56,268 nucleotides of DNA from a virus. Lineage: Duplodnaviria > Caudoviricetes. The stretch is from the IMG/VR virus record IMGVR_UViG_3300036832_001266, positions 1 to 56,268 of that record; one strand, written 5' to 3'. The stretch's first letter is position 1, and each line of letters opens with the position of its first letter. The notes under the pieces are model-generated. The model was given only the letters and a program-made list of their open reading frames with translations, searched no databases and was not told the origin of the DNA. The position numbers and the translations under genes are program-made. Below, one piece after another: positions 1 through 56,268 of this stretch.

Positions 1-3000
1 GTCAGGCGGTTGCCACCCCATCGGCGGAAACTGCGGTACATTCTGGGTGACGTAGGGCTCCGTTGGCGTCATCTGAACAAGCTGCTCCGGTCCAGATGGA
101 CCTCCTGGCAATCCAGGCACACCACCAGCCTCGCCAAGACCAGCGCCGCCACCAAATTCTGCGATCGGGGTAATTCCACCAGGCCCCTCTGCGCGCCCAG
201 GCGAAGCACCAGGCGTCATTGGTACAGGCCCAGCAGGCGCAGTGGGCTCAGTTGCCACCGCTGGTCCGCCGGGTCCTTGTCCGATTGGCCACAGACCTTC
301 TGGCCGATCCTGCGCAGCTTGTGTGAATGCCTGCATCGCCCTGTCATTAGCTTGTTGCAGCGCGCGGTCGCTGGCGACACTTTGCTTGTAATCGTTGATG
401 ACCTGTTGCAGCCCTTGCACGGCCTGCTGGACGGTTTGCTGGCCAACACCAAATGGCATCCCCCCTTCGCCTGTCTTCTTGATGGTGTCTGCGGAATACT
501 TGCCTCCAGACGATCTCGACATAAATTCGTAAATGTTCATTTTCCCATCGACCAAGGCTTGCCTTAGTTGTGGGGTAACATTCTGCTCATACTGTCTTGC
601 CTGTGTCCGTTGCTCTGCTGTCATGCGCTGGCGGCCACGTTCGAACGCTTCGGTCGCACGCTGCTGGGGCGTTCCCACCTTAGCCAGTTCCGGCGGCCCC
701 GGACCTGGCACTAAATCTGGCGGCCACTCGCCTTCCGGTGGGGCCTCAGCCGGCGGCTCGCCTTCCGGTGGGGCCTCAGCCGGCGGCTCGCCTTCCGGCG
801 CTGTCTCAGGCGGCTCCAGCGGTTCTTGATCAGATGGCGACAGCGGCGGTGCCGGCGGGATATCCACCAACGGCCCGCTAGTTACTTGTGGCGGAATGGT
901 CTCGCCGATATGCCCACCTGGTGGGATGTTGATGAGACCCGCCAGTTGTTCGAGTGTCGGTTGCGTCTCGGTCGCGGCATCTGTCGCACCCGCAACGGGC
1001 GGCCGTTCTGTCTCTCTCCCAATGCCAACACCAAGCTCTTCAGCGGTTGGCGCTACCGCCTCCGGCAAACCTGTAGGCAACGGACCACCAGGCTGCACTG
1101 GAGCAACTGGATAGCCAGGTCCCTGCGGCACGGGCCCGTAGGTCTGATAGGGCGCTGTCGGCTCGTAAGCACCGCCGCGAACATCAGCACCACCTTGGGG
1201 TGCTGAGATCGCTGCGGTGAGGCCACCGCCAAGCTCTTCAGCTGTAAGAGGCGCTGCCACAAGGCCCGACAGCGGCGCTGCTCCAGAAGGGCCGCCGCGC
1301 AAACCAGACACGCCACCGGCCTCACCAAGACCAGCGCGGCCTCCGAATGGAGGACTGGTCGGCGGTACCGGCAGCTGCATCGCCGGGGGCATCGGCACCG
1401 GCGCTGCAGGTGCCGGCGCAGATGGCGGCGTAGGTGCCTGCATCGGAGGTGCCGGCGCTGGTTGCGGCTCTGCTGCTGCTGGGGGCGTAGGTGCTTGCGG
1501 CGTCGTTGGCTCAACAACACGTGTCGGGGGTGTCCCTGTCGTTGTCGGGATTCCCGATCGTGCTAGCTCCGTTGGACTTTGTTCGATCCCTAAATTCCGC
1601 AGCGCCTGCGCCAACGGCACACCTTGATTCCCGACCCGATCATAAAGCTCCCAAGCCTGTCGATATTGCTCATCTGTGATGTGCTGATTGACAGCGTTGT
1701 TCTCGCCCACGTTGATTGCGCGAGCAATGGCAATAGCCATAGCCGGATTGTTGCGGATGAGGGCATCGTTAATCCGCATGTCACTAGGAAAGACCTCGCG
1801 TCCACCCGTCGTCGTGGTGCGATTCTCGCCTGTGTAGCTGCGAACTACAGCTCCAACAGTCCGATTGTTTCCCCTGTTCGCCAGGACCTGGAGCTGTGCC
1901 GCAATACCTTGGACAACGGTCGGAAATCCGGCTGAAGAATTGTAATTCCCCCTTGTTCGCCCGACGTCCTGAAAAACAGTTGCTCCGTATTGTCTCATCT
2001 CGGAAGGCCGGCCCCGCCCTTCGCCTATCGGTGGCGGCCCCAATGCTGAAAGTCCTCCCGGGTTATTCAGGCGTGATGCAACGCTTCCCTCTGGTCCAGT
2101 CCGATGCGTATTTTGTTGCCATTGCAGGCCAGAAACACGCTCGGCCGCACGAGACGCACCAGTGCGGCCGCCAGCAGCAGCAGGACCAATAGGCCGTGGC
2201 CCCGCCTGCCGAATAGCTTGGTTTCGCTGTTGCCGAGAAGACATTGGACCACGCTGTCCACGGCGCCCTTGCTCTCCGCGGCCGCGTGCTGGCCCGGGCG
2301 CCTCCGCTGCCTCCGCCGACGATGCCGCGATATCGGCTATCGAAGGCGGTCTTCCTTCCGCTGCCGGTTGCTGCGCCGCTCGTCGCTCTGCTGCTGCTCG
2401 ATCTCGCTCTCGCTGTTGTCGCTCTTGCTCTCGCTGTTGTTCTCCAGTTGGCCCGGGCGCGAGCCCAGCCAGCTGCCCTTGCGGTGCGAGCCCAACCTGT
2501 GACGAGAGATCAGTCGGCGTTGTTCCTGGCGCGAGACCGGCTGTTGTGCCTGCTTGTGTTGTAGGACGCTGAAGCAGCGGCTGCTGTGCCTGCTGAGGCG
2601 ATACGCCTGTTGGCGATGGCTCCGGTGTCGGAACCAGCGTCTGACCGGACGTGTCACCGCGCTGCGTAAAGCTCGGCTGCTGCCCTCCCTCAAATCCGCC
2701 TGGTTGGAAGCCTGGACTTGCTACTTGTCCCTTACCACCGCCACCTGGCTCCAATCCTCCCGGTGTGAATCCTGGTTCCCGCCCTCCCGGAGGCCCTCCA
2801 AACGTACCTTGCCCTCCTAGCCCGCCGATGCTTGGGGGGGCTGTTGGTGGTGGCGGCGCTGTCGGTGGCCCCGGCAGCGGTCCACCCGGCTCAGGCGTCG
2901 GCGTCTGCACGTTCACCGGCGGCACATCACTTCGTTCAGGAGGAGCGATGGGAATCGTTCCTGTAGGGTCTGGCGTTACCCCTCCTCCAGCCGGTCCAAC

Positions 3001-5157
3001 TGGGGCAAGTTGGCTAGTGCCTTTCTCGTCTGTCGGAGCTTGTGGCTGTGAAGGCGGACCCGGACCCGGCTCATACGGGGTGCCGCTCTCCATCATCTTG
3101 GTTTCTTCGTCTATCGCCCGTGCAACATCTGGGCTCGTGGCGGTGTACGAACGCTGCGATCCCAACTCGAAATCGCCCGGCGCAGGCGTCGCCGCAGGCG
3201 GCGCATTGCCCAACGGTCCTCGATTACTGTCACCGAAAATCCCACCCTCGCGTCCTGCCGAGTCGCCGGCTGGTACAATCTGATTTGCCTCGCCCGTCTT
3301 CGCCGCGTAAAGCTGACTGCCTGGCCCAAGGATTTGATTTTCGGGTCGTGCCCCTTCCAGTCCCGGCACCAACTGGTTGCGATCGCGATCACTTGCATCA
3401 GTTCGCACGTTGGGATCAGTCAAAGCCGCGAATTGCTGCAAACCACCAAGCGGCTGATCGCTGCTGGGCGTCAGCAAGTCCATGGTGTCAGGCGCGAACG
3501 CGCCGCCGCCAATGACGTTGTCACCACCGATTAGGCCGCCGCCGCTCGGGACAAAGTCTTGGTTAAGACTCGCGACCTGCGCGCCGCCCTGTGATGGCGC
3601 CTGACCAAACATCTGACCGCCCGACAGCAAATCCAATGTGTCAGCAGAAGGAGCGAACGTGTCAGCAGAGGGAGAAAACGTGTCCGGCCCCAGGCCTGCT
3701 ACTTGTGTCTGATCGGGCGCAGCTGCTGCTGGTGGCTCGAAGTCAGGCGAAACCATTTGACCGCCGGTGTCCCCAAGCCCGGCGACCTGCTGGACATCTC
3801 CAAGGCCGACATTTTGGTCTGCTGCCTGCGTATCCGGCACGTTTCCTGTTAGCACCTTGACGCCCTGCCCGGGCGGTGACGGCGCTGGTATGCCTATTGG
3901 TGCTGCTGGTGAACCAAATTGACCAAACGGCCCACTAGGCGACACCCCCATTGCCTGGGCAGCGGCTAGGACTCCGGAGAGCGACGTCGCCTGCGCCACC
4001 GCGGCAGTCACCGCAGGTACCTGCGATTGGGGAGCGTTCAAGATGGCATTGGATGCAGCCGCGTTCTGTGTACCGAGAACAGAAGTACCAAGCTCGACCG
4101 AGGCCTCGGCCGGGCTGACGGCGAAGCCGGTCGCAGCTGCAAGCGCGCTCGGGCTGCTCGGGGTGACGCCAGCTATCACATCTTCCATGGACATGCCGAA
4201 ACCCTCGGGGTCAGCCTGGGCTGCGCCAAAGGCCTGGCCGATGTCCATTCCAGGGGTAGCACAGGCGAAGCCGGCCTGCCCAAAGCTGCCCAAATCCTGG
4301 CCGCTGAGGCCGCCGAAGCCGCCGCTTATGCAGCCTGCTGCCGTATCAGCAGCTGCACTTGCGTCGACACTTGTCCCGGCAGCTGCAGCAGCAGCTGCGC
4401 TTTCTGCAGCAGAACCGAAATCAGGACCGCCTGCTGGGGTGCAGCCGCCGGGAACACAACCGCCAACATCAGCCGACGGGCTGGCACCAACATCGACCCC
4501 GCTGCAGGAACCGCCTTGACCAGTGCAAGAACCGCAGCCACCGACGCAGCCGCCGCCGCCACAGGCACAGGCACCGCACGCACCCGTGCCACAGGCACCG
4601 CCGGTGCAGCCGCACGCGCCCCCGCCGCAACTGCAGGCACAGCCACCACAGCCGACGTCAGCACCGCAGGAGCCAGAGCCACAGCCAGTATCGCCACAGC
4701 CAGAATCGCCACAGCCGCCATCGCCGCAGCCGCAGCCGCCGCCGCCGCCACCGCCACCGCCACCGCCACCGATATCGGCGCAAGCACTGCAAGCGACCTG
4801 GGGCCGATCGACTATCAGGAAGGTTCGACCGTTGACTTGGCACCAGTCCTCGTTTGGCCCCATTAGCCGACGACGGCGCAAATTGACGTTCAATCGCCCT
4901 CCGTGAGACCACCTGGCAGCGCCATATCCATACTGCACGCCGCGTGCCGCATCGGTCATGGAAGGTGCAGGGAGCTGGCGCGGACGCTTCGGCGGCGGCC
5001 GGTATCCCTCCGGCAGCTCAGCTCTGCTCTTTAGGAAAAAACCGTCTGGCAGCGGTGGCGGGCGATGGCTGCGGAGACCACCGCCCGCCTGGCGCGCCTT
5101 CCGACGCCGTGGACAGTGCGTCGTCAGGCTTCCCTGTTTTCTAGCCTTCTTCGCCAT
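1..5157 (-). CDS. Giant putative internal virion (ejection) protein, 3'-truncated, >=1719 aa
   Basis: Partly hand-translated from ATG 5157 (MAKKARKQGS...); absence from the ORF track is consistent with no in-frame stop before the window edge; Gly/Cys domain, Pro/Gln-rich linkers, NNPG domain; lies after nozzle and GNAT-like genes. Confidence 0.8.
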   Translation of the reverse strand, partial: MAKKARKQGSLTTHCPRRRKARQAGGGLRSHRPPPLPDGFFLKSRAELPEGYRPPPKRPRQLPAPSMTDAARGVQYGYGAARWSHGGRLNVNLRRRRLMGPNEDWCQVNGRTFLIVDRPQVACSACADIGGGGGGGGGGGGCGCGDGGCGDSGCGDTGCGSGSCGADVGCGGCACSCGGGACGCTGGACGTGACGACACGGGGCVGGCGSCTGQGGSCSGVDVGASPSADVGGCVPGGCTPAGGPDFGSAAESAAAAAAAGTSVDASAAADTAAGCISGGFGGLSGQDLGSFGQAGFACATPGMDIGQAFGAAQADPEGFGMSMEDVIAGVTPSSPSALAAATGFAVSPAEASVELGTSVLGTQNAAASNAILNAPQSQVPAVTAAVAQATSLSGVLAAAQAMGVSPSGPFGQFGSPAAPIGIPAPSPPGQGVKVLTGNVPDTQAADQNVGLGDVQQVAGLGDTGGQMVSPDFEPPAAAAPDQTQVAGLGPDTFSPSADTFAPSADTLDLLSGGQMFGQAPSQGGAQVASLNQDFVPSGGGLIGGDNVIGGGAFAPDTMDLLTPSSDQPLGGLQQFAALTDPNVRTDASDRDRNQLVPGLEGARPENQILGPGSQLYAAKTGEANQIVPAGDSAGREGGIFGDSNRGPLGNAPPAATPAPGDFELGSQRSYTATSPDVARAIDEETKMMESGTPYEPGPGPPSQPQAPTDEKGTSQLAPVGPAGGGVTPDPTGTIPIAPPERSDVPPVNVQTPTPEPGGPLPGPPTAPPPPTAPPSIGGLGGQGTFGGPPGGREPGFTPGGLEPGGGGKGQVASPGFQPGGFEGGQQPSFTQRGDTSGQTLVPTPEPSPTGVSPQQAQQPLLQRPTTQAGTTAGLAPGTTPTDLSSQVGLAPQGQLAGLAPGPTGEQQREQERQQRERDRAAAERRAAQQPAAEGRPPSIADIAASSAEAAEAPGPARGRGEQGRRGQRGPMSSRQQRNQAIRQAGPRPIGPAAAGGRTGASRAAERVSGLQWQQNTHRTGPEGSVASRLNNPGGLSALGPPPIGEGRGRPSEMRQYGATVFQDVGRTRGNYNSSAGFPTVVQGIAAQLQVLANRGNNRTVGAVVRSYTGENRTTTTGGREVFPSDMRINDALIRNNPAMAIAIARAINVGENNAVNQHITDEQYRQAWELYDRVGNQGVPLAQALRNLGIEQSPTELARSGIPTTTGTPPTRVVEPTTPQAPTPPAAAEPQPAPAPPMQAPTPPSAPAPAAPVPMPPAMQLPVPPTSPPFGGRAGLGEAGGVSGLRGGPSGAAPLSGLVAAPLTAEELGGGLTAAISAPQGGADVRGGAYEPTAPYQTYGPVPQGPGYPVAPVQPGGPLPTGLPEAVAPTAEELGVGIGRETERPPVAGATDAATETQPTLEQLAGLINIPPGGHIGETIPPQVTSGPLVDIPPAPPLSPSDQEPLEPPETAPEGEPPAEAPPEGEPPAEAPPEGEWPPDLVPGPGPPELAKVGTPQQRATEAFERGRQRMTAEQRTQARQYEQNVTPQLRQALVDGKMNIYEFMSRSSGGKYSADTIKKTGEGGMPFGVGQQTVQQAVQGLQQVINDYKQSVASDRALQQANDRAMQAFTQAAQDRPEGLWPIGQGPGGPAVATEPTAPAGPVPMTPGASPGRAEGPGGITPIAEFGGGAGLGEAGGVPGLPGGPSGPEQLVQMTPTEPYVTQNVPQFPPMGWQPPD
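727..798 (+). repeat. 30-bp tandem repeat (~2.4 copies) encoding PEGEPPAEAP in the giant ORF
   Basis: CTCGCCTTCCGGTGGGGCCTCAGCCGGCGG x2 plus a partial copy. Confidence 0.9.
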
Positions 5158-5656
5158 CTCTTGCGGCCAGCTCGCTGTAACCGAGAACCCTCAGTTCAAC
5201 CTCGGTCGGTTGCGGGCCCATCAAACTCTTCACCCGCGTCGTACCGTGCGACATCCAGCCGTCAAGCACCCGCAGCCATCCTCTGCGGCCGTAGGCAATC
5301 ATTCGATGACATCCCGCCTGCTTACCCCAAGCCTCCATCTTGGGATAAAGCCCGTCTCTGACCTCCTTCAAATTGCCGCCGACCAACCAGACGTGCAGCT
5401 CTTTTAACCCGGTCGGCCAAAGCGCCACCCTGACGACCGCAGCGCAGTGTGGCATCGAAAAGAAGAAGACGTTACGCCTTGCAGAAAGCTCCTGCCAGAG
5501 CTGTTCCATGTCGTGCGTTCGTCCGAAGCGGGAGATCGCGCCATCGAGCCATGGCCAACAGCGCTCGTATTCCGCACGAAACCGCCGTAGCCGTTCGAGC
5601 ATTTCAGGTGAGACAAGAGTCCCCGGCGCTCTCGCTATCTCCTGGCCCGAATCCAT
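5141..5656 (-). CDS. GNAT-fold/acetyltransferase-like virion-module protein
   Basis: LHVWLVGG...EAWGKQAGC...YGRRGWLRVL motif typical of the podoviral gene preceding internal proteins. Confidence 0.65.
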   Translation of the reverse strand: MDSGQEIARAPGTLVSPEMLERLRRFRAEYERCWPWLDGAISRFGRTHDMEQLWQELSARRNVFFFSMPHCAAVVRVALWPTGLKELHVWLVGGNLKEVRDGLYPKMEAWGKQAGCHRMIAYGRRGWLRVLDGWMSHGTTRVKSLMGPQPTEVELRVLGYSELAARDGEEG

Positions 5657-5667
5657 GCCTCAGCCTA

Positions 5668-6762
5668 TCACACGAAGGCGTTGTCCTTAGCGTAGAAATC
5701 CTCGAGCGCAACCTGTTTGTGGAAGCCAAACTTGTCGTCGATGAAGTTGTTCGCGATCTGGCCCAAGATGAGAAACTTCAGCGAGCCGCGTTTAATCTTG
5801 GTGTCGCGGTAATTGGCGTCCTTGGTGAAATTGAAGATCAGCTCCTTTGCCGGCCACTTGTAGCTGCGCCATCCGTTGGTGAGCCGCTGCTCGGTGTTGC
5901 CCATACTCCAGAGCTGAAAGCCCTCCGTGTTGTAGAACGGCGCATAGAACTTGCGCAGATACGTTTCGGAAAGCAGGCGTGCGTTCCGCTCCGCCGTGTA
6001 GTTTAGCATTCGCATATAAACCGTCTGCCATTTCAGCACGAAATTGATCCACCAAAAATGATCGTAGTTTGTGCTTAAAGTAATGGGCGCGTTGTCGCAC
6101 AGGCGCTCGAACAGTTCGACGTAGCGCGGTGCATCATCACCCATTCCTTCTCCGCTCAATCCTTCTACAAAAAACGCCGCGAAAAGGTTCCGGTTGTACG
6201 GCCCGCAAACAGCATCCGCGCCAAAACGATTGATCGCCGGCGCGATGATATCGGAACCGAAGAGTTGATCGTTGTGCTCACCATTCACGAGCACGACCGG
6301 CGTCCCGATAATGTAGGGGAACAGCATTGCCGACTCGCGACGCAGCTGTCCGCGAATGTACTTTTGATAGAACAGCGGATATTCGGCAATCGACTCTTCC
6401 GACATCAGCACGACCAGCCGCTCTTTCTGCGCCGGGCTCGCGTTCTTGAGCAGCGACACCAGAAGACAGGTGCTATCAATACCACCGGACCAGAATGCAT
6501 AGAGCCAAGTGTCTAGTCTTTCCGCGCGCGCGAGCAGCTGCTGAGCACGCTCGTTACACAACTCCTCGTAAGTCTTGGTGAACATACGCATCTGCGGTAG
6601 CGGGAACATCGAGCGCATCCGCACGGGAAACTTGAGCACGCCGCTACGGTCAACGGGCGCAGTGGTCGGGCCATACACTTTGAAATACGAAAGAAAATGC
6701 TTGATGCACGGAGAATCCTGATATCTGGCAAGGTAGTTTGCGTTGTAGAACGTGAATCTCAA
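5668..6762 (-). CDS. PP-loop (adenine nucleotide alpha-hydrolase) enzyme, asparagine-synthetase C-terminal-like
   Basis: AFWSGGIDST and LVNGEHNDQLFG motifs; probable TTG start at 6762 overlapping the upstream TGA, with AGGAG RBS. Confidence 0.75.
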   Translation of the reverse strand: MRFTFYNANYLARYQDSPCIKHFLSYFKVYGPTTAPVDRSGVLKFPVRMRSMFPLPQMRMFTKTYEELCNERAQQLLARAERLDTWLYAFWSGGIDSTCLLVSLLKNASPAQKERLVVLMSEESIAEYPLFYQKYIRGQLRRESAMLFPYIIGTPVVLVNGEHNDQLFGSDIIAPAINRFGADAVCGPYNRNLFAAFFVEGLSGEGMGDDAPRYVELFERLCDNAPITLSTNYDHFWWINFVLKWQTVYMRMLNYTAERNARLLSETYLRKFYAPFYNTEGFQLWSMGNTEQRLTNGWRSYKWPAKELIFNFTKDANYRDTKIKRGSLKFLILGQIANNFIDDKFGFHKQVALEDFYAKDNAFV

Positions 6763-7412
6763 AACGCCGATCTCCTGTACATGTCCCAACGAAAGTCTTT
6801 GAGGATGGTGTCTAGCCCATCTTCGGCGTCCCGCACCAAGTTGAAATACTTCAGCCGCAGCAGTTCGCTTTTCAGGAGGCCATCATCGTCTAGCTTCGCT
6901 TTGAACAATATTTCGTCAGCCGCAGCACGCAGCGTGAGCCCGGCAAAATCAGCATACTGCAGCACGTAGGGATACAGCAGTATGTCGATCTCTGGATAGC
7001 CCAGGTCCTTGAACCGCTGCGCCTGTGTCTTTTTGGTTTGGTAGATGGTCTCCTGCATGATGAGGCCGCGCCAGAGCGGATAACGCGCGACCGACAATTC
7101 GTAGATGATCTCCTGAAGCGCTGAACACTTTCTAACCGCTAACGCTGCGCGCCGCTTCAGCTCATCGGTGAGCAGCTCCTTTGCTGTCGGCGAAAAAAGC
7201 CGGGCTGTTTCGTGCCAGGTCCAATTTGGGTAGGCCTTATGAGCTTCATTCGCGAGTATGAAATTGCTTCGGTAGTTGGGCCAGTTGACGCCGTGCCATT
7301 CCTCAGCCTCAAGCGGCTGTGACCGCGCAAGAAACGAGATGATGTTCGGCTGTGTGCTCAAAGAAAGCAGCGCCGATGTCGAAGCATCGACGAGCGCGCT
7401 GAAGGGCGTCAT
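6759..7412 (-). CDS. Hypothetical protein; C-terminal half resembles phage fibre-assembly/chaperone-like helical domains
   Basis: 217 aa; QETIYQTKKTQAQ...YPYVLQYA...GLTLRAAADEILFKA pattern; translationally coupled on both sides. Confidence 0.55.
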   Translation of the reverse strand: MTPFSALVDASTSALLSLSTQPNIISFLARSQPLEAEEWHGVNWPNYRSNFILANEAHKAYPNWTWHETARLFSPTAKELLTDELKRRAALAVRKCSALQEIIYELSVARYPLWRGLIMQETIYQTKKTQAQRFKDLGYPEIDILLYPYVLQYADFAGLTLRAAADEILFKAKLDDDGLLKSELLRLKYFNLVRDAEDGLDTILKDFRWDMYRRSAF

Positions 7413-7807
7413 TTCACATAGCCGCCCATCCAGTAGGCCAGACCGCCGAGCCAGAAGCGGCGCAGCATGTCACGCTGCATCGGGTGCATAGCGTTGAGCC
7501 GCCTCTGGCCCTCCATCAGGCGCTGGATGGTCGCGATGTAGGCCGGGTCTTGATAGCCCTGCGGCATCGGCATCATGGGCTCCAGGCGTACGGGGTCCTG
7601 CGCCGGCGGCAGATCGGGATCGCGGTTGTGGTCGACCAGGCCGCCGACCGGGCCGCCCTCGGCACGACCGGCGCGGCGCTGGGTCTCATAGGCGATCGCA
7701 AGCGCCTGCTCGCGCGATTGCACATGCGGGGACTTGCCGACCTCGCCCATCAGGGTGCGGATGTTCTGCTGACGGGCGGCGTCGCTACCCGATTTGATCA
7801 GAGGCAT
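7409..7807 (-). CDS. Small virion-associated protein (QALAIA motif, RAEGG)
   Basis: MPLIKSGS...NIRTL...EQALAIAY motif recurrent in phage structural regions. Confidence 0.65.
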   Translation of the reverse strand: MPLIKSGSDAARQQNIRTLMGEVGKSPHVQSREQALAIAYETQRRAGRAEGGPVGGLVDHNRDPDLPPAQDPVRLEPMMPMPQGYQDPAYIATIQRLMEGQRRLNAMHPMQRDMLRRFWLGGLAYWMGGYVK

Positions 7808-8210
7808 CTTCGATCACCCCATCTGGGCCGATCTTGATCCAACCAGTGTTGTGCGCCTCCGGCTCGGGATATTTCTGCGGCGGCGGTATGTCCTTTGCCG
7901 GCTTCTCCATCAGCACGAGGCCCCCGTCCTCGATCCAATAGGTATTCGGGGCTGTCTGCAGGTGCAGGTGTCGTTTTGCCGGCACCGGCTTCCAGCCAAC
8001 CTCGATCATCTGCGCGATGTTGCCCAGGTCCGGCTCATCGGCCGTGATGAAAATCCGCTTCCACTGGTAGACCATGCCGAGCGGTGGTTCCAGCTTCATC
8101 GCTATGGCAGTTACTGTCGGCTCGGGGAGCACCTCCACAGCTGCTACTTTAGCAGCCGGAATAGCCGCGGCCGCGATGCCGAACATCTTGAGAATCTCAC
8201 GACGGTCCAT
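7785..8210 (-). CDS. Twin-arginine-signal-like protein, paralogue of 23876..24472
   Basis: MDRREILKMFGIAAAA N-terminus; YQWKR...GWKPV...LVLMEKP; strong GGAGGA RBS. Confidence 0.7.
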   Translation of the reverse strand: MDRREILKMFGIAAAAIPAAKVAAVEVLPEPTVTAIAMKLEPPLGMVYQWKRIFITADEPDLGNIAQMIEVGWKPVPAKRHLHLQTAPNTYWIEDGGLVLMEKPAKDIPPPQKYPEPEAHNTGWIKIGPDGVIEDASDQIG

Positions 8211-8436
8211 TGTCCTCCTCCTTCTTAAAACGGTCCCGCAACGCTATCAGCGCGCGCCGGTTCTGGTAGGAAACAAAATCCCGGCTGGCGAGATGGGCAC
8301 CCAGCCGCAAGGCGTCGATACGCGCGATCTGCGCCTCGACCTCTTTCAGATCGACCTGCGGCATCTCAACCATCACCGACTCGCCCATAACATCCCGACG
8401 ATAGGCCTGCGCGAGGTAGTCGTTCAAGTCGATCAT
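8197..8436 (-). CDS. Hypothetical protein
   Basis: ORF overlapping the next gene; start uncertain (8436 or 8595). Confidence 0.55.
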   Translation of the reverse strand: MIDLNDYLAQAYRRDVMGESVMVEMPQVDLKEVEAQIARIDALRLGAHLASRDFVSYQNRRALIALRDRFKKEEDNGPS

Positions 8437-8501
8437 GACATTTCTGGTTGATCTTCGTAGTGCCCTCGATAGCACTTCTTGCTCTAAGGCAGACAAATGC
8501 C

Positions 8502-8663
8502 TCACTTGCCGATCATCCTGTTTTGCAGCGCCGCATGCAGCCGCTGGAACGCCTGCACGGTCAGCAGCATTTCCTCGCTTAATTGATCGATCCAAAGAAA
8601 GCCCTCAGTCTGTGAAACAGGAGGTGGTACCGAAACAGGAGCAGTCGTCGGCGTCGAGATCAT
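8502..8663 (-). CDS. Hypothetical protein (53 aa)
   Basis: ATG 1 nt after the upstream stop, GGAG RBS. Confidence 0.45.
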   Translation of the reverse strand: MISTPTTAPVSVPPPVSQTEGFLWIDQLSEEMLLTVQAFQRLHAALQNRMIGK

Positions 8664-8664
8664 C

Positions 8665-8925
8665 TCACGCTCCCACCACTGTCCAATTCGCGCCATTGTA
8701 GAAGGCGAGTACGGTGTGTGTCCCGCTTCCGGCTATGACGCTACCCCAGGTGTTGACGGTGCTATCACTGATACACGCGATCGCGCCGGTTGTGATCGGC
8801 GCCGGCAGACTGGCGAATGTAACCGGCGTGAGCGCATAACCGGTTGCCTGCTCGATGTGATCGGCCAGCGCGTACACCGCTTGCGTTATCAGGCGCTGCC
8901 GAGAAGCAAGGGCGTCACCTCTCAT
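8665..8925 (-). CDS. Small tail protein carrying the module shared with the tailspike C-termini
   Basis: FASLP...ISDS...GSG...YNGANWTVVGA; follows the nozzle gene. Confidence 0.7.
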   Translation of the reverse strand: MRGDALASRQRLITQAVYALADHIEQATGYALTPVTFASLPAPITTGAIACISDSTVNTWGSVIAGSGTHTVLAFYNGANWTVVGA

Positions 8926-8944
8926 GACACATCTATGCTCCGCA

Positions 8945-11722
8945 TCATGGCCTGCGTCCTGCTGGTTTCACCAGATAGGTGGTTGCGCCGACGCGGGCCG
9001 AGAAGCCAAGCAGCGGCGACCAATCATAGCGCATCGCCACATAACGCCCACGCGCACGTGGATTGAAGAACTGCGTCGTTGGCGTCATCGAGAACGGGCC
9101 AAAGTGCTGCTCCGGCCCTTCAGGGTAGCTCCGCATCTTGAGCGAAACCTTCACCTCGCCATTGTTCCCGAACCACTTGAAGTCGGGATGACACTGATGG
9201 ACGGAAAGCATCTGCGAGCCATCGCTCAGCTCGGTGAAGCCGCTCTCAACAAACACGTCCTCCATCGGGTTGCCATCATCGTCAAAACCACGCTCATGCT
9301 GCTGCACCAAGTTATTGCCATCGGCACCAAGCGGCGTGCCCCATATGCTAGTATCGATCCATGCCGAGCGATCTAGGGTGCCGCTATCCCAGGCATTCTC
9401 GATCGTGTTGTATTTGATGTAGTGGACCGTCTCGTTCTGCAGGATTTGATCACCCGTAACGGTATATTCCAGCAGCGCGCCGCCGACGTTGAGCTGTGCG
9501 CCCCAGACATGGGCAAACTGCCCGCTGCCAGGGTAGCTCACCTGCGTGCCATTGGTCAGATTGATGGATGTGGTCATGCTTTCGCTGTCATCGGTCTCGA
9601 ACACCATGAAGTAGCGTAACCAGCCATCGATTGCGATCCCGCCTGCAAAATCGTCAGTTGTCTCTCCCCAGCTGATGACCTTGAAGCCACCAGCTGCACC
9701 GTTGGCGACCTCGGTCCCATTGGTCACATTAAACGTCACGAACGCATTGCTACCCGACGACGATCTGGCCTCCAACGTGATGTTGCGTGTGCTGTCCTTG
9801 TAGGCATAGATCGACAGCGTAAAAATCTGCGGCTCGCCAAACTTCAGGACTTCCTGCTGGACCAGATGTACGCCATTGCTGTTGTCCTCCAGCAGCGTCA
9901 TCGCCGCGAAGGTACCGTCAGGTGCCGTCACCGTAGAACTGGGCTTTGCCTGCACATCGCGATCAAGCCAGGAAATCGTCGCCAGGCCGTTGTCGTCGAA
10001 CCAGCCGAGCGCTACGTACTCCGGTTCATAGACATAGCTAGTGTTGAAGTTGACCAGCAGGAATGCGCCTAGCCCCAGCGGCGTCCATGCCGGGCCCGCG
10101 AAGTTCTGCGAGTCCGCCAGCAGGTTCGGCTGGTCGAGCGCCTCCGACTTGGCGACGAAGTAGAAGGCAATCTCGCCGGTGGTCGAATTGGCAGCGCCGT
10201 GGCACTTCCTAATGTTGATGGGATCGAGGTTCTCGAAGATGGTATCCCACACCGAACACGGCATCATCTGCACGCCCTGGTCACCGAACGACCACACGTT
10301 TCTCAGCGACAGCCAATAGGTGGTCTTGCCGAGCGTGACGATCGCATGCGGCGCGATCGCCCCGCAGCCCGTTCCCATGACGGTAAAGCCATAGATCAGC
10401 GGCGGCCCGATATAGCTCATCGACCACAAGTCCATGTCGGTGATGAGCAGCGTGGTCTGCGGCGCCTGGATGCCCGCGACGATCTTGGAGCCGCGCGAGA
10501 GCCGATAGCTGCCGGCCTGGTTGCTGACCGTCGCGCTGTAGACGTCATAGGTGCCGGCATCGGACCAGCGCACGAGCAGCGGATCGATGTCGCCGGAGCC
10601 CATGATAGGCTCGCTTCCGAACAATACCACCTGCGCTTGCGGCATGGTGGTGAACATGCCGTTGCTATGCTGCGGTGTCGTTGGCGGCGTACTGTTCGCA
10701 CCGACGATCGTCGTGAAGGGTCCATTTGCGATCGGCGGGATGTAGGCCTGAAGCGGGCCGCCCGTGCGCAGCGCCAGACCAGTCTCACCGAGATTATCGA
10801 GGAACCAAGTGTTTTGCTGCGAGTTGCCCAGCGATTCCAAGACCGGGATGCCGAGCACATTCGCAGCCTGGCTGATGAAGGGACCACCGGTGTTGTCCTG
10901 GACAACACAGCCGTCGTAGACCTGCCTGCCGCTGCCGTTGCCGGTGAACGGCGCCGGCATCGGGAATGTGAAGGTGTCTGCATCGATCACGGCGTTAACC
11001 GTGGCTGTGCTGCCTGCTGTAGGATAAAATTCCACGACCTCGTAGTTCAACGAAGCCGAGCCCGCTTCCAATATAGTTTGCTGATTGAATGTGATGACGC
11101 TGCCCGCCGACAGCCCATGCGCCTTCCAGGTGCAGGTGATACCGTTGACGACGGTGTTCTTGAACAGGCGCGTGCCATAAGTGCCGGTCTCCGTATAGGC
11201 AGCAGCCTGCGGCATATCGAACATGAACCAGCTGCCGGCAAGGGTGTTCTTGACCGTAAAGCTTGACTTGGCCGGGATGATCCGACCACCGATCGAAAGC
11301 GGCAGCAGCGTATAGAAGGTCTCACCTATCGGTATTCCGACCAGCGTGTTCACCGTTACCGTGGTCGAGCCGCTAGTGACGCTGAAGGTCGTGGTGCTGG
11401 ATGTCGGACCAATCTCGACAATGATGCCGCCCAGCAAATTGAACTGATGCCCGAGGGTGTACTTGGTGTTCTGGACGAGAATCTCCAAGCCGAGATCACT
11501 TCCAACCAGAAGATTTTTTTCATTCTCAAGGTCTAGCCACGCATGCATGCGGCGGATGCGGGAAAGGAATGGCGTGCCGTAGAGCCGTATCCATCCGCCC
11601 ATCTTCTCCAGGAGACCGAAGCGCCAGCGCACGAGGTTGCCGGCAAACCAGGCACCGGCGGCCTGCACCTGGCTCGCCTGCGAATTGAAACCGGGCTGGG
11701 CTGCAGGCTTGACTAACGGCAT
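8945..11722 (-). CDS. Tail nozzle / DNA stabilisation protein (P22 gp10 / T7 gp12-like) with inserted beta-sandwich domain
   Basis: 925 aa; NLVRWRFGLLEKMGGW, DPLLVRWSD, NQAGSYRL, RSAWID, RARGR motifs; follows an adaptor gene. Confidence 0.8.
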   Translation of the reverse strand: MPLVKPAAQPGFNSQASQVQAAGAWFAGNLVRWRFGLLEKMGGWIRLYGTPFLSRIRRMHAWLDLENEKNLLVGSDLGLEILVQNTKYTLGHQFNLLGGIIVEIGPTSSTTTFSVTSGSTTVTVNTLVGIPIGETFYTLLPLSIGGRIIPAKSSFTVKNTLAGSWFMFDMPQAAAYTETGTYGTRLFKNTVVNGITCTWKAHGLSAGSVITFNQQTILEAGSASLNYEVVEFYPTAGSTATVNAVIDADTFTFPMPAPFTGNGSGRQVYDGCVVQDNTGGPFISQAANVLGIPVLESLGNSQQNTWFLDNLGETGLALRTGGPLQAYIPPIANGPFTTIVGANSTPPTTPQHSNGMFTTMPQAQVVLFGSEPIMGSGDIDPLLVRWSDAGTYDVYSATVSNQAGSYRLSRGSKIVAGIQAPQTTLLITDMDLWSMSYIGPPLIYGFTVMGTGCGAIAPHAIVTLGKTTYWLSLRNVWSFGDQGVQMMPCSVWDTIFENLDPINIRKCHGAANSTTGEIAFYFVAKSEALDQPNLLADSQNFAGPAWTPLGLGAFLLVNFNTSYVYEPEYVALGWFDDNGLATISWLDRDVQAKPSSTVTAPDGTFAAMTLLEDNSNGVHLVQQEVLKFGEPQIFTLSIYAYKDSTRNITLEARSSSGSNAFVTFNVTNGTEVANGAAGGFKVISWGETTDDFAGGIAIDGWLRYFMVFETDDSESMTTSINLTNGTQVSYPGSGQFAHVWGAQLNVGGALLEYTVTGDQILQNETVHYIKYNTIENAWDSGTLDRSAWIDTSIWGTPLGADGNNLVQQHERGFDDDGNPMEDVFVESGFTELSDGSQMLSVHQCHPDFKWFGNNGEVKVSLKMRSYPEGPEQHFGPFSMTPTTQFFNPRARGRYVAMRYDWSPLLGFSARVGATTYLVKPAGRRP

Positions 11723-12462
11723 CAGGGCGCTCTCGGCTGTGCTGCCGGCGCCGGCGGCTCGGCGGTGAAGCCCGGGCCCTCGCCGCGCATGCGCGCCACC
11801 TCAAGCATGACGCCACTCTTGAGATAATCATACTGCGCCTGCCAGCTCTGCGCGCGCTGCGGATCATCGGCCTGCGCCCCGAAATCACGCTGATAGCCGG
11901 CGGCGAAGATCATGCAGGCGCACAGGAACAGCTCGGGATAGGTCACGCTCAGATACGTTGTCGGATTGGCTGGAGATAGCGGATCGGGACGAATGTCCCC
12001 CAACACCTCGATGAGATAGGGCTGATCTGGTGTCGGCATGAACCGCAGGACATGCTGCATCATCTGCGGTGGTGACGCCGACGCCACCCCACCGATCATA
12101 GCATACTTTTGCGGGACGTTCGGCCGATACAACGGCTGCGGCCACAGATAATCAAGCACCTGCGGCGGTATGCGCTCCAACGGAGTACGTATCGTATTCA
12201 TGGTGATCGAGGTCGTCACCGGCGTACAAATGTTAACGCCGCGCAGATTTATCACCGCAGGCGGCAGCACGACCTCGCGATTGCGCGCGCTAAGCTGCAC
12301 CGGCTGCGTGATCTCGTTCGCCAGGAACAGCAACTCGCGATAGATGCGCCCATCGGCATAGAGGAACATCGCCGGCACAATGCGCTGAAAATTATCGTCA
12401 CTGCCGTTCAGCGGCACCTCGCACATCGTTTGCAGCGAGGAGACAATCTCGTCATACGTCAT
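11722..12462 (-). CDS. Head-tail adaptor / tail tubular protein A-like
   Basis: ADGRIYREL, PQKYA, PTPDQPY, TTYLSVTYPELFL motifs; ATGA coupling at 12462. Confidence 0.75.
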   Translation of the reverse strand: MTYDEIVSSLQTMCEVPLNGSDDNFQRIVPAMFLYADGRIYRELLFLANEITQPVQLSARNREVVLPPAVINLRGVNICTPVTTSITMNTIRTPLERIPPQVLDYLWPQPLYRPNVPQKYAMIGGVASASPPQMMQHVLRFMPTPDQPYLIEVLGDIRPDPLSPANPTTYLSVTYPELFLCACMIFAAGYQRDFGAQADDPQRAQSWQAQYDYLKSGVMLEVARMRGEGPGFTAEPPAPAAQPRAP

Positions 12463-12791
12463 GTCACGGAGACTCCTCGGATGTGAGTCCACAGGTTCCG
12501 CAAGTTGCCGCTGTCGGTAGTGATCGAGGCATGTAGCGCATAAGTCACACCGGGAAGAAACCCACCCATGCGTTGTATGGTCACCGTCGGCAAAGCGCTG
12601 CCATCTGTCGTCCACAGGCTCGATGGTCCCTGCAGATGGACGCTGGGGTTAGGATCAACCCCCACAATAACGATAATCGTCCAACTCGAGGACAGCAGCT
12701 GTTCGGTGGGATCGAGGTCGTTGACAAAGTCGAGGCCATAGACCTGGCTCTCGCTTTGCTCGACGGGATCGAAATCTCTGCCAACGTAGAT
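12459..12791 (-). CDS. Fibre-tail adaptor-like protein with apparent ATC start
   Basis: Frame open from ATC 12791 (IYVGRDFDPVEQSESQVYGLDFVNDL...), AGGAGG 5 nt upstream; the track shows only the C-terminal 68 aa. Confidence 0.65.
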   Translation of the reverse strand: MYVGRDFDPVEQSESQVYGLDFVNDLDPTEQLLSSSWTIIVIVGVDPNPSVHLQGPSSLWTTDGSALPTVTIQRMGGFLPGVTYALHASITTDSGNLRNLWTHIRGVSVT

Positions 12792-12800
12792 TGTCGCCTC

Positions 12801-13088
12801 CTACTTCTCGTGACTCAGAAACGTAATCCTCCTGATCTCGTTCTTGAGCATGTGATCCGGTTGTTTAACCACAAAAACTCGCGGCGCAAAAAAACGGCTC
12901 ACATTGACGACAAGCTGCGGAAAAATCTCGATCTCGATTATCGGCGAAAAAAACAGATTAGTGTTGACAAAGAGCGGCACCCCCGCATTCGCGTCGGCGA
13001 GATTGCGATCGTACCACGACCATGGCGATAGATTGGCCTGGTCCTGCCAGCCCCAAGGAACGTACTGCGGCTCATAGACATAGTACAT
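12801..13088 (-). CDS. Hypothetical tail-region protein (YVYEP motif)
   Basis: 95 aa; N-terminal motif duplicated inside the nozzle gene. Confidence 0.65.
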   Translation of the reverse strand: MYYVYEPQYVPWGWQDQANLSPWSWYDRNLADANAGVPLFVNTNLFFSPIIEIEIFPQLVVNVSRFFAPRVFVVKQPDHMLKNEIRRITFLSHEK

Positions 13089-13100
13089 TTATCCGCGGCC

Positions 13101-13262
13101 TCACGGCCCCCCGAGATACATGCTGTTTGTCTTATGATTGAATTTCATCGCTGGCAGTGTCACCGGCGGCGAAATCGGAGGAAGCGGCTCGAAATAAATA
13201 AGGTTAACCGTCTCCGCCGGCACCAGAGCAATGTTGGCATCCGGCGGAGGGCCGTTGCTCAT
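13101..13262 (-). CDS. Small tail-region protein (53 aa)
   Basis: Hand-translated MSNGPPPD...MKFNHKTNSMYLGGP; ATGA overlap, GGAGG RBS. Confidence 0.55.
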   Translation of the reverse strand: MSNGPPPDANIALVPAETVNLIYFEPLPPISPPVTLPAMKFNHKTNSMYLGGP

Positions 13263-13612
13263 CGCAAACCTCCAGGTATGCTATCGGTCACATCCGGCGT
13301 CACCGTAACCGGCCCAGCGGCTGGCGTAGACACCTGGCCCGAGACATAGGTTAGTTGAAGGTCCCACGCCCCCTTTGCCGGCAGAAGCTGGCTGTCAGTC
13401 GCAGCCAGCTGTACATCAACGATGTTAGGCAGCGTGACCGTACAGATCAGGTTCGTGATCTGCGCGCCGCCCGGCTTATCGCGTATCTGGCTCTTGGCCG
13501 TGACCCCAGTGAGATCGGCCGGCTGCGTGTTTGCGGTATCCGTAAAAAACGCAAAGCGCCACCGTCCGGAGTCTCCGCGGTAGATATTCAACGAAAACGG
13601 TGACGGCTGCAT
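13259..13612 (-). CDS. Tail/baseplate-type small Ig-like protein
   Basis: LNIYRGDS...DLTG...QIR...WDLQL...VTPDVT motif. Confidence 0.7.
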   Translation of the reverse strand: MQPSPFSLNIYRGDSGRWRFAFFTDTANTQPADLTGVTAKSQIRDKPGGAQITNLICTVTLPNIVDVQLAATDSQLLPAKGAWDLQLTYVSGQVSTPAAGPVTVTPDVTDSIPGGLR

Positions 13613-13621
13613 TGTCGGCTC

Positions 13622-13927
13622 TCATCGGAAAAACTTGTTCTCGTTGACGACGAACGGCGCCCTGACAACCTGCGTGAAAGGAAACACTGAGCGGCGCATC
13701 CCGCTCACTGGATCGTAGTGATGATCGAGCAGCAACGTCTTGGCGCGTCCGGTCCAGTCATCCAGTTCTGCCTCGGCTTCCCGACGTGTCGGGGTTGATT
13801 GCCGAATACAGTGAACCATCAAGTTCATGGCTAAGCTCTTCACCAAATCCATCGAGGCACCCGCGCAGATGTCCATCATCTTGCTCAGCAGCTCGTACTC
13901 GGGCCCTTCGGTCAGCGGATCGTTCAC
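13622..13927 (-). CDS. Hypothetical protein
   Basis: 101 aa, GTGA coupling. Confidence 0.65.
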   Translation of the reverse strand: MNDPLTEGPEYELLSKMMDICAGASMDLVKSLAMNLMVHCIRQSTPTRREAEAELDDWTGRAKTLLLDHHYDPVSGMRRSVFPFTQVVRAPFVVNENKFFR

Positions 13928-14343
13928 AGCTGAAATATCCCTCGGCTATCCCACGTCACGATCACGTTGCCACCATTGGCAGAGACTGGAAATCCAACCA
14001 CGCCAGTGTCTTCGTACATCGCCAGTCGCCAGCTGCTGTTGACACCACTATTGTGCCGATAAGCCACGAGCGCGCCAACCGGCGCTCCGCTGACATTGAC
14101 GAACACCACCGTGCCACCCTTGAACACGCCACCCGCCACCGTATTTGTCAGGATTGGCTGATCGATTCCCTGCACGTTGTTCAAATCGGTGTAAAACTGA
14201 TGCGCCGCCGAGTAGACATATCCAGGACTGATCGCAACCAGCGCAAGATAGGGTGCGTCGACGCCCGCGCCGTCCATCCCGTTGTTGAGATCGGAGGCCG
14301 TCATCACGCTCTGTTTCCAGAGCGGGTAAAGTGCGTTGGTCAC
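13924..14343 (-). CDS. Putative tail structural protein
   Basis: TNALYPLWK...PVSANGGNVIVTWDSRGIFQL; probable GTG start at 14343. Confidence 0.7.
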   Translation of the reverse strand: MTNALYPLWKQSVMTASDLNNGMDGAGVDAPYLALVAISPGYVYSAAHQFYTDLNNVQGIDQPILTNTVAGGVFKGGTVVFVNVSGAPVGALVAYRHNSGVNSSWRLAMYEDTGVVGFPVSANGGNVIVTWDSRGIFQL

Positions 14344-14344
14344 G

Positions 14345-14539
14345 TTATTGCGCTTCCGCCTGACTGTCTTCATCATCTCGGGTTATGCGAACCCGCGACC
14401 TACCAGAAAACCCAGCAACAGGAGTAGTTCCGCCGCTAGGACAGACCAAGAAGTTTCCGAGATCATCTGTAAATCCACATGCCGAAGCATCATCGACAAA
14501 GATTGACTGACCGCTGTCGTCTACGATTTGAACAGGCAT
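14345..14539 (-). CDS. Hypothetical protein
   Basis: 64 aa, fills the gap between its neighbours. Confidence 0.5.
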   Translation of the reverse strand: MPVQIVDDSGQSIFVDDASACGFTDDLGNFLVCPSGGTTPVAGFSGRSRVRITRDDEDSQAEAQ

Positions 14540-14541
14540 CG

Positions 14542-15885
14542 CTATGCTCCCATCACTGTCCAGTTCGTTCCATTAAAGCGCCCGAGAACATAATTGGTCC
14601 CGCCACCGGCGATCGCTACGCCGAATGCCGCCGTATTGCTGTCTGTGATGTTGGCCTGCATCCCTACACGTCCGGTCGGCAGCGATGCAAATGCGCTAGT
14701 CGGTGCGTGCCACGTCAGGTGGCCAGTAAAGGAGCCAAAAGGAGTACCACTGGTAAGGGTTACGTCTCTCATTTCTACATCACCACCCCCCTGCACTCCC
14801 CAAACGGGACATTGCACAATGCAGTGCTGGCTTCCTGCTTCGGCAGCGGAGAAAGCAATGCCCCCGCTGCTGCTAGCGCAATCGATTATGTAGCAGCCAG
14901 TATGTTGGGATAGAACTCCGCTCGGCAGAATGCAGCCACTGATAAACATTGGAAAAAATGTTTCTATGTCCCAACCGCCATTACCAGAAAACGTAACGCC
15001 AGCTACATGGCTCAGCCCAAACCTGGTGTATATACCAACATCGACGCAATTGCTGACGGTGCCGCCGTAAAGATCGTGCGCAAGCACATTGGCTTGTAGA
15101 CAATTCAATCCACGATAGCAGCTCGTAAAGACACAGCCGATGAAGATCGCAGTATCACACTCCTGCCCAGTGTTTCCGCCAGGACCGCTCGTGCCATTAG
15201 GCGGCAGCGTTGCTGGGAAGTTCGGCCCGGAGCACCAGCCGAAGGTAGCGTTTGTGAATTTGCAGTTGATGATTTGCAGATAAGTCGTCTGTTGGTCTAC
15301 ATTGTTGGCGCCAAAAGTGACGCCCCCATCCCAGTTCCAATTAAATCCACAAGTGCCATCTGCGAGCAACGACCCACGCCAAGGGCCGCCCATGTCAATG
15401 CACAAGTCCCTGATGGTGGCAGAGGCAAAGCCATTGGTCAGGAACATGTTCGTCATAGTTCCAGCGGTGCCAGAATAGACACCGGTAAGATCGACTGAAC
15501 CACCGGGCGGCATAGCAGCCCATTTCAAGACAGTCGCATCCATACCGTCGCCAAAAAACAGCACTCCACGAACGCCTAGGATGTTGATCTGTGACTTGAT
15601 GTTGTAAGTACCAGCAGGAAAATAGACCGCCAGATTCTTCCAGTTCTGACCGTTCTTGGTGTTATTGGGCGAGAACCAGTTGGCACCACCAAACGCTGCC
15701 GTCAGCGCATTCTGAATTGCCGGTCCAGAATCACCGCTGCCGCCAGTATTGTCTGCACCGAAATCCAGCACATTCACGCATTTATGCGGATAGAACAGCC
15801 CGCGCCCGAGACGATCCCGGAAAGCACGAGATGTCACTGCAGGCGATGGCGCCGTTATCGGCGAGTCCGTGAAATTGACTGTCAT
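14542..15885 (-). CDS. Tailspike / parallel beta-helix (pectate lyase-like) protein 2
   Basis: VNVLDFGADNTG..DSGPAIQNA...VYFPAGTY; ATGA coupling at 15885. Confidence 0.85.
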   Translation of the reverse strand: MTVNFTDSPITAPSPAVTSRAFRDRLGRGLFYPHKCVNVLDFGADNTGGSGDSGPAIQNALTAAFGGANWFSPNNTKNGQNWKNLAVYFPAGTYNIKSQINILGVRGVLFFGDGMDATVLKWAAMPPGGSVDLTGVYSGTAGTMTNMFLTNGFASATIRDLCIDMGGPWRGSLLADGTCGFNWNWDGGVTFGANNVDQQTTYLQIINCKFTNATFGWCSGPNFPATLPPNGTSGPGGNTGQECDTAIFIGCVFTSCYRGLNCLQANVLAHDLYGGTVSNCVDVGIYTRFGLSHVAGVTFSGNGGWDIETFFPMFISGCILPSGVLSQHTGCYIIDCASSSGGIAFSAAEAGSQHCIVQCPVWGVQGGGDVEMRDVTLTSGTPFGSFTGHLTWHAPTSAFASLPTGRVGMQANITDSNTAAFGVAIAGGGTNYVLGRFNGTNWTVMGA

Positions 15886-17099
15886 ACACCCATCACCGTC
15901 CAACCTGTGCCAGAACGATAGCGGAGCCGCTTGTAGAGCAAGCCGCCGCCAGCCTCTACGTGGCCGAAAGTAATCGTTGCGTCGCCATCCGTGATGTTTG
16001 CCTCCATGCCGTTATAGCCCGTCGGTAGGCTGGCAAAAGTTGTCGTCGGCACGAGCCAATGCGTCAGAATGCCGGTGAAGCTCGACAAGAAATTAGCAGT
16101 AAAATTATTGATGTTGCGAAGCTGGAGTATGCCATTGCCGCTAATCGGAGATGGGTCGGACACAACATCAAAGCAATCGAGATAAAGTCTACCGGGACTG
16201 TTCACCACTCCGATCTGCCCTGGATTTGCTATGGAGAAGCCTACAACGGAGAGCGAACCACCTGTCACTTTGAAGGATTGGCCAGCAGTACTGATCTCCG
16301 ATCGGCCGCCTGCTACAACGGTATTGCCAGCGTCTATTTGAATGCCCACGCCGATAGGATCGGCAACGGTCACATCGGTGATTGCACTGATCCCACCGGC
16401 CGCAACCCAAACGCCAATGCCGCTACTTGCCGCTGTCCCGATGGAGGTACATTGGTTGATAAGATTGCCGACCGCTGTCGCCGCATTGACCTTTAAGCCA
16501 GTACCAGTGCCAGTCGGAATAAATTCGCAGCCGATGAAACAGTTAGCATTCCCACCAGCTGCCGTCGTCGGTTGAATGAGCACACAGTTCGTAGCGCAAT
16601 GTGTAAACAGACAGCGCACAAAAGTGTTATTCGACAGACCGACGGCTACCCCTCCTGCTTGCAGGTCTAAAACCAAACCATTGCCGGCTTGGCCATTGCC
16701 ATCGAAGCCCAGCCCCTCAATGAAACAATCTTGTAGTCCATCTGTCCTGAGTATGTTGGCGCCGGGGCCGTTCAGCCGCAACACGCTCACATCCGGCCCA
16801 TCACCGAAAATGCGTCCACCCAGCACCCGGGTCAGCGTCAGGCTGTTGCACTGATACATCCCAGCCGGGAAATAAACCGGCTTGTTCAGCGTCGCATTCG
16901 TGCCATGCGGTGCGCCGGCAGTACCGAACGCCGCATTGAAGGCATTTTGGATTGCTGTAGTGTCATCCGTCGCGCCATTGCCCGCTGCATTAAAATCCTT
17001 GACGTTGATGACCTCAGCAAGCCGAGCAGAAAGCGGGCGAGTGACTGCACCCGTGGCGCCGGGAAAGCTGGTGACTGTAGCAGTGGTGAGAGTTGGCAT
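15882..17099 (-). CDS. Tailspike / parallel beta-helix (pectate lyase-like) protein 1
   Basis: INVKDFNAAGNGATDDTTAIQNA...VYFPAGMY; strong GGAGG RBS. Confidence 0.85.
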   Translation of the reverse strand: MPTLTTATVTSFPGATGAVTRPLSARLAEVINVKDFNAAGNGATDDTTAIQNAFNAAFGTAGAPHGTNATLNKPVYFPAGMYQCNSLTLTRVLGGRIFGDGPDVSVLRLNGPGANILRTDGLQDCFIEGLGFDGNGQAGNGLVLDLQAGGVAVGLSNNTFVRCLFTHCATNCVLIQPTTAAGGNANCFIGCEFIPTGTGTGLKVNAATAVGNLINQCTSIGTAASSGIGVWVAAGGISAITDVTVADPIGVGIQIDAGNTVVAGGRSEISTAGQSFKVTGGSLSVVGFSIANPGQIGVVNSPGRLYLDCFDVVSDPSPISGNGILQLRNINNFTANFLSSFTGILTHWLVPTTTFASLPTGYNGMEANITDGDATITFGHVEAGGGLLYKRLRYRSGTGWTVMGV

Positions 17100-17854
17100 T
17101 AACCTCCTCCTGCCGCATAGAGTGCTGCAACATCGGCCGCACTCAGCGCACGATTATAAAGTCGAACTTTTTGCAGCCGCCCTGTGAGCATGCCGTCTGT
17201 GCTGGTCATCGCCCCCATATTGTCGCCAACACCAGTACCAGGAGCCGCGCCGAAGTCGCCGTTTTGCGCAGCAGTAGCGAGAAGCACACCATTGGAATAC
17301 AAATTCATTGCGCCGCCTGCGCCACCACCCAAATTGGTGCCGACGAGGTGTATCCAAGTGTTCGACACAACGGTCGTAACGGCCGTCGAAATGCCCGTAG
17401 AGGAAGTGCCGAAGTAGACCCCGCCAGGTCCGGTGATGCGGTTGGAGATACGCACATAGTTCGACCCGTCCCCAACCAGATCGCTGTAAAAGAATGTCTG
17501 GCCACCACCGGCCGAACTGTTGAGTGAGTTATTCGTGACCAATCCCCAGAGCGCAATCGAGAAGCTACCGGCGGTATTCCAATTGCGCGGATTGGTGCTG
17601 AGCGCCAGTCGAGTGCCTACTGCACCATCGAGCGCGCGTGCCGTTGCAAGCGAACTCGCGGGCGGGCCTGCAGCACTGGTAACGGTACCAACATTAGGCC
17701 AAAGAGCGTTATTACCTGCGAAAACATCCGCTACGGTCTGTCCTGCCACATTCGTATTGGCGTCGTCCATCGGCCAATAATTGATCAGGCCAGTGGCATA
17801 ATCACCACCACCTGTCACCACCACTCGATCGGTAAGAACGCCCATCATCGTCAT
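17099..17854 (-). CDS. LamG / concanavalin A-like domain virion protein
   Basis: GLINYWPMD, FSIALW, WIHLVGT, VRLYNRALSAADVAALY; ATGA start at 17854. Confidence 0.8.
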   Translation of the reverse strand: MTMMGVLTDRVVVTGGGDYATGLINYWPMDDANTNVAGQTVADVFAGNNALWPNVGTVTSAAGPPASSLATARALDGAVGTRLALSTNPRNWNTAGSFSIALWGLVTNNSLNSSAGGGQTFFYSDLVGDGSNYVRISNRITGPGGVYFGTSSTGISTAVTTVVSNTWIHLVGTNLGGGAGGAMNLYSNGVLLATAAQNGDFGAAPGTGVGDNMGAMTSTDGMLTGRLQKVRLYNRALSAADVAALYAAGGG

Positions 17855-19695
17855 GTGTTTTGTACCCAGAGCGCAGTAACATTGAGGGTCGTGACTGCCG
17901 TGCCACACGTCGCTGTCCAATTGCTGGCAGCTGTCGCCTGTGGAATTGCGCTATCGACCGACAACATGAACCCGCGAGTATCACCGGCTGGCACTTCTAG
18001 CACTGCCCGTGTCGTACCAACGGTAGCATCCTTGATCGTTACTAAAGTAGCCGTTGCGCTGTTGTTGGCTAGGATTAGACCGTAGAGATCGTTGAAAACG
18101 CCGGCCGCACCTGCAGCAATGATCGTGGTCTCGGTATTGACCGTGATCGCCGTCTGGGTGACACCCTTGAGAATACGGATTGCCCCGACCGTTACCAGCT
18201 TGCCGAGCTTGTCAGCGATGAGGTTCACCCGCTGACCGTCAGTCACCGCCGTTGGATTAGCAGTGTGGCCCACGGCGCCGATTTTGATGGGATTGCCAGA
18301 ATCGGTTGCACCAGCAGCGATATTGCCAACGACCGGACCAATATAATCGCTAGCCGGAACCACCGGCGAACTGTTCGCCATCGTGGCCTGGCCGTTGAGG
18401 TTCTGCGAGTTCGGAGAGATCGCGACAACAAGTGCTGCGTCGGTATTAAGCGGGGTTGTAGTTTTGAACACACCGTAGTTTGTTCCATCCCAAAGCTTCA
18501 ACGCAGCCGAATTTGGTGATAACGAAGTAACCAAGGCCGGATCAGCTGGTACTGGATTAGCAGTGGCTGCCTTGACGGCAGCGGTATTGCCGCCTTGTGC
18601 AATCGAAACGGGGTTCGACGGCGAATTAGGAGAGAGTGTCACAACCAACGCCGGATCAGTCGCAACCGGCGCCGTGCTCGCGGCCTTAACAGCCGCGGTG
18701 TTGCCGCCCTGTAGGATTGCAACCGAACCACTTGAGACTGTGATCGCTCCGCTGATCGGCTGCGTCACAGCAGAATTATCAACCCGAAGCGCACCTGTAG
18801 TCGTGAGCGACAACGGGCTGATCAGACCAGCGCTATAGGCTGGAGCAGCGGTCGTCACGCTGCCGGCCACCATCTGCTCTTGAACTGCTCCAAGCGCCGT
18901 ACCAGGAGCAACCAGCGACGCACGGATGGCGGCAAGATTGCCGCCAGTCTCCAGAGCCAGCGCTCCAGCGGCCCCGATGTTGGCTGTGACCGTGCCAGAA
19001 ACAGTCACCGACCCCGCAATAGAGACCGGTTGGGTGACAGTAGAACCATCAACTCTCAGCGCGCCCCCTGCCGACACAACTGCAGTGTTACCGCCCTGTG
19101 CGATTGAAACCGAGCTGGCAAGCGTCGGAGAATTGGGCGAGATCGCCACGACCAGTGCGGGATCGCTCGTAAGCGGCGCGCTTGAGGCTCCCTTGACTGT
19201 AGCAGTGTTGCCGCCTTGGGCGATCGCAACGGAGCTGGCAAGCGTCGGCGAGTTGGGTGAGATTGCCACGACCAGCGCAGGATCAGCGGCAACGGGCGCA
19301 GTCGAAGGCGCTTTGACGCTCGCAGTATTGGCGCCCTGCGCAATTGAAACCGAGCCTAGCGTAAGTGCCGAATTTGGCGAGATCGCCACCACCAGCGCCG
19401 GATCGGACGCAACCGGACCAATCGACGGCGGCTTAACGGCTGCGGTATTGGCGCCCTGAATAACCGACACGCCGCCGCTTACGGTGACCGTTCCAGAAAA
19501 CGAGACCGGCTGGATAACGCTGCTGCCGTCAACCTTGAGCGCATTCGTCGGCGTGATGGCGGCAACATTGGCGCCAGCCAAGCCGTCGACGATGACGTGC
19601 GCCCAAGTTTTGGACGGCGTAGGAACATTCAGAACCTGGATCGGGACGGCAGTGCCGGTGCCGTCGAGGACAGTAAAAGTTTCGAGTGCCATCAC
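17851..19695 (-). CDS. Repeat-rich fibre-like structural protein
   Basis: 614 aa with recurring ~40-aa unit VSIAQGGNTAxVKxxSxAPVxxDPALVVAISPNS. Confidence 0.75.
   Translation of the reverse strand: MMALETFTVLDGTGTAVPIQVLNVPTPSKTWAHVIVDGLAGANVAAITPTNALKVDGSSVIQPVSFSGTVTVSGGVSVIQGANTAAVKPPSIGPVASDPALVVAISPNSALTLGSVSIAQGANTASVKAPSTAPVAADPALVVAISPNSPTLASSVAIAQGGNTATVKGASSAPLTSDPALVVAISPNSPTLASSVSIAQGGNTAVVSAGGALRVDGSTVTQPVSIAGSVTVSGTVTANIGAAGALALETGGNLAAIRASLVAPGTALGAVQEQMVAGSVTTAAPAYSAGLISPLSLTTTGALRVDNSAVTQPISGAITVSSGSVAILQGGNTAAVKAASTAPVATDPALVVTLSPNSPSNPVSIAQGGNTAAVKAATANPVPADPALVTSLSPNSAALKLWDGTNYGVFKTTTPLNTDAALVVAISPNSQNLNGQATMANSSPVVPASDYIGPVVGNIAAGATDSGNPIKIGAVGHTANPTAVTDGQRVNLIADKLGKLVTVGAIRILKGVTQTAITVNTETTIIAAGAAGVFNDLYGLILANNSATATLVTIKDATVGTTRAVLEVPAGDTRGFMLSVDSAIPQATAASNWTATCGTAVTTLNVTALWVQNT
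18500..19465 (-). repeat. Degenerate ~120-bp coding repeats
   Basis: GAGCTGGCAAGCGTCGG at 19112 and 19232 (120-bp period); about six protein-level copies. Confidence 0.8.
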
Positions 19696-19707
19696 GGTCC
19701 TCCAAGA

Positions 19708-20010
19708 TCAAGGTATCTGCGGCGGTTTGTAGGGCGGCGTGGTCGGCGGGACTTCCTGCGTCTCCGACCGCGGATTGAGGATTGGCGGCGGATCAGCCGG
19801 CACCACGATCGGCCGCAAGGTCGGATTGGGAATGTCGGTGCAGGTCGAGCAGACCAGATATCCGGTCCTGCGTATCTCGCGGCCGCGATACTGCGTATCC
19901 CACTTTAGATCGCGATGATTGTACTGGAAGCCGCAGCGTTCACAGATCGCAAATGCCGCTGGATGCTGCGGATCGAGCTTGGCATGGCCTTTTGGTGCGA
20001 AACCGCCCAT
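19708..20010 (-). CDS. Conserved Zn-ribbon protein of the head-tail region
   Basis: AICERCGFQY...LVCSTC...PILNPRSE. Confidence 0.7.
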   Translation of the reverse strand: MGGFAPKGHAKLDPQHPAAFAICERCGFQYNHRDLKWDTQYRGREIRRTGYLVCSTCTDIPNPTLRPIVVPADPPPILNPRSETQEVPPTTPPYKPPQIP

Positions 20011-20011
20011 T

Positions 20012-20710
20012 TCAGTATGCTGCATCCGTGTAGCCGCCGAGCGCCGGAACGATGCGCAGCGGCGCATTCTCAACGTCGCGCTTCTTGGCCTTGTCGAGGG
20101 CACCGAGCGCGCGCGCCGCCAGCTCTTCCATGCGCGCCGGGGCATAAAGCTCGGCGAGCTTGAACGCCAAGCCGGCAACATAAGCTTCGAGAAAACGGTA
20201 AGGCACCTCGGGCGTCAGGCCGCCTGGCACCGATGCGTCCTGGATTTGCCGCGCACGATAGAAATTCAGCGTATAGGGCTCTTCATCGTTCGGCGGTTGC
20301 CACACCGTGATCGATGGGGTGATCAGATGATCAAACCAATAGACCGTCACCCGCCCCGGCGTCACCTTGTCGGGATAGCTGGCGTAGGTATCGCGATCGA
20401 CCGAGGTGATGATGCGGTCTTTGGGCGGATTGGTTCCGGTCGTGATGTAGGCCGCCATGATCATCACGGTTGCCGGATCGACGTCATAGGTGGCCGTGAA
20501 CGGCTTCAGCACTATGGTCTGCAGATCGACGGTCCAGAGATTGACCTGCTCGTTCGACCAGTCGACCTGCAACAGGTTTGCCGCCATGGCGGCGTCAATG
20601 AGATGATCAATGCCGATAGCGTTGCGACGAACCTGACAGCGCCCGTACGCCGCAAAGACGATGTCAGCGAGGGCTGGGTACCATGCGAAAGTGCCAGTGG
20701 TGCCATTCAT
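20012..20710 (-). CDS. Head-tail adaptor protein
   Basis: NLLQVDWSNEQVNLWTV, YASYPDK..PGR, PYRFLEAYVAGLA motifs. Confidence 0.75.
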   Translation of the reverse strand: MNGTTGTFAWYPALADIVFAAYGRCQVRRNAIGIDHLIDAAMAANLLQVDWSNEQVNLWTVDLQTIVLKPFTATYDVDPATVMIMAAYITTGTNPPKDRIITSVDRDTYASYPDKVTPGRVTVYWFDHLITPSITVWQPPNDEEPYTLNFYRARQIQDASVPGGLTPEVPYRFLEAYVAGLAFKLAELYAPARMEELAARALGALDKAKKRDVENAPLRIVPALGGYTDAAY

Positions 20711-20711
20711 C

Positions 20712-21272
20712 TTAGCTCTGCAATATCTTCCATTCGACCGGCGCGCTCAGCGCCGTGATCGTCAGCAGCAACGCTGTTATCGGACTGCTGTAGGTCGTCT
20801 GCTTTTGCCCAGTCGTGCCGGCCGGTATGGCGGTGTCGTTGATCCAGCGCACGTTCGCCGGCAGCGTGTTCATCACATCGTCGAGCGTGTACTGCAATCC
20901 GTAGGTGCCGGTCCCGGTCGGATTGACAAGGACATCCATCTGGAACGGCTCCTGCATCCAATCGCAGGCATACAGTTGCGGGGCCGGCACCGAAGCAACC
21001 CAGGTCAGATTGAAGGTTGCACCGGTACCGGCGCCATTGGTCGACACCTGGGCCTGCGGGTTTGCCGGCGGCGATTGTCCCGCCGGGATATTGCCTCCAC
21101 TGGTGACCGTGACAGTAGCAACCGCGCTGACCGAAAGCGTCGCGACCGTGAGAACGACACCATTGGCCAGCGTGATGGTGTTACCGACGGCATAGCCGGA
21201 GCCGCCGGCCGCAACAGCAGCCGCGCTCACATTCTGGTTGCCGCCAACAATCTTGTTCTTGATCGTCGCCAT
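20712..21272 (-). CDS. Virion structural protein
   Basis: GGSGYAVG...GAGTGATFNLT module and LQYTLDD motif. Confidence 0.7.
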   Translation of the reverse strand: MATIKNKIVGGNQNVSAAAVAAGGSGYAVGNTITLANGVVLTVATLSVSAVATVTVTSGGNIPAGQSPPANPQAQVSTNGAGTGATFNLTWVASVPAPQLYACDWMQEPFQMDVLVNPTGTGTYGLQYTLDDVMNTLPANVRWINDTAIPAGTTGQKQTTYSSPITALLLTITALSAPVEWKILQS

Positions 21273-21295
21273 CTTACTCTTGCCTTAAACGGTTT

Positions 21296-21384
21296 GGAGA
21301 GGCTGGATCGCTACCCGTGTAAGAGGAGGACTTTGGATAGACCCAGCCTCTCCTGTCCCTGCGCGGCTGGATGTGGCGCAGGGA
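21296..21384 (-). promoter_or_regulatory. Two-stem intergenic RNA structure with alternative pairing
   Basis: On + strand TCCCTGCGC/GCGCAGGGA (9 bp) and GGAGAGGCTGG/CCAGCCTCTCC (11 bp); GGCTGGAT present twice. Confidence 0.5.
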
Positions 21385-21387
21385 AAG

Positions 21388-21942
21388 TCATTCGCCTCCG
21401 ACATCGATGTCCGGATACTTCGCCTTCACCTTACGCTTGATCGTCGCCAGCTCGCCTGGGCCCGCGTGTTGAGCACCGCGTGCGAGCGCATTTCTTGCGC
21501 GGTTTTCGGTATCGATCGGGTAGGAACCGGGGCCTTTTCCCCCGGCCCCCTTGCCTTTGCCGGGCAGCGCGAAATCGCCCGACGGCAGCGCCTTGCGCTG
21601 TGCCGTCGTAATCTTGCCGCCACCACGGTAGCCGCCGGCCGCGGGGTCTCTCGACACGCGATGGACCGTCGTGCTGCGATGACGCATCGGGTCACCATGC
21701 GCAACGTCTCTGACGACGGCGTGAGAAACCCTGCCGCCAACCTGGAATTTCTGTTTCACGGCACCTTCTTCTGGCGCAGTGCGCTCATCTGGGTCCTGGC
21801 GTTCGCCGTAGGCCTTGCTGACCGCACCACCGCGAGCCTTGCGATCGGGGCGATGGCGAGCGGCCGCACCCTCGACGTTGCTTTGAAACGGTGGCGCCTT
21901 TTTCTTCTTCTTGAGGAAAGCTGGAGGAAGTCTGCGTTTCAT
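21388..21942 (-). CDS. Basic head-associated protein with xxGG motifs
   Basis: QRKALPSGDFALPG...YPIDTENRARNALAR domain; KARGG, FQVGG, YRGG. Confidence 0.7.
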   Translation of the reverse strand: MKRRLPPAFLKKKKKAPPFQSNVEGAAARHRPDRKARGGAVSKAYGERQDPDERTAPEEGAVKQKFQVGGRVSHAVVRDVAHGDPMRHRSTTVHRVSRDPAAGGYRGGGKITTAQRKALPSGDFALPGKGKGAGGKGPGSYPIDTENRARNALARGAQHAGPGELATIKRKVKAKYPDIDVGGE

Positions 21943-22178
21943 TTGCGACCTCCCTTCATGAAATGCCCGCGCCGATAGGTCGGCGAGCGATCGGCACGCT
22001 TGCGCGCGGGATCGCCGCTCACCTTGGCATGAAAGGTGTTGGTCGTGATGCGCTTGGGGTTCGGCGGCCAGCGCGGCGGTGTGCCGCCTTTCGCCGGCTC
22101 GGCCGCTTCCCCGATGAAGTCGTCACCGAGGTCACGCGGGGAATTACCGATCGGGCCTCGCGTTGACTGCCGTGCCAT
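21939..22178 (-). CDS. Small basic protein after the major capsid gene
   Basis: 79 aa, GGGGAG RBS, ATGA coupling. Confidence 0.65.
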   Translation of the reverse strand: MARQSTRGPIGNSPRDLGDDFIGEAAEPAKGGTPPRWPPNPKRITTNTFHAKVSGDPARKRADRSPTYRRGHFMKGGRK

Positions 22179-22207
22179 CGGCGTTTCTCCCCGCCTGGGT
22201 ATTGCTC

Positions 22208-23119
22208 TCAGCTCGTCGGGAAGCTGCCGTACACCGCACGCCAGTCGAAGTAGCTGAAGGCGTACCGCTCTCTACCCTTCACCTTCAAATTATCTGTATC
22301 AAAATCGACGTACATATCCATCTCAAACGGAACGCGATCGTAGTAAATTAATCCACGCTTATCCGTTTTGATGAACCACGCGAACGGCGATGTGAGAAAT
22401 TCGTCGACGATGTAGTCGCGTAGTCCGCCGCCAACGTGCTGAATGGCGTTGACGTCGTTGTCGTTGGTTCCAGGGCGAAGATCGGTTCGCAGCAACCGAA
22501 CGATCACTTGCTCCAGCGCTGCCGGCACCAGCACCAGCTCGGCGCGCGCGGCGATCTTGATGTTGCGCTCGTCGACCCAGGTGTTCCTGATGTTGGTCAT
22601 CGCGGTGAGCAGCGTCGACTCGTTGAGATCGACGTCGGCCGACGGCCGGTTGGCAACCACGCCGACATCGATCGGATGGTTGACTGAGAACAGCGCTTGC
22701 TGATCACCACCGACGTTCGGATCGAAGACGGTGCCGACGTTGAAGATGTTGGCGGCGTAGATTTCCTTGGTGACCGCGAACACGTCCTGCAGACCGAGAT
22801 TCGACGGATTAAATTCCGTCTTGTACTGGTTGTCCTCCACGGCATTGCGGGTGATGATGTAACCGAGCGACAGCTCCTTCATTTCCGCCGTGTACAACCA
22901 GCGCTCGCCGGCCTTCTCATCGAAGTAGGTCGACTGCGCCTCCTTCTTCTCGCGCGCCAGCGGCAGGAACGCCATCTGGGTGCGGCGTTCCAGCGCCATC
23001 TTTGATGTGCGCTTCTCGAACAAGCGCGACCACTTCGTCTCGATCTTCTTGTAACGCCCTTCGACCGCGGCCAGGCCGGGGAAAAGTTCGTTTTTGATCG
23101 ATGCCATATCGACAGCCAT
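22208..23119 (-). CDS. Major capsid protein (Mu gpT-like, HK97 fold)
   Basis: LGYIITRNAVEDNQY, ALFSVNHP, LVPAAL, NDVNAI, FLTSPFAWFI, KGRERYAFSYFDWRAVYGS; GAGGAG RBS. Confidence 0.92.
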   Translation of the reverse strand: MAVDMASIKNELFPGLAAVEGRYKKIETKWSRLFEKRTSKMALERRTQMAFLPLAREKKEAQSTYFDEKAGERWLYTAEMKELSLGYIITRNAVEDNQYKTEFNPSNLGLQDVFAVTKEIYAANIFNVGTVFDPNVGGDQQALFSVNHPIDVGVVANRPSADVDLNESTLLTAMTNIRNTWVDERNIKIAARAELVLVPAALEQVIVRLLRTDLRPGTNDNDVNAIQHVGGGLRDYIVDEFLTSPFAWFIKTDKRGLIYYDRVPFEMDMYVDFDTDNLKVKGRERYAFSYFDWRAVYGSFPTS

Positions 23120-23150
23120 AACCTGCTCCTCTCACGATTTCCCTGAACCG

Positions 23151-23732
23151 TTAGATGCCAGCGCCCGGAAGCATGAACATGCTGTTCCAGGACACTTCGA
23201 CGATGTTGTTGGCACTGGTGGCGTCGTAGCCATCGCTGATGTTGACGCCGCCGTTGCCGAGCCGGACGATTCGCCAAGGGGTGGTGGCGGCGACGCCAGC
23301 TGCGCCGAGCGCCCACTTGGAGAAACCGGTGGTCGAGGCGGTGACAACGATGTCGCAGGTGGCACCGACGTCGGCTTGCGTGAACGGGCCGGCCGCGGCC
23401 TGCACCTCGTAGACCACGAACGGATCGGTGATCACGAAGACGTCGATCGGTGCCACACCCAGCGCGCCCGAGCCGGGCCAATAATTGCTCCAGATCGGGT
23501 AGCCGAGCGCGGCGGAAAGGTAGTGGCAACCGATGTAGACACCGGTCACGATATGACCATCGGCGGCGGCAGATGCTTGCACGGTGCCGTCGGCGAGCCG
23601 CGAGACCATATCGCCGCGGTTGAGCGCGCCGACGGTAGGTTGCGCCTTCAAGACGTCGAACTGACCAGAGTAGGCCGCGCCATCAACGCGGCGGATGGGC
23701 CGGAAGCCAAAAGGTGCGACGGTGTTCGCCAT
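23151..23732 (-). CDS. Capsid decoration/cement-like protein
   Basis: MANTVAPFGFRP N-terminus and DPFVVYEVQA, directly upstream of the capsid gene. Confidence 0.7.
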   Translation of the reverse strand: MANTVAPFGFRPIRRVDGAAYSGQFDVLKAQPTVGALNRGDMVSRLADGTVQASAAADGHIVTGVYIGCHYLSAALGYPIWSNYWPGSGALGVAPIDVFVITDPFVVYEVQAAAGPFTQADVGATCDIVVTASTTGFSKWALGAAGVAATTPWRIVRLGNGGVNISDGYDATSANNIVEVSWNSMFMLPGAGI

Positions 23733-23769
23733 AAGCGAAGCTCCCCAGTGGTTAGGGTTGCCGGGCTTT

Positions 23770-23864
23770 GGCGAGCAGCGCCGCTGTCCGTGCGGTTGCG
23801 GATGATGTCAGTATGTCAGCTTCGCCCGAGCAGCGGGCGTAGTCGCACCCGAGCAGCGGGTGCG
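23770..23864 (-). promoter_or_regulatory. Three hairpins with identical G-CUGCU-C loop plus TGACAT repeat in the capsid-gene leader
   Basis: Hairpins at 23844-23864, 23823-23839 and 23770-23782; CTGACATACTGACATCAT at 23819-23802. Confidence 0.7.
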
Positions 23865-23875
23865 CGAGGGGGGCG

Positions 23876-24472
23876 CTAGTCCTCGGGAATGTCGATCGCT
23901 GTACGCACGGTGCGATCAGCGAGCACCATTCGCGGCGCGTGGCCCTCCGGCGTCTGCCCCATGCTTTCACGATTGACACGCATGGCGCGAGTCGCCGCGT
24001 CTATTTCCTCATTTCTGGCGACGACTGTCAACCTCATCGGTCGTTCCATCAGGATCATGTCCTTGACGACGACCGGTCCTGAAGTCCCAGGCGGAGCAAA
24101 ACGGCTGGGAAACATCTCGTGCATGACCTCGCGCCAACCTTGCTCGTGATAGCCCTGCAGCTCGGCGTAATCGCGGCGCCCATAGGTCTCGTAGCGCTTC
24201 CAGTTGAAGTCGATCTCGTTGTCGATGTTGCCCTTGCGCGGATCACCCCGCGTCGGCGCGTAGATGCGGACCAGGTCGGAAATGTCGTAAGGATCGACAT
24301 TGGCCAGGCCGGAACGCGCGCGCGCGCGGGTGAGATCGACGGCGAGGCGCATCGGTGGCCGGAGCTCACGAGCATCACCGTCACGCGGGCCTTCGCGCAG
24401 TCCCTGGATCGGCGGGACCGATTGCGCGTCCTCGCCCCAGTCCGGGGACGACACCCTATCGTTCATGTTCAC
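23876..24472 (-). CDS. Conserved head-module protein
   Basis: FNWKR...QGWREV...DMILMERP; AGGAGG RBS with GTG start. Confidence 0.75.
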   Translation of the reverse strand: MNMNDRVSSPDWGEDAQSVPPIQGLREGPRDGDARELRPPMRLAVDLTRARARSGLANVDPYDISDLVRIYAPTRGDPRKGNIDNEIDFNWKRYETYGRRDYAELQGYHEQGWREVMHEMFPSRFAPPGTSGPVVVKDMILMERPMRLTVVARNEEIDAATRAMRVNRESMGQTPEGHAPRMVLADRTVRTAIDIPED

Positions 24473-24475
24473 CTC

Positions 24476-25477
24476 CTAGGTGATCGGCGTTATGCGCCCT
24501 TGCTTCAGCAGGCTGATGTAATTGTTCACCCATTCCTTGACCGGAACACCCTGCTCCTCGGCCAGACGTCGCATCTTGGCCGTCACCGTAAAGGTGCTCC
24601 CATCGGCGCTGACGCCAGGAATGTTACTACTACCAGGGGCAGCGCCACGCTCGACCGGTGCCGCCATCGTCGGAGCACGCTGCCGTGGAGCTGGTGCTGG
24701 TGCGCCTTCTGCAGCACCATTTCCACCACCGGCTGGACTGATGGCGCTCTCGATGTAGGCAAAATAGCCGGGCGTATCGACGGCGTGGCCGGCGTCGAGC
24801 GCCTGGTCGTGGGCGTCGATGGCAGCGCGCTTGAGGCTACCGTCGCCGCGGATCAGATCGGGGTGCTTGCGCAGAAACGCCTTTGTGGGCTCGGTGCGGT
24901 TGGCAATCGCGCGCTCAAGCGGATCGACTGCCGCGGGAGCCGCCGGACGCTGCAGTGGCTGACGGTGTTGCTGCGTCATCTGCTCGCGCTGGCCGGCGAG
25001 CGCCGCCTTTCTTTCCTCCGCGAGCGAGAGATCGGAATTGAGCTTGCCCATCTTGCGCTGCAACGCCGAGGCGGTCTTGAAATCGCCGTCGGTCATTGCC
25101 TGCTCGTGCTGGGCTTGCATCATATCGAGCTGCTCGGTCAGCGCCACGATCTGGTTGTCATTGGCCAACTCGATGGTCGAGACGCCGCGTTGCTCGGCCG
25201 CCTGAGCATAGCGAATGGCGTTGTCGCGCTCGGCCAATAGGCGCGCGTTCTCGCTGGTGACACGCAGGCGCTCGGCGCGCTCGTTGGCGAGATGCGTTTC
25301 GAGGTCCTTGAGCCCCACCTGCGGAGCCGCCGGCTTTGCCTGCTCCTGTGAAGTACCGGGCGCCGGCACCGGCGGAGGCTTCGCCGGTGCTTTCGCTTGC
25401 GGTTTCTCTGCAGCCTTTGGCTCCTCGTCTTCGAGATCGGCGAGGCTTATTTCCTCATTCTCGTCATCGTCCGCCAT
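24476..25477 (-). CDS. Capsid scaffolding protein (putative)
   Basis: Acidic N-terminus, long coiled coil, DTPGYFAYI, C-terminal RRLAEEQGVPVKEW; position between portal and capsid. Confidence 0.7.
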   Translation of the reverse strand: MADDDENEEISLADLEDEEPKAAEKPQAKAPAKPPPVPAPGTSQEQAKPAAPQVGLKDLETHLANERAERLRVTSENARLLAERDNAIRYAQAAEQRGVSTIELANDNQIVALTEQLDMMQAQHEQAMTDGDFKTASALQRKMGKLNSDLSLAEERKAALAGQREQMTQQHRQPLQRPAAPAAVDPLERAIANRTEPTKAFLRKHPDLIRGDGSLKRAAIDAHDQALDAGHAVDTPGYFAYIESAISPAGGGNGAAEGAPAPAPRQRAPTMAAPVERGAAPGSSNIPGVSADGSTFTVTAKMRRLAEEQGVPVKEWVNNYISLLKQGRITPIT

Positions 25478-25491
25478 GTTCGTGCTCCAGC

Positions 25492-25974
25492 TCAGTAAAC
25501 CAATCGCGGGTCGTCCCATTTCGCCATGATCTGGACATCCCTGAGATAACGGCAATGAACACGATGTACGCTGGATTGCCGGGCATCATGAATATCCCAC
25601 TGGACCCAATCGCCGATTTCGACATTAGCGCCGTGAAAATAGACCTTGAGTTCAGGCTCGTCGACAAAAGCCATGGGCCCTTTAGCGATCACGAGGCCGA
25701 CCTTGCCCTGCCAGGCGGCCTCGTCATGGCTTTTATCGGTGCGGTACCACTTCTGTCCGTTCGACATAATGTCATAGGGCGGCGCGAAGTAGGTCGCGCA
25801 CAAAACCAGGCTTCCCAGGAGGTGACAGCTCGGGGTCCACAGCGCACAGCGATCGAGCAAAAACTGCTTGGGATCGCGGACATACTCGTCGGCCACTTCC
25901 GAATCCGGGTCCTTGCCCCAAGGCGGCTCGGGTGCCTGCTGTATGGTGGTGATCCTGGGGACTTCCAGCATCAA
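25492..25974 (-). CDS. GroES-like co-chaperonin
   Basis: GKVGLVIAKGPMAF...VEIGDWV...RYLRDVQI pattern. Confidence 0.7.
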   Translation of the reverse strand: MMLEVPRITTIQQAPEPPWGKDPDSEVADEYVRDPKQFLLDRCALWTPSCHLLGSLVLCATYFAPPYDIMSNGQKWYRTDKSHDEAAWQGKVGLVIAKGPMAFVDEPELKVYFHGANVEIGDWVQWDIHDARQSSVHRVHCRYLRDVQIMAKWDDPRLVY

Positions 25975-26222
25975 TTTATCCTCGGCGCTTGCTGCCGTTG
26001 CGATTCCTCATCCGCCGTGTTCATGCGGCGGGCGATTTCGCGCATGAGCTTGAGCACCTCCTCGTAGGTAAGAATGCTGCCTTTGGTGAACATGAACGCA
26101 TCCCAGTTCGCGCAACCAAGCACGGTGCGAAAGAGCCCGTGGACGTCCTGCGTGCCGTTGAGACGGCGCAGAATTTCGCGCTCCAGCTGTTGAGCGAAGT
26201 TCAAGTCGTCGCGTTCGAGCAT
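25971..26222 (-). CDS. Small head-module protein (83 aa)
   Basis: MLERDD...CANWDAFMFTKGSI; sits before the GroES-like gene. Confidence 0.6.
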   Translation of the reverse strand: MLERDDLNFAQQLEREILRRLNGTQDVHGLFRTVLGCANWDAFMFTKGSILTYEEVLKLMREIARRMNTADEESQRQQAPRIN

Positions 26223-26235
26223 CAAAGCCAGACCT

Positions 26236-27537
26236 TCAAAGTTCAGTCTTGTCCGGCACCTTGGCGGCGGTCTTGGTAGCTCGCAGGCGGCCGAGCCCGC
26301 TGCCGGCACCGCCCACGAGCCCTCCGCGGGCATAACCCTTGCCCTGCTGGTGATAGATGCCGCTGCCGGCGAGGCCGGGATCGGTGCTGTCCTGGTTCTT
26401 GGGGGTGAAGCCGGCGCTGCCGCCGCGTTTGCGCTTTTTCACCTTTTCCTCCTTCGGCTCCTTCGCTTCCTCCTGCTTGTACAGCTTCTTGAACAGCTTT
26501 TTGTCCTCGGCTTCGTCGCCGTGCTTCTCGGTTTTGCCACCCTTCTTGAAACCGACGGTCGTGCCTGGCGCCGGGCGCGTGCGGTAGGCGGCGAGGTTGG
26601 CCGGCGTCGGCACCATGAGCGGCTGCGCCGGGCGCGCCGCGCGGCCGGAGATCGTCGGTGGTCCCGGTTGCGCCGGCGTCGCTTGCGAGCCCGGGCGCGT
26701 CATGCCGAAGAGGCCGCCGCCGGCCTGGCGTTTTTTGACCGCGCCGCCACGCTTCTGCATGTTCGGCATGCTCGACGGCAACTGGCTCGATGCCAGGTTC
26801 TGCGCGGCCGCGCCTGGGCCGCCGCCTTGCTGCAAGACCGCCGTGTCGTCGTCGTCGTCTTGCTTCTTGCCGGGGGCGGCGCCGCCGTATTGGCGCCTGC
26901 CGATGCGACCGCCGCGTTTGTGCGCCGACACGGCGCTGTCGGTCTCGGTGGTCGGCGAATGCGGGAAGCCGCGGTAGGCCTTACCCTCGGTTTCGCCGCC
27001 GATCTTGCGCTTCTTGACGACGCCGCCGCGCTTCATGCCGGGCGGACGCATCGGCGGGACGGCACCGGGCGGCATGCCGGCGCCCGCTGCGATCGGCGGC
27101 CGCGGCAGCATCGGCGCACCCATCGCCGCCATCGGTCCCATCGGCGCGCCCATCATCGGCCGCGGCGGCACCACCGGCGGTACGACCGGCGGCGCACCGG
27201 GCGCGATCGGCGGCCGGATCGGCATTCCACCACCAACGGCTGGGACGCCAACCCCGCGGCCGCCGGCACCGCCGGGTGCCGCGATCACGATGTTGGTGGT
27301 GTGGTGACCTTTTTTGCTACGGGTCTTGATGGTCCCGCCGGTAGCCATGCGGTCGGGCCGGCGCCTGCCTTTGCCGCCCGCGATCGTCATCTCACGTTGG
27401 GTACCGGCGTTTTTCTTGGGATACGACGTTTTGTCGTACATGCTGGACGAACCCCACGCCTTGCCGGCGGTGGCGCCCAATCTGCGCAGACGCGCCTTTT
27501 GCGATGCCTTCGCCTGGCCAGCCATGGGATGTGCCAT
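26236..27537 (-). CDS. Basic low-complexity protein with 11 or more xxGG motifs
   Basis: 433 aa; AGGAG RBS; HGDEAEDKKLFKK motif. Confidence 0.75.
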   Translation of the reverse strand: MAHPMAGQAKASQKARLRRLGATAGKAWGSSSMYDKTSYPKKNAGTQREMTIAGGKGRRRPDRMATGGTIKTRSKKGHHTTNIVIAAPGGAGGRGVGVPAVGGGMPIRPPIAPGAPPVVPPVVPPRPMMGAPMGPMAAMGAPMLPRPPIAAGAGMPPGAVPPMRPPGMKRGGVVKKRKIGGETEGKAYRGFPHSPTTETDSAVSAHKRGGRIGRRQYGGAAPGKKQDDDDDTAVLQQGGGPGAAAQNLASSQLPSSMPNMQKRGGAVKKRQAGGGLFGMTRPGSQATPAQPGPPTISGRAARPAQPLMVPTPANLAAYRTRPAPGTTVGFKKGGKTEKHGDEAEDKKLFKKLYKQEEAKEPKEEKVKKRKRGGSAGFTPKNQDSTDPGLAGSGIYHQQGKGYARGGLVGGAGSGLGRLRATKTAAKVPDKTEL

Positions 27538-27563
27538 TTGCGTGCTCCTGTTTTAGACCCGTT

Positions 27564-29873
27564 CTAAAGAATACGCCCCTGACCTTGCGGATACACCGGT
27601 CCCGGCCACAGCTGGGCGAAGGTCTGCGCCACCGGCGTCGCCTCCGGATGGACCAGGGCGCCTTCCGCCATCTGCATGCGCTCGTTGGCGAGCTTGGCAG
27701 ATTCGATGCGCTCCAGCGACTCGCGCTGCTCGCGATTGTTCTGCAGCTGCATCTGCTGGGTCAGGAACTTCATCTTTTCAGAGAGCAGCTGGAGTTGACC
27801 CTTTTGCTCGATGTCTTTGCTGTTCTGCGCCAGCTCGGCCATCTTGGTCTGCATGTCGCTCATCGCCTTCATCGCCTTCGGATCGGACTGCTGCTGGTTC
27901 TGATCGGGCGAGGCGAACAGCTCGTCGACGTTGCCCATTCCGACCATGGTCGCAACGCGGCGAACGACCGCCTGCAGGTTCCACATCTGCGGGTTCATCT
28001 GCACCAATTGAACAAGCGCCACAGCCTTCATTACACGAATCGTATGACTCGGCGTGTTGGGATCGGCGCGCGGCGAGAGCGTGCATTCGTTGAGCGCCCT
28101 GATGATATCTTCGCGCTCCCATTGCGCCGACGGCGTTGGCGCGGCGCACAACAAGGCATCAGGGTCCTCGACGAACAGATCGCGTAGCAGCGCAAATTCC
28201 TCGGACTGGGCGATGTGCATGCCTTTATGCACAGAATCCAAGACTTTGACGGCTTGGTCCAGCATCGCCAGCGTGGTCCCGACCGGCACGTCCTGGCGGC
28301 CTTCGCCCACCATCAGTTCGGGGGTGCCGCCGACGCGGCGGGCTTCGTCTTCGATGTGTTTGGTGACCTGAACCAACCCCGCCGTGACGTCCTTGTAGGG
28401 CAAGGACATGACATTGTTGCCGATGGGCTGGCCACCGGTGTTGATGCGACAGCCGCCGCCGAGGGGGACACGGAAAGTCATCGTGTCCTGTCTGCCCACG
28501 GTTTCACTGTAGAGAAAGCCCGGCCAGGACGAGAATCCGGCGCTATCGAGCGCCAGCCGCCAGGCGGTGGTGATGGCAGCGGTCGCATTGCCCATGATTT
28601 GCAACAACCCGATGCCGTAAAACCCGAGGCCGTCGACGAAGGGGTATTTCACAATCGGCATGCGTTTGAGGTAGCGATCATCGCCCTCGTTCCAGTTGCG
28701 CCGCACCTCCATGACGGTCTGGCTATCCTTGTCGATCGCCACCTTGTAGGGCAGCGCCAGCCCGGTGAAATGCCCGTCTTCCTTGTGCTCGAAACCGGCA
28801 ACGTCGAGCTCGCAATAGCATTCGTAGACCGTGTGCTTGTAATCCTCCGGACGCTGGGTAAAGACCGAGAGCCCGGCGACATCGCGCTCGGCCTGGTCGA
28901 CGGCATCGACGTCGGGCGGGATCGGCGGTGTCAAATCGGTGTTGATGTATTGTCCGGAGAGCTGCATGCGCCGCATCACGGACTGTCGCATATGGATACG
29001 ATGGGTGACGCGCCCGCAGTCGTGCAGCGAGACCTCGTTGTCGGAGACGATGATGTCATCGGCGTCGATCGAGCGCGCCACCGGCCGGCGCCGGATCGGG
29101 CAGCGATAGACTTTTTTGAATCCCGAGCCGCCGAACCCCTGCAGGAAGAACATCCTGGTCGAATCGGGATAATACTCGCGATCGACGATGGTCAGATAGC
29201 GGTTGAACAGCATCTCCAGGTCTTCGGCCAGGATATCGCGATCGTTGCCCGTGTCCTGCCGCGGCTGCTGCGTCTGCTGCTCCAGAAATTGCCGGCGCGG
29301 GGTCTTGGTGGTTGAGGTGTTCTGGATTTTGACCGGGCCGCCGGCGGGCAACAATTCTCCCCGCGCATTGGCCTGATGCCGCATCACGGCGTCAAGCAGG
29401 ATGGGCGTTCGCACCGTGGTCTGGCCCTCGACCGCGGTGTCGGCGTCGGCGGTGGGCGAGCGCGGGTTTTCGACCTTCAGGGCGAGGTGCTTGATGCCCT
29501 GCGCGCGACGCTCGATCCAATCGCGCCGGGTCTGGATATCGGCGTCGATGCCGTTGAGCAGGTCGTCGCAGATGCGCGCCAATTCGCGCGCATCGATAAA
29601 ATCTGCCAGGTTAGCGTCGTGGTTCTTGGCGTTGCCGGTCGGCTCGCGGCTAATCTTCTTGCCGTCGAGACGGATCAGCAGCGAGCCGTCGGCGCGCTCG
29701 ATGCCGATCTCCTCGACCGGCGCCTCGGCGTCTTCCTGCAGGACGATGGTGATGTCCTCGCCGGTATCGGTCGGCGGGATTTGGCCAGCGATGTCGTCCA
29801 GGTTGCGGTAATGCTCGGTCGGCGTTACCGGGCCCAATCCCCTACCATTGATCGGCGCACCGTTGGCCATCAT
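27564..29873 (-). CDS. Portal protein
   Basis: 769 aa; ARGELLPAGGPVK, GSGFKKVY, GFYGIGL, PVGTTLA motifs; downstream of terL. Confidence 0.9.
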   Translation of the reverse strand: MMANGAPINGRGLGPVTPTEHYRNLDDIAGQIPPTDTGEDITIVLQEDAEAPVEEIGIERADGSLLIRLDGKKISREPTGNAKNHDANLADFIDARELARICDDLLNGIDADIQTRRDWIERRAQGIKHLALKVENPRSPTADADTAVEGQTTVRTPILLDAVMRHQANARGELLPAGGPVKIQNTSTTKTPRRQFLEQQTQQPRQDTGNDRDILAEDLEMLFNRYLTIVDREYYPDSTRMFFLQGFGGSGFKKVYRCPIRRRPVARSIDADDIIVSDNEVSLHDCGRVTHRIHMRQSVMRRMQLSGQYINTDLTPPIPPDVDAVDQAERDVAGLSVFTQRPEDYKHTVYECYCELDVAGFEHKEDGHFTGLALPYKVAIDKDSQTVMEVRRNWNEGDDRYLKRMPIVKYPFVDGLGFYGIGLLQIMGNATAAITTAWRLALDSAGFSSWPGFLYSETVGRQDTMTFRVPLGGGCRINTGGQPIGNNVMSLPYKDVTAGLVQVTKHIEDEARRVGGTPELMVGEGRQDVPVGTTLAMLDQAVKVLDSVHKGMHIAQSEEFALLRDLFVEDPDALLCAAPTPSAQWEREDIIRALNECTLSPRADPNTPSHTIRVMKAVALVQLVQMNPQMWNLQAVVRRVATMVGMGNVDELFASPDQNQQQSDPKAMKAMSDMQTKMAELAQNSKDIEQKGQLQLLSEKMKFLTQQMQLQNNREQRESLERIESAKLANERMQMAEGALVHPEATPVAQTFAQLWPGPVYPQGQGRIL

Positions 29874-29880
29874 CGGCGCC

Positions 29881-30234
29881 TTATACGTGTTGGACCTGGA
29901 GGCCGCCCATATCGGTCAATTCCAGCATCTCGCCCGGTTTGAGCGAGGCGTTGTAAATCGGCAACGTCAACGTCCCGTCGAAGACCTGGACCGTGATGCC
30001 GCAAAGCAGCGTAACATCCTTGTTGCGCACGTGCAGCGTCTTGACGTTGCGCTGCGCCGAGCTCGCGGGCGAGCCGACCGCGATCGTGGTCGCCGCCGCC
30101 GCGATATGGGTGTTGGTGCGTCCCGGCGTGATGGTGGCACCCAGCGTGTCGATCCAAGTCGCGTGCACGTCGATCGACGCCGCCGCGCTGGTGACGAGCT
30201 GGAGCTGATCGCTGGTTGAGGTTAGCAGCAGCAT
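29881..30234 (-). CDS. Structural-type protein, paralogue of the N-terminus of 30236..31129
   Basis: MLLLTSTSDQLQLVT...DVHATW...PGRTNT...RNVKT. Confidence 0.75.
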   Translation of the reverse strand: MLLLTSTSDQLQLVTSAAASIDVHATWIDTLGATITPGRTNTHIAAAATTIAVGSPASSAQRNVKTLHVRNKDVTLLCGITVQVFDGTLTLPIYNASLKPGEMLELTDMGGLQVQHV

Positions 30235-30235
30235 C

Positions 30236-31129
30236 TTACTTGGCTATCCCGTAAAGTTTGATGGTTCCACCGGCGATGGTATTGCCGCCGGTTGCCAGCA
30301 GAAACTGGATGCCGTTGATGGGATTGGTGTCGGCGTAATACATTCCACCCCAGACCAGGCGGCAGATACCGAGCGCGGGGTGATAGGCGACCGCATCTCC
30401 CATGATGTGTTTGGTCAAAGAGGAGCTGGCGGGAAACACCATAGTGATACGGTCATTGAGGTTGAAGAAGGCGGAGGCCGACATGGAGGGGGACGCCAGC
30501 ATTCCGGTGTCGATGTTGCTCACCGCGTGGAAGGTGGGGGCGCCGCCCTCATAGCCGACGAACATGGTAGTCCAGACGTAATTGGAAGCGCCTTGTTTCC
30601 AGGTTGCGCCGTTGTCCTGGGAGATGCGCATTTTGAGAAAGTCGTCAGCGCTTGGGCGCAGGGCCAGGATGTGGATTTCGTATTCGTCGTAGGTGGCATC
30701 GATGCCGGCCGTGAACTGAATAGAAGGGACGGGCGTGGTGACGACCTGGGAGGCGATGAGGACATGAGCACCGGAGATCGGTGCGGCGGCGATGAGAAAG
30801 CCGATCTCGTCGATATATTGCAGCGTGGCTTGCGCGCCGAGCGTGACCTGGTGGAGCTGGACGGCGGTGGCGCCGTCGGTGTGTTGCAGGATGACGGTGT
30901 TCGCTCCGGCACCGGCGTTGTAGATTTGCATAGTCTTGAGATTGCGATAGGTGCCGCCGGCGGGGGCGAGCACCACGTCGGTCGTGGTCGCGGTGGTGAT
31001 CTGGGTGTTCTTGCGGCCGGGCACCACCGTGCCGGCGATGTTGTCGAGATAGCTGGCGTGGACGTTGATCTGCCCGGCGCTGCCGGTGACGATCTGCAGC
31101 TTGTCGGTGGCGGAGGCAAGAATGAGCAT
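30236..31129 (-). CDS. Fibre/receptor-binding-like protein
   Basis: Shared N-domain plus SIQFTAGIDATYDEY...GGTIKLYGI beta domain. Confidence 0.7.
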   Translation of the reverse strand: MLILASATDKLQIVTGSAGQINVHASYLDNIAGTVVPGRKNTQITTATTTDVVLAPAGGTYRNLKTMQIYNAGAGANTVILQHTDGATAVQLHQVTLGAQATLQYIDEIGFLIAAAPISGAHVLIASQVVTTPVPSIQFTAGIDATYDEYEIHILALRPSADDFLKMRISQDNGATWKQGASNYVWTTMFVGYEGGAPTFHAVSNIDTGMLASPSMSASAFFNLNDRITMVFPASSSLTKHIMGDAVAYHPALGICRLVWGGMYYADTNPINGIQFLLATGGNTIAGGTIKLYGIAK

Positions 31130-31185
31130 CGGTTGCTACCCCGGGGCGCGCAACCATAGCCTCTAAGCCATGAGATTCGCTAGGC

Positions 31186-31356
31186 CTATCCGCCGCGCCC
31201 TTCTATGGCTCGGCGGGTGATCATATAGCCCAGCGCCAATTCCTGCTTTGCCGCCCTCATATAGGCACGCCGTTGCGCACGTTTACGCGCGGCACGGCGG
31301 ATGCCGCGCAAGATGGCGGCGCGGGTTTTGCGATCAGCCCAAGGGTTTTTTCTCAT
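31186..31356 (-). CDS. Small Arg-rich protein (56 aa)
   Basis: Hand-translated MRKNPWADRKTR...; ATGA overlap with the terL stop. Confidence 0.45.
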   Translation of the reverse strand: MRKNPWADRKTRAAILRGIRRAARKRAQRRAYMRAAKQELALGYMITRRAIEGRGG

Positions 31357-33041
31357 CCCCAATGACCGTGCGCCGGGTACATCGGCGGCGCCAGCTTGTG
31401 ATACTTGTTGGCTTCCTCCGCATCGAGGTCGTCTTCATCCGGCAGCGTCGCGAGGCCTATTGCGCGCAAGTGCGCAAGGGCTTGCGACATGGCGTCGGCG
31501 AGATCGTCGTGCTGGCCCTTGCCGAGCACCTCGCATTCACCAATGACCTTGTCGGCCCAGTCCTTGAACACAATTTCCGCACCCACGCCTTCGGCGGGGG
31601 CATAGATCAGCCCGCATTCGAACAGGTTCTGCACCGCGTACATGCGCGCGATCTTGTCGCCTTCTGGGGAGATAAGTTGCACGCCGAAATCCGCGCGATC
31701 GAGGGTCTTGGGATTCTTTGCCAGCCGTTCGGCGATGGTACGGCCGCGCCGGCGCAGCTCCTGGGCGACCGGATAGCCTGACGCTTTGTCCTCGATGAGG
31801 ACTCTGTCGACCTTGTACTTCTTGCAGGTCTCCTCGATCTTCTTGATCAGTTCGTACAGCTCCAGCCGCTCGCTCCAGCCCCACATCAGAATGAGCCGGC
31901 GGTTTTGCCAGATATCTCTACATACACCGAGAACCACCGCGGCCGAGGGATCGTTCTGCTTCTTCTCGGTCTGCGCGGTGTCGAGCGAGAGCACCGTGTA
32001 GCTCATGATCGGGAACTTGGGCCAGGGCATCCCAAACTTCCCACATTCGTCGGGCGTGTACGCGCGCCAGTGCTCGCGTTTAATGACGCCGCCGCCACGC
32101 GGTGCTGGGCGCTGCTGGTATTGACCGGCGTAGGCCCACGAGCCTTTTTCTTTTTCGATGGTGGCGACGGCTTCGGGCGAGAACCGCTCCGGCCATGCCA
32201 GGTCACCGTCTTCGGTGCGCGGATCGGTCCAGCCGAGCGCATTGAAAGGTTCCCGCCCGGCTTCGTATTCCATCGGCACCATCAGGTGGGTGTAGGGCCA
32301 GCCCTGTTCGAGGATGAAGCCGGAAATGTCACCTTGATGCACCCGCTGCATGATAATGACGATGGCACTATCATCAAGATTATTGAGCCGGTCCGTGATC
32401 GTTTCGCGAAACCAACGCACAGTATCGGTTCTAACGATATCGCTTTCTGATTTATGTACGTCATGGGGATCGTCGATGACAACCCGATCGCCGCGTTCGC
32501 CAGTGCCGATGCCCTTGACCGACGACGCGAACTTCGAGCCGGTCTTGTCGTTGGTGATCTTGATTTCGCCTTCCTTTTCGAGCGCGAATTTGTCACCCCA
32601 CAGCTCCTTGTATTTTTCGCTCATGACGAGCTTGCGGAACTTGGTGTTGTCACGTTCGGTCAACCCGCTGGAGTAGGAGAAGGACACGAAGCGCAGGTGG
32701 GGCATGCCCATCGGGCCCCATTCCCAGGCTGGCCAGAACACGTTGACCATGAGCGATTTCATGCTGCCGGGCGGGACGTTCACCAATAATCTTGTGATCT
32801 TGCCGAAGGTGATGGCTTCGAGATGTTCGGCGATGGCGTCGAGCAGCCAGCCCTCGACCAGTTTGGTTTCCGGTTCGAGCACGCTCCAGAAGTAGCGCAC
32901 GAAACTTACCAGGCCTTCGGGTCGGGCCTGGACCGAGCGCTCGCGCCGCACGCGGATTTCGTCCTGCAGCGCCTGCAGCGAGGCTTCCGCGACCTCAGGG
33001 GCGACCAGCTTCTCCAGTTCGGTTTTCTTGCGACGCGGCAT
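31353..33041 (-). CDS. terL: Terminase large subunit
   Basis: Walker A NVPPGSMKS, Walker B VVIDDPH, IIMQR, nuclease LSLDTA, IEDKASG, HDDLADA. Confidence 0.95.
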   Translation of the reverse strand: MPRRKKTELEKLVAPEVAEASLQALQDEIRVRRERSVQARPEGLVSFVRYFWSVLEPETKLVEGWLLDAIAEHLEAITFGKITRLLVNVPPGSMKSLMVNVFWPAWEWGPMGMPHLRFVSFSYSSGLTERDNTKFRKLVMSEKYKELWGDKFALEKEGEIKITNDKTGSKFASSVKGIGTGERGDRVVIDDPHDVHKSESDIVRTDTVRWFRETITDRLNNLDDSAIVIIMQRVHQGDISGFILEQGWPYTHLMVPMEYEAGREPFNALGWTDPRTEDGDLAWPERFSPEAVATIEKEKGSWAYAGQYQQRPAPRGGGVIKREHWRAYTPDECGKFGMPWPKFPIMSYTVLSLDTAQTEKKQNDPSAAVVLGVCRDIWQNRRLILMWGWSERLELYELIKKIEETCKKYKVDRVLIEDKASGYPVAQELRRRGRTIAERLAKNPKTLDRADFGVQLISPEGDKIARMYAVQNLFECGLIYAPAEGVGAEIVFKDWADKVIGECEVLGKGQHDDLADAMSQALAHLRAIGLATLPDEDDLDAEEANKYHKLAPPMYPAHGHWG

Positions 33042-33266
33042 TCAGCACTTCACCGGGATCGGCTTTTCCTTTTTCCACCGCTTGCGTGCTTTTACCAGAT
33101 GTTTGGCGGCCGGAGAATTGACGAAATCCGCCAATTCCTTTGTGGCTTCCGGGTGTTCCATTGCGTCGATGATCTCTGCGGCAATGATCTCCCCGAGCAG
33201 ATGCGTGGCTCCTGCCGCCGTCAAGACTTCCATCAGCTTGCTCAACGGCTTTTCTTTCTTTTTCAT
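33042..33266 (-). CDS. Hypothetical protein
   Basis: 74 aa abutting terL; GAGGTGAGG RBS. Confidence 0.65.
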   Translation of the reverse strand: MKKKEKPLSKLMEVLTAAGATHLLGEIIAAEIIDAMEHPEATKELADFVNSPAAKHLVKARKRWKKEKPIPVKC

Positions 33267-33294
33267 GCCTCACCTCGTGATGCCGACGCGATAT

Positions 33295-33471
33295 TCACCC
33301 AGGGTCATTACCATGCCCCATCTTACGGGCTGCGGCGATCAGCTGCATCCGCATCCAGCTGGAGAGCGCGAGCCCCATCTTATTTGCACAGCGCTGAAAG
33401 ACGGTGCGCTCTTTCGATGTCACCCGCAGCATGATGGCGACATCGCGATTTTCCGGTTTTTGCCTAGCCAT
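33295..33471 (-). CDS. Ribbon-helix-helix-like regulator (58 aa)
   Basis: Hand-translated MARQKPENRDVAIMLRVTSKERTVFQRCANKMGLALSSWMRMQL. Confidence 0.6.
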   Translation of the reverse strand: MARQKPENRDVAIMLRVTSKERTVFQRCANKMGLALSSWMRMQLIAAARKMGHGNDPG

Positions 33472-33493
33472 GATCTTGCCAGCCTATCGCGCA

Positions 33494-33507
33494 GCGTTTA
33501 CAAACGC
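33494..33507. promoter_or_regulatory. Palindromic operator candidate
   Basis: GCGTTT-AC-AAACGC in a 39-bp divergent gap. Confidence 0.45.
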
Positions 33508-33510
33508 AAC

Positions 33511-33717
33511 ATGAGCAGCGCCGGAAAATGGACCATCGAGGTCACCCAAAGCTATCCTGTCTGGTGTTTAATCCGCTACCATGATCCTGGTCGCGAAGCG
33601 CGAGAAATCAATCTCATCCGGCACAACGACTTGCGCGACCTCGCCTATGCCATTGAGCGCGCCATCAAACAGGCGCGCGATAACCTATCAGAACCGTACA
33701 AGCATGAGATGGATTGA
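33511..33717 (+). CDS. Hypothetical protein (68 aa)
   Basis: C-terminal part of track ORF 33028..33717, coupled to the next gene. Confidence 0.6.
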   Translation: MSSAGKWTIEVTQSYPVWCLIRYHDPGREAREINLIRHNDLRDLAYAIERAIKQARDNLSEPYKHEMD

Positions 33718-34154
33718 TGGCAAACCACAAAGACTGGGAACTCGCGGACCTCCACACCAGCGAAACCGCCAGGCTGCGCAAAGATAATGAGCGCCTCTTG
33801 GTCGAGATCAAACGGCTGGCTTCGCTGTGCGACAGCTTCGGCGTTGACGCGATCAACGATGAGGCCAAGATCGAGGAACTGCGGCGCGAGATCGGCTATC
33901 TGATGGAGCAAAATAGCGAGATCAAGCGTGAGCACAACGAGGCGGGTGTGACGCTCGAAGCAATGCGCGCCCAAGGTGCGCTGATCGTGCATGCGCTGGA
34001 TTGCGCCATCCGCTGGGCCGAAGCATTGTTTGCGTTCTGGCCGGCGGGCACGCCGATGCATCCCGATGTCGGCGCCTGCAAACATCAGCTCGACGAAGCC
34101 ATGAGCAAGATCGGCGCGCGTGGGCCGGTTGGGTCCAGCGGAGAAAAATCATGA
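33714..34154 (+). CDS. Coiled-coil hypothetical protein
   Basis: 146 aa, coupled to neighbours. Confidence 0.7.
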   Translation: MMANHKDWELADLHTSETARLRKDNERLLVEIKRLASLCDSFGVDAINDEAKIEELRREIGYLMEQNSEIKREHNEAGVTLEAMRAQGALIVHALDCAIRWAEALFAFWPAGTPMHPDVGACKHQLDEAMSKIGARGPVGSSGEKS

Positions 34155-34417
34155 GCCAGCTGCCCGAGCCAACCCCCGAGCCGGCGCCCGACGACCCCGA
34201 GCGGCTCAAAAACGCGCTCAAGATCGCCGGCGCCAACATCGCCGAGCTCAACGATAAATGTGCGGCGCTGGTCGTGACGCTCAACAGCGCGCTCCTCCTG
34301 ATCGACCTCATGATCAACGATCTGCGGCAGGCCAACGTCACGCCTTCGATAGCCATCGTGGTTGAAAAGGCCAAGCTCGACCAAGCCATGCGCAAGTTGC
34401 TGCGAAAGGAAAGCTAA
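34151..34417 (+). CDS. Hypothetical protein
   Basis: ATG 34151, GGAG RBS, ATGA overlap. Confidence 0.65.
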   Translation: MSQLPEPTPEPAPDDPERLKNALKIAGANIAELNDKCAALVVTLNSALLLIDLMINDLRQANVTPSIAIVVEKAKLDQAMRKLLRKES

Positions 34418-34758
34418 TGCAGACCTGTGAGCTCCTCGCCGGCCACCGTCGCTGCCTTCTCTCCGGCAGGACCGGCGATGTCGGTTGCCAGCATCGACGG
34501 CGACGGCGATACCCCGCCGGTCAGGCGGATGTTGGTCCACATCGCCTCGCAGAACGCCGTCGACGGCCGGAAGCTGCGGTCGCAGAACAGCACGCCTAAT
34601 ACCGCGCTGCCAACCCCGGCAGCGCTGAGCACGAACAGGTCGAAGTGCGTGCCATCCGGGACATTGACCACGATCGCCGCCTGCGGCGTGGCCGCACCAG
34701 CGTTGGCGTAATACCGCAGCATACTGCCGACCACCGGCGTCGTCATCGATCTCGGCAT
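34414..34758 (-). CDS. Conserved small phage protein
   Basis: PVVGSMLRYY...PQAAIVVNV motif; AGGAGG RBS. Confidence 0.65.
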   Translation of the reverse strand: MPRSMTTPVVGSMLRYYANAGAATPQAAIVVNVPDGTHFDLFVLSAAGVGSAVLGVLFCDRSFRPSTAFCEAMWTNIRLTGGVSPSPSMLATDIAGPAGEKAATVAGEELTGLH

Positions 34759-34898
34759 GATAGCCTCCTGATGCTCAAAAAGATTGATCGTCGACCAACC
34801 ATAGCACAATCGATCGACGCGGAAGGCCGCTGTGGTGCGGTGTCAAAACCTGCGGCCTTGTCGGGCGGCCACGCCCTATCCGCGTCGAACGCGATGCT

Positions 34899-35525
34899 TT
34901 ACTTCGACGGAGTTGGGTGCGGCACGCTAGGAACGCCGACCACGACCCAGCCGGTATCCGGGCTCCAGCCCACCTTCCATTCGATCAGCGGCGGCCGCTC
35001 GCTTCCGGGCGGTGGCAACACAATCGGATGTGTCGGTAGATTGACATCGCCCCAGATACCCAGCGGCGGCACTGGCGGCAGCACGATTGGATGTGCCGGC
35101 ACACCCGGCGAGATCGCATCCGGCGGAATGACAATCGGATGCGCCGGATGGCCCGGTGACGGCCAAATCTCGGGTGGTGGGAGTACGATCGGGTGCGTCG
35201 GAACGCCCGGTGCGATCGCCCCCGGCGGGATCACGATCGGGTGCGCCGGATAGACCGGAATGTAGATCGGATGCGCCGGTACTCCAGGAGAGATTGCATC
35301 CGGGGGAACAATCACGATCGGGTGGGCAGGTACAGGCGGTGGACCACCCGGAGCGATTGGATGTGCTGGATACACTGGTCCACCCGGGCCAGGCCACACC
35401 ACCGGTGGCGGCCCACCAGGCGCTATGGGATGTGAGGGGAACGGACCTCCCGGCATCGGCCCGCCGCCAACACCGACATCCGTGTAAGTCATCGTGCCTA
35501 TGATCGTGACTGGAATACTCGCCAT
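34899..35525 (-). CDS. Pro-rich PxHPI-repeat protein
   Basis: Nine PxHPI units; GGAGG RBS; C-terminal WKVGWSPDTGW. Confidence 0.8.
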   Translation of the reverse strand: MASIPVTIIGTMTYTDVGVGGGPMPGGPFPSHPIAPGGPPPVVWPGPGGPVYPAHPIAPGGPPPVPAHPIVIVPPDAISPGVPAHPIYIPVYPAHPIVIPPGAIAPGVPTHPIVLPPPEIWPSPGHPAHPIVIPPDAISPGVPAHPIVLPPVPPLGIWGDVNLPTHPIVLPPPGSERPPLIEWKVGWSPDTGWVVVGVPSVPHPTPSK

Positions 35526-35622
35526 TTTTCATCCTCCGAGGATTTGTTTGATCGTTCGCGACGCGACAATACCAAGCTACCGCGAAACATTTACGAAACG
35601 CAACACAACATTCGTCAATTCG

Positions 35623-35940
35623 TCACGGCACCGCTGCGTTGAACACCTTCGCCACCGCCTTCTCCACAATATCAAGCGCCTCGGCGCGGGTGATCCCCGG
35701 GGCCGAGCGCACGATCCCCTCGACCGCCTCGATGACGCTCGGCGGCAGCGAGAGATAGTTGATCTCACCGGTCAACTCGGCGATCTTGGCCTCATAGTGG
35801 AATAGCCGCTGCTGGTCGCCCGCGCGGTCCGCCCGCAGCCGCTCAATCTCGTCAGCAGCTTGGGTATCGAGAAGGATGTCGGGGTTGATGTCCGTGGCAA
35901 CGGCGCGGCGGCGCAGGTGGACAACAATGTCATCGCTCAT
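35623..35940 (-). CDS. Hypothetical protein with AADEIERLR motif
   Basis: N-terminus paralogous to 41669..41917. Confidence 0.7.
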   Translation of the reverse strand: MSDDIVVHLRRRAVATDINPDILLDTQAADEIERLRADRAGDQQRLFHYEAKIAELTGEINYLSLPPSVIEAVEGIVRSAPGITRAEALDIVEKAVAKVFNAAVP

Positions 35941-36087
35941 CGCCGCGTTTCCCGTGAAACCTGCAGCCCAGCCGCCGCTAAGCGCTTGGCATACCGCCGA
36001 CGCGCCTTCTTGGCCGCCGCTACCCGCCGCCGAAGCTCCGCCGCACGCGACCTCTGCACCAACCGCTTGCCCATCGCTTAAGCCCCC

Positions 36088-36282
36088 TCACCAGCCATAC
36101 AAATCACGGTGCCGCTCACGCATCCGCCGCACCAAAAGCCCCAACAAATACTCGTTCACACCCTCCACCACCGCAATATAATCCGCCATCGTCTTGCCGC
36201 CCGCCGCATCCTCAATGCACAACCGGGCCGCCTGCTCCTCTATCGACGGATAAGGCCCCGAACACAAACACCGCATCGCCAT
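36088..36282 (-). CDS. Hypothetical protein (64 aa)
   Basis: GAGGGGG RBS before ATG 36282. Confidence 0.45.
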   Translation of the reverse strand: MAMRCLCSGPYPSIEEQAARLCIEDAAGGKTMADYIAVVEGVNEYLLGLLVRRMRERHRDLYGW

Positions 36283-36649
36283 GGAAATCCCCCTCTGCAA
36301 GCTCTGCAACACCCGCCACTGGACCCGCATCTGCCCAGGTATCACCCCCTCGCACGGCTCACCCCGCGTCGAAACCAAACCCCTTGCCCCCACACATGCC
36401 CCCTCCAAACGCCGCGCTCCGCTGATCCCAGCAAAACCAATCACCCATATCACCCCCATCCGCTACACCATCACTAAAGAAACCGTTACCAAAACTACCC
36501 CCACCCCACCAGAAAAGCCACCCCTTTCCGTAACCCCAGCCGCCCCGCCAAAGAAAAAAATCGGCCGCCCACCCAACCCCAACAAACCCTCCAATGCCGA
36601 AAAACAACGCGCCTACCGCGCCCGTAAAAAAGCCCACCACAGGCCTTGA
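36281..36649 (+). CDS. Basic putative DNA-binding protein
   Basis: CKLC..RH..C N-terminus; GRPP...SNAEKQRAYRARKK motif. Confidence 0.55.
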   Translation: MEIPLCKLCNTRHWTRICPGITPSHGSPRVETKPLAPTHAPSKRRAPLIPAKPITHITPIRYTITKETVTKTTPTPPEKPPLSVTPAAPPKKKIGRPPNPNKPSNAEKQRAYRARKKAHHRP

Positions 36650-37055
36650 TGGCGCAACCTGCTGGTCCGGTAAACGACGTCTGGCTAAACTCGAATGCTA
36701 TAGTTTTGAAGCCATGGAAGAAAGCGCCCCAGCAAAATCCCCAGCAAAATCCTGCCATTAGGTGGTCAGAACGAAAACAAGCCACCCTCACCCCTCTACC
36801 ACCAAACACCCGCAATACCGACAATACCCCCACCCCACATCACCTACCCTCGCACGGTGCCCAAATAACCTACACCGGAGCCACATCAGTATTGTCCATA
36901 ACCCAATCATATCAGTACCTTACCACCCAGGAGCGAAAAAATGCCAGAGGTGTCCAAATTGTACAAAACTGTCCAAACTAAAATCCCAAGCAATTTCAAT
37001 ATGATGGGCGCCAGGAGCGAAAAAAGACGTGGCATTTGGAGGAGGGGCCAAGGGT

Positions 37056-37105
37056 AAAAAAAGTTTTTCTTTCCGCCCCCCCCCCCCCTCGCGGTGGGGT
37101 GCCCC
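37056..37105. other. A/T tracts plus C13 run; candidate packaging/terminus site
   Basis: AAAAAAAGTTTTTCTTTCCG-C13-TCGCGGTGGGG next to the terS candidate, at the edge of a C/A-skewed block. Confidence 0.4.
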
Positions 37106-37214
37106 AGCGTTGAGGCATGGGAGCCGAGGCCTCGATCACCGAATCGCGAATCGCGAATCCGAAAATGCACAATGTGCAGAAACCCCATCCGCCTCCATAC
37201 CTTGATGTTATTGG

Positions 37215-37661
37215 CTAATCCGGCGCATGCTCGATCTTGCCCACATCGGCGCCCATGCCGGCCTTGACCTTGCACCCAGCCGGCAGCGCTCGCTGGTGCC
37301 CGATCACCTTGGCACCAGCGCCCGCGGCGCGCGCGGCCAGCATGCTCTGGATAGCTTCGATCGCAGCCTCGATCTGCTCGTCGCTCATGCTTTTGATGAT
37401 ATTGCTGTGCGTGACGTCCAACTCGCGTGGGACCAGCAAAACCAATAGCTTAAGAAAGACCGCCGGTTGCTGCTTCATCACCTTGTCAATGGCCTTTCGC
37501 CCACCGCGGTTGAACGCAAGATGCATTTCCTTGATCGTGTCGTGGGTTAGCGCACGACGGGCCCGACCGGGGTCACCACCTGGCCAGCCTGACGACCCCT
37601 TAACGTACTGGCCTTTAGTGTTACGGATTGGGTTTGGGTTAGGTGCTGGCTGGGAGGGCAT
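37215..37661 (-). CDS. Terminase small subunit candidate (DUF5681-like N-terminus)
   Basis: RNTKGQYVKGSSGWPGG...QPAVFLKLLVLLVPRELDV; upstream of terL. Confidence 0.6.
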   Translation of the reverse strand: MPSQPAPNPNPIRNTKGQYVKGSSGWPGGDPGRARRALTHDTIKEMHLAFNRGGRKAIDKVMKQQPAVFLKLLVLLVPRELDVTHSNIIKSMSDEQIEAAIEAIQSMLAARAAGAGAKVIGHQRALPAGCKVKAGMGADVGKIEHAPD

Positions 37662-37727
37662 GGGGTGGAGGCTATAGGCTTAATCAGGTAGGGATGGAGG
37701 GTTATTAGGTCGCGGCCTTCTCAGAGG

Positions 37728-38144
37728 TCACCGCTGAGGCATTACGCGGCCTTCTGCGGCTAGCGGTATGTCATGTGCTGGAACGTAGGGTGGGCTGAGC
37801 GCATTGGAGGTGCTGGGCATCCATTTAGCATCACCGCTGTAGGTTGCCGTCACCGCGGCGGTGGGCATAGCGGCCACGGTCATGGTGCCGTCGACGGTCA
37901 CGGTGGCAATGACCTTTGTGCCATCCTTGAAGGTGATCGTACCGGTGGGTGCCGGGCCGCCGCCTTGTTCGGCTTCGACCGTGGCAGCGAACACCACTTG
38001 ATTGGCAGCGACGTCGTTGGTCGCCGCGAGCGTCGTTATGCTCGGCTTTGGCTTGGGAGCTCGGACGGTTGTTGCCATGGCTTTTGCTTTCGGTTTCGCT
38101 TTCGGTTTTGCTCTCGCTGCCGGTTTTGCTCTGCTTGCCGGCAT
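37728..38144 (-). CDS. Ig-like (Big_3-type) domain protein with Lys/Ala/Pro-rich N-tail
   Basis: PTGTITFKDG...TATYSGD...STS; GAGGAG RBS. Confidence 0.75.
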   Translation of the reverse strand: MPASRAKPAARAKPKAKPKAKAMATTVRAPKPKPSITTLAATNDVAANQVVFAATVEAEQGGGPAPTGTITFKDGTKVIATVTVDGTMTVAAMPTAAVTATYSGDAKWMPSTSNALSPPYVPAHDIPLAAEGRVMPQR

Positions 38145-38213
38145 TGGTCTTGCTCCTCGATCATGGTGATGAGCTCTTTGCAGGTCGCGCGGCGCGATCG
38201 GGACCTGGCATGG

Positions 38214-38495
38214 TCACGGCGATTGTCCTCTAACCTCGGCACGCAGCGCAAGGATGTGCCGCTCCCACTCATGCATTTCGCCGCGCTGTTCGCGCTCACG
38301 CTCGATCTCCGCTCGGAGTTCCTCACCTATACGCCGGCCGGCCTTGCGTGCCCATGCGAGCGTTTCGTCTCTGGTCCTGAGCGCGCGCCAGCGCGGGCAC
38401 ACGAACACGCGAGCAGCTCCATCGGGACCGCGGCCGCAAACGTCGCAGACGATCGATGGTCCGGTGATAACTCGTCCGTGCCAGTGCGCCATCAC
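38214..38495 (-). CDS. Hypothetical protein
   Basis: 93 aa, CDVC motif, GTGA coupling. Confidence 0.5.
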   Translation of the reverse strand: MMAHWHGRVITGPSIVCDVCGRGPDGAARVFVCPRWRALRTRDETLAWARKAGRRIGEELRAEIEREREQRGEMHEWERHILALRAEVRGQSP

Positions 38496-38707
38496 TTCGC
38501 CCCGTAACGCGCCTTCAACTCCGGCGTCACCTCAACCTTACGCACCTCACTTGCTGGACCTTGAGAGCCGTCGCGGCGCTCAATTGCTTTAGCAACCTCG
38601 ACTGATGCGTCGACCAAGTAGCGACCCATACGGCGCTGAAACTTGTTGCTGGATCGCACCTTTCCTAAACCAGTTTTGAGCCATGATCCCCCTGTCGAAA
38701 GCCCCAT
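38492..38707 (-). CDS. Hypothetical protein
   Basis: 71 aa, GGAG RBS. Confidence 0.5.
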   Translation of the reverse strand: MGLSTGGSWLKTGLGKVRSSNKFQRRMGRYLVDASVEVAKAIERRDGSQGPASEVRKVEVTPELKARYGAK

Positions 38708-39096
38708 CGCGTTTCTCCATAGGCTGCGCTCCTTCGCTAGGGGAGGGAGGCCACTTGCTTGCCTTCCTGCTCTCTCTCCTATCTATTGGAACCGGACATT
38801 GCGTTCGCAATTCCAAACAAGCGAGAGTAGAAACCCTAGGGAGAACTTCGCCGTACTCGCTCGGGTGTCCGTTGAGGGGGCGTCCTTTTCGGCACGCTGT
38901 GGTGGACCGTTCCACAAGTACGACGTTGGCTCGTCGCGTTATCCCAATCCAGCCCGAGCTATCGCTAGACCCATCTCCATCGGCTAGCGGGGGCGAAGGA
39001 CCCTTGCGGGCAGGAAACCCCCGGCGTGGTGTTGCGCGTCAGTGCTAGATGGGATAAGGAAGGGTCGCTGTCCCAAACGGCAAATCCAATCTAGCC

Positions 39097-39133
39097 AGGC
39101 CCCGTAGCGCAAGCTCTGGGGCCTTCATTTGTT
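39097..39133 (+). terminator. Intrinsic terminator-like hairpin
   Basis: AGGCCCCG-TAGC-GCAA-GCTC-TGGGGCCT followed by TCATTTGTT. Confidence 0.5.
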
Positions 39134-39315
39134 GTGGGCGCTCAATAGCTTATTACGAAAAGCTGGTAACCCGCACAACTTCATCATGCCAGCACTGCGC
39201 GCTGATTCGCTCAAGTAAATTCCGCAGATATCTCCGATATTATCCGTGATGTCCCCGATATCCCCACAATCCACAAATCGCAGTTTGTTCCCGGAATGGT
39301 TGCTAAGGGCAACTA

Positions 39316-39705
39316 TCAGACGTCGTAACCAGCGATGAGCGCTTCTGCCAAATCACGTTCCCGCATTTCTTTCAGAACACGTCGCAGCGCTTTGCCACTC
39401 TGCTGTGAATTTTCCCGCTGCGTCTTCGGCTGCAAGTGAGCCGGGTTCACGCAAAGCGTGTTGAAGCAAAGATGATCGAGCGTGTGACCTGACTCGATTC
39501 CCCCCACTAACAGTTCATAAACGACACGGTGCGCGAGATAGGTGCCAGATGGCGATGCCGTGGTCGTGCGGCCATAGCTCCCACTGACAGGGCCGCGCCA
39601 ATGCCAGCATCCATCCTCGTTGGATTTATCAATCCAAGCCAGAACACGATCGTACCACGCATCCCAATCCCTTGCCTTAACACGTCTGTAAGCCATTGTA
39701 TTCAC
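39316..39705 (-). CDS. HNH endonuclease (HNH_3-like)
   Basis: CWHWRG, AHRVVY, LDHLCFNTLCVNPAHL...REN. Confidence 0.9.
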   Translation of the reverse strand: MNTMAYRRVKARDWDAWYDRVLAWIDKSNEDGCWHWRGPVSGSYGRTTTASPSGTYLAHRVVYELLVGGIESGHTLDHLCFNTLCVNPAHLQPKTQRENSQQSGKALRRVLKEMRERDLAEALIAGYDV

Positions 39706-39724
39706 TTGCCTTAATTATTTAATA

Positions 39725-39761
39725 CTGACATATTGACATGATGTCAGAGTGAGAATATAAG
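39725..39761 (+). promoter_or_regulatory. Sigma70-type early promoter with overlapping inverted-repeat operator
   Basis: TTGACA (39733) - 17 bp - TATAAG (39756); CTGACAT...ATGTCAG (39725-39747) straddles the -35. Confidence 0.75.
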
Positions 39762-39803
39762 GCAAAACATCAGGTAAGGCAACCCAAGCAAAGGGAGACC
39801 AAC

Positions 39804-39983
39804 ATGCGCAAAATGACAAAGCCCGAACGGATGGTGTGGAACCGCACGCATCCCGATTATCGCTGCCGCGTCGGCGGCGTGCCCTACGTGCTGGAACTGA
39901 ACTTGGATAACGGCGCCACCGAGCTGGTGCCGTTGGCATCGTCACGCAAGCTGAAACAGCTGCAGGGCGAAACCGCGCGCTAA
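39804..39983 (+). CDS. First early gene, hypothetical (59 aa)
   Basis: GGGAG RBS; MRKMTKPERMVWNRTHPDYR...; stop lies in the ribozyme stem III loop. Confidence 0.6.
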   Translation: MRKMTKPERMVWNRTHPDYRCRVGGVPYVLELNLDNGATELVPLASSRKLKQLQGETAR

Positions 39984-40019
39984 TGCGCGGTCGTGCCGTG
40001 AGCGGCACCTGATGAGCCC
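39965..40019 (+). ncRNA. Type II hammerhead ribozyme
   Basis: GGGC-GAAA-CCGCGC(gctaat)GCGCGG-TC^-GTGCCG(tgag)CGGCAC-CTGATGA-GCCC: all core nucleotides and three perfect stems. Confidence 0.92.
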
Positions 40020-40036
40020 AAACACAGGAGACCAAG

Positions 40037-40252
40037 ATGTCCAACCCAAAACTTTCGCTCGATGTCGCGAGCCCGATCGAAGTGGCCCGCGTGCTGCGCC
40101 AGGCCGCTGACACGTTCGGCAGCGATGCGCTCGGCCTCGAAGCCTCATGGCAGGAGGTAGGTCCAGGTCGCGTGTGGATGCGCATCGCTCGTGAGCTGGA
40201 TCGTGCCGCGATGCGCTGCGAGCAGATCACGAACCAGGAGGGCTGGCGATGA
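40037..40252 (+). CDS. Early hypothetical protein
   Basis: AGGAG RBS. Confidence 0.7.
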   Translation: MSNPKLSLDVASPIEVARVLRQAADTFGSDALGLEASWQEVGPGRVWMRIARELDRAAMRCEQITNQEGWR

Positions 40253-40440
40253 GCGATCTGATTGTGAACAACCACGGCTCCATCTTCCTGCTCTCGCCGG
40301 TCACCGAGGCCGGCGAGGCCTGGATCGATGAGCACATCCCCCAAGACGCAATGACTTGGGGCGGCGCCGTCGTTGTCGAACACCGCTACATCGAGGCCAT
40401 CGTGGCCAGTGCGCTCGCCGATGGGCTAGAGGTGAAGTGA
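40249..40440 (+). CDS. Early hypothetical protein
   Basis: NHGSIFLL...VVVEHRYI...DGL; ATGA coupling. Confidence 0.75.
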   Translation: MSDLIVNNHGSIFLLSPVTEAGEAWIDEHIPQDAMTWGGAVVVEHRYIEAIVASALADGLEVK

Positions 40441-40625
40441 TGCGCGGTCTTTTTATCAGCTCACCCACCGGCGGCCGCATCTACGTGGCCGAGCGCTCGC
40501 GCAAAGGCAGCAGCAAACTGTTGTGGTCCGTCATGCCCGCGCACGACGGGCCCGACGTTCGTATCGAAGCCGGTAACGTACCCTACCGCATCCGCCGGCA
40601 GGGATACAGACATCTAGGAGACTGA
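40440..40625 (+). CDS. Early hypothetical protein
   Basis: TGATG coupling, GAGG RBS. Confidence 0.55.
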   Translation: MRGLFISSPTGGRIYVAERSRKGSSKLLWSVMPAHDGPDVRIEAGNVPYRIRRQGYRHLGD

Positions 40626-40700
40626 CGTGGTTAAGCCGTTCACACTGGTCAACTACAATCCAGCCGACATCTTCAACGACGACATCCCGAGCTGAGGAGG

Positions 40701-40736
40701 GACACGCTGTCGTTGCCATGGTGACGACAGCGTGTC
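40701..40736 (+). promoter_or_regulatory. Long hairpin between an SD and the next start
   Basis: GACACGCTGTCGT/ACGACAGCGTGTC 13-bp perfect stem. Confidence 0.6.
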
Positions 40737-40746
40737 ATGATAGCGA

Positions 40747-41031
40747 ATGGCTACGAAAGCAACAGCGAGCATCTCGCGGCAGATCAGCCAGGCCGAGCGC
40801 GACCTGCAGAAATATGCGGCCGGCAAAGCCTACAAGCTCATGCAAGATGTCGCGCAATTTGCCGATATCGCCGAGCTAACGACAGGCGCCGCTTCGTCTT
40901 GCCTCGGCTCGACGTTTCTGCGGTTGGCTGCAACCATCGCAGTCAATTCCAATGTTTCCAGAGATTGGTGGCTGCAAACGTGCGCTGCGACTTATGACTG
41001 CTGCGACGAGGTCAAGGAAAAAGTGGGATGA
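40747..41031 (+). CDS. Hypothetical protein
   Basis: 94 aa, ATGA-coupled to the HTH gene. Confidence 0.65.
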   Translation: MATKATASISRQISQAERDLQKYAAGKAYKLMQDVAQFADIAELTTGAASSCLGSTFLRLAATIAVNSNVSRDWWLQTCAATYDCCDEVKEKVG

Positions 41032-41279
41032 CGCCTTCTCAATACCGCGCCGCGCGCACCGAGCTGGGCTGGAGCCACGCCAAGACCGCTCAGGTGCTCG
41101 GCGTGCATGAGCGCACGATATTTCGCTACCAAGCCGGCCAGACGGAAATCCCGGAGCCCGCAGCGCGCTTGCTGCGTCTGCTGGTCCGTCTGCACCTGAC
41201 TATTCCCGCCTACAAGTTCAATGACATCGTCGAGGAGCTGGACCATGGCCACAAGTATCAACCTGCTCGCCGAGCTTGA
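41028..41279 (+). CDS. XRE-like helix-turn-helix protein
   Basis: MTPSQYRAARTELGWSHAKTAQVLGVHERTIFRYQAG...IP. Confidence 0.85.
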   Translation: MTPSQYRAARTELGWSHAKTAQVLGVHERTIFRYQAGQTEIPEPAARLLRLLVRLHLTIPAYKFNDIVEELDHGHKYQPARRA

Positions 41280-41406
41280 GCGCATCGCCAGCGAGATCGA
41301 CCACACCGCTTCCGATCTGCAGTTGCTGCGCCGGCAGGTTTTCAGCTTGGTCATGGCGCTCAAGAAGGCCGAAGGCATCGGCCGCATGCTGGGCGACATC
41401 CCATGA
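41245..41406 (+). CDS. Hypothetical protein
   Basis: GAGGAG RBS, coupled. Confidence 0.55.
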   Translation: MATSINLLAELERIASEIDHTASDLQLLRRQVFSLVMALKKAEGIGRMLGDIP

Positions 41407-41672
41407 CCGCCGTCATGAAATGCGCGGGCATCGCTGGACCGTTTCACTGCGCCGACGTCGGTCGCTATCTCAAGTGGTGTGACTTCGAAGCTCTCAACGG
41501 CCGCGGTCTTGCGCTCTTCACCGACGATGTCGACAAGGCGATGAAGTTCACGAGCAAGTTCGAGGCCCTGGTGTTCTGGCGCACACAATCGAAGACCATG
41601 CCATATCGATTTGATGGCAAGCCCAATCGACCGCTCACCGCCTACCACATGGAGGTCACGGACGTACCATGA
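41403..41672 (+). CDS. Hypothetical protein
   Basis: DGKPNRPLTAY motif; coupled. Confidence 0.7.
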   Translation: MTAVMKCAGIAGPFHCADVGRYLKWCDFEALNGRGLALFTDDVDKAMKFTSKFEALVFWRTQSKTMPYRFDGKPNRPLTAYHMEVTDVP

Positions 41673-41917
41673 GCGACATCGTTTTCCATCTGCGCCGCCG
41701 GGCTGCCATTTGGGACAACCATCCCGGCCGCCGAGACGGAAGGCACAGTACTCTCGATACCCAAGCCGCCGACGAGATCGAGCGGCTACTGGCTGAGATC
41801 AAGCAGCTCCGCGCAGAACGCGCCCTGCTCTGTCCCCACGGGGTCGACATTTCCCGCTTCGACTGCCCATCCTGCGCATCTCGCGCACTCGATCACCGGC
41901 ATCGCACACATGACTGA
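41669..41917 (+). CDS. Hypothetical protein with AADEIERL motif and Cys cluster
   Basis: GGAGG RBS; paralogue of 35623..35940. Confidence 0.7.
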   Translation: MSDIVFHLRRRAAIWDNHPGRRDGRHSTLDTQAADEIERLLAEIKQLRAERALLCPHGVDISRFDCPSCASRALDHRHRTHD

Positions 41918-43457
41918 GCTTCGCCCCTATCAGGAAGAGGCTCTGGAGGCCATTAGAGAGACCGTGGGGCAGGGGGTGAAGCGCTTGGTAGTCCAAGCCC
42001 CGACCGGCTCCGGAAAAACGCTCCTGGCGGCCGCCATGGTCGAGGGCGCCCGCCGCAAGGGCAACCGACTGGTGTTCGTGGTCCCGGCACTGATGCTGAT
42101 CGACCAGACCGTCGAGATGTTCCACGCCGAGGGCATCCGCGACATCGGCGTCATCCAAGCTAACCACGTCATGACGGACTGGTCGAGGCCTGTGCAAGTG
42201 GCGTCGATCCAGACCATCCGAGCGCGTGGGGCCTACCCCGAGGCCAAGCTCGTAGTGGTCGATGAATGCCACCAGCTGCATCAGCAGCACGCCAAATGGA
42301 TGGGGCATTTCGACAAGGAGACTGGCCTGCTCGTGAACTGCGCTGAAGGCTGGGAAAATGTGCCGTTCATCGGATTGTCGGCAACGCCCTGGACCAAAGG
42401 TTTAGGACGCTATTTTGAGAGCCTGCTGGTGATGAGCACTACGGCCGATCTGATCGAGCTGGGCTTCTTATCCAAGTTCAAGGTGTATGCCGCTGACCAC
42501 CCAGACTTGTCTTCGGTCAAGACCGTGGCTGGCGACTACCACGAGGGACAACTGTCTGCGGTTATGCAGGAGAGCCCGTTAGTGGCCAACGTGGTCGAGA
42601 CCTGGCGCAAGTTATGGAACAAGGACAAAACGCTGCTGTTCGCCGTCGATTGCGCGCATGCGCAAACGCTCCGCGATCGTTTCGTCGAGGCTGGCATCGC
42701 CTGTGGCTATCAGGACGCCAACACGCCAAGCAGCGAGCGCGCCGCGCTCAAACGCGCGTTCCACAATGGCGAGCTTAAGGTGATTGCAAACATCGGCACG
42801 CTGACCACCGGCGTCGACTGGGATGTACGTTGCCTGCAACTCGCGCGACCGACCAAATCCGAAATGCTGTTCGTGCAGATCATCGGCCGATGTTTGCGTA
42901 CCGCGGAAGGAAAAGAACATGCGCTGATCCTCGATCACACTGACACGACAGAGCGCCTAGGCTTTGTCACAAACATTCACCACGAGCACCTTGATGGTGG
43001 TCGCCTCGACAAGAACCAGCCAACCAAGCGCGGGCCGCCGCTGCCAAAACCTTGCCCGCAATGTGCGTACCTGATCCCGGTCGGGTGCAAGATTTGTCCC
43101 GAATGCGGATTCGAACGCAAGGTGGTGTCCGGCATCTTTGAACGCGAGGGTGAACTAGAAGAGCTTAGCTTCGATGGGCGTCCAAAGAAGATGCGCAACG
43201 GTGCGCTGTTTCCTTATACCAATGCGGAGAAGCGCGCGTTCTATCTCCAGCTCAAGGCCTACGCCCTGACCAAGCCGCACTACAAGCCGGCGTGGCCGGA
43301 CGCAACCTTCCGCGACAAGTTCAAGGAATGGCCACGATGGACATGGAAGCAACTTCCGCCCGCGCCCATGGTCGGTATCGAAGTGCATCAATTCATCCGC
43401 GCTAAGTTCATCGCCTGGGCAAACGATCCGCGCAACCCGAACCGCAAGCAAGCATGA
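41910..43457 (+). CDS. SF2 DExH helicase with C-terminal Zn finger (RadD/YejH-like)
   Basis: LRPYQ, APTGSGKT, DECH, SAT, QIIGRCLR, CPQC..CPEC. Confidence 0.93.
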   Translation: MTELRPYQEEALEAIRETVGQGVKRLVVQAPTGSGKTLLAAAMVEGARRKGNRLVFVVPALMLIDQTVEMFHAEGIRDIGVIQANHVMTDWSRPVQVASIQTIRARGAYPEAKLVVVDECHQLHQQHAKWMGHFDKETGLLVNCAEGWENVPFIGLSATPWTKGLGRYFESLLVMSTTADLIELGFLSKFKVYAADHPDLSSVKTVAGDYHEGQLSAVMQESPLVANVVETWRKLWNKDKTLLFAVDCAHAQTLRDRFVEAGIACGYQDANTPSSERAALKRAFHNGELKVIANIGTLTTGVDWDVRCLQLARPTKSEMLFVQIIGRCLRTAEGKEHALILDHTDTTERLGFVTNIHHEHLDGGRLDKNQPTKRGPPLPKPCPQCAYLIPVGCKICPECGFERKVVSGIFEREGELEELSFDGRPKKMRNGALFPYTNAEKRAFYLQLKAYALTKPHYKPAWPDATFRDKFKEWPRWTWKQLPPAPMVGIEVHQFIRAKFIAWANDPRNPNRKQA

Positions 43458-43738
43458 TGCGGACATCCGACGCCCACTATGTGGTCAAGCTCCTCCAGAT
43501 GGAGGGCTTTAGCGAAACCGAAGCTATGCAGCTGTTCGGGCTGCGCGATCTGTGCGGCTGCGCCTGCTGGGACTGCGTGATCGCGCTCAATAAGGCGGTG
43601 AGGAGACACTTCAATGAAAGACAAAAAACAACCGTTGCTGCTGGACCTCGCGTTGCGCGAGAGCCTAAGAAAGGCACGACCGTGGAGGCCACAAAGCGTC
43701 GCCCGCTCAACTACGCAGTTGTTACTAAACGCACGTAG
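43454..43738 (+). CDS. Hypothetical protein
   Basis: ATGA coupling; long overlap with the next gene. Confidence 0.4.
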   Translation: MMRTSDAHYVVKLLQMEGFSETEAMQLFGLRDLCGCACWDCVIALNKAVRRHFNERQKTTVAAGPRVAREPKKGTTVEATKRRPLNYAVVTKRT

Positions 43739-44696
43739 GTTCGTTCTCAATAAAGAAGCGAGTGCGTTTCTCTACGACCTGGCGCACGAAAACTTTCGTG
43801 GTATGTCGGCAAAGCGTGCGCGAATGGCGATAGAAACAACGCGAACACTAGCCCGCTTACCGCACAAGATTTGTTGGTTCGAGATCGATCAAGACGCCAT
43901 GGACGACCACCATCAAGAATTGCACGGCGAATTACCGAAAAGAAATCGCAGCGACCTTGACGATGGCGGCCTGATCCTGCACGACGATACGTCAAGAGTC
44001 GGTTGGCTCCTGCGCCGAGCTGACGAGACCGAGACCGCAATACGTGCATCGATCTTTACTCTTGGCGGAAAGGGGGCATGCACACAGCAGCCTCTAGACG
44101 TCGCCTGGACGACCGACAACACAACTTGGGGCCCGATAGAGGGCGAGATGCTGATACAGGTGCATAAACTTTTCCAGGAATGCTTTGGAGTTCCTACCAG
44201 CAGTATTGCTTTGTTGAGCAATGACATGACGCATCTTTGGGACAATCGCGGCTACACCGTCAATGCGCGAAACTATTTTGTCGCTTCGCTTGGCTATGAA
44301 TTGCGGCGCATACTCACCCTAGTTGCTTGCATCAACGACATCCCTATGGGCGTCAAAGAGGTAAAGGCGACGCATGGCTTTGTGGCGGCTGGCCGTTATC
44401 ACAAGTTCCTCGATCACAGCATCATCACGCTGGAACTGCCAAAGGGCCGCGATCCGATCAAGCTCGCCCGTTCGATCATTGCCCGTATTCGCCGTCGTGC
44501 CCATCAGGTACGCGGCCATTGGCGCGATGATTGGCGCCAGCCAGTTAACAAAACCTGCCTCCACGATTTCGATGAGCACATGGTTTGCAGGCAATGCGGG
44601 GGGCATCAGATTTGGGTACACGAGCACCAGCGCGGCGATGCTAGCCTGGGATTTGTTGTGCATGACTATGACGTGCGTCATGACAACCCAGATTAG
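43614..44696 (+). CDS. Conserved phage protein (RAHQVRGHWR / HQRGDASLG motif)
   Basis: 360 aa; GAGGAG RBS. Confidence 0.8.
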   Translation: MKDKKQPLLLDLALRESLRKARPWRPQSVARSTTQLLLNARRFVLNKEASAFLYDLAHENFRGMSAKRARMAIETTRTLARLPHKICWFEIDQDAMDDHHQELHGELPKRNRSDLDDGGLILHDDTSRVGWLLRRADETETAIRASIFTLGGKGACTQQPLDVAWTTDNTTWGPIEGEMLIQVHKLFQECFGVPTSSIALLSNDMTHLWDNRGYTVNARNYFVASLGYELRRILTLVACINDIPMGVKEVKATHGFVAAGRYHKFLDHSIITLELPKGRDPIKLARSIIARIRRRAHQVRGHWRDDWRQPVNKTCLHDFDEHMVCRQCGGHQIWVHEHQRGDASLGFVVHDYDVRHDNPD

Positions 44697-44755
44697 AGGC
44701 TTGCGACTCAGGGCCGCCAACTATACGTGTCTGGCTACCTCGTGCGGAGGTAGCT

Positions 44756-44965
44756 ATGCGGTTTCATCTCGCGGGACAGGCCGAGTACTGTCGCAAGCGC
44801 GCTGCGCGTTGTCGTAGGCTGCGACTACGCGACATGGAGCTGCATTGGCTCCACCTCGCCGAGAGCTATGAGCTTGCCGAAAAGGTCAGCGGCTTCCTGC
44901 AATGGAACGCACAGCGGCTGGCGCCGCCGGAGGCTTTCGGCTACAATGAGCGCGTGAAGGTATGA
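44756..44965 (+). CDS. Hypothetical protein
   Basis: GGAGG RBS inside a hairpin; WLHLAESYELA motif. Confidence 0.6.
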   Translation: MRFHLAGQAEYCRKRAARCRRLRLRDMELHWLHLAESYELAEKVSGFLQWNAQRLAPPEAFGYNERVKV

Positions 44966-45045
44966 AACCAATCTGTGTCAGTCTTCTTTGATTGGGCGAC
45001 GGCCTCGTCTCGTTGAGGGACGGGGCCGTTTCACGGAGGCAACCC

Positions 45046-45372
45046 ATGCGAGTCGAGATGACGGTTCCGTTGACGGTTGAGGTGGTGGTTTCCTGGTTAC
45101 GCCGGCAGAACCCGGACGAGGAATACATCTGGTCAGACCCGGTGTTTTGCTTGATGGGACGATATCTGGCTGATCATGGGTCGAGCTGGGGAGCGGTCGA
45201 CTATCGCGCCTTGCCGCACTACGAGGAAATCGCGCGGGCCAAACCATGGACATATGGAGCGGCGTTAGAGCGGGCGGAGCGATTGGCTTTGCCGCCGCCA
45301 GTGCCGCAGATTGCGCCACCGGTCCCGCAGATCGCTTCGGCGTCGCGCGAGTTGGTCATTGCAAGGGAGTGA
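45046..45372 (+). CDS. Hypothetical protein
   Basis: GGAGG RBS; KPWTYGAALER; PPVPQIA x2. Confidence 0.7.
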   Translation: MRVEMTVPLTVEVVVSWLRRQNPDEEYIWSDPVFCLMGRYLADHGSSWGAVDYRALPHYEEIARAKPWTYGAALERAERLALPPPVPQIAPPVPQIASASRELVIARE

Positions 45373-45503
45373 TCCAATACGAGTCCAGGTCGTTGTACTA
45401 GCTATGGTCATAGGGATTCTGGTAATCTTTGTGATCTATGGGAGGTTCTAATGCATATGATGTGGAGGACATGACATGACGGGAGCAGAGCGCTGAATAA
45501 ACA

Positions 45504-45531
45504 GTGCGGCCGGACAGGGGCCCGGCCGCAC
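45504..45531. terminator. Hairpin between convergent genes
   Basis: GTGCGGCCGG/CCGGCCGCAC 10-bp stem; no clear U tract. Confidence 0.35.
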
Positions 45532-45589
45532 CTCACGCCACCACTGACACAACACAACGACGGGACATCATATGGTGATGGCGTATCTC

Positions 45590-45997
45590 TTACGCAGCAG
45601 CTGCGTCAGCTGCCTTATCCTGCTCCTGGAATGCTGCGATCTCTTCCGCGACGTCGGTTCTAAATTCATCTCTGATTGTCGTCAGGCCAGCCGCCGCTTT
45701 GCGATTGCGCTTCGTCGCACGCAGAATTGCATCAGCCTGCCCACGCGCCACTTCACGGATATTGTTGGCTAGTCGCTGACAATCACCGGCAAGCTTCGTA
45801 GCCTCCAGCTGCACCTCGGCGCCGCATCGCTCGATGTGGACAGCCGCCGCCTCCGCGAACTTCAGCAACGGTTCAGCGGTGAGATTGCCGAAGTCCTCGA
45901 CAATAGGTTCCTCACTTGTCGGCGCTTCTCCGGTCGCTTCTCGTGTCTGCTGTACCGCGCGAGAGACAGCCTCATAAGCAGCCTTGTCATCCAACAT
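45590..45997 (-). CDS. Helical hypothetical protein
   Basis: AGGAGGA RBS. Confidence 0.7.
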   Translation of the reverse strand: MLDDKAAYEAVSRAVQQTREATGEAPTSEEPIVEDFGNLTAEPLLKFAEAAAVHIERCGAEVQLEATKLAGDCQRLANNIREVARGQADAILRATKRNRKAAAGLTTIRDEFRTDVAEEIAAFQEQDKAADAAAA

Positions 45998-46172
45998 TGC
46001 GTCGTCCTCCTGTGAAGCGCTCGATCAGTTCAACAACCAAAACAAAGACACCGAGCAGGATTAAGCAAGCGATCAGAATCCCGATGACCGCCGGTACAAG
46101 ATTGCCAGCCTTGAAGTGTTGGCCAGTCCAAATGGCGACGATTAGCGATTGCCCCGGCAACTTTAATAGCAT
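45987..46172 (-). CDS. Small membrane protein
   Basis: Hydrophobic helix; AGGAGG upstream. Confidence 0.55.
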   Translation of the reverse strand: MLLKLPGQSLIVAIWTGQHFKAGNLVPAVIGILIACLILLGVFVLVVELIERFTGGRRNVG

Positions 46173-46251
46173 TCCAAGTTTTCATATCAGTCCTCCTGTG
46201 AGGACGCGAAACCTTCCGATCGGGCGTGGCGGATTTATGACGAGAAGGTCA

Positions 46252-46524
46252 TCATTGCTTCCGCATCGTCTTACTGAGACCTTCGATGATCAGCTTCTCG
46301 TTGCGCGGGATCAGCCTGCGAACCTGCGCGATGTGCGCGGTAAGTAGCGCCTCGCGCATCTTGTCCGTTTCCTCGGGATTGTCCGCAAGATAGTGGCCAG
46401 CCAAAAACATAGCCAGCAGATCGGCCAGCACTGTGCCTTGGATATACGGATGATGCCCCTTCAAAGCTGCAGCCATGAGGTTGAGCAACTCCGTCGTCTC
46501 GGCAGCAAATTCAGTCACCTTCAT
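46252..46524 (-). CDS. Hypothetical protein
   Basis: QGTVLADLLAMFLAGH motif. Confidence 0.65.
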   Translation of the reverse strand: MKVTEFAAETTELLNLMAAALKGHHPYIQGTVLADLLAMFLAGHYLADNPEETDKMREALLTAHIAQVRRLIPRNEKLIIEGLSKTMRKQ

Positions 46525-46672
46525 CGTTGCACCTGTAACCAAATCCAAAAAATAAACCCTAGCATGATATGCACGTATAGCCTAGCGTCGGAGGCGCCGA
46601 TTTCGGAGGAAAACGGCAAACACCCCAGAGGCGGAACGGCACAAAGCCGACGCCTCGTTGTAGGAAGCTCGA

Positions 46673-47473
46673 ATGAAAGCAAAATCTCTACTGCTTGCTA
46701 CGGCTTTGGCTTCGGTCGCGTTCGCGCCCGCCGCTAAGGCTGACCTGATGATTGCCGAAAGCACGTTTGCCGATCTTGGGGCAACCGGCTTCGGCAATGC
46801 TCCTCGCCTCTTGACGTTGCAGAACAACGGCTTCGAGGCAGGCGGAACGGTTGCCGGTGCAGGAGGGACCACCCTCTTTACCGGCCCCACGGGTGCGGCT
46901 TGCACCGCAGCCACATGTCCAGTCGGTGAACCACGGACTGGAACCAACGAGAGCTTGGTTGTCTCGTTGAATAGTCTTGGCTGGACTTCGGGAAGCCACG
47001 TTGGCATCGGCCTCGATACCAACGAAACCGGCAACGTCGTTGGTCTCACGTTCGATACCTTGGTGCTGAAAATCTACAATTCAGCCGGGACCGTTCTTGG
47101 GACTTTCAACGGCGATGGTCCAGTCAACATCACCGCCGCCCAACTAGCTCAACAGCAGGGCAACGGGAACAGTGTGTTCGACATCATACTGTCTCCCGTT
47201 GAGCAAACGCAGTTCAACGCTATCATCGCGGCGAACGGCGGGACAGCAAACGGTCTATTCGAAGGTCTCAGTGCGTCCTTCGGATGTCCTAGCACCATCA
47301 GCCCTTGCTTCGGAAGTACCGATGGTGCGGAGTCGTTCCTAGGCTTCAACCAAGCAGCGGTCCCCGGTCCAATCGCGGGTGCTGGCCTGCCGGGTTTGAT
47401 CGGCCTTGGTCTTCTTGGTCTGGCCAAATTGCGCCGTCGCAAGAATTGGTGGCAGTATAAGCGGACGGCCTGA
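46673..47473 (+). CDS. Secreted protein with PEP-CTERM-like (VPGP) sorting domain
   Basis: Sec signal (AKA/D); C-terminal VPGPIAGAGLPGL + hydrophobic helix + RRRK. Confidence 0.85.
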   Translation: MKAKSLLLATALASVAFAPAAKADLMIAESTFADLGATGFGNAPRLLTLQNNGFEAGGTVAGAGGTTLFTGPTGAACTAATCPVGEPRTGTNESLVVSLNSLGWTSGSHVGIGLDTNETGNVVGLTFDTLVLKIYNSAGTVLGTFNGDGPVNITAAQLAQQQGNGNSVFDIILSPVEQTQFNAIIAANGGTANGLFEGLSASFGCPSTISPCFGSTDGAESFLGFNQAAVPGPIAGAGLPGLIGLGLLGLAKLRRRKNWWQYKRTA

Positions 47474-47496
47474 CTCGCTGGCCTTGGCAACAGTTT

Positions 47497-47524
47497 CCCG
47501 TCGCGCACGCGCGGCGGGTTTACT
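47497..47524 (+). terminator. Intrinsic terminator candidate
   Basis: CCCGTCGCG-CACG-CGCGGCGGG-TTTACT. Confidence 0.5.
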
Positions 47525-47545
47525 CAAAAAGAAAGGCTTGAAACC

Positions 47546-47779
47546 ATGCGACATGACCTCCTAGGCATCACACCACCATTGCTAATTGGAACGAGAATTA
47601 GGTCCAACAATCTCGGCACGGGCACAATCATCATTCCATCGCACCGTCTATTGAACACCGACTGGCCGCACGAGGACAACGACGTCGCCGTCGCTTGGGA
47701 TCATCCCGTTGGCAGCGAAAGTTGGATTGACCCTAAACGCTTGTTCAGAGTCCATTTTATCTTCTTCGCAACGCAATGA
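47546..47779 (+). CDS. Hypothetical protein
   Basis: 77 aa, coupled. Confidence 0.55.
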   Translation: MRHDLLGITPPLLIGTRIRSNNLGTGTIIIPSHRLLNTDWPHEDNDVAVAWDHPVGSESWIDPKRLFRVHFIFFATQ

Positions 47780-47964
47780 CGAACCGCATAGTACTAGCAA
47801 TAAAAAAGGCCGCCCGCTATAAAACACTGATAACAGCGGGACGAGCATTCGACACTCGATTTGCTTGGCTAAGGCTCACGTTTTTGTATGTTGGCTTACT
47901 GATCGGCGCCATGAGTGTCGCATGGATAGCGCGGGTAGTGGCCGAAGGAATTGGATTGAAATGA
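47776..47964 (+). CDS. Small membrane protein
   Basis: One hydrophobic helix; ATGA coupling. Confidence 0.5.
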   Translation: MTNRIVLAIKKAARYKTLITAGRAFDTRFAWLRLTFLYVGLLIGAMSVAWIARVVAEGIGLK

Positions 47965-48137
47965 CAAAGATGAGCGCGTGGGAATGGCTCGCCATCCTCG
48001 CAACCTTTGGCACACTTGGTTATTACTTCTCTTACGCTGGCGTCACCTGGCAGAGCGTGCTGTTCGCAGCCGTCTTGATCGTCGCAGGGTTTCTTTCTGC
48101 CGACATGCTTTACGGCTTATGGTTCGGACGCAGGTAG
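47961..48137 (+). CDS. Small two-TM membrane protein
   Basis: ATGA coupling; two hydrophobic segments. Confidence 0.55.
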   Translation: MTKMSAWEWLAILATFGTLGYYFSYAGVTWQSVLFAAVLIVAGFLSADMLYGLWFGRR

Positions 48138-48157
48138 TCTCAAAAGGCAACGCTACA

Positions 48158-48742
48158 TTACTTAAGTTTTCCACGCAGGACAGCAGTTGTCAGACACGAG
48201 ATATCCTCCAACTGATCCCGAAACATGAACTTCGTGCCGGGATCAAGATCGGGAGGGGGGGCGGTATGATGCTCACGGATGAATCTCTGTTTCGTTACCC
48301 ATCCCAAGATCAGAACAATGGGATCATTGTGGAAGAACCAATCCCGAGCACAAACGCCGACAAGGATGTCTGCCGGGCTTTTCGCAAGAAAACGATTCTT
48401 GGTCACCGGCCAAATTAGAAACATGGTCTTTGATCCCTTCACGTCGATCAGCTTCTTCCGGTAGTTGACGTCCCATCCGCGGTCGCATTTACGCCCCCAA
48501 TCAAGCGTCTTGGGATCACGGCCAATATAGAGGCAGAATGCACATTCGCAGACCTTGCCCATCGCCTGATGACGCACGCTCTTGTCGATCCCGGGCCGCG
48601 CAAGGGCACGGGATTTCTCCTTTTGCTTTTTGGCGTAACCCAGAACCGAGCGCTCGCCCCATCCCATCGATTCCTTAATCCATTCCAGCGGGACGTCGAC
48701 CTCGACGGGTACTGCCGGTAGGAGCAGCCTCGAATCCCACAC
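48158..48742 (-). CDS. PD-(D/E)xK nuclease-like protein
   Basis: GKVCECAF...DRGWD...IDVK; GGAGG RBS before GTG 48742. Confidence 0.6.
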   Translation of the reverse strand: MWDSRLLLPAVPVEVDVPLEWIKESMGWGERSVLGYAKKQKEKSRALARPGIDKSVRHQAMGKVCECAFCLYIGRDPKTLDWGRKCDRGWDVNYRKKLIDVKGSKTMFLIWPVTKNRFLAKSPADILVGVCARDWFFHNDPIVLILGWVTKQRFIREHHTAPPPDLDPGTKFMFRDQLEDISCLTTAVLRGKLK

Positions 48743-49778
48743 AGGTCCAGCCCTCCATTTGTCCGCGCGCAAATAATTCGATCTTGGTTTCGGGCGTGTC
48801 GAAATACGGATACATCTGCTCGATTGCCTGCCGGATTTCCGGCGGCTTGGCACTGTGCTTAGTACGTCGATGGCAAAACACCGACGAAAACAACTTGACC
48901 GGCTTTGGCATATCGCCGCGCGTACCGGCGAGCAGCACCTCATGCCGATTGCGAAACAGCAGCCCGGTGCCAATCCGCATTTTGTCCCATATGGCATGGG
49001 TTTTGTAGGTGAAGCCCCAGCTTTCAATGATGTCGATGGCACGAAAAATATTCGATGATGTACACCACAAGAACAGAATCGCGTCTTTGGCTGCCAGATC
49101 GCTGATTGATTGTTTACCGATCTTAAATGCCGCAATCTCTTCGTCCGACATCACCGGATAATGATCCTCCGGCATGCGATGCGATTCGTGGCCCTTTGGC
49201 GTATAGGTCTCGAACGTCCACGGTGGGTCGGCGTAAATCAGCGGGAAAGGCCCGAGCCTATCGGACGCAATCCTTACTTTGGCCCTGGTCGCAATCTTCT
49301 GATGCCGCTCCTCCCGACGCTCCTTGTACCAATAGGGCGATGCCTCCTCGATCAGCCACTCCATCGTCGGCAATATCTCTTGCTGTTTGGCCTCGGCGTA
49401 GACCTTGCGGCGCTCACCAATCGGCAGATAGCTCGCGCGCTGGCACTCGATAGCGCGGGCCTTTTGGAGATTAAGCCGCAGAAGCTCAGCCGTGAAACTA
49501 GGAGCGCTCCGCTCCTCATTTTTCTTTGGCCGGCCGGTTTGACCCCGCAGCATCTTCCGCAGCATAACGCCAAGACTGCAGCGAGCATCAAGATAAAGCT
49601 CGCGCACTGGTCGAAGATGCTCAGGGCGATAGAAACCGGCGCTCTTAAGGGCCGCTTCCAGGCCAGCGGTTGCAGCGCCAACTTGGATCACCTGCTCGGG
49701 CTCTTTGGCTGCCATCAGCCCCCGCCGCAACGCCGCGATCTGCCTCGGTAGCTCGGCAACAATGATCTGCTTGTTCAT
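48675..49778 (-). CDS. MT-A70 family N6-adenine methyltransferase with N-terminal extension
   Basis: IYADPPW, HYPVM, LFLW, WGFTYKT, RNRHE, HSAKP, IELFAR. Confidence 0.92.
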   Translation of the reverse strand: MNKQIIVAELPRQIAALRRGLMAAKEPEQVIQVGAATAGLEAALKSAGFYRPEHLRPVRELYLDARCSLGVMLRKMLRGQTGRPKKNEERSAPSFTAELLRLNLQKARAIECQRASYLPIGERRKVYAEAKQQEILPTMEWLIEEASPYWYKERREERHQKIATRAKVRIASDRLGPFPLIYADPPWTFETYTPKGHESHRMPEDHYPVMSDEEIAAFKIGKQSISDLAAKDAILFLWCTSSNIFRAIDIIESWGFTYKTHAIWDKMRIGTGLLFRNRHEVLLAGTRGDMPKPVKLFSSVFCHRRTKHSAKPPEIRQAIEQMYPYFDTPETKIELFARGQMEGWTCVGFEAAPTGSTRRGRRPAGMD

Positions 49779-49792
49779 CTAGTTGTTCTCGT

Positions 49793-49996
49793 TCACCGGT
49801 TGCGCCGAGCTTCATGTCGCTGTTCCTCCAGCTCCAGCAGCGCCAGCTCGATACCCCTCGCAATTAGGTCGGTCTGCGACGGGCCCGATGGCGGCCATTG
49901 CCGCCGGCCGCGTGTCACCTGGCGCAGTCGCTTAAGTAGTTGCATCGGTAACCGAAAGGAAACCTGGGCCCGGTTTTTTTCCGCTTGATTGGTCAT
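49793..49996 (-). CDS. Arc/ribbon-helix-helix-like regulator
   Basis: QVSFRLPMQLLKRLR...SQTDLIARGIELAL. Confidence 0.7.
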   Translation of the reverse strand: MTNQAEKNRAQVSFRLPMQLLKRLRQVTRGRRQWPPSGPSQTDLIARGIELALLELEEQRHEARRNR

Positions 49997-50000
49997 AGCA

Positions 50001-50015
50001 TTGCTTGTATAGCAA
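50001..50015. promoter_or_regulatory. Palindromic operator candidate
   Basis: TTGCT-TGTAT-AGCAA in a 27-bp divergent gap. Confidence 0.45.
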
Positions 50016-50023
50016 GGAGAATC

Positions 50024-50473
50024 ATGCGACGCAAGCGCATCAGCTGGAAAACTAAATATGCGTCAGCATTGCTGGCCCTTGATGATATTCTTTACACCCA
50101 CGCCACCAAGATGACCGAGGACCATATCATCAGCCTCTATCACATCGACCATAACATCCTGCATGAGACGGGCCATCCCGATCGGAACAAGTTCTGGAAT
50201 CTGACGCCGAAGCTGATCGCCGAGCATCGCGAGAAGACCAAGCAAGACCTCAAGATCATCGCCAAGAGCAGGCGCATACGCAATGCCGCAGGAGCCGGTA
50301 ACCATGAAGCCCGGCTAGGGAAAGCTCCGCTGCGGACAGGGCCGGATGGGGTGAACGGGGTAAACTTTAGGCGCCCAAGTATCCGTTCTTCATCCGGCCC
50401 GCACAAAATCCGCTCGCGCGGTTTCGACAAGACGCGCAAGCGCAAGTGGGACGGCACGGTGGTGAGACGATGA
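50024..50473 (+). CDS. Degenerate HNH-like protein
   Basis: IDH...NL...HREKTKQD and basic tail KRKWDGTVV; AAGGAG RBS. Confidence 0.65.
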   Translation: MRRKRISWKTKYASALLALDDILYTHATKMTEDHIISLYHIDHNILHETGHPDRNKFWNLTPKLIAEHREKTKQDLKIIAKSRRIRNAAGAGNHEARLGKAPLRTGPDGVNGVNFRRPSIRSSSGPHKIRSRGFDKTRKRKWDGTVVRR

Positions 50474-50919
50474 CAAAAATGGTTACCGCAGAGCAACTGG
50501 AAAGAGAAGAGAAAAGAGTCGAAGGGCTTCAGCAGCGCTTCCGTGATGCTCAGTGGGAAATCTGCTCAGAGCCGAGCGCCGCAGAAGCCACCGTTGCAGT
50601 GCTGATGGATATCCGCTCACAGCTCAAGCATATGAATCGGCTGCTAACGGAAATGCGTGACTGGACGCAAAGCTCCTGCGGGCATGTCAATCGGATTCGC
50701 GAATTTGTAGTGGACCTCAAGCACCAGAACGCCCGCGATCTCGAAATCATCCGCAACAGCACCGTTCGTCACGGTGTGGTCGTGAGCGAGGTCGGGCATG
50801 CCCAGGTTGAACTGATGAAGGAGCTTGTGGCGTACACCAAGAAGAAGGTGCGCAAACATGACCGAAAAAAAGAGGTATTCCGGCATCGGAACACGGCATC
50901 AAGGAGAACTAAACAGTGA
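50470..50919 (+). CDS. Hypothetical protein
   Basis: Coupled on both sides. Confidence 0.6.
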   Translation: MTKMVTAEQLEREEKRVEGLQQRFRDAQWEICSEPSAAEATVAVLMDIRSQLKHMNRLLTEMRDWTQSSCGHVNRIREFVVDLKHQNARDLEIIRNSTVRHGVVVSEVGHAQVELMKELVAYTKKKVRKHDRKKEVFRHRNTASRRTKQ

Positions 50920-51821
50920 GCGACTGGCAATGGTGGCAAGACAAGCTTGCCGGCAAACCGGTACAAGCTAATCCGGATTTGCCGCAGTGGGGATTTTACC
51001 GTCAGTCCTACAAGGCGTTCTATGGTGCGCGTAAAACATTCACACCTGTCGCATATTATCCTGATGCCAACACCGGTGAGATGCGCTGCCGCATTGGCGA
51101 TGAGGACATCAGTGGTGACTCGATCAGGGCAACGAGAATGTGGAACCATGTCCACAACAACCCTGTCACCTTCGAGGCTTTCAACGACGTAGCCGAGAAG
51201 GGCGAGCTGTGGCCAGACGAGCATGAGTTGGTACGGATGGCCAGCGATAATCAGCCACCCGAGGACAACAGCTTTGAAGGCCTGCGTGATGCGATCGAGG
51301 ACCTCGCCCACGAAGCCGAGCGGCGCATCGAAGGACCGCCGATCGCAGATCAGAACGAGGCCGACAAGATCGCCAATTTGACCGATCGGCTGAGCGAGCT
51401 GTGGAAGAAAGCGGACGAGGCGCGCAAGGAAGAGAAGCGCCCCTTCGATCTCGGCGCTCAAGCTGTACAGAAACGATGGGCACCGGTCATGTTGCTGGCC
51501 GAGACCTACAAAAATCTCAAGTACAAGCTGCTTACGCCTTGGCTCAAGCGACTCGATGACGAGCGCAAAAAAGAGGCCGAGGCGGCCGCGGCCGCGGGTG
51601 CTCCGATCGAAATGAAACGGCCCCGAGCGGGCACCCGCGGTCGTGCGATGAGCCTCAAGTCGCTCAAGCGCGCTGAAATCTACGACTACGAAAAATGCCT
51701 CGCGTACTTCGCCGAGAGCCCCGATGTGAAAGCAACCGTGCAAGACCTGGCCAATCGGGCAGTCCGTGCCGGCATTACTGTGCCAGGTGCCAAGGTGCTG
51801 GAAGAAACCCAGGCCGTGTGA
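50916..51821 (+). CDS. Coiled-coil recombination-module protein
   Basis: PQWGFYR N-domain; ADEARKEEKRP coiled coil; GITVPGA C-terminus. Confidence 0.7.
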   Translation: MSDWQWWQDKLAGKPVQANPDLPQWGFYRQSYKAFYGARKTFTPVAYYPDANTGEMRCRIGDEDISGDSIRATRMWNHVHNNPVTFEAFNDVAEKGELWPDEHELVRMASDNQPPEDNSFEGLRDAIEDLAHEAERRIEGPPIADQNEADKIANLTDRLSELWKKADEARKEEKRPFDLGAQAVQKRWAPVMLLAETYKNLKYKLLTPWLKRLDDERKKEAEAAAAAGAPIEMKRPRAGTRGRAMSLKSLKRAEIYDYEKCLAYFAESPDVKATVQDLANRAVRAGITVPGAKVLEETQAV

Positions 51822-51979
51822 TGTCTGACCATCCCCATCTCGATAAGCTGCTCTTGGAAGCAAAGCGACTTGTGAGCCTGCTGGAAGAGCCCGAATTAGG
51901 ACTCGCGACCTGGCATATGATGGTCGGTGACGTCTTACGTGAGATAGCAGAGTATGCACCCCAGAAGGACAGAAAATGA
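51821..51979 (+). CDS. Hypothetical protein
   Basis: TGATG coupling; PELGLATW motif. Confidence 0.55.
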   Translation: MSDHPHLDKLLLEAKRLVSLLEEPELGLATWHMMVGDVLREIAEYAPQKDRK

Positions 51980-52335
51980 TGGGACGCACCAAGGTCACGC
52001 TTGATCTTAGTGATTGGGAACTGGCGGAGTGGCCAGAAGAGCTTTGGAAAGCGGTCGAGGTTACGAAAAACGATTACGCGATCAACATCGAAATCAACGC
52101 TTCGATCATGGAAACGGCCGCTCGAAAGATTATCAAGCAGGGTATTGAAACATATTTGAACGACGCAACTTTTTGGTTTTCGGAAAAAGGACTCGAAGTT
52201 GCCGACATGAATTGTGAAACGGAGTTCGTGGTGCCGTGGGACAACGTATTGTTCCGGACAGAGGCCATGTTGAATCAGGTCGAAAAGATGCTTGCCGCAA
52301 GACGCCAAGAACTCAAGGACGAAGAAGGAGATTAG
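51976..52335 (+). CDS. Hypothetical protein
   Basis: 119 aa, coupled. Confidence 0.65.
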   Translation: MMGRTKVTLDLSDWELAEWPEELWKAVEVTKNDYAINIEINASIMETAARKIIKQGIETYLNDATFWFSEKGLEVADMNCETEFVVPWDNVLFRTEAMLNQVEKMLAARRQELKDEEGD

Positions 52336-52337
52336 AG

Positions 52338-53456
52338 ATGGATGACATCAAGCCCCGCCGCTTGCCGATGGTGCCGGGACCGCCCGATCCGCAGAAGCTG
52401 CCGATCTCCGCTGCTGTGCAAGTCAACGAACGGCAAACTGCCGAGCGACCGCCGCTCTTCCAAATTGGCCCTGTCGGCAACCTCGCCAAGGCGATTGCGG
52501 AGGTGATGTCCAAAGTCGGCACGATTCCCAAGCGCGGCTTGAACAAATTCCACAACTACCACTACGTTCTGATGGAAGACGTTTTGAACGCGGTGACGCC
52601 GTTGATGGGACAAGCTGGGTTGGCAATTATTCAGAACGAGATCAAAATCAATCAGATCGAGAATAACCGTGTTGCCGTGGTCTACGAATTTCACCTCATT
52701 CACGAGAGCGGAGAAACCTGGCCTCCGATGCGGGGTACGGGCATGGCGATGGCGCGTGACAGTAAGGGAAATATCGACGACAAAGCCATCAACAAATGTC
52801 ACACGGCCGCGAGAAAATATTTTGTCTCCAGCTTGTTTCAGATTCCGGCAGGAGACTTCCCCGATGTTGATAGTGACGAAGATGTTAACGCGAATCAACG
52901 TAAAGAGCGCGGTCCTGTGCCAGGGCCATATCCGGCACAGACAAGCCAGCCCACCGCTGGCCTGGGAAGAAGTGAGGGACAGGGTTTCGGACCCGGCAAA
53001 ATAGAAGCAATACCCCACAAGCTGATGCTGGGCCCCGGACATGACGCCGACGATTATGCCTCTGCCTATATCCGAGCGATCGGAGCTGCCCAATCGCAAG
53101 AAGAGATCGAGCAATGGGATAAGCTCAATGATTCCATCCTGCAGAAAATGAGCGACACACGCTCAGAGCTATACGACAGGATCAGAGTCGCGGTTGAGCG
53201 CCGGCTGTCAGACCTGGTCAAGACCACGCCTGACGGCATGCCCGATCCGAAGGTGGACCCGCAGGACAGTATGAACTGGATCGCCGCGCAGCTGCAGGCC
53301 ATGAGCACCTACGAGGCTGCCGAGGCGTTCTGGAACGAAATGGTTGCGCCGCTTGAGAAGCAGTTCGACATCGTCGACTGGAGCATGTTGCTGGACGAAT
53401 TTACCCGCGCTGAACACCGGCTGAACCCGCCGGCACCGGAGCCGGAGGCAGCATGA
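52338..53456 (+). CDS. ERF family ssDNA-annealing protein
   Basis: IPKRGLNKFHNYHY...EDV...IHESGE...DKAINKCHTAARKY...FQIP; AAGGAG RBS. Confidence 0.88.
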   Translation: MDDIKPRRLPMVPGPPDPQKLPISAAVQVNERQTAERPPLFQIGPVGNLAKAIAEVMSKVGTIPKRGLNKFHNYHYVLMEDVLNAVTPLMGQAGLAIIQNEIKINQIENNRVAVVYEFHLIHESGETWPPMRGTGMAMARDSKGNIDDKAINKCHTAARKYFVSSLFQIPAGDFPDVDSDEDVNANQRKERGPVPGPYPAQTSQPTAGLGRSEGQGFGPGKIEAIPHKLMLGPGHDADDYASAYIRAIGAAQSQEEIEQWDKLNDSILQKMSDTRSELYDRIRVAVERRLSDLVKTTPDGMPDPKVDPQDSMNWIAAQLQAMSTYEAAEAFWNEMVAPLEKQFDIVDWSMLLDEFTRAEHRLNPPAPEPEAA

Positions 53457-53806
53457 TGCGTGATACGCGGGTACGGCGCTCGTTCTGTCTGCACTGCGGC
53501 AAGGAATTGGACTGCGCAATGCATTTTGCAAATGCCGTGCCAAATCAAGGAGATTTTACGGTCTGCATAGCCTGCGGACATCTCATGGTGTTCGGCAAGA
53601 AGATGCGTCTGCGCAATCCAAACCGTGCTGAACAGATTGCGATCGCTGGCAACCCGAAACTACTGATCATCCAAAAGGTGTTGGCTGCTTACAAGGAGAG
53701 TATCGATGTCAAAGACCAAGAAGGCCGAGAAGCTGATTCGCAAAGAGATCAAGAAGCATCGTCGGCAGAAACCGTTCAGGCTCAACAAGGTCGTAGCCAA
53801 AGGTAG
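53453..53806 (+). CDS. Zn-finger hypothetical protein
   Basis: CLHC...CIAC. Confidence 0.65.
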   Translation: MMRDTRVRRSFCLHCGKELDCAMHFANAVPNQGDFTVCIACGHLMVFGKKMRLRNPNRAEQIAIAGNPKLLIIQKVLAAYKESIDVKDQEGREADSQRDQEASSAETVQAQQGRSQR

Positions 53807-53906
53807 ACACCGCGGCTTGCCGATGACCTTTGCCATCTGGAATCTCAAGAGCGCCGGTGAACTGCGCGCCACGGCCGCTCGCGGACATTATCTTCGTGGG
53901 GCCTGA
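53706..53906 (+). CDS. Small basic protein
   Basis: AAGGAG RBS; TGATG coupling. Confidence 0.55.
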   Translation: MSKTKKAEKLIRKEIKKHRRQKPFRLNKVVAKGRHRGLPMTFAIWNLKSAGELRATAARGHYLRGA

Positions 53907-54364
53907 TGGCTGTCGAAACCTTCCTCACGAAACGCCGAGCGCTCTACAAGGGCGAGCTTGGATTGTTTGCCGACAACGAGATGGCTGAAGAGGATTTCCG
54001 CTTGTTCAGTCTGGGGGAAGTGTTCTTCAAGGGGTATCAACCGAAGACCCTGAAAGCACAGCAGTTTCTGTGGGGTCTTGTGTACAAGACTTGGCAGAAC
54101 ACCGATTACTGGATTGATCATCACCGTGCGATGATAGCCTTGAAGAAGCGCGTTAATTTCACCAAGGCGGTTCGCAATCCCGAGACCAAGCAGATGGAGC
54201 CAGCCGTTAGGTCGATAACGCGAATCGACGGTGAGCAGCTCCGTCTGCTGACGGAGCGAATCAAGGATGTCATCTGCGCTGATATTCTGCCTGGGATGAA
54301 TCGCAACGATTTGACGCGCGAGGTTGAGGAGATGTTAGGCATACGAGGAGGAAAGCAATGCTGA
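53906..54364 (+). CDS. Recombination-region protein (NinB/DUF1367-like, tentative)
   Basis: 152 aa; position and RSIT..D.E C-terminal pattern. Confidence 0.5.
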   Translation: MAVETFLTKRRALYKGELGLFADNEMAEEDFRLFSLGEVFFKGYQPKTLKAQQFLWGLVYKTWQNTDYWIDHHRAMIALKKRVNFTKAVRNPETKQMEPAVRSITRIDGEQLRLLTERIKDVICADILPGMNRNDLTREVEEMLGIRGGKQC

Positions 54365-54477
54365 TCTTGGGATGGTGCGCCGACAAGCTCGCACGCAGAC
54401 CTGACATCGCGAGCATGGTCGGGCTGGCACTGCTGGCTGCAACCGTCATCGCGTTCCTTGCAATCATGTTCCTCTGA
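54358..54477 (+). CDS. Small single-TM protein (39 aa)
   Basis: GAGGAGG RBS; hydrophobic C-terminus. Confidence 0.5.
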   Translation: MLILGWCADKLARRPDIASMVGLALLAATVIAFLAIMFL

Positions 54478-54486
54478 GAGGCGCAA

Positions 54487-54720
54487 ATGAGGAAAGTCAA
54501 TTCAAATAATAAGTCAGGGGAACCATGCGTGTTCTGGAATGCCCAACGGGAAAAATGGCAGGTCCAAATCACAATCCATGTCGGCCTTTTTCAATCCTTG
54601 AGAGAGGCCATAGCCGCACGCGACGAGGTCCGTAATGGAAACACTAGCCCTTCTCATCGTTCTTCAGAGCGAACCGTGGTGGCAGAAATGCGAGAGCGCA
54701 GCGCTCGATTTCGGCTATGA
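54487..54720 (+). CDS. AP2-like DNA-binding domain protein
   Basis: NNKSG..CVFW...KWQVQI..HVGLF....EAIAAR. Confidence 0.65.
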   Translation: MRKVNSNNKSGEPCVFWNAQREKWQVQITIHVGLFQSLREAIAARDEVRNGNTSPSHRSSERTVVAEMRERSARFRL

Positions 54721-54895
54721 CACTGGAGCAATCAACCTCGGCGTCGACATGGCACTTAACTGCCGGTATGCACCCCTAGCCGGACGACTCCGATCTGACG
54801 TTGAGATTTTAATTCTTGGATGGTGCGCAGAACATCCAAATGCACCTTGTATCGAGCTACTCAATGCCGCAGCTATGATCGAGAGAGGAAAATAA
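54635..54895 (+). CDS. Hypothetical protein
   Basis: GAGG RBS; 86 aa. Confidence 0.5.
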   Translation: METLALLIVLQSEPWWQKCESAALDFGYDTGAINLGVDMALNCRYAPLAGRLRSDVEILILGWCAEHPNAPCIELLNAAAMIERGK

Positions 54896-54896
54896 A

Positions 54897-55088
54897 ATGC
54901 CGCTGATATGCGACTACAGCAACTGCGTTAACGTCATACCCAAGAGCGGGTTCAGGTTGATGGTGACAGAAATCGCCGACGACAACCAGGTCACCGAGGT
55001 AGTTTTCTGTTCCTACGAGCACGCGATCCTGTACCTTGAGAGGCGATCCAGCGACGGTGAAATCCTGCGCGCGCAATATGGCACATGA
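54897..55088 (+). CDS. Small Cys-containing protein
   Basis: CDYSNC...FCS; coupled. Confidence 0.6.
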   Translation: MPLICDYSNCVNVIPKSGFRLMVTEIADDNQVTEVVFCSYEHAILYLERRSSDGEILRAQYGT

Positions 55089-55816
55089 TTGCCAGCGCGG
55101 TCGCCATAGTCTGCCTTGGCCTTGCTAAGGGCGGCTTCGTCGGACTTGGTCTGCTTGCCACACCAATACTGATGCTCTCATTGCCACCGCTCGACGCAGT
55201 TGCGGTGCTCATCCCCGTCATGCTGGCCCAGGATATCTTCTCGGTGTGGGCTTATCGACGCGAGTACGATCCCCGCAACCTCCGCATCATGCTGCCGGGC
55301 GTTCTAATCGGCATAACCGTTGCGTGGCTCTTGCTTGTGGAGATAACGCACATTCGACTACTCGTGGGGCTAACACTGCTTTGGCTCGTAATCACGCAGA
55401 CATTCGGTCCATCATCGCACCGATCTTCCCCCGTCGTTGGAACCTTTTGGGGCGTCGCGTCGGGCTTCGCTGGTCTCGTCTCAAACGCCGGTAGCATAGG
55501 CTTTCTGATGTACGTATTTCCACAACGCCTTGCGCCCCGCGTCTACGCTGGGACCATGGCTATCTTCTTTGCCGTGGTCGATCTGGCGAAGCTGCCCCCG
55601 TTCATCGGAATGAGACAATTCACACAGGAAAATCTTGAGCATTCGGCGTTCCTGATTCTGCCGGCCCTGGCAATGAACTGGATCGGAATCATTCTCGTCC
55701 GTCGCATCAACCCTCGACTGTTCTACCGACTAGCAACCGCCCTGGTCTTCTGCATAGCCGTCATCTTGATATGGCAGGATTGGAGTCAATCTGACGGGGC
55801 GCCGAGGACCGAATGA
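55085..55816 (+). CDS. TauE/SafE (TSUP) family membrane transporter
   Basis: GLAKGGF.GLG, multiple TM helices, YAGT..IFFA.V..AKLPP. Confidence 0.85.
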   Translation: MIASAVAIVCLGLAKGGFVGLGLLATPILMLSLPPLDAVAVLIPVMLAQDIFSVWAYRREYDPRNLRIMLPGVLIGITVAWLLLVEITHIRLLVGLTLLWLVITQTFGPSSHRSSPVVGTFWGVASGFAGLVSNAGSIGFLMYVFPQRLAPRVYAGTMAIFFAVVDLAKLPPFIGMRQFTQENLEHSAFLILPALAMNWIGIILVRRINPRLFYRLATALVFCIAVILIWQDWSQSDGAPRTE

Positions 55817-56199
55817 GAAACCTGAACCTGCTCGATCTATATCGTGACCGCGACGCCGCTCACCGTGTTTACGGTCATCCAGGCGACCATGGTTGCGGTG
55901 TGTTCAACGTGCCTTCGTCAATCGACAAAGGGCTGCTTACAGTCGTCGCATCGGATGGCGGTGAATGGGATCACGTCTCGGTATCCCGTGCAAACCGCTG
56001 TCCAAACTGGCCGGAGATGGAGCACATCAAACGCCTGTTCTTCAAAGATGATGAGGTGGCGATGCAGCTCCACGTGCCACCAGCGGACCATCTCAACATG
56101 CATCCGTATTGCTTGCATCTCTGGCGCCCGCAAAATGCACCGATCCCCCGTCCGCCTGGATGGATGGTTGCACCCGCTTCCACCAAGCCCTCCATCTGA
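55813..56199 (+). CDS. Conserved phage protein (WDHVSVS / HPYCLHLW motif)
   Basis: WDHVSVSRANRCPNWPEM...MQLH...HPYCLHLW. Confidence 0.8.
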   Translation: MRNLNLLDLYRDRDAAHRVYGHPGDHGCGVFNVPSSIDKGLLTVVASDGGEWDHVSVSRANRCPNWPEMEHIKRLFFKDDEVAMQLHVPPADHLNMHPYCLHLWRPQNAPIPRPPGWMVAPASTKPSI

Positions 56200-56268
56200 A
56201 GAAAGCTCAAGCTTCGGCGTCGGCAGAAGGAGCAGGATAGATCACCTCGACCTGGTCATCGGTCGTGA

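Follow-up and report, generated by a model that had tools for sequence, protein, structure and literature searches.

A type II hammerhead ribozyme motif with a short loop I, overlapping the end of a small gene in an early phage operon

Type II hammerhead ribozymes, represented in Rfam by RF02276, are common in bacteria near prophage genes, and several of them often flank single genes, according to the survey by Perreault et al. 2011 (PMC3088659). The same survey describes a trio of hammerheads in Agrobacterium tumefaciens that cleaves when expressed in E. coli, as well as a tested type II hammerhead in which removal of the pseudoknot lowered the rate more than 100 fold at 0.5 mM Mg2+, and it also states that many hammerheads do without the known contacts (PMC3088659). 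In Desulfovibrio vulgaris, a cyPhyRNA-seq study detected cleavage, in vivo as well as in vitro, by three type II hammerheads that neighbour phage-like genes (PMC8782182). The processing of polycistronic mRNA by ribozymes into pieces of differing stability has been put forward as a role for such elements, a proposal that is not yet proven (PMC6765202). The insulator RiboJ, in which a hammerhead is joined to a hairpin, raised expression of the gene behind it 2-10 fold at the protein level and about 2 fold at the transcript level (PMC6206723).

Here we describe a 55-nt motif of this kind in the genome of an uncultured phage. The window, by which we mean the whole stretch of DNA that was analysed, is the entire IMG/VR record of this phage (56,268 bases, estimated 81% complete), and the motif is a further, well-formed member of a class that recurs widely between phage genes. 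It is a type II hammerhead of the kind described in 2011 and is unusual only in a 19-nt overlap with the preceding gene, ORF1, and in a loop I of 4 nt. As in the RF02276 ribozymes described by Perreault et al. (PMC3088659), the core, the circular permutation, the short stem II and the intergenic position among phage genes are all present. The differences from RF02276 are that loop I has 4 nt as against about 10 in the Rfam consensus, that the pseudoknot between loop I and the 3' tail, which is typical but not universal in type II, is absent, that the score falls 1 bit under the gathering score, and that the 5' 19 nt also encode the end of ORF1. The arrangement resembles that of the Agrobacterium tumefaciens trio in placing a ribozyme directly before a small gene in a phage-type operon, where processing of a polycistronic mRNA is presumed, although the window's record holds a single copy and not a cluster such as the one described there (PMC3088659). 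The Desulfovibrio vulgaris ribozymes likewise combine the type II form with neighbouring hypothetical or phage-like genes, and those cleaved in vivo and during in vitro transcription (PMC8782182), whereas cleavage of the present motif is a prediction from sequence. The likeness to RiboJ lies in the proposed mechanism, in which upstream RNA is removed and a hairpin-headed 5'-OH leader is left before the RBS (PMC6206723).

The structural genes of the phage lie on the minus strand up to about 38 kb and include the large terminase (31353-33041), the portal (27564-29873), a head protein and tail spikes. A rightward operon begins at 39804 with small ORFs, which are followed by genes for an HTH protein, for a helicase (41910-43457), for an exonuclease and for an annealing protein of the Erf type. 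Among deposited phages, none has a terminase more than 43% identical to this one, and no DNA matches to deposited phages were found for the early region (38500-42500). The features at the start of the rightward operon are as follows.

39733-39761 (+): promoter-like site, TTGACA (39733-39738), a 17-nt spacer and TATAAG (39756-39761), read by eye and agreeing with 11 of 12 consensus positions
39804-39983 (+): ORF1, 59 aa, no assigned function; its last six codons (QGETAR) and TAA lie within the ribozyme
39965-40019 (+): type II hammerhead ribozyme motif, 55 nt, aligned over its full length to RF02276 at 36.0 bits; its MFE fold is a three-way junction
39965-39968 (+): 5'-side strand of stem II, GGGC (positions 11.4-11.1), paired with 40016-40019
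39969-39971 (+): core G12 A13 A14, from the sequence and the RF02276 alignment
39972-39991 (+): stem III hairpin (A15.1 to U16.1), whose loop carries the ORF1 stop TAA (39981-39983)
39992-39993 (+): predicted cleavage site, C17 (39992) / G1.1 (39993), from hammerhead numbering applied to the RF02276 alignment
39993-40008 (+): stem I hairpin, 6 bp formed by GUGCCG (39993-39998) with CGGCAC (40003-40008), loop UGAG
40009-40015 (+): core CUGAUGA (C3 to A9), from the sequence and the RF02276 alignment
40016-40019 (+): 3'-side strand of stem II, GCCC (positions 10.1-10.4), completing a stem of 4 bp
40026-40030 (+): RBS AGGAG of ORF2, starting 7 nt past the motif and 6 nt ahead of the ATG; kept in the relative L006
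40037-40252 (+): ORF2, 71 aa, no assigned function, the first gene after the ribozyme; its ATG (40037) is 18 nt past the motif

Searches of Pfam and PHROG gave no matches for either ORF1 or ORF2. The promoter-like site is situated in the divergent intergenic region ahead of ORF1, and the promoter scan does not list it because the scan rule demands a T at the last -10 position. The early promoter upstream of the motif named in the initial annotation corresponds to this TTGACA-17-TATAAG site. Its distance from the ribozyme is not a conserved feature: in the relative that keeps the ribozyme, another, overlapping ORF and not a promoter region precedes ORF1.

Three further genes in the window merit mention. 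An HNH endonuclease gene (Pfam HNH_3, PHROG 826; 39316-39705, minus strand) separates the late from the early operon, which diverge from each other; in its place the relative L005 has some 740 nt of non-homologous sequence containing a plus-strand ORF, which suggests, from this sequence comparison, that the HNH gene is a mobile homing-endonuclease insertion. A gene for an MT-A70-type DNA methyltransferase (48675-49778) lies on the minus strand amid the otherwise plus-strand early and replication region. Beyond the Erf gene, the right end of the record encodes a TauE/SafE-family membrane transporter (55085-55816, plus strand), and this gene may be either an accessory gene of the phage or host DNA flanking a prophage.

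Read directly along the plus strand of 39965-40019, the order of elements is GGGC GAAA CCGCGC-GCUAAU-GCGCGG UC GUGCCG-UGAG-CGGCAC CUGAUGA GCCC. Stem II is made up of the pair G10.1-C11.1 (G40016-C39968) and three further pairs, and stem III of A39972-U39991 followed by CCGCGC (39973-39978) with GCGCGG (39985-39990), giving 7 bp to which an optional G39979-U39984 wobble could be added, closing a CUAA loop. All of the invariant hammerhead core bases are present (C3-A9, G12-A14, A15.1-U16.1, H17 and G10.1-C11.1). The MFE fold and the covariance-model alignment agree on three helices in the type II permutation, with loops capping stems I and III and with stem II open. The complete type II hammerhead, cut after C39992, that the initial annotation had proposed is therefore borne out in its core, stems and permutation by the sequence, the Rfam alignment and the fold, and the two details it added, an ORF1 stop codon in the stem III loop and an ORF2 RBS less than 10 nt downstream, can both be read in the sequence. 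With its first 19 nt (39965-39983) doubling as ORF1 coding sequence including the stop, the ribozyme offers a ready-made system for studying whether its folding is disturbed by translation.

The hammerhead motif at 39965-40019 is real. Alignment to RF02276 (Hammerhead_II) runs end to end and scores 36.0 bits against a gathering score of 37 bits, a cut-off that is operational and says nothing of structure; the assignment to the Rfam type II family thus holds as a full-length alignment and falls short at the gathering score, and because 36.0 bits lies below 37, the motif is absent from an Rfam scan at the gathering threshold. The corresponding E-values are 3.5e-6 when 181 nt are searched, 0.0011 when all 4227 families are run on the whole window, and 2.6e-7 for this one family. 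The core pattern GAAAC..GTC..CTGATGA occurs once in the window as against 0.02 times expected from 100 shuffles, a count that leaves the three helices out of account. In isolation the 55 nt fold with an MFE of -28.2 kcal/mol (z -2.8), and 1 of 200 shuffles folds equally well. R1, a model derived from an alignment of 31 further phage hammerheads with short loops, gives 58.7 bits at 39965-40019 and at most 10.7 bits elsewhere in the window, although this score is not independent evidence because the 31 sequences were obtained through a pattern taken from the motif itself.

No further hammerhead was found in the window, where the next-best RF02276 match reaches 13.9 bits. Nor did the whole-window Rfam scan at E up to 1 reveal other ribozymes; besides the hammerhead it returned only a sub-threshold match to int-alpA RNA (RF02996) on the minus strand at 34799-34886, with 30.2 bits against a gathering score of 35.8 and an E-value of 0.026 for the whole window. 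A match to Mu-gpT-DE over the ORF2 RBS, at 16.4 bits against a gathering score of 49, was treated as chance.

The motif was compared with other phage hammerheads by means of a pattern comprising its core and inner stem II, which matched at least 120 viral contig stretches and is biased towards the motif's own stem II. Among the matches listed, many stretches contain 2-6 hammerhead copies, and both hairpins reach at least 4 bp in 123 of 140 distinct raw matches compared with 0.1% of shuffled controls. For 115 distinct sites among the matches listed, including those of the window and L005, we asked whether loop I and the 3' tail could form a pseudoknot of at least 4 bp. Such a pseudoknot was found, among these matches, in 27 of 28 sites with a loop I of 10 nt or more, in 17 of 21 with 7-9 nt, in 5 of 24 with 5-6 nt, and in 2 of 42 with 3-4 nt. 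The short-loop, pseudoknot-free form is a large subclass of the type II hammerheads in phage contigs, and the window's copy belongs to its size range.

The helices of this subclass were assessed in an alignment of 31 short-loop viral-contig hammerheads (A3), in which 99% of the positions concerned are paired, a figure inflated because the rows were pre-selected for pairing, and both-sided changes occur at 11 of 17 pairs. The fourth pair of stem II covaries, being A-U in 21, G-C in 8 and unpaired in 2 of the 31 sequences; the motif at 39965-40019 has G-C. A conserved U and G border loop I (U-NNN-G) in 26 of the 31 sequences, and the motif's 4-nt loop I is one base shorter. The base directly after stem II is mostly A in short-loop hammerheads. 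Together, the conserved U and G of loop I and the A after stem II could mark a tertiary contact that takes the place of the pseudoknot. At 12 loci chosen for short-loop examples (L008, L014, L030, L033, L041, L042, L050, L051, L053, L072, L073 and L084), 11 of 14 RF02276 matches fall below the gathering score, at 28.5-35.1 bits, which argues that a sub-threshold Rfam score characterises the subclass and does not mark the individual copy as defective. Since the gathering score misses most of the sampled short-loop copies, default Rfam annotation under-counts phage type II hammerheads, and the curated threshold that passes over the window's copy does the same for most of the short-loop phage hammerheads sampled.

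The position of the ribozyme relative to neighbouring genes was surveyed with a crude longest-open-frame rule, so that gene calls are heuristic, at 105 sites with an upstream open frame among the matches listed. The upstream stop codon lies 1-6 nt ahead of the ribozyme in 49 of the 105 sites, 7-20 nt ahead in 30 and farther away in 13, and within 20 nt of the ribozyme 5' edge in 79 of these matches. It falls inside the ribozyme in the other 13 listed, in stem or loop III (3), in stem I (2) or at the TGA of CUGAUGA (8), the last group probably being an artefact of the frame rule. Stops in stem or loop III are rare among the matches listed, the 3 of 105 being those of the window, its relative and L126. 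A start codon with an RBS follows at a median distance of 25 nt (IQR 22-30; found in 106 of 115 listed sites), as compared with 18 nt in the window. From these stop and start positions, the layout of stop, ribozyme, RBS and start is the norm, and the window's copy is slightly more compact.

Homologues of ORF1 were identified in two viral contigs, at 88-90% and 73-76% identity, and ORF2 has three homologues at 97, 66 and 63% identity, of which the two more distant are protein entries only. Sequence and alignment searches with ORF1 and ORF2 in viral, metagenome and genome collections and in a protein database detected no orthologous loci beyond the two viral contigs. A DNA pattern tuned to the lineage found three hammerheads in metagenomes, in unrelated contexts and with no ORF1 or ORF2 homologue at E < 1e-3. 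The first relative, L005/L006, has a mosaic structure despite its collinearity with the window: the block from ORF1 through the ribozyme to ORF2 (39803-40254) is 90.7% identical, the left flank is non-homologous, with the window's HNH gene and promoter region replaced and another ORF overlapping into ORF1, and on the right flank ORF3 differs from that of the window. The relative's ribozyme, the only RF02276-type hammerhead in its record, reaches 33.3 bits and shows 2 changes over its 55 positions, the first in loop III, where the stop is kept, and the second in loop I (UGAG to UAAG), with no stem or compensatory change. The ORF1 codons immediately upstream of the ribozyme carry many changes and a 3-nt indel, and this pattern fits, at the level of sequence, with constraint on the ribozyme. 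Conservation at the locus is weak evidence, because one relative alone keeps the motif and does so without a compensatory change.

The second relative, L007, shares only the first ~45 codons of ORF1 (39801-39936, 84.6%), after which its C-terminus is different and longer and is overlapped by the start of an unrelated gene. No hammerhead is present in L007, whose whole record gives no RF02276 match at E up to 0.1, and the break in homology lies about 29 nt upstream of the motif. The comparison of L005/L006 with L007 indicates that the companion of the ribozyme is ORF2, and not ORF1 or the promoter. The stop codon in loop III would most simply be a by-product of a cassette junction, the ORF1 frame running into the cassette until it meets a first stop.

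We consider it probable that 39965-40019 is a genuine type II hammerhead in the mRNA of the rightward early operon, cutting itself and separating ORF1 from ORF2 and the later genes. After synthesis of the 3' strand of stem II and folding of the 55 nt, the RNA would be cut between C39992 and G39993. The upstream piece would contain the entire ORF1 with its stop and would have the stem III hairpin and a 2',3'-cyclic phosphate at its 3' end; because the stop codon is 5' of the cut, translation of a cleaved ORF1 mRNA would still terminate normally. The downstream piece would be headed by the stem I hairpin, bearing a 5'-OH, and would start 33 nt ahead of the AGGAG of ORF2. The role put forward in the initial annotation, a cut in the early polycistronic mRNA that leaves ORF2 mRNA with such a 5' end, is the usual hypothesis for these elements (PMC6765202); that the cut would replace RNase III-type processing is a conjecture. 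In general, RNAs with a 5'-OH or a 5' hairpin undergo RNase E-type decay more slowly, and a 3' hairpin impedes exonucleases. The cut would uncouple the stability and translation of ORF1 from those of ORF2 and the later genes, as with the RiboJ insulator, which is engineered and of a different hammerhead type, making the analogy one of function only and not of family membership. We infer that cleavage would proceed at a useful rate in the cell and that the cut would affect expression.

The main doubt concerns the rate of cleavage. Between loop I and the 3' tail no pseudoknot of at least 4 bp was found; the best complement is 3 bp (GUG:CAC), and it is destroyed by the loop I change in the relative. 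The motif may be slow because it has no pseudoknot, the loss of which lowered the rate of the tested type II example more than 100 fold (PMC3088659). Taken further, it would be a true hammerhead by descent that is 'minimal' in lacking tertiary contacts and cleaves too slowly at cellular Mg2+ to matter, where it persists either in the form of two GC-rich hairpins at the junction of gene cassettes or as a relic that travels along with ORF2. This reading, which we hold to be unlikely, gains from a loop I one base short of the U-NNN-G kept in 26 of 31 sequences, and the L007 homology break about 29 nt upstream and the location of the block between unrelated segments in L005 fit the mosaic junction that it supposes. 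It has to contend with the fact that every core base is intact and that both differences from the relative are in loops. The subclass as a whole would be hard to explain if inert, given that 40 of 42 sites with a 3-4 nt loop I among the matches listed have no pseudoknot and that the helices covary in rows pre-selected for pairing; moreover, many hammerheads do without the known contacts, according to Perreault et al. (PMC3088659). Folding was also considered. With at least 65 nt of naked upstream RNA, the predicted pairing probability of stem II, which has 4 bp and open ends, is about 0 in an energy model that ignores the core's own contacts and ribosomes on ORF1. We dropped this as an argument against folding, since a low value is typical of the class, with a median of 0.02 over 113 sites and 67% below 0.1 among the matches listed, and so does not discriminate. 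A competing pairing of GGGCGAAA (39965-39972) with UUUCGCUC (~40054-40061, early ORF2), which displaces stem II in the 191-nt MFE structure, was likewise set aside at an ensemble frequency of 0.002; by reading of the L006 sequence, one pair of GGGCGAAA with UUUCGCUC becomes a C-C mismatch there.

That the locus holds no ribozyme at all, and that two adjacent hairpins serve as a terminator, an RNase site or a protein-binding site with a coincidental core match, we find scarcely credible: although the Rfam score is formally below the gathering score, the RF02276 E-value is 2.6e-7, chance would give the core-only pattern 0.02 times in the window, and the same architecture recurs at no fewer than 123 other phage sites. 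A terminator in particular was rejected because neither hairpin is followed by a T-run and the terminator scan lists nothing there. A more elaborate proposal, a stronger form of one made in the initial annotation, accepts the ribozyme and places it under the control of ribosomes, such that a ribosome translating or terminating on ORF1 unfolds the 5' half and the cut, and hence ORF2 expression, reports ORF1 translation. When the ORF1 stop occupies its A site, a ribosome would shield the RNA to about 39993, including all of stem III and the cut site. The geometry is accordingly plausible, since this estimated footprint spans stem III and the cut site, the cut is 3' of the stop, and the loop III stop at 39981-39983 is kept in the relative. 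Stops in stem or loop III nevertheless number only 3 of 105 among the matches listed, two of them in the window's lineage, as against 49 of 105 at the commonest place 1-6 nt ahead, and an ORF1 that simply runs into an inserted cassette of ribozyme and ORF2 is the simpler account, with L007 showing a different, longer C-terminus and no ribozyme; we therefore think gating by ribosomes improbable. The still more ambitious combination, in which short-loop hammerheads use an undescribed tertiary contact built on the U...G of loop I and ribosomes in addition gate the window's copy, tying ORF2 expression to ORF1 translation, strikes us as a long shot. Self-cleavage that separates ORF1 from ORF2 is the reading we prefer.

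The 3' tails of the short-loop hammerheads show one further peculiarity. At least 5 nt of UCAUCAG, the exact complement of the core CUGAUGA, is found in 14 of 60 short-loop tails, where about 3 would be expected, and in 0 of 55 of the long-loop group, among the matches listed. Tails of this type occur for example in L014, L030, L051, L107 and L126, and also in L130; the window's tail has none. An alternative hairpin formed by such a tail could turn the ribozyme off or lock the cleaved product.
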